NCBI GenBank assembly: GCA_043797665.1
Contig: JAZDPL010000063.1
Coordinates: 1-16,592 of the forward strand
DNA: 16,592 nt
Origin: Candidatus Omnitrophota bacterium
GTDB lineage: Bacteria; Ratteibacteria; UBA8468; MWAK01
Reading direction: 5' to 3'
Shown here: positions 1 through 16,592 of the stretch, piece by piece
Layout of the letters: every line of letters begins with the position of its first letter
Position numbering within the stretch: the stretch's first letter is position 1
Translations under genes and position numbers: made by a program
The notes under the pieces: model-generated
The model's input: the letters and a program-made list of their open reading frames with translations, nothing else
Told to the model about the DNA's origin: nothing
Database searches by the model: none

Positions 1-136
1 GCGTGCCACAGCCAATCTCTGTACCATTGCCCACATTACTCTCCTGGTTGTTGCTTACCTTGCCTCTTTTGTCAAAGAACCGAAAAGAATTCGGTTTGTT
101 AAAAGCTTCATCCCGAATCTTTAGTTTCGTGAAGCC
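1..136 (+). mobile_element. Right end of a probable DDE insertion sequence (IS5/IS1182-like): transposase C-terminus (2-124) plus putative terminal repeat, inserted at CTAG
   Basis: Frame +2 is open from the window edge: RATANLCTIAHITLLVVAYLASFVKEPKRIRFVKSFIPNL*, stop TAG at 122-124. It resembles DDE transposase C-termini. It is followed by TTTCGTGAAGCC (125-136) and CTAG (137-140), exactly where the IS3 orfA homology breaks off. Confidence 0.55.
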
Positions 137-464
137 CTAGCTCTTTAAGGCGGTTATTTTCTTCCCTCAGATGCCTTACTTCGTTGCTGGTGGCATCACG
201 TAGGGAGTCCCTCTTAAGTCGTGCCTTGCCTGCTTCCATAAAGTCCTTCAGCCAGGTGTAGTAAATAGCTGAGGAGATGCTTTCCTTGCGGCAGAGGTCT
301 GAGACGGGTATCTCTTTACGGAATCCTTCCAGGACAATTCTGATCTTGTCTTCGGAAGAAAACTTCCGGCGGGTATAGCGGCGTACTTCGCGGATGAGCC
401 GGGCGGCGCTGCCAGGGGCAGCAACTTCCTTTTCTTTCTCTAAAACCAGGGTGGATTCTTCCAT
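108..464 (-). pseudogene. IS3-family transposase OrfA (HTH), C-terminally truncated by insertion
   Basis: RRYTRRKFSSEDKIRIVLEG...SDLCRKESISSAIYYTWLKDFMEAGKARL...EVRHLREENNRLKEL is typical IS3 OrfA. The expected leucine-zipper/LKK tail is replaced by GLHETKDSG*. Likely start is ATG at 464 behind AAGGAG. Confidence 0.8.
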
Positions 465-520
465 TTTTCTCCTTTCGGTCAGGTTACTATTATAACCTGC
501 CCAATCCACCCGGACTAACA
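137..520 (-). mobile_element. Left part of an IS3-family element (left end TGTTAGTCC... at 520, orfA), interrupted at 137-140
   Basis: Minus strand begins 5'-TGTTAGTCCGGGTGGATTGGGCA at 520 (TG terminus), then RBS AAGGAG and an OrfA-type HTH protein. Confidence 0.75.
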
Positions 521-578
521 TCAAAAACTACAAACTAAGAAATCGCCCCATTTGTCCAACGGTTGCTGAAGACGCACA
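521..578 (+). mobile_element. Putative right end of a further IS3-like element (...TTTGTCCAACGGTTGCTGAAGACGCACA)
   Basis: Ends in CA at 578. Its reverse complement TGTGCGTCTTCAGCAACCGTTGGACA shares the TGTnnGTC...TTGGnCA pattern with the left end at 520. FN3 coding sequence starts immediately after. Confidence 0.5.
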
Positions 579-949
579 ACTCTGGTGGTAGTACCGCTGG
601 TTTTCCTGCTGCCGTAACCGGGTCTGCCACCGCTATTGCCTCTTCTTCCGCCACCTTAACCGGCACAATAAACCCCGATGGTTTGGTTACCACCTACTAC
701 TTCCAGTACGGTTTAGTATCCGGCGGAGGAACTCAGGATATGGTAACCAGGAGCGTGGATGCCGGCTCCGGAACGGACGCTGTTTCCGTCAATGCGCAGA
801 TTTTCAGTCTTTCTCCCGGCACTAATTATTACTACTACGTTGTGGGTATGAACAGGTCGGGAGTAAGTTACGGAGACGCGCAATTCTTTACCACCGAAAG
901 CACCCCGCAGATGGGTAAAGAGCCTTTCGGCGGAAGTACCCTGCAGTAA
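579..949 (+). pseudogene. C-terminal fragment of a fibronectin type III (FN3)-repeat surface or secreted protein, 5' part separated by IS insertion
   Basis: PAAVTGSATAIASSSATLTGTINPDGLVTTYYFQYG...LSPGTNYYYYVVGMNRSGVSYGDAQFFTT matches the FN3-like SATL.G.VNP.G..T.Y.F.YG...L.P.T.YYY...A.N..G..YG....FTT repeat. The ORF-track start (TTG 563) has no RBS and lies inside the putative IS end. Confidence 0.7.
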
Positions 950-950
950 A
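789..950 (+). repeat. 162-bp direct repeat, copy 1 (3' end of the FN3 gene)
   Basis: Aligns without gaps to 1768-1929 (offset 979) with 6 mismatches. Confidence 0.97.
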
Positions 951-1025
951 GAACACTTCCTCTCCACGTCCTTTTACCTCTGTATTGAACCAGCGTACCT
1001 TCTGATACCTTACTTGTTTGTGGTT

Positions 1026-1055
1026 TTGACACCATCTCCGCTGATGGCTTATAAT
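1026..1055 (+). promoter_or_regulatory. Consensus sigma70 promoter of the MNT-HepT operon with an inverted repeat in the spacer
   Basis: TTGACA (1026-1031), 18 bp, TATAAT (1050-1055). The spacer contains CCATC-N6-GATGG. Confidence 0.75.
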
Positions 1056-1130
1056 GGAATATGTAAATACCCATTGAACACCGTGGCAATCTCGTAAGGG
1101 CAAGGATTTGATGAGCGGAGGAGATAAGGA

Positions 1131-1421
1131 ATGAACAAGGAAAAGGTTGAGGAGATTAAAAAAAGAATTATCCCCATACTCAGACGATATAATGTCAGGA
1201 GGGCGGGGATTTTCGGATCGGTCGTAAGAGGTGAGGAGATAGAGAAAAGTGATATAGATGTTTTAGTAGAGATAAAAGAAAGGATGAGTTTACTTGATTT
1301 TGCAGGGTTAAAGTTAGAACTGGAAGAGGCTCTCGGCAAGAAAGTGGATTTGGGAGAGTATTCAACTATCAAACCAATTATAAAAGAACAAATATTAAGC
1401 GAAGAGATGGCTATTCTATGA
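1131..1421 (+). CDS. mntA: Minimal nucleotidyltransferase (MntA-type antitoxin)
   Basis: 96 aa with GSX10DXD motif (GSVVRGEEIEKSDID). GGAGG upstream. Its stop overlaps the next start (ATGA). Confidence 0.92.
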   Translation: MNKEKVEEIKKRIIPILRRYNVRRAGIFGSVVRGEEIEKSDIDVLVEIKERMSLLDFAGLKLELEEALGKKVDLGEYSTIKPIIKEQILSEEMAIL

Positions 1422-1753
1422 AAAGAAACCTGAATCTCTACCTGCAGGATATATGGGAAAGCATCCTGGCAATAGAGGAATACACTCAAAACATTACTGA
1501 GGAGAAATTTCGTTCAACCCGACAGGTCCAGGATGCAGTTATAAGAAGATTGGAAATAATTGGCGAAGCAGTCAAAAATATAGATGAGAATTTTCGAAAT
1601 AAATATCCTGAAATACCTTGGAAGAAAATTTCCGGGATGAGAGATATCATTGCCCATGAATACTTTGGGGTAAGATTTGACAGGGTGTGGGATGTTGTGA
1701 CGAAAGACCTGCCTTCTCTAAAGCAGCAAATGCTTCTAATAATGGGAGAATAA
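1418..1753 (+). CDS. hepT: HepT-like (DUF86) HEPN RNase toxin
   Basis: 111 aa. DAVIRRLEIIGEAVK, YPEIPW and RX4HXY motif (RDIIAHEY). Coupled to the MNT gene. Confidence 0.92.
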   Translation: MKRNLNLYLQDIWESILAIEEYTQNITEEKFRSTRQVQDAVIRRLEIIGEAVKNIDENFRNKYPEIPWKKISGMRDIIAHEYFGVRFDRVWDVVTKDLPSLKQQMLLIMGE

Positions 1754-1767
1754 AATTCCTGTAGGGT

Positions 1768-1929
1768 TCAATGCGCAGATTTTCAGTCTTTCTCCCGGCA
1801 CTAATTATTACTACTACGTTGTGGGTATGAACAGTTCGGGAGTAAGTTACGGAGACGCCCAGTTTTTTACCACCGAAAGCACTCCGCAAATGGGTAAAGA
1901 GCCTTTCGGCGGAAGTACCCTGCAGTAAA
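1768..1929 (+). repeat. 162-bp direct repeat, copy 2 (displaced 3' end of the FN3 gene, no start codon)
   Basis: 156/162 identical to 789-950. Reading frame and stop codon are intact. Confidence 0.97.
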
Positions 1930-1974
1930 ACAGTAGGGGAAATTTGGGCAGGGGACGGCAAGAACCAATGTAAA

Positions 1975-2214
1975 TTACACCGAAGAATAATGTGTAGTAT
2001 ATTTATCCAGTAGTTCACGTATCATCTTTTGATACTTTGTGTGGTGCCGCTCCGCATGATTTTTGAAAAATTCAACGCTGGATTTTTTCAGAGAAATGGT
2101 AACTTTTACAGTTTTTTCATCAGGCAGAACCAGTCTCTCTGGCGAGGGTAGAAAGTCCTTAACCCTAAACATTTTCCCTACCGGCTCATTCGGGTCCATC
2201 ATCTTCTTTGACAT
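1975..2214 (-). CDS. BrnA/CopG-like (RHH) antitoxin
   Basis: MSKKMMDPNEPVG...KDFLPSPERLV...VKVTISLKKSSVEFFK...HHTKYQKMIRELLDKY, 79 aa. Own ATG at 2214 with GGAG upstream. Confidence 0.85.
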   Translation of the reverse strand: MSKKMMDPNEPVGKMFRVKDFLPSPERLVLPDEKTVKVTISLKKSSVEFFKNHAERHHTKYQKMIRELLDKYTTHYSSV

Positions 2215-2475
2215 AACACTCTTCTCCTTTTCGCCAATATCCGGCGCCAAATATCCTAATCTTGCCGCCACGATAAATCTAACCGTCAAAATTCTTTCCG
2301 CCACCTTTCCGATGCAGAAAAACCTTCCTTCTTCCTCGCTATGCTTGGAATCCACATAAATCTTTCTTCCGGGATCTTTAAAAACCTTTGCAGCAGTTAC
2401 GAAGTCAACTCCGTGCTTCTTAATATTGGCTAATTCTTTTCCGGAGTTCCAGATAAAACCGGATTTTTCATCCAT
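2186..2475 (-). pseudogene. brnT: BrnT-family (DUF497) RNase toxin with a frameshift at about 2273-2277
   Basis: FIWNSGKELANIKKHGVDF...HSEEEGRFFCIG...ILTVRF in one frame. The family-typical continuation RGGKIRIFGAGYWRKGEECYVKEDDGPE* is in another frame (2272-2186). Confidence 0.85.
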
Positions 2476-2483
2476 CCAAATCA

Positions 2484-2512
2484 ATTCTATCACAAAGACA
2501 ACAATTTGTCAA
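2484..2512 (-). promoter_or_regulatory. Sigma70 promoter of the brnT-brnA operon (near-leaderless)
   Basis: Minus strand: TTGACA (2512-2507), 17 bp, extended TGn-TAGAAT (2489-2484). ATG at 2475 lies 8 nt downstream. Confidence 0.7.
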
Positions 2513-2520
2513 TATAATAG

Positions 2521-2538
2521 TATGTATCATTATACATA
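2521..2538. promoter_or_regulatory. Palindromic operator-like site TATGTAT-CATT-ATACATA
   Basis: Perfect 7-bp inverted repeat just upstream of the brnT -35 box. Confidence 0.45.
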
Positions 2539-2642
2539 AGAAGATGAAAAAGGAGGTACCGATGTTTACTCGCAATGACACCCCCCCTGAGTTGAGTTAC
2601 CCTTCACGAACATGGTATCATTTAATATGAAAAGGGGGAACG

Positions 2643-4058
2643 ATGAAAAGATTATGGATTTGGGGGGCAATCTTTTTGTTTGCAGGCAGTCTTCTCTCCG
2701 CCGGAGAGATGGAAAGAAAAGACGTAAGCCTTACGGTGTACAACCAAAATTTCGCTTTGGTACGGGACGTACGTCTTCTGGAACTAAAAGAAGGGATAAA
2801 CACGGTGCGGTTTGAAGACATCGCTTCCCAGATTGACGCTACCAGCGTGCATTTCAACTCTCTGACCGACCCGGCGGGCTGTTCTATTTTAGAACAGAAC
2901 TTTGAATATGACCTGGTAAGTGCGGATAAACTTCTCCGGAAGTACATTGATAAGGAAATCCGGGTGGTAACCAGAGATAACAACCTTTATGAAGGCTTCC
3001 TTTCCAGTTATGACGGTCAACAACTGGTTCTGGCAAAAACTCCGGATAAAGGACCTTTGTTCATCGTTAACCGGGAAAACGTAAGAAACATAGAGTTTCC
3101 CCAGTTACCGGAAGGCTTGATTACCAAACCGACCCTGGTCTGGTCCATATTCAACGAAAAATCCAGGCAGCACCAGGTAGAGTTAAGTTATCTGACCAAC
3201 GGAATGAACTGGTCCGCAGACTACGTTGCCAGCGTATCCAAGGATGAAAAGAATATCTCATTAAACGGGTGGGTAACCATCAACAACAATTCCGGCACCG
3301 GCTACGAAAACGCCAACCTGAAATTGATTGCGGGGGACGTCCACCGGGTTACGGAACAACCCAGGAACCGAAGAGAAGACGCGATGCTTGAAACAAAAGC
3401 CATGGGTGGTGCACCAGCCCAGTTTGAGGAAAAATCCTTTTTTGAGTACCACCTTTATACTCTGCAGAGGAGAACCGACCTGAAGAATAATCAGACCAAA
3501 CAGATAACGCTCTTTACCGCACCACAGGTCCCGGTAGAAAAGGTCTATAACTATGACGGTGCGTTATACCGGTGGTATTATTATAACGACTGGCAAAAGC
3601 AGACCTGTAATAAAAAGGTGGCGGTGAATCTGGAATTTAAAAACAGCGAGAAAAACGGCCTGGGAATTCCCTTGCCCAAGGGAAAGGTAAGGGTTTATAA
3701 GGCGGATACGGACGACACGCTCCAGTTTATCGGCGAGGACCGGATAGACCATACACCTAAAGACGAAAAGATTACCCTTTTTCTGGGCAACGCTTTTGAC
3801 ATCGTGGGAGAAAGGAAGGTCACCGACCACAAAATAATTACCAGTAATGTCTACCGCGATTCTTATGAAATCACCCTGCGAAACCATAAAAAAGAACCCG
3901 TTACCGTCAACGTGATTGAACACCAGTGGGCGGACTGGAAGATTCTGGAATCCAGCCATAAATATCAGAAAAAAGACGCCGTTACCGCAGAGTTCAATAT
4001 CCCGGTACCAAAAGACGGTGAAGTCAAGTTAGACTATACCGCCGAATATAAATTCTAA
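2643..4058 (+). CDS. DUF4139 domain-containing exported protein
   Basis: Signal peptide MKRLWIWGAIFLFAGSLLSA. Motifs LTVYNQNFALVRD, LEQNFEYDL, LSYLTNGMNWSADY, YHLYTL, GIPLPKGKVRVY, IGEDRIDHTPKDE, LGNAFD. Confidence 0.88.
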   Translation: MKRLWIWGAIFLFAGSLLSAGEMERKDVSLTVYNQNFALVRDVRLLELKEGINTVRFEDIASQIDATSVHFNSLTDPAGCSILEQNFEYDLVSADKLLRKYIDKEIRVVTRDNNLYEGFLSSYDGQQLVLAKTPDKGPLFIVNRENVRNIEFPQLPEGLITKPTLVWSIFNEKSRQHQVELSYLTNGMNWSADYVASVSKDEKNISLNGWVTINNNSGTGYENANLKLIAGDVHRVTEQPRNRREDAMLETKAMGGAPAQFEEKSFFEYHLYTLQRRTDLKNNQTKQITLFTAPQVPVEKVYNYDGALYRWYYYNDWQKQTCNKKVAVNLEFKNSEKNGLGIPLPKGKVRVYKADTDDTLQFIGEDRIDHTPKDEKITLFLGNAFDIVGERKVTDHKIITSNVYRDSYEITLRNHKKEPVTVNVIEHQWADWKILESSHKYQKKDAVTAEFNIPVPKDGEVKLDYTAEYKF

Positions 4059-4076
4059 CGGATACAAACGCGGTAA

Positions 4077-4126
4077 GTAGGGGCTTGATTTATCAAGCCC
4101 GCGGGGCGGATGAATCCGCCCCCTAC
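4077..4126. repeat. GTAG-type REP doublet (REPIN-like), copy 1
   Basis: GTAG-GGGCTTGA-TTTA-TCAAGCCC-GC-GGGGCGGA-TGAA-TCCGCCCC-CTAC: two inverted hairpins with GTAG/CTAC termini. Confidence 0.85.
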
Positions 4127-4150
4127 ATGAAGAATTACGGGGAGGTGGGT

Positions 4151-4453
4151 ATGGAAAAGAAGGGTCTGATAGACAAAGCGCTGGAATTTGGTTTGGGAAT
4201 TGCCGCCTACAGTGAAGAAAAACTGGCGGAGTTTCTCAAAGAGGTAACCGCAAAGGGGGAGACCAAACGTGAGGACGTGGCAAAGTTCAAAGAAGAATTC
4301 CGGAAAAAAGGGGCTGCCTTCCGGAAAGAGTTTGCCGAAAGGGTAAAGAAGGAAGTAGAGTACGTCATTAAAAAGATGAACCTGGCGACCAGCCAGGACC
4401 TGGAAGAACTGAAGAAACGGATAGAAGCCCTGGAAAAAAAGAACGACCAGTGA
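4151..4453 (+). CDS. Phasin-family / PHA-synthesis-regulator-like small coiled-coil protein
   Basis: GGAGG RBS, ATG at 4151. IDKALEFGLGIAAYSEEKL...G...MNLATSQDLEELKKRIEALE. This family typically sits upstream of ABC1 kinases. Confidence 0.75.
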   Translation: MEKKGLIDKALEFGLGIAAYSEEKLAEFLKEVTAKGETKREDVAKFKEEFRKKGAAFRKEFAERVKKEVEYVIKKMNLATSQDLEELKKRIEALEKKNDQ

Positions 4454-4460
4454 AATTAAC

Positions 4461-4509
4461 CCCCCGCCCTACAAGGCGCGGGTACTCTTGTCATGGGATT
4501 GACAAGGGG
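4461..4509. other. Two short intergenic hairpins
   Basis: CCC-C-CGCC/GGCG-C-GGG (4461-4482) and CTTGTCA/TGACAAG (4487-4506). Confidence 0.4.
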
Positions 4510-4515
4510 GCTTCT

Positions 4516-4565
4516 GTAGGGGTTCGATTTATCGAACCCGCGGGTCGGATGAATCCGACCCCTAC
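4516..4565. repeat. GTAG-type REP doublet (REPIN-like), copy 2
   Basis: GTAG-GGGTTCGA-TTTA-TCGAACCC-GC-GGGTCGGA-TGAA-TCCGACCC-CTAC. 44/50 identical to copy 1. Confidence 0.85.
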
Positions 4566-4582
4566 GTTACCGCTTTTACCTT

Positions 4583-6130
4583 ATGCTGCCGATACGGAAT
4601 TTGGGACGGGTGCGACAGGTATTGACCGTGGTCACTCGTCACGGCCTGGGTTATCTGACCGACCGGATACTTTCGGAACCGGTCTTCCGTTTTCTACGGC
4701 GCCGGAGAGGTCAAGCCCCCTCGGAATTTGTTGCCGCAGAAAAGCTGGTCCTCGCCCTGGAAGAGTTGGGTCCCACCTACGTTAAATTAGGCCAGTTCTT
4801 GAGCCTCAGGCCCGACATACTTCCTCCTGTTTTTATCAGTGCCTTCGGTAAACTATACGACAAAGTAAAACCGGTCCCTTTTATTGAGATTAAAGAAGTA
4901 ATCCGGGAAGAATTCGGAAAACCGGCGGAAGAACTGTTCTTGGAATTTTCTTCCCAGCCCTTAGCCGCCGCCTCGCTGGCTCAGGTTCATATCGCAAAAT
5001 TACCGGACGGAAAAGAAGTCGTGGTAAAGGTTCAGCGGCCAAAAATTAAACCCATCATCCAGGCTGACTTAGCTATCCTTTCGGACCTGGCGCACCTTGT
5101 TCAGCGCCGGATTCCGGAAACCAGAATCTTTAAACCAATTGAACTGGTTTCGGAATTTGAGCATCAGTTAACGCGGGAATTAGACTTTCAATTAGAGGCA
5201 ATGCGGGTTGAGCGCTTCCGCAGCCGTTTTATTGATGACCCGGACCTCTATATTCCGGCGGTCCACTGGAACTATACCACCCCCCGGGTTCTGACCCTGG
5301 AACGGGTTAAAGGCATCGGACCCTACCCGGACCAGTTGAAAGCGGCCCAGATTTCACCGGAAGAGACTGCGGACCGGCTCTTCCGAACTTTTTTGCGGGA
5401 AGTCCTGGAGTTCGGGACGTTTCACGCCGACCCCCATCCGGGTAACATCTGCCTGTGCGGCGGACGCATCTGCCTTATAGATTTTGGAATTGTGGGTTTT
5501 TTAACCGAACCTGACCGGGAAATCCTCTTTGATATCGTCTCCAGTTTTGCCGGCGAAGACCTGGATAATCTTATCGCTGCCTTCTATCGGTTCCGACTCA
5601 TCTCCCCGGACATCAACGAGCGCCTCTTCCGCCGGGCCATGGCTGACCTTTTTGAACGCTACCGGGGACTGCCCGTAGGCAGAATAAAATTAGGCCAGTT
5701 TTTAATCGACGCCATCCGTGTCGGGCGGAAATTTGAAATCTCTTTTCCTTCGGACTTGGCACTTCTGGGCAAAGCACTCCTGATGATCGAAAGTCTGGCT
5801 TCTTCGCTAAACCCTGCCTTCGAACCTTTAACCGCGGCCAGACCGCTCATCAAAAAAATTAAAGCAGAATACTTCCGACCGGAAAATTTAGTTTCCCGGA
5901 TGGTCCACAAAACACGGCTTGTCGGCCAGAACCTGACCGAAACACCAAACCTCCTTTTTTCAACTCTGCGTAAAGTCGAAAGCGGAAACCTGAAGATACA
6001 GTTCATCCACCAGGGGCTGGAAGGAATAACACGCGAACTGGAACAGTCCATAACCCGGTTAGCCTGGGCGCTTCTTCTGGCCGCCGTCATCATTTCCGGC
6101 GCCTTAATCTTTATCAAATATGTTCGTTGA
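4583..6130 (+). CDS. ABC1/UbiB/AarF-family atypical protein kinase
   Basis: LEELGPTYVKLGQFLS, PLAAASLAQVH, VKVQRP, FHADPHPGN, DFGIVG and a C-terminal TM helix. Confidence 0.93.
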   Translation: MLPIRNLGRVRQVLTVVTRHGLGYLTDRILSEPVFRFLRRRRGQAPSEFVAAEKLVLALEELGPTYVKLGQFLSLRPDILPPVFISAFGKLYDKVKPVPFIEIKEVIREEFGKPAEELFLEFSSQPLAAASLAQVHIAKLPDGKEVVVKVQRPKIKPIIQADLAILSDLAHLVQRRIPETRIFKPIELVSEFEHQLTRELDFQLEAMRVERFRSRFIDDPDLYIPAVHWNYTTPRVLTLERVKGIGPYPDQLKAAQISPEETADRLFRTFLREVLEFGTFHADPHPGNICLCGGRICLIDFGIVGFLTEPDREILFDIVSSFAGEDLDNLIAAFYRFRLISPDINERLFRRAMADLFERYRGLPVGRIKLGQFLIDAIRVGRKFEISFPSDLALLGKALLMIESLASSLNPAFEPLTAARPLIKKIKAEYFRPENLVSRMVHKTRLVGQNLTETPNLLFSTLRKVESGNLKIQFIHQGLEGITRELEQSITRLAWALLLAAVIISGALIFIKYVR

Positions 6131-7097
6131 CTATGTTGAAATATACGTAACTGCAGGTAACGGCGGCAACGGTGTGGTTGCCTTCCGCCGGGAGAAAAGC
6201 ATACCCAGGGGGGGACCTTCGGGAGGCGACGGCGGCAACGGCGGTTCGGCAATAATCAGAGCGAGTGCGTCCTTGCATACTCTGATTGACTTTCGTTACC
6301 AGCACCACTTCCAAGTCCGCAATGGAGAAAACGGGAGAGGGAAAAACCAGACCGGTGCCTGCAGTGAAGACAAAATAATTCTGGTCCCGGTCGGCACGGT
6401 TGTCCGGACAAAAGAGAACGAGATACTCGCTGACCTGGCAAAGGTTAGCGACGAAATTCTGGTGGCGAAAGGCGGGAAAGGCGGTCTGGGAAATGCCCGA
6501 TTCGCCACGCCTGTCCGGCAAGCCCCCAAATTTGCCAAGCAGGGAACCCCGGGAGAAACCGCCCACCTCATTCTGGAACTAAAACTGATCGCCGACGTTG
6601 GCCTGGTCGGTTACCCCAACAGCGGTAAATCCACCCTTCTTTCGGTTATCTCCAACAGCCGTCCTAAGATTGCACCCTACCCTTTTACTACCCTGGAACC
6701 ATCTCTGGGGCTGGTTCGCGTAAAAGAAGGCAGTAGTTTTGTTGCCGCGGACATTCCGGGTTTAATTGAAGGCGCACATAAAGGGAAAGGTCTGGGTATC
6801 CGTTTTTTGCGCCATATTGAAAGGACCAGGATAATCCTCCACCTAATCGACCTCTCAGAACCCCGGCCAATGGAACGCTACCGCAAAATCAGGGCGGAAT
6901 TAAACCAGTATGGAGCCGGACTGACGGAAAAACCGGAGATTGTGGTCGCCAACAAGATGGACCTGCCGGAAGCAAAAGAAACCCTGCCGGCGTTTCAAGA
7001 AGCGATGAAAAAAGAAGGCCGGGAGGTTTTCGTCATCTCTGCCCTGCACCGGGAAGGACTACCGGCTTTACTCTACGCCGCCGCCGGGTTATTATAA
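6120..7097 (+). CDS. obgE: GTPase ObgE/CgtA (no C-terminal extension)
   Basis: MFVD...GGPSGGDGGNGG Obg fold, GYPNSGKST, YPFTT, DIPG, NKMD, ISA. Confidence 0.97.
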   Translation: MFVDYVEIYVTAGNGGNGVVAFRREKSIPRGGPSGGDGGNGGSAIIRASASLHTLIDFRYQHHFQVRNGENGRGKNQTGACSEDKIILVPVGTVVRTKENEILADLAKVSDEILVAKGGKGGLGNARFATPVRQAPKFAKQGTPGETAHLILELKLIADVGLVGYPNSGKSTLLSVISNSRPKIAPYPFTTLEPSLGLVRVKEGSSFVAADIPGLIEGAHKGKGLGIRFLRHIERTRIILHLIDLSEPRPMERYRKIRAELNQYGAGLTEKPEIVVANKMDLPEAKETLPAFQEAMKKEGREVFVISALHREGLPALLYAAAGLL

Positions 7098-7112
7098 ACG
7101 TAATAAGTAAGT

Positions 7113-7189
7113 TGTCATTCCTGCGGATAGTAAGCAGGAATCTACACCGAGAATAAATGGATTCCCGCTAAAGACACGCGGGAATGACA
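7113..7189. repeat. Palindromic TGTCATTCC...GGAATGACA repeat element between convergent obgE and lysC, probably a bidirectional terminator
   Basis: 9-bp terminal inverted repeat and two internal hairpins, ATTCCTGC/GCAGGAAT and ATTCCCGC/GCGGGAAT. Confidence 0.75.
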
Positions 7190-7191
7190 GA

Positions 7192-8421
7192 TTACTTCCC
7201 CAGGTTAAAAGCCGAATGGAGGGTGCGAACCGCGGCGATTAAGTCTTTTTTACGAATGATGCAGGAAATCTTAATCTCGGAAGTACTTATCATCTCAATA
7301 TTAATTCCCTTTCCACTCAAAGCGGTGAACATCTTAGCGGCCACCCCGGGATGACTCTGCATGCCGATACCAATAATGGATACCTTGGCAATATCCGAAT
7401 CAAAAGCAGACCCTTCCGCACCAACCCCGGGTGTGATTTTACGGACAATCTCCCGGGCAGTTTTCAGGTCTTCATCGGGGATAGTAAACGAAAGGTCGGT
7501 TCTCCCTTCCTTACTCACGTTCTGAACAATCATATCTACGTTAATATTCCGGGAAGCGATGGCGCTGAATATTCTGGCGGCAATCCCGGGCCGGTCCGGT
7601 ACGCCGAACAAAGAAACCTTCGCTTCTTTGTCCGTACCGGTAACCGCAGACACCAGAGGTTCTTCCAAACTCTTCCTTTTTTTCTGTTTGCGTATTCTGG
7701 TAATCATCGTCCCCTCCCCTTCTTCAAACGTAGACTTCACCCGAATAGGAACATGGTACTTCTGCCCGAATTCCACCGCGCGTGCCTGCATCACCGCCGC
7801 CCCGGCGGAAGCCATCTCTAAAGCTTCCTCATAAGAAATTACCGGAATCAGCCGGCTGTTCGGTTCCAACCGCGGGTCTGCGGTAAAGATACCCGGTACA
7901 TCGGTGTAAATTTCGCAGATTTCCGCTTTTAATCCCAACGCTAACGCCACCGCAGAAAGGTCACTCCCGCCCCGGCCCAAGGTGGTAATCCGGTCGTTCT
8001 CAGCCACACCCTGGAATCCGGTTACCACCGCCACGATACCCCGGTCAAGGACATCTCTTATCCTCCTGGTCTGAAGGCGCCGGATACGGGCTTTGGTATG
8101 GACCGCATCCGTAATGATGCCCGCCTCCTTTCCGGTAAAGGCTTGTGCCGGAACTCCTGCCTTTTGCAGAGCCATGGTAAGTAAGGTGGCGGAGACCAAT
8201 TCACCCGTGGAGAGAAGCAGGTCCATCTCCGAACCCCGCTCCCGGTAACCCACCTGATGGGCTAAATCTATCAGGTAGTCAGTGGTATCACCCATTGCGG
8301 AAACAACCACCGCCAATTTAACGCCGGGGTTAAGCCGCGCCTTAATCTTCCGGGCAACCCGGACTATCTTTTCCGGAGTTGCCACCGAAGAACCCCCATA
8401 CTTTTGAACCAGAACAGCCAT
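7192..8421 (-). CDS. lysC: Aspartate kinase with two ACT domains
   Basis: Start at MAVLVQKYGGSSV (ATG 8421). VVSAMGDTTD, TTLGRGGSD, YTDVPG, ISTSEIKIS. Confidence 0.96.
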   Translation of the reverse strand: MAVLVQKYGGSSVATPEKIVRVARKIKARLNPGVKLAVVVSAMGDTTDYLIDLAHQVGYRERGSEMDLLLSTGELVSATLLTMALQKAGVPAQAFTGKEAGIITDAVHTKARIRRLQTRRIRDVLDRGIVAVVTGFQGVAENDRITTLGRGGSDLSAVALALGLKAEICEIYTDVPGIFTADPRLEPNSRLIPVISYEEALEMASAGAAVMQARAVEFGQKYHVPIRVKSTFEEGEGTMITRIRKQKKRKSLEEPLVSAVTGTDKEAKVSLFGVPDRPGIAARIFSAIASRNINVDMIVQNVSKEGRTDLSFTIPDEDLKTAREIVRKITPGVGAEGSAFDSDIAKVSIIGIGMQSHPGVAAKMFTALSGKGINIEMISTSEIKISCIIRKKDLIAAVRTLHSAFNLGK

Positions 8422-8432
8422 AGGGACCACTT

Positions 8433-9176
8433 TTATCTTGGCAAATTTAAGAACCGAAATTTCAACAACAAACCCACCCCAAAAAAGGTAAAAAACATTG
8501 CGTACCACTGGGTGGTATAAAAACCGAGAAACCGGGGAAGCAGGTCACCCCGGAAATTATCCAGGACCCATCGGCTAAACCCATAGAGAATGAAGTACCA
8601 GGCGGTAACCACCCCGGATTTCCGTTCCGTTTTTGCAAAGAGTGCCAGCACAAAAAAGAGGCTCAGGTTTGCCAGCACATCATAAACCTCGGTCGGGTGA
8701 ACCCGGCAGGGAAGGAACGGAAACTGAACCGCAAAAGGGAGAGTGGACGGCTTGCCGTAACAACACCCGTTGAGTAAACAACCCAAACGGCCTATTGCCT
8801 GTCCAACCGGAAGATAAAGAAAGAAGGCATCCGTAACCGGCAGAGCAGTAACCTTTTTGACCCGCAGATACCAGACACCGCTGATTAAACCAAAGAGCAC
8901 CGCACCCTGAATAGCCAGCCCTCCCTGGCGCAAGAGCAGGACTTCTATAAGGTGCTTCCGGTAATAAGACCACTCAGCCAGAACGTGCGTCAGACGACCG
9001 CCGAATATACCGGCGACAATTACCGTTACCACCAGATTATAGAGAATCTCTTCCGGAATACCCAACTTCTTTGCTCGAAGCAAACCCAGGAAGGCGGCAA
9101 TCCCCACCCCGGCCGCAGCCATAAGACCATAACTATAGACGGTAAAATTACCCAACTTAAAAAGTATCGGATGCAT
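8433..9176 (-). CDS. lgt: Prolipoprotein diacylglyceryl transferase
   Basis: MHPILF...YSYG, GGRL, GGLAIQG, GQAIGRLGCLLNGCCYG, HPTEVY. Confidence 0.95.
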   Translation of the reverse strand: MHPILFKLGNFTVYSYGLMAAAGVGIAAFLGLLRAKKLGIPEEILYNLVVTVIVAGIFGGRLTHVLAEWSYYRKHLIEVLLLRQGGLAIQGAVLFGLISGVWYLRVKKVTALPVTDAFFLYLPVGQAIGRLGCLLNGCCYGKPSTLPFAVQFPFLPCRVHPTEVYDVLANLSLFFVLALFAKTERKSGVVTAWYFILYGFSRWVLDNFRGDLLPRFLGFYTTQWYAMFFTFFGVGLLLKFRFLNLPR

Positions 9177-9182
9177 CGGTTT

Positions 9183-9665
9183 TTATTGTACTACGTCTTT
9201 CTCTTTAGGCGCAAAAAGGAGATGAACGGTAATAACGGTCGCACCTATGGTCAGCCCTGCATCCGCCAAATTAAATACCGGAATCCGCCACAGAGAGATA
9301 AAATCAAACACAAAACCTGAGATAAGCCGGTCGGTAAAGTTCCCCATCATACCACCCCAGATAAGACCGATGCCGAAATCCTTGCCTCTTCCCCAGCGCT
9401 GCTGGCTTTCTTTCCATAAATTCAGGGTAAAGTAAACAACCAGGAGGGAAAAAGCAATGGTAAATAATTTCAGGTGAGGTATGTGCCAGAGACCGAATAA
9501 AATAGCGGAATTATTGATGGGGGCAAGACTTAACAAACCCGGAATAATATCTTTTGGCCGGCTTAATCCTACTGCCCAGAACTTGGTCGCCTGGTCACAA
9601 AAGAAGACTACGACCGCCCAAATAAGGGGTTGACGCCTAAGACTCCATCTTGGTTTGGCAGGCAA
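9183..9665 (-). CDS. lspA: Lipoprotein signal peptidase II (start uncertain, TTG at 9665 most plausible)
   Basis: DQATK, GGMMGNFTDRL, VFDFI, PVFNLAD. Adjacent to lgt. Confidence 0.9.
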   Translation of the reverse strand: MPAKPRWSLRRQPLIWAVVVFFCDQATKFWAVGLSRPKDIIPGLLSLAPINNSAILFGLWHIPHLKLFTIAFSLLVVYFTLNLWKESQQRWGRGKDFGIGLIWGGMMGNFTDRLISGFVFDFISLWRIPVFNLADAGLTIGATVITVHLLFAPKEKDVVQ

Positions 9666-9996
9666 AGCAGTATCGGGTATGGGGTACAACGGCCAGGCGC
9701 TTGACTTCAATCTCCCGGCCGCATTTTTCACATTTACCGTAAATTCCTTTGGCAATTCTGGCTAACGCCTCTTCTACTTCCTGAAGCGAGAGGTTACTGT
9801 CGCTCAAGAGACCTAAATTCAAATCCCTTTCAAAATTATCCGTGCCTAAGTCTGCCGGATGGGTAGTCACTCCGGTCGGTTCGGTAGCCCTTTCGGTGTT
9901 GAACTGGCTCTCTTCCAGGTCATTAAAACTTTTCAAAAAACGGCCCTTCTCTTTCTCCAGAGCCTTCCGGTACTTTTCCAAATCCTTCTTATTCAT
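9637..9996 (-). CDS. TraR/DksA C4-type zinc-finger protein
   Basis: HPADLGTD coiled-coil tip, ALARIAKGIYGKCEKC...RL...P...CFAC. Confidence 0.92.
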   Translation of the reverse strand: MNKKDLEKYRKALEKEKGRFLKSFNDLEESQFNTERATEPTGVTTHPADLGTDNFERDLNLGLLSDSNLSLQEVEEALARIAKGIYGKCEKCGREIEVKRLAVVPHTRYCFACQTKMES

Positions 9997-10418
9997 CAGA
10001 CGTCAAATATTATCATCGTGTGCCACTTACCATCTCGTTCTTCCACTTTCAGTCTATGATAAGTAGCGCTCTTAACTTCAGATAAAGAGGAAATTTTACC
10101 ATTAAACAATTCTGCTGTCAAGAAATACCCTTTCCCATTTTTTCCCTTAATTTTTACCCCGGCGGAAGTAAAAAGAACCCTTTTGCGTTCGGTATGAAAA
10201 ATGACCTCATTAAGAAACCCGACCAGCAATCCCTCTAAGTCCTCAGCCTGAACGGTTATCTTTATTGTTTTACGGGTCTTACCCGAAGTAAACACCGGCT
10301 CTTCACCGCTGTAGAGAGTACTTAAAGCAGACACCGCTTCCTGGAAAAGCCCCTCCAGGGTCTCCGCCTCAATTTCTATCGCCCGGTCCGCGGTATGTTC
10401 TATCTCCCGGAAAACCAT
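9996..10418 (-). CDS. Archease
   Basis: EHTAD N-terminal motif, LLVGFLNEVIF, VKSATYH and C-terminal IFDV. Confidence 0.92.
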   Translation of the reverse strand: MVFREIEHTADRAIEIEAETLEGLFQEAVSALSTLYSGEEPVFTSGKTRKTIKITVQAEDLEGLLVGFLNEVIFHTERKRVLFTSAGVKIKGKNGKGYFLTAELFNGKISSLSEVKSATYHRLKVEERDGKWHTMIIFDV

Positions 10419-10455
10419 CTTTCTCCTTTTAATTACATTTTAAATGTCCAAGATG

Positions 10456-10485
10456 ATTATACGTTTATCACTCTCCTTCTTTCAA
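10456..10485 (-). promoter_or_regulatory. Putative promoter of the archease-dksA-lspA-lgt-lysC operon
   Basis: Minus strand: TTGAAA, 18 bp, TATAAT. Confidence 0.55.
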
Positions 10486-10499
10486 GTCTTCTCGCTTCT

Positions 10500-10529
10500 T
10501 TGACACCATAAAGGCAGATTTAGTACAAT
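10500..10529 (+). promoter_or_regulatory. Putative promoter of the pit-DUF47 operon
   Basis: TTGACA (10500-10505), 18 bp, TACAAT (10524-10529). Confidence 0.55.
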
Positions 10530-10533
10530 TATT

Positions 10534-11523
10534 ATGCCTCAAACTAAATTTGTTATGTTGCTACCGGAATTAGCTTTACTGTGCGCCATTTATATGGGTT
10601 GGTCCATCGGAGCCAACGATGCCGCCAACTGCGTTGGTGCGGATATCGGCTCCGGGGTAATGAAAATGTCCCATGGCATAATCATCACCTGTTTCTTCAG
10701 TTTTCTGGGTGCTCTGCTATTAGGTTCTCACGTCATCAAAACCATCGGCAAGGGAATCGTTCCCTTAGACCTGTTATCAAAAAATTCTGCCTGCCTGGTT
10801 GCCTTTACCGGTCTCTTCGGTGCGGCAACCTGGGTACTCATAGCCACTTATAAAAAATACCCGGTTTCAACTTCGCACGCCATTGTGGGTGCGATAGCCG
10901 GTGCCGGCATGGCTATCCACGCCCCGGTAAGATGGGAAAAGATGATCCAGATTGTCATCTGCTGGGTTTTCACGCCATTGGGGGCGGCAGTTCTATCGTT
11001 CTTAATCTATTCCCTGGCAAGGAAAATCTTTACCATTCCCCTATTCCGTAAATACGAAAAACCCCTGGTGGTAATCTTAATCTATCTTACCAGCATTTAC
11101 TTAGCCTTCATCTGGGGCGCCAACGACGTTGCCAACGCCACCGGTGTCTTAATTACGACCGGTCTTTTTGACATCCGGGAGGCAAGTTTAATCGGCGGCC
11201 TGGCAATAATTCTGGGTATCGTCACCCTGGGTCATAGGGTCATTGAGACGGTTGGTTTCCGTATCACTAACCTGACCCCTTTAATGACCGTCGGTGTGGA
11301 AATTGCCAGTGCTTTAAACGTGCATCTCTACACTCTTTGGGGAATCCCGGTCTCCACTTCCCACTCCATCGTGGGAGCCATCTGGGGAGTGGGTTTGTGT
11401 CACGGGATAAAAACAATAGACCTGAAATTAGCCCGGGAGATACTCTTAACCTGGGCTTTAACGCCGGTTACCGCGGGAATAATAAGTTTTGCTTTAACAA
11501 AATTGGTAATATTTTTCAGATAA
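10534..11523 (+). CDS. PiT-family inorganic phosphate transporter (start may be ATG 10555)
   Basis: Duplicated signature GANDAAN / GANDVAN and PVSTSHAIVG / PVSTSHSIVG. Many TM helices. Confidence 0.95.
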   Translation: MPQTKFVMLLPELALLCAIYMGWSIGANDAANCVGADIGSGVMKMSHGIIITCFFSFLGALLLGSHVIKTIGKGIVPLDLLSKNSACLVAFTGLFGAATWVLIATYKKYPVSTSHAIVGAIAGAGMAIHAPVRWEKMIQIVICWVFTPLGAAVLSFLIYSLARKIFTIPLFRKYEKPLVVILIYLTSIYLAFIWGANDVANATGVLITTGLFDIREASLIGGLAIILGIVTLGHRVIETVGFRITNLTPLMTVGVEIASALNVHLYTLWGIPVSTSHSIVGAIWGVGLCHGIKTIDLKLAREILLTWALTPVTAGIISFALTKLVIFFR

Positions 11524-11534
11524 AGGAGGACACG

Positions 11535-12203
11535 ATGAATAATAGCCGAAACATCTTAGCCTGGTTGGGAAGAAAAGAGGAAAAACAGATTCTGAACGAT
11601 GGCCTGGTACACGTGGAAAAGTCCCTGGAATGCGTTAGAGAATTGAAGAACGGATTAGAGGCATTCTTCCATAATGACCAGGAGGGGAAAAATAAGGCTA
11701 TCGCTAAAGTAAAGGAAGCGGAACATCAGGGAGATGAAGTAAGAAAGAAGATGATGGAAGAACTATCCCGGGGGTTACTCCTGCCGCCGGACCGGGAAGA
11801 CCTGATGTTTTTAAACGAATATCTCAACGACATCGCTGATGATGCTAAAGAAGTAGCCCGGCTCCTGGAGTTTATGAACGAACCCATTATGCCGGAATTA
11901 AGCCGGGAGTTATTGGAAGACAGTCTACTGGCGGTAAAAGCCGGCGAGAAATTACAGGATGCCATCGCCTCACTTATCGCGAACAATCTCTCTAAGGTTC
12001 TGGAAGACTGCGCTCAGATTGAAACCCTGGAAGAGAACGGTGACGACAAAAAAAGGGAACTCCTGGGCAGCCTCTTGAAAGCCAACCTGGTTGGTCCTAC
12101 AATGTTAATGGTCTATGAGATCATTGACGGGGTTGAAGAGGTACTTGATAACATAGATGCGGCCGGCGACCTGGTGCGAATCTTAGCGATTAAAGCCCAT
12201 TAG
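11535..12203 (+). CDS. DUF47 / PhoU-like phosphate transport regulator
   Basis: AGGAGG RBS before ATG 11535. EHQGD, LLPPDREDL, EENGD motifs. Downstream of pit. Confidence 0.92.
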   Translation: MNNSRNILAWLGRKEEKQILNDGLVHVEKSLECVRELKNGLEAFFHNDQEGKNKAIAKVKEAEHQGDEVRKKMMEELSRGLLLPPDREDLMFLNEYLNDIADDAKEVARLLEFMNEPIMPELSRELLEDSLLAVKAGEKLQDAIASLIANNLSKVLEDCAQIETLEENGDDKKRELLGSLLKANLVGPTMLMVYEIIDGVEEVLDNIDAAGDLVRILAIKAH

Positions 12204-13315
12204 ATCTTTCCGGTCGTACCGGATGTCCGCTGTCTGATAACATTCTCAATAAGGGCTAAGGGAATTTCTTTCTTTATCACTACCCTTCCTAAGTCTACCG
12301 GCAGGACAAAACGGTTGGTACCCGCAGACACCTTTTTGTCATATTTAATGAAATGCATAATCCGGTTTAAAGGGACCCGGTCAATTCTAACCGGCAGGCC
12401 AATCTTAACCAATAGATTTTCTATCCTCCGGGCCGAACTCCGGCTAAAGATTGCCAGATTACAGGCGATATCATTAGCGCAGGACATACCGATGGCGACT
12501 GCCTCGCCGTGGCTGTAACGATAATCTGACGCCGCTTCCACCGCATGGCCAATCGTATGACCATAGTTCAATATCATCCTTATCCCTTTGGTATCCCGTT
12601 CATCCTCTTCCACAATTCTTGCCTTAATCTGGTAGGACTTTACCACGACCGGCGAGATCACTTTTAAATTTAAAGCCAGCGCATCTTTATAGTTTTTCTC
12701 CAGGTATCTAAAGAATTTCCGGTCACTGATAACACCGTACTTTACCACCTCAGCCAGGCCGCACCTTACTTCTTTCGGTGCTAATGTTTTAAGGAGGCTA
12801 AGGTCAACGAAGACCAGCTTAGGCTGGTAGAAACTACCCAGGAGGTTTTTCACCCCGGCAAAGTCTATGCCCACCTTACCTCCGACGCCGGAATCCACGT
12901 TTGCCAGAAGGGAAGTCGGCATCTGAACGTAATCAATCCCCCGGCGGAAAGTAGCCGCCACAAACCCGCCGACGTCTCCGACCACTCCACCGCCCAGGTT
13001 TACCACCAGAATCCTCTTATTGTGCCCCCCATCAAACTTGACCAGTTCTTTTAACAGCCAAAGGTAGGTCTTCCAGGTCTTACTCTTTTCTCCAGCCGGA
13101 AACCAGGCTAAGCCAACATCACCAAATTCGGATTTCCTGAAGATTTTTTTAAGCCTTTCTGCGTAAATCTTGCCCACCTTGTCGTCGGTGATAATAAAAA
13201 CACTCCTGCCCACGTCCATCCCCTGAAGATAATCTCCGACGGTATCCAGATGGTTTTGCCCGATTATAACCTGATAACTTCGCTTTCCGTCTAATTTAAT
13301 CTCAATCTTCTTCAT
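12200..13315 (-). CDS. aroB: 3-dehydroquinate synthase
   Basis: GEKSK, GGGVVGDVGGFVAATFRRG, PTSLLANVDSGVGGK, LNYGHTIGHA, HGEAV, DKK. Confidence 0.97.
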   Translation of the reverse strand: MKKIEIKLDGKRSYQVIIGQNHLDTVGDYLQGMDVGRSVFIITDDKVGKIYAERLKKIFRKSEFGDVGLAWFPAGEKSKTWKTYLWLLKELVKFDGGHNKRILVVNLGGGVVGDVGGFVAATFRRGIDYVQMPTSLLANVDSGVGGKVGIDFAGVKNLLGSFYQPKLVFVDLSLLKTLAPKEVRCGLAEVVKYGVISDRKFFRYLEKNYKDALALNLKVISPVVVKSYQIKARIVEEDERDTKGIRMILNYGHTIGHAVEAASDYRYSHGEAVAIGMSCANDIACNLAIFSRSSARRIENLLVKIGLPVRIDRVPLNRIMHFIKYDKKVSAGTNRFVLPVDLGRVVIKKEIPLALIENVIRQRTSGTTGKI

Positions 13316-13341
13316 ACCATTATTTGTACATTCAATTATTT

Positions 13342-13364
13342 GTAGGACAAGGCTTTAGCCTTAC
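13342..13364. repeat. Single GTAG-type REP-like hairpin overlapping the rfbD stop
   Basis: GTAGGAC-AAGGC-TTTA-GCCTT-AC: GTAG leader and the same TTTA loop as the REP doublets. Confidence 0.5.
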
Positions 13365-14209
13365 AATAATGCTTTTAAGTAGCGTTTTAAGGCATCGCTC
13401 CATTCCGGCATCTGATAGCCAACCACGGATTTAAGAGCCGAATTCTCCAGAACCGAATAGGCCGGCCGGGACGCAGTCCGTTTCATCTCCTGAGAGGTTA
13501 CCGCCCGAACCTTAGCCTTTCCTTTAACCGCCTTCACGATGGCACAGGCAAACCCGTACCAGGAGAGCGCACCCTCATTGGTAATATGATATACCCCGTA
13601 TCCGTTATTCCTGATAACCTTAATTATACCCTGCGCCAAATCCTGCGTAAAAGTGGGTGAAACAATCTGGTCCTGAACGACCCGCAGACTTTTCCCGGCG
13701 TTTATCTGGTTTAAAATCGCGGCCGGGAAAGATTTACCATATTTCCCATAAAGACCGGCCGTACGAATAATGAAGAACCGGTCCAGAAGGTTTCGGGTGT
13801 AAAACTCACCGTCCAATTTGGACCGGCCGTAGACCTGAATCGGGTTCGGTGGGTCAGACTCCAAGTATGGCTTCCCCTTTTTACCGTCAAAAACATAATC
13901 CGTAGAAATATAGACCAGAGGAGATTTCAATTTCTGGCAGGCTATCACCACGTTTGCGGTACCAAGTGCATTAACCTGATACGCCTTTTCCGGTTCCTTT
14001 TCACAGCCATCCACGTCGGTAAAGGCTGCGGTATGAATGACCAGACCTGGTTTTAACCCGGTAATGGTCTTGATTATCCTGTCTTTATTCGTAATATCCA
14101 GTTCCGGCAAGTCCAGACCCACCGGCTCAAAATCCCGCGCCAGGGCTGCCATCAGGTCAGTCCCCAACATCCCCCCACACCCGGTCACCAGAACCTTCAG
14201 TCTTTTCAT
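13361..14209 (-). CDS. rfbD: dTDP-4-dehydrorhamnose reductase
   Basis: VTGCGGMLG, HTAAFTDVDGCE, ISTDYVFDG, YGRSK, DQIVSPT, RPAYSVL. ATG at 14209. Confidence 0.96.
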   Translation of the reverse strand: MKRLKVLVTGCGGMLGTDLMAALARDFEPVGLDLPELDITNKDRIIKTITGLKPGLVIHTAAFTDVDGCEKEPEKAYQVNALGTANVVIACQKLKSPLVYISTDYVFDGKKGKPYLESDPPNPIQVYGRSKLDGEFYTRNLLDRFFIIRTAGLYGKYGKSFPAAILNQINAGKSLRVVQDQIVSPTFTQDLAQGIIKVIRNNGYGVYHITNEGALSWYGFACAIVKAVKGKAKVRAVTSQEMKRTASRPAYSVLENSALKSVVGYQMPEWSDALKRYLKALL

Positions 14210-14263
14210 ACTCTTCCGTTCTAAATCGCCCAAACCGGTATCCGCCGGGTAATCACCAAAGGA

Positions 14264-14292
14264 AGTTTACAGAAATCTCAATTATTTGTCAA
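14264..14292 (-). promoter_or_regulatory. Putative promoter of rfbD-aroB
   Basis: Minus strand: TTGACA (14292-14287), 17 bp, TAAACT (14269-14264). Confidence 0.6.
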
Positions 14293-14420
14293 GTCGCGCA
14301 CCTCGCTTCGCTCGGAGCTCTCCAAAGGGAGTTTACACTCCCTATGGCGGTCACTAACGTTCCCTGTTACCCTCTCTACTGAGCAAGGGGGTTTCTCGCC
14401 ACCCCCTTGGCAATCCCCCT
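14293..14420. repeat. GC-rich multi-hairpin intergenic element (MITE-like or structured repeat)
   Basis: CGCTTCGCTCG motif, AGGGAGT-TTAC-ACTCCCT hairpin and CAAGGGGGT-N8-ACCCCCTTG hairpin. Confidence 0.5.
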
Positions 14421-14464
14421 TTGAACCTACGTAGCATAAAAGATATAAATTCCTGTAGGTTCAA
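14421..14464. mobile_element. 44-bp mini-element with perfect 10-bp terminal inverted repeat (putative empty cassette site)
   Basis: TTGAACCTAC (14421-14430) / GTAGGTTCAA (14455-14464). The right half recurs at 1753-1771. Confidence 0.55.
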
Positions 14465-14493
14465 GTGAAACTTACAGTTTGACACGCGTTTCC

Positions 14494-14522
14494 TTGCTTT
14501 TTTTTTTGATTAACGATATAAT
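14494..14522 (+). promoter_or_regulatory. Putative leaderless promoter of HEPN-MNT with a T10 tract
   Basis: TTGCTT (14494-14499), 17 bp, TATAAT (14517-14522). GTG start 6 nt later, no RBS. T run at 14498-14507. Confidence 0.55.
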
Positions 14523-14528
14523 TATATT

Positions 14529-14924
14529 GTGTCCAAACAAACTTATCAGTATTGGTTAAAATCTGCCCGATTAGATTTAAAAACAGCCCGAAATTTATTT
14601 CAGCATCGAGAATATCCGTGGACACTTTTTATCGGCCATCTGACGCTCGAAAAACTTCTTAAAGCTTATTACACAAAGTTTATTGATCCGAAAGTACCTT
14701 ACCGCCACAATCTCTTATTGCTTACTAAGGAATGTAAACTTAAGTTATCTGAAAAACAAACGCAATTCTTCGATGAAATTTCACTTTTTAACATTGCGAC
14801 ACGATATCCGGATGTGAAGTTTCTATTTTATAAAAAGTGTACAGAAAATTTTACCCGGAAATACCTTGAAAAAATCGTTAAATTTGCAGAGTGGTTAACG
14901 GAACAAATTGAAAATGGACCCTAA
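14529..14924 (+). CDS. HEPN domain protein
   Basis: W...A..DL..A...F..H...EKLLKA...HNL...RYP pattern of the classic HEPN family. 131 aa. Confidence 0.9.
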   Translation: MSKQTYQYWLKSARLDLKTARNLFQHREYPWTLFIGHLTLEKLLKAYYTKFIDPKVPYRHNLLLLTKECKLKLSEKQTQFFDEISLFNIATRYPDVKFLFYKKCTENFTRKYLEKIVKFAEWLTEQIENGP

Positions 14925-15222
14925 GTTAATAAAGATAGTTAAAGAATATATTGCAGAATTAAAAAGGAGCCGGCTCCATATCTTACGTGTATATTTATAT
15001 GGTTCGTACGCAAAAAAAGTAAATAAAACTAATAGTGACATTGATGTGGCGGTTATCTCTGATTCTTTCTCCGATGACTGGTTTGAAAATATGAAATTAC
15101 TTCTGAAATTGCGGAGAAAAATTGACCTGCGTATTGAGCCGATTCCTTTTCGTCCCGAAGACTTCAATCCATCCCAGCCTCTTTACCACCAGATAACTAG
15201 AGAAGGGATTCAGATAATATAG
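14914..15222 (+). CDS. Minimal nucleotidyltransferase (MNT)
   Basis: YLYGSYAKKVNKTNSDIDVAVIS (GSX10DXD), IEPIPF. ATG 14914 overlaps the HEPN gene end. Confidence 0.9.
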   Translation: MDPKLIKIVKEYIAELKRSRLHILRVYLYGSYAKKVNKTNSDIDVAVISDSFSDDWFENMKLLLKLRRKIDLRIEPIPFRPEDFNPSQPLYHQITREGIQII

Positions 15223-15239
15223 ACGGCTGGTGTAAAAAC

Positions 15240-16226
15240 CTATACTTTTAGAGGAATCGGCTTATTGCTTCTGGCACTTTCAATAATGCCTTCCATAACC
15301 AGAATGGTTTCCAGGCCCTCTTCCGGTTTTACCGACAATTGCTTTCCCTCAGTTATGGCATCATAAAGGTTCTCATAAAAGGTGAGTATCTTCCAGGGAT
15401 AAGTCTGGTAATATTGTGGTCTGAAAAAATCAAAATCCATCCCTTTTTCCGAATTAAAATAGATGTGCTTCAACATAGTGTCTTCTCTCCTCTGAACCCA
15501 ATCGTGAGTCAGGGAACCTTTGGTACCCAGAAGATAAAACCTGGGCAAGAGGAAAGGCTTTGCCTGGGGAACTGCCGAGACTTCAACCATTAGACCATCC
15601 GGATAGATCAATTGGGCCGAGAAGAATCCCTGGCCATCCCAATTGTTTTCCGGATGAGATAGGATTCCAAAGACTCTTTCCGGCAGTCCGCCCACCAGTC
15701 TCAAAACCTGGTCTATGAGGTGGCTTCCCCATTCATACAAAACATCTACTTCTCCCAGACTTGCCGGATAATAATTTTTTATCAGTTTCAGTTTGCCAAG
15801 CCGACCTTCTTCCATAACCTGTTTCACGTTCAAATAATCTACATCCCAGCGTCTGTTTTGGTGAATGGTCAGGACCCTTTTGGTTTCATCTTTTGTTTTG
15901 AGCAATTCTCTTGCCTCTTCTGAAGTAATACAGAAAGGCTTTTCCACCACCACATCTTTTCCCGTTTTTAAAGCCTTAATCGCTAAAGAAAAGTGGGTGG
16001 AATGAGGTCTGGTTGCGATGATAACCAGGCTTATCTCTTTATCTTCCAGAAACCCGGTAAAATCCTGGTATCCTTTCACCCCGAATTTGTTACAGGTCTG
16101 TTCTAACCTCTCCTTATTCAGGTCGCAGAAAGCCACCAGTTTAAATTTATCCGGGTACTCTTCGGTAATAGTCTTTCCGTGATGACTTGCCCCAAAACCA
16201 CATCCGGCAATTCCCACTCCGATCAC
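15240..16226 (-). CDS. Gfo/Idh/MocA-family oxidoreductase
   Basis: GIAGCGFG Rossmann motif, VVEKP, HQNRRWD, WGSHLIDQ. Confidence 0.93.
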   Translation of the reverse strand: MIGVGIAGCGFGASHHGKTITEEYPDKFKLVAFCDLNKERLEQTCNKFGVKGYQDFTGFLEDKEISLVIIATRPHSTHFSLAIKALKTGKDVVVEKPFCITSEEARELLKTKDETKRVLTIHQNRRWDVDYLNVKQVMEEGRLGKLKLIKNYYPASLGEVDVLYEWGSHLIDQVLRLVGGLPERVFGILSHPENNWDGQGFFSAQLIYPDGLMVEVSAVPQAKPFLLPRFYLLGTKGSLTHDWVQRREDTMLKHIYFNSEKGMDFDFFRPQYYQTYPWKILTFYENLYDAITEGKQLSVKPEEGLETILVMEGIIESARSNKPIPLKV

Positions 16227-16592
16227 TTTTCCTCCTTACCGGGTTCCGCGGCCCACCGGGCGCCGGATACGAAGACCTCCTGGAAGAATTGGTTCTGGCA
16301 CGCTTCTATATTATGCCCCAGCGCCAGATAAAACACTCTTCCTTTTCCCCATGGCTTCACCCAGGCAACCGGACAGAGTATCCCCTGATAGACGGTGGTC
16401 GCCAGAATATGGACCCGGCTGTCATAGTCTAAAAGATACTGTTCATCCTTCACCTTATACTCATAGACCGGCCACTTCTCCCAGTCCTTGACCGTATAAC
16501 CTTCAATGGATTTCGTCACCGGATGTTCCGTGTCTTTAAGGCTAACGAGATACTCCCGGATAAAAGGATGGCCGGTAAAAACTCCCCCGAGC
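16223..16592 (-). CDS. ThuA-domain (trehalose utilisation-like) protein, 5'-partial
   Basis: The frame stays open to the window edge: LGGVFTGHPF...HPVTKSI...DEQY...PVAWVKPWGKGRVFYLALGH. Confidence 0.88.
   Translation of the reverse strand, partial: LGGVFTGHPFIREYLVSLKDTEHPVTKSIEGYTVKDWEKWPVYEYKVKDEQYLLDYDSRVHILATTVYQGILCPVAWVKPWGKGRVFYLALGHNIEACQNQFFQEVFVSGARWAAEPGKEEK

Follow-up and report, generated by a model that had tools for sequence, protein, structure and literature searches.

According to the available portion of PMC13181058, transposons of the IS91 family possess two distinct ends, oriIS and terIS, carry sub-terminal palindromes and occupy a CTTG/GTTC target that lies beside oriIS and is not duplicated; only four members are given there as confirmed movers. 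For IS801, the accessible parts of PMC3189936 and PMC6354349 document one-ended miniature copies and mobilisation in trans, and for ISCR1 a circle-plus-recombination model is proposed in the excerpts of PMC13023784. Those gene-less IS91-family derivatives that were met with in the literature all go back to IS801, as its fragments or isoforms. In the literature searched, which excluded ISfinder, TnPedia and most subscription papers, an amplified family of hairpin-mosaic IS91 miniatures was nowhere described, and the family of non-autonomous IS91-type miniature elements reported here is apparently undescribed so far.

The window, that is, the whole stretch of 16,592 nucleotides that was analysed, comes from a Candidatus Omnitrophota genome of 2.69 Mb that is 86% complete (denoted here as G000). 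A preliminary description of this DNA had drawn attention to a right-hand string, AAATTCCTGTAGGGTTCAA, at 1753-1771, overlapping the stop codon of hepT, to a version shorter by one G, AAATTCCTGTAGGTTCAA, at 14447-14464, and to left-hand strings at 14421-14435 (TTGAACCTACGTAGC) and 985-999 (TTGAACCAGCGTACC). All four strings were confirmed in the sequence, and Pfam searches confirmed the MNT/HEPN pairs beside both occurrences. The conclusion derived from them, a new toxin-antitoxin (TA) cassette system, is not supported. Instead, with a probability of about 0.8, the right-hand motif is the oriIS end, followed by the target tetranucleotide, of a lineage-restricted, non-autonomous family of IS91-type rolling-circle miniature elements. 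What was found is thus largely what the preliminary description had itself named as contrary evidence: a catalogued IS-type end, and no pairing of left and right motifs around variable cargo.

In G000, 24 short elements without coding capacity terminate on the right in AAATTCCTGTAGGTT^CAAG (the caret marking the cut). When up to two substitutions were allowed, the right motif matched 22 times in the 2.69-Mb genome and not once in a 1.3-Mb Markov simulation, and a position weight matrix (PWM) built on the 22-bp ori core, without the last three letters of the motif, identified 24 family ends at 22.9 bits or more. The 22 pattern matches and 24 PWM ends rule out a motif confined to two copies. The left end could be mapped for 17 of the G000 copies, which gave element lengths of 75-238 bp. 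Their interiors belong to mutually unrelated types, namely a hairpin mosaic (subfamily A, 13 copies), a GTAG REP-like doublet (subfamily B, six), a GC-rich hairpin (subfamily C, four) and one other copy, and in an alignment of 38 ends the last 22 bp proved to be the sole part common to all three subfamilies. Contrary to the notion of a motif confined to TA pairs, the 24 ends in G000 mostly adjoin or interrupt housekeeping genes. The copies inspected on contigs C27, C63, C35 and C68 proved to be pieces, either short or one-ended, that enclose no gene, and no G000 copy other than the TA unit has a gene between left and right motifs.

The family is restricted to four of the 65 genomes searched, G000 and three others (G001, G009 and G013), and BLAST with the 172-bp element described below located 12 places in G000 and matches in three other genomes. 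For several G001 copies, located within or between genes, the G000 orthologues of these genes have no counterpart, these older junctions being blurred. Searches for the exact end yielded three matches in the genome collection, two of them with family context and possibly duplicates of loci already counted, and four stretches with family context among the best 65 of 89 from metagenomes; among plasmids only chance matches were obtained. The strict patterns had no match in viral contigs, and an Rfam search returned three chance-level matches, none of them at the motifs.

The complete copy in the window is a subfamily A element of 172 bp at 14290-14461 (forward strand), with a terIS-like left end that begins with CAAG and an oriIS-like right end. 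Its 22-bp core, at 14440-14461, belongs to the region on which the PWM and the 38-end alignment are based, and the four bases that follow (14462-14465; CAAG, or CTTG on the bottom strand) are the target and belong to the host. The boundaries were derived from a paralogous stretch on contig C34, from which precisely this 172-bp segment is missing and where the sequence is TTATTTGT^CAAGC. This empty site carries a single CAAG, in agreement with the earlier remark that no target duplication was visible, and neither of the two motifs of the preliminary description. The interval 14421-14464, formerly taken as a stand-alone 44-bp element and as an empty site, therefore represents the end of a filled site, composed of the final 41 bp of the 172-bp element and three target bases, and no stand-alone copy of that kind was found. 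The postulated series of filled and empty left-right pairs with variable cargo likewise does not agree with the empty sites on C34 and C10 (the latter described below), both of which are devoid of the two motifs. C34 has other deletions, and loss of the element through a CAAG match is possible; the boundaries are the same either way. In related-strain contigs, about 90% alike, the match ends at 14294 in sequencing runs X1, X4 and X5 and earlier in X3, which agrees with absence of the element, short of demonstrating it; these runs (DNA) have 5-9% of words in common with the query, none of their contigs was informative across the TA unit, and no RNA run was listed as containing the sequence. On the left, a promoter-like site of a divergent RmlD-like gene (14264-14292, reverse strand, 10/12 consensus match) overlaps the start of the element, and on the right a HEPN and MNT pair (14529-15222, forward strand; PF05168 and PF18765) lies beyond the target site, outside the element.

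At the 24 right ends the cut is followed by CAAG in 17 cases, CAAA in three, and CAGT, CCAG, CGAG and a contig end in one each; the training pattern partly dictated the first three of these letters and left the fourth free. The 17 mapped left ends start with CAAG (15 copies), AAAG or TAAG (one each). Because the three copies with a CAAA target still begin with CAAG, the left tetranucleotide must be the element's own rather than one half of a 4-bp duplication; no clear target-site duplication was observed, a 3-bp duplication of CAA being formally possible. The flank to the left of the element is T in 13 of 17 copies and reads GT^CAA in eight. The extended context TGT^CAA occurs at 6/17 left junctions, compared with 1.9% of genomic CAAG sites (P about 5e-7), and it corresponds to TTGACA on the opposite strand; insertion thus frequently falls within a -35 box, which the element then rebuilds. 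At 14292 a TTGACA box indeed spans the insertion point and is restored by the first bases of the element. This suggests that the targeting of promoters is explained by the overlap of the target with TTGACA, restored by the left end.

A second structural feature is the palindrome of oriIS. In the 172-bp element the left arm, TTGAACCTAC, occupies 14421-14430 on the forward strand (fold z = -4.4), inside the element, and its pairing partner is formed by the final 7 nt of the element together with the target. Such an arm is present in 13 of the 24 G000 copies, all of subfamily A, and missing from the other 11. All 13 arms sit inside elements, each preceded by GGCAATCCCCC-type context, at 29-46 nt from the end, so that the length of the loop varies. 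Across 18 subfamily A tails 94.4% of the cells are paired, and three of these tails, all from G013 or G009 copies, show a compensatory change from A:T to G:C; the three are kin and probably represent one event. An annotated IS91-family locus similar to IS801 (L343) has a 13-bp arm that pairs perfectly across ori^target, with the same geometry as TTGAACCTAC and GTAGGTT^CAAG in the 172-bp element, a geometry that may already be visible in published ori-alignment figures. Given that all 13 arms are internal and pair across ori^target, the 7-bp TTGAACC/GGTTCAA repeats previously regarded as terminal inverted repeats are the ori palindrome. What had been called the left end is an internal palindrome arm present in 13/24 copies, and the true left end lies 131 bp further upstream.

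The preliminary description had recognised no known IS end in the motif, and yet the right motif corresponds to the oriIS of the IS91 family together with its target. The ori and target of IS91, as given by a primer sequence (PMC13181058, supplement file 1), and those of L218, a complete 1,829-bp IS91 with Y2_Tnp and Zn_Tnp_IS91 domains from the viral contigs, both contain TAAATTCCT(A/G)T, then 3-4 nt, then T^CAAG. L218 came to light with a relaxed, genome-derived pattern that returned at least 120 stretches from viral contigs, most of them chance matches, and that also retrieved two short loci with IS91-type oris; within L218 the genome-trained PWM ranked the ori first, at 19.0 bits, the next site scoring 18.0. 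The ISCR1 ori 22-mer, as quoted in the excerpts of PMC13023784, is similar to the family ori as well. In seven annotated IS91-family plasmid loci the PWM was weak (best scores of 4-6 bits), and the ori was clearly alike in two of them (L343 and L344), the integrase-linked members being unlike. This weak detection of other annotated IS91-family oris counts against the IS91-type reading. The opposite, terIS-like end of the miniature elements consists of a tetranucleotide plus a hairpin: the G013 and G009 copies have 7-bp stems and look like those of IS91, and the weaker folds of the G000 copies are a further point against that reading. Ends, boundaries, target preference, presence and absence, ori similarity and palindrome covariation were observed directly; the movement itself can be modelled on IS91 and IS801 biology. 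In such a model, a HUH (Y2) transposase acting in trans would nick the bottom strand at CTTG^, the nicked strand would be peeled off from ori to ter, and the single-stranded copy would be joined at a new CTTG, leading to insertion in front of a host T^CAAG without target duplication. The junction at 1768/1769, next to the TA operon, would have been made by the same chemistry.

The second occurrence of the motif, which adjoins the TA operon, has a different layout. The operon has a sigma70 consensus promoter at 1026-1055, where the proposed promoter upstream of mntA was verified with a 12/12 match; the same 32 bp recur on contig C72 of G000. It is followed by mntA (1131-1421), which encodes a minimal nucleotidyltransferase antitoxin (PF18765 / PF01909), and by the overlapping hepT (1418-1753), encoding a HEPN RNase toxin of 111 aa (PF01934) and ending in a TAA stop at 1751-1753, all on the forward strand. 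What we take to be the RX4HXY and GSX10DXD motifs are visible in the HepT and MntA translations. Most HepT homologues at 80-83% identity have 114 aa, about 3 aa more, and end in MERENA or ENI, in contrast to MGE and the stop here, with N-S in frame past the stop. Fused to this stop, at 1753-1768 (forward strand), there is a bare, degenerate oriIS-like end with one extra G, followed by CAAT (1769-1772) as target or surrogate terminus; CCGT^CAAT is also found at 786-793 and in C10. This end scores 15.7 bits ungapped, a value reached by 31 positions in G000, and it becomes an exact 19-letter match if the extra G is allowed. It was taken as real because of this exact match and of its coincidence with the boundary of a repeat. 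The claim that the TA pair abuts one mobile end therefore stands.

That boundary belongs to a direct repeat of up to 162 bp (789-950 and 1768-1929), 96% identical and differing at 6/162 positions, which went unnoticed when 985-1771 was proposed as the enclosed unit and whose second copy starts at the cut point of the motif. Counted from CAAT, copy R1 (790-950, forward strand) comprises the 3' half of a gene for a secreted fibronectin-III-like protein and is 96.3% identical to copy R2 (1769-1929, forward strand) and 95.0% to the paralogue on contig C10; R2 is 96.3% identical to C10. The segment between them (951-1768, forward strand), made of promoter, mntA, hepT and ori, is absent from the C10 paralogue. 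C10 contains the same fibronectin-III-like gene and a brnT/brnA region, without 790-1768, so that the insert relative to C10 amounts to 979 bp: the CAAT start, a 161-bp copy of the downstream flank, the promoter, mntA, hepT and the ori. No terIS hairpin was found on the TA unit at 790 or 951, only the CAAT tetranucleotide at 790. A 75-bp imperfect hairpin, separate from the motif, ends each repeat copy and recurs on contig C17 (z = -3.9), and the sequences part directly after it in all four copies. The GAAC at 951 was considered as a terminus and rejected, since its bases complete the stem of this hairpin in R1 and no ter hairpin is present.

How this arrangement arose can be approached from two main directions. 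The first is slightly preferred and, within the IS91-type reading, roughly an even bet. A ter-less ori fused to hepT would start a one-ended copy through the TA operon and on into the neighbouring gene, where, after 161 bp, CAAT would end it; homologous recombination of the resulting circle with another copy of this gene may then have doubled the 161 bp, as proposed for ISCR1 in the excerpts of PMC13023784. Such a course is favoured by the fact that R2 starts exactly at the ori cut, and by IS801, which moves pieces of this kind with the enzyme in trans (according to the parts of PMC3189936 and PMC6354349 available). Against it stand the nearly equal divergence among R1, R2 and C10 (95-96%) and the six further CAAG or T-CAAA sites that the copying would have had to pass between 790 and 1768; moreover, a search for a second copy of the ori plus TA unit found none.

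In the second direction, credible if somewhat short of even odds, the TA operon was never cargo. A miniature element would have inserted at CCGT^CAAT in the second of two tandem fibronectin-III genes, and a later deletion via short microhomology would have eliminated the element body together with the 5' half of the second gene copy, which brought the ori up against the 3' end of hepT. Two events suffice for this history, and the equal divergence of R1, R2 and C10 fits it, as does GT^CAA being a favoured context (8/17). Back-translation of the protein ends indicates that hepT's own 3' end probably resembled the ori; in G009 (L176) a housekeeping gene, for a sugar kinase, likewise has a bare ori fused to its stop, and paralogues full of deletions exist in G000 (C34). 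This history requires, however, a pre-existing tandem gene pair, of which none was seen, and it leaves to chance both the match at 984-999 and the weak collinear likeness of the adjacent DNA to an element body.

The latter two features are the basis of a third possibility, an unlikely one, in which the TA operon was captured within the ori-palindrome loop of a decayed subfamily A element (arm at 984-999, ori at 1753-1768), the elements acting as carriers of TA or defence genes. The match at 985 (12/15) has a chance probability of about 0.005 per 980 bp, or 0.001 with the 7-mer intact, and the 8-mer ATTGAACC within the possible arm (984-999, forward strand) is complementary to 1765-1772, that is, to GGTT^CAAT, and the match extends to the fourth target base, which departs from the consensus (P about 0.024). 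The 34 nt upstream (951-984) align in order with element linkers, a likeness equalled by 11 of 547 genomic controls. Moreover, the loop length varies among true copies (arm-to-end 29-46 nt), and TA or defence genes are neighbours of 4/24 copies in G000 and 3/13 elsewhere. All tests of the 985 site were nevertheless post hoc, chosen with the sequence already seen; composition-matched shuffles equalled the body score in 58 of 500 cases, and the likeness of 951-990 to the C63 unit was equalled by 4.6% of random windows. The site has no match to the family profile and no GGCAATCCCCC-type context, and in true copies the arm keeps a fixed C/T-TTGA irrespective of the target. As an inverted ori the site was rejected, in that the 12-mer it has in common with one G013 copy is equalled in 8/546 controls and the PWM has no match there. 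That 984-999 is a decayed arm is accordingly doubtful, and even then it would not be the end of an element.

The genomic surroundings argue against loop capture too, no other copy having a gene between its ends. The 14 MNT/HEPN loci of G000 have an ori nearby at two only, both in the window, so that it is absent from 12/14, as it is from 14/14 homologous loci elsewhere, and without the discovery site adjacency to MNT/HEPN falls to 1/24 (P = 0.18). The TA-like pairs at 4/24 G000 copies are HEPN-MNT, DUF4160/DUF2442 and two MazF pairs; these come from a survey of 72 ORFs, mostly from a list of 96, with some G001 neighbours named by eye, and TA or defence neighbour genes always lie outside the element. 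A mild excess of such genes near copies is plausible and would follow if the elements target variable regions with strong promoters. A second unit carrying TA genes, which would sustain the capture and shuffling of TA modules, was not found; with its one, ambiguous instance of TA capture, the window falls short of establishing a system that shuffles TA modules. It is very unlikely that the orphan IS91-type ori/ter pair is a general-purpose carrier, driven in trans by a HUH enzyme missed by the Pfam IS91 models, which homes to and rebuilds -35 boxes, ferries REP-like hairpins and takes a TA operon into the ori-palindrome loop.

Another point against the IS91-type reading concerns the enzyme, as an IS91 transposase was found in none of the carrier genomes (70-93% complete). 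The PF04986 profile had no match in G000, one in 41 relatives (in G008) and matches in two of 65 genomes of the phylum, neither of them a carrier; PF14319 exceeded its cut-off in 0/4 carriers (G000, G001, G009 and G013), tblastn for an IS91-type transposase found no partner, and no element has a gene for a HUH Y2 transposase between ter and ori. The only intact IS91-family element in the phylum sample, L013 of G008, is a further contrary observation, in that the family ori motif is absent from its DNA examined. The preliminary description was right to regard the elements as non-autonomous and moved in trans, there being no enzyme in the window and its guess of a HUH enzyme being the best fit, and wrong as to the cassette system.

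G000 does contain two Y1_Tnp proteins (weak matches) and no Y2 enzyme that could be found, and one of the Y1 genes (L002) is flanked by GTAG hairpins, not by the ori. These facts, together with the 214 loci in G000 of the GTAG doublet typical of subfamily B, could be read as indicating a REP/REPIN-like class spread by a resident Y1 HUH (RAYT-like) enzyme, the likeness to IS91 being a captured or convergent end. Such a view is most improbable, since an ori lies close to only 7/214 GTAG-doublet loci and flanks neither Y1 gene (no PWM match of 15 bits or more in either region), and the CAAG target and asymmetric CAAG-ter/ori ends are features of IS91 (as given in the portion of PMC13181058 available). 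Finally, the 75-bp hairpin that closes each repeat copy and recurs on C17 could point to site-specific cassettes of an integron-like kind, or the duplication could be an artefact of assembly; either is scarcely credible: no integron integrase (TIGR02249) exceeded the cut-off in G000 (86% complete), the motif lacks attC-type ends, and 6/162 differences between repeats are unlike a collapsed-repeat artefact.

Compared with known systems, the family resembles IS91 in the ori core TAAATTCCT(A/G)T with the cut after T and before CAAG, in a left end made of a tetranucleotide plus a short hairpin, in its asymmetric ends and in the lack of target duplication. It differs in having neither tnpA nor orf121, in its size (75-238 bp), in interiors that are unrelated hairpin mosaics, in an ori-to-cut spacing 1 nt longer (2 nt longer at the TA end) and in the left tetranucleotide, CAAG in the family and CGAG in IS91. 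MITEs, TIMEs and DDE mobile insertion cassettes are also small, non-autonomous and multi-copy, sometimes with passengers, but the true ends of this family have neither terminal inverted repeats nor a target duplication. Derivatives of IS200/IS605 have a right end with TCAA and depend on an IS200-type TnpA; here the right end reads TT^CAA, the left end also has CAAG, and the empty site keeps its CAAG.

With IS801 and its non-autonomous isoform CRR1, in the accessible parts of PMC3189936 and PMC6354349, the family has in common short ori-bearing pieces moved in trans and the capture of adjoining DNA, and with IS801 and the IS801-like locus L343 a left arm that pairs across ori^target and GAAC/CAAG borders; in those parts, the IS801 fragments and CRR1 are fragments of a parent IS that is present, whereas the family here is amplified, with its own left end, foreign interiors and no parent found. 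The TA locus, for its part, is similar to ISCR1, as described in the excerpts of PMC13023784, in having a ter-less ori beside cargo and a direct repeat of neighbouring DNA that starts at the ori junction, and unlike it in the lack of a transposase gene between cargo and ori, in being a single instance and in repeats that are 4% diverged. As with REP doublets or REPINs and RAYT (PMC3333891 and PMC8266576, in the portions available), the hairpin repeats are intergenic or intragenic and in frame, and subfamily B has a GTAG doublet; the element ends, however, differ from REP ends, and most REP doublets in G000 lack an ori. The element family works like IS91 and is itself no autonomous member of the IS91 family. 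It indicates which bases count for ori recognition, shows selection on the ori hairpin that covers the target and represents a minor second route for the spread of REP-like hairpins. Set beside the gene-less derivatives of IS801, this amplified family, whose members (75-238 bp) have nothing in common but a 22-bp ori and a left end led by CAAG, amounts to a natural minimal-end experiment.

The fibronectin-III-like gene, whose 3' half is duplicated around mntA-hepT, has its 5' end cut off by an adjoining HTH_Tnp_1 insertion-sequence fragment (window 1-578), of which an 89% copy lies on contig C27 of the source genome (G000). Downstream of the second repeat, the window carries a 45-bp insert relative to the uninterrupted C10 copy (window 1930-1974), bordered on either side by GTAAA and occurring only once in the genome. 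Beyond it, brnT and brnA form a single 172-aa frame on the minus strand (window 1975-2493): alignment to the C10 copy, which retains two ORFs, shows a 4-bp gap here that moves the end of brnT into frame with brnA.

On the other side of the window, the region 14191-16379 has a shrunken paralogue (G000:C34:1286-1972), in which several large clean deletions cut across hepN, mnt and the oxidoreductase gene, and which is adjoined by a transposase-like ORF. Between these regions lie GTAG-type REP doublets and one other hairpin repeat (window 4077-4126, 4516-4565 and 7105-7197). The doublet core was found at 214 loci in the genome, and window 7087-7190 is skipped in one contig of a related strain. 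An identical 32-bp perfect-consensus promoter, containing a small hairpin, is present at window 1024-1055 and at G000:C72:12064-12095, and the genes behind the two copies are unrelated.

Among the miniature elements, several subfamily A copies contain nested palindromes of 22-24 bp (for example, G000:C79:57040-57277 in the subfamily alignment), which lengthen them to 184-238 bp. As for transposase-bearing loci, L013 (G008:C237:1-2432, in another genome of the phylum) is an element with a tyrosine recombinase and a Y2 transposase; it begins, at the contig end, with CAAG plus a hairpin, and its right end did not match the oriIS-like end of the miniature elements. L001 (G000:C3:3317-4708) encodes a Y1_Tnp-like N-terminus that continues into a fused extension of ~300 aa, which has a hydrophobic segment and embedded hairpin repeats.

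The fibronectin-III-like gene ends in a ~75-bp imperfect hairpin with a TTTAC...GTAAA stem, separate from the oriIS-like motif (window 878-953 and 1857-1932, and G000:C10:918-996). A further copy on C17 (G000:C17:49376-49452; z = -3.9) lies directly 3' of an apparent tRNA 5' fragment, called by eye. Past the right arm, the sequence differs among all four copies, and none of 64 other genomes searched carried the hairpin. In shape, the hairpin is attC-like, but an integron integrase was not found.
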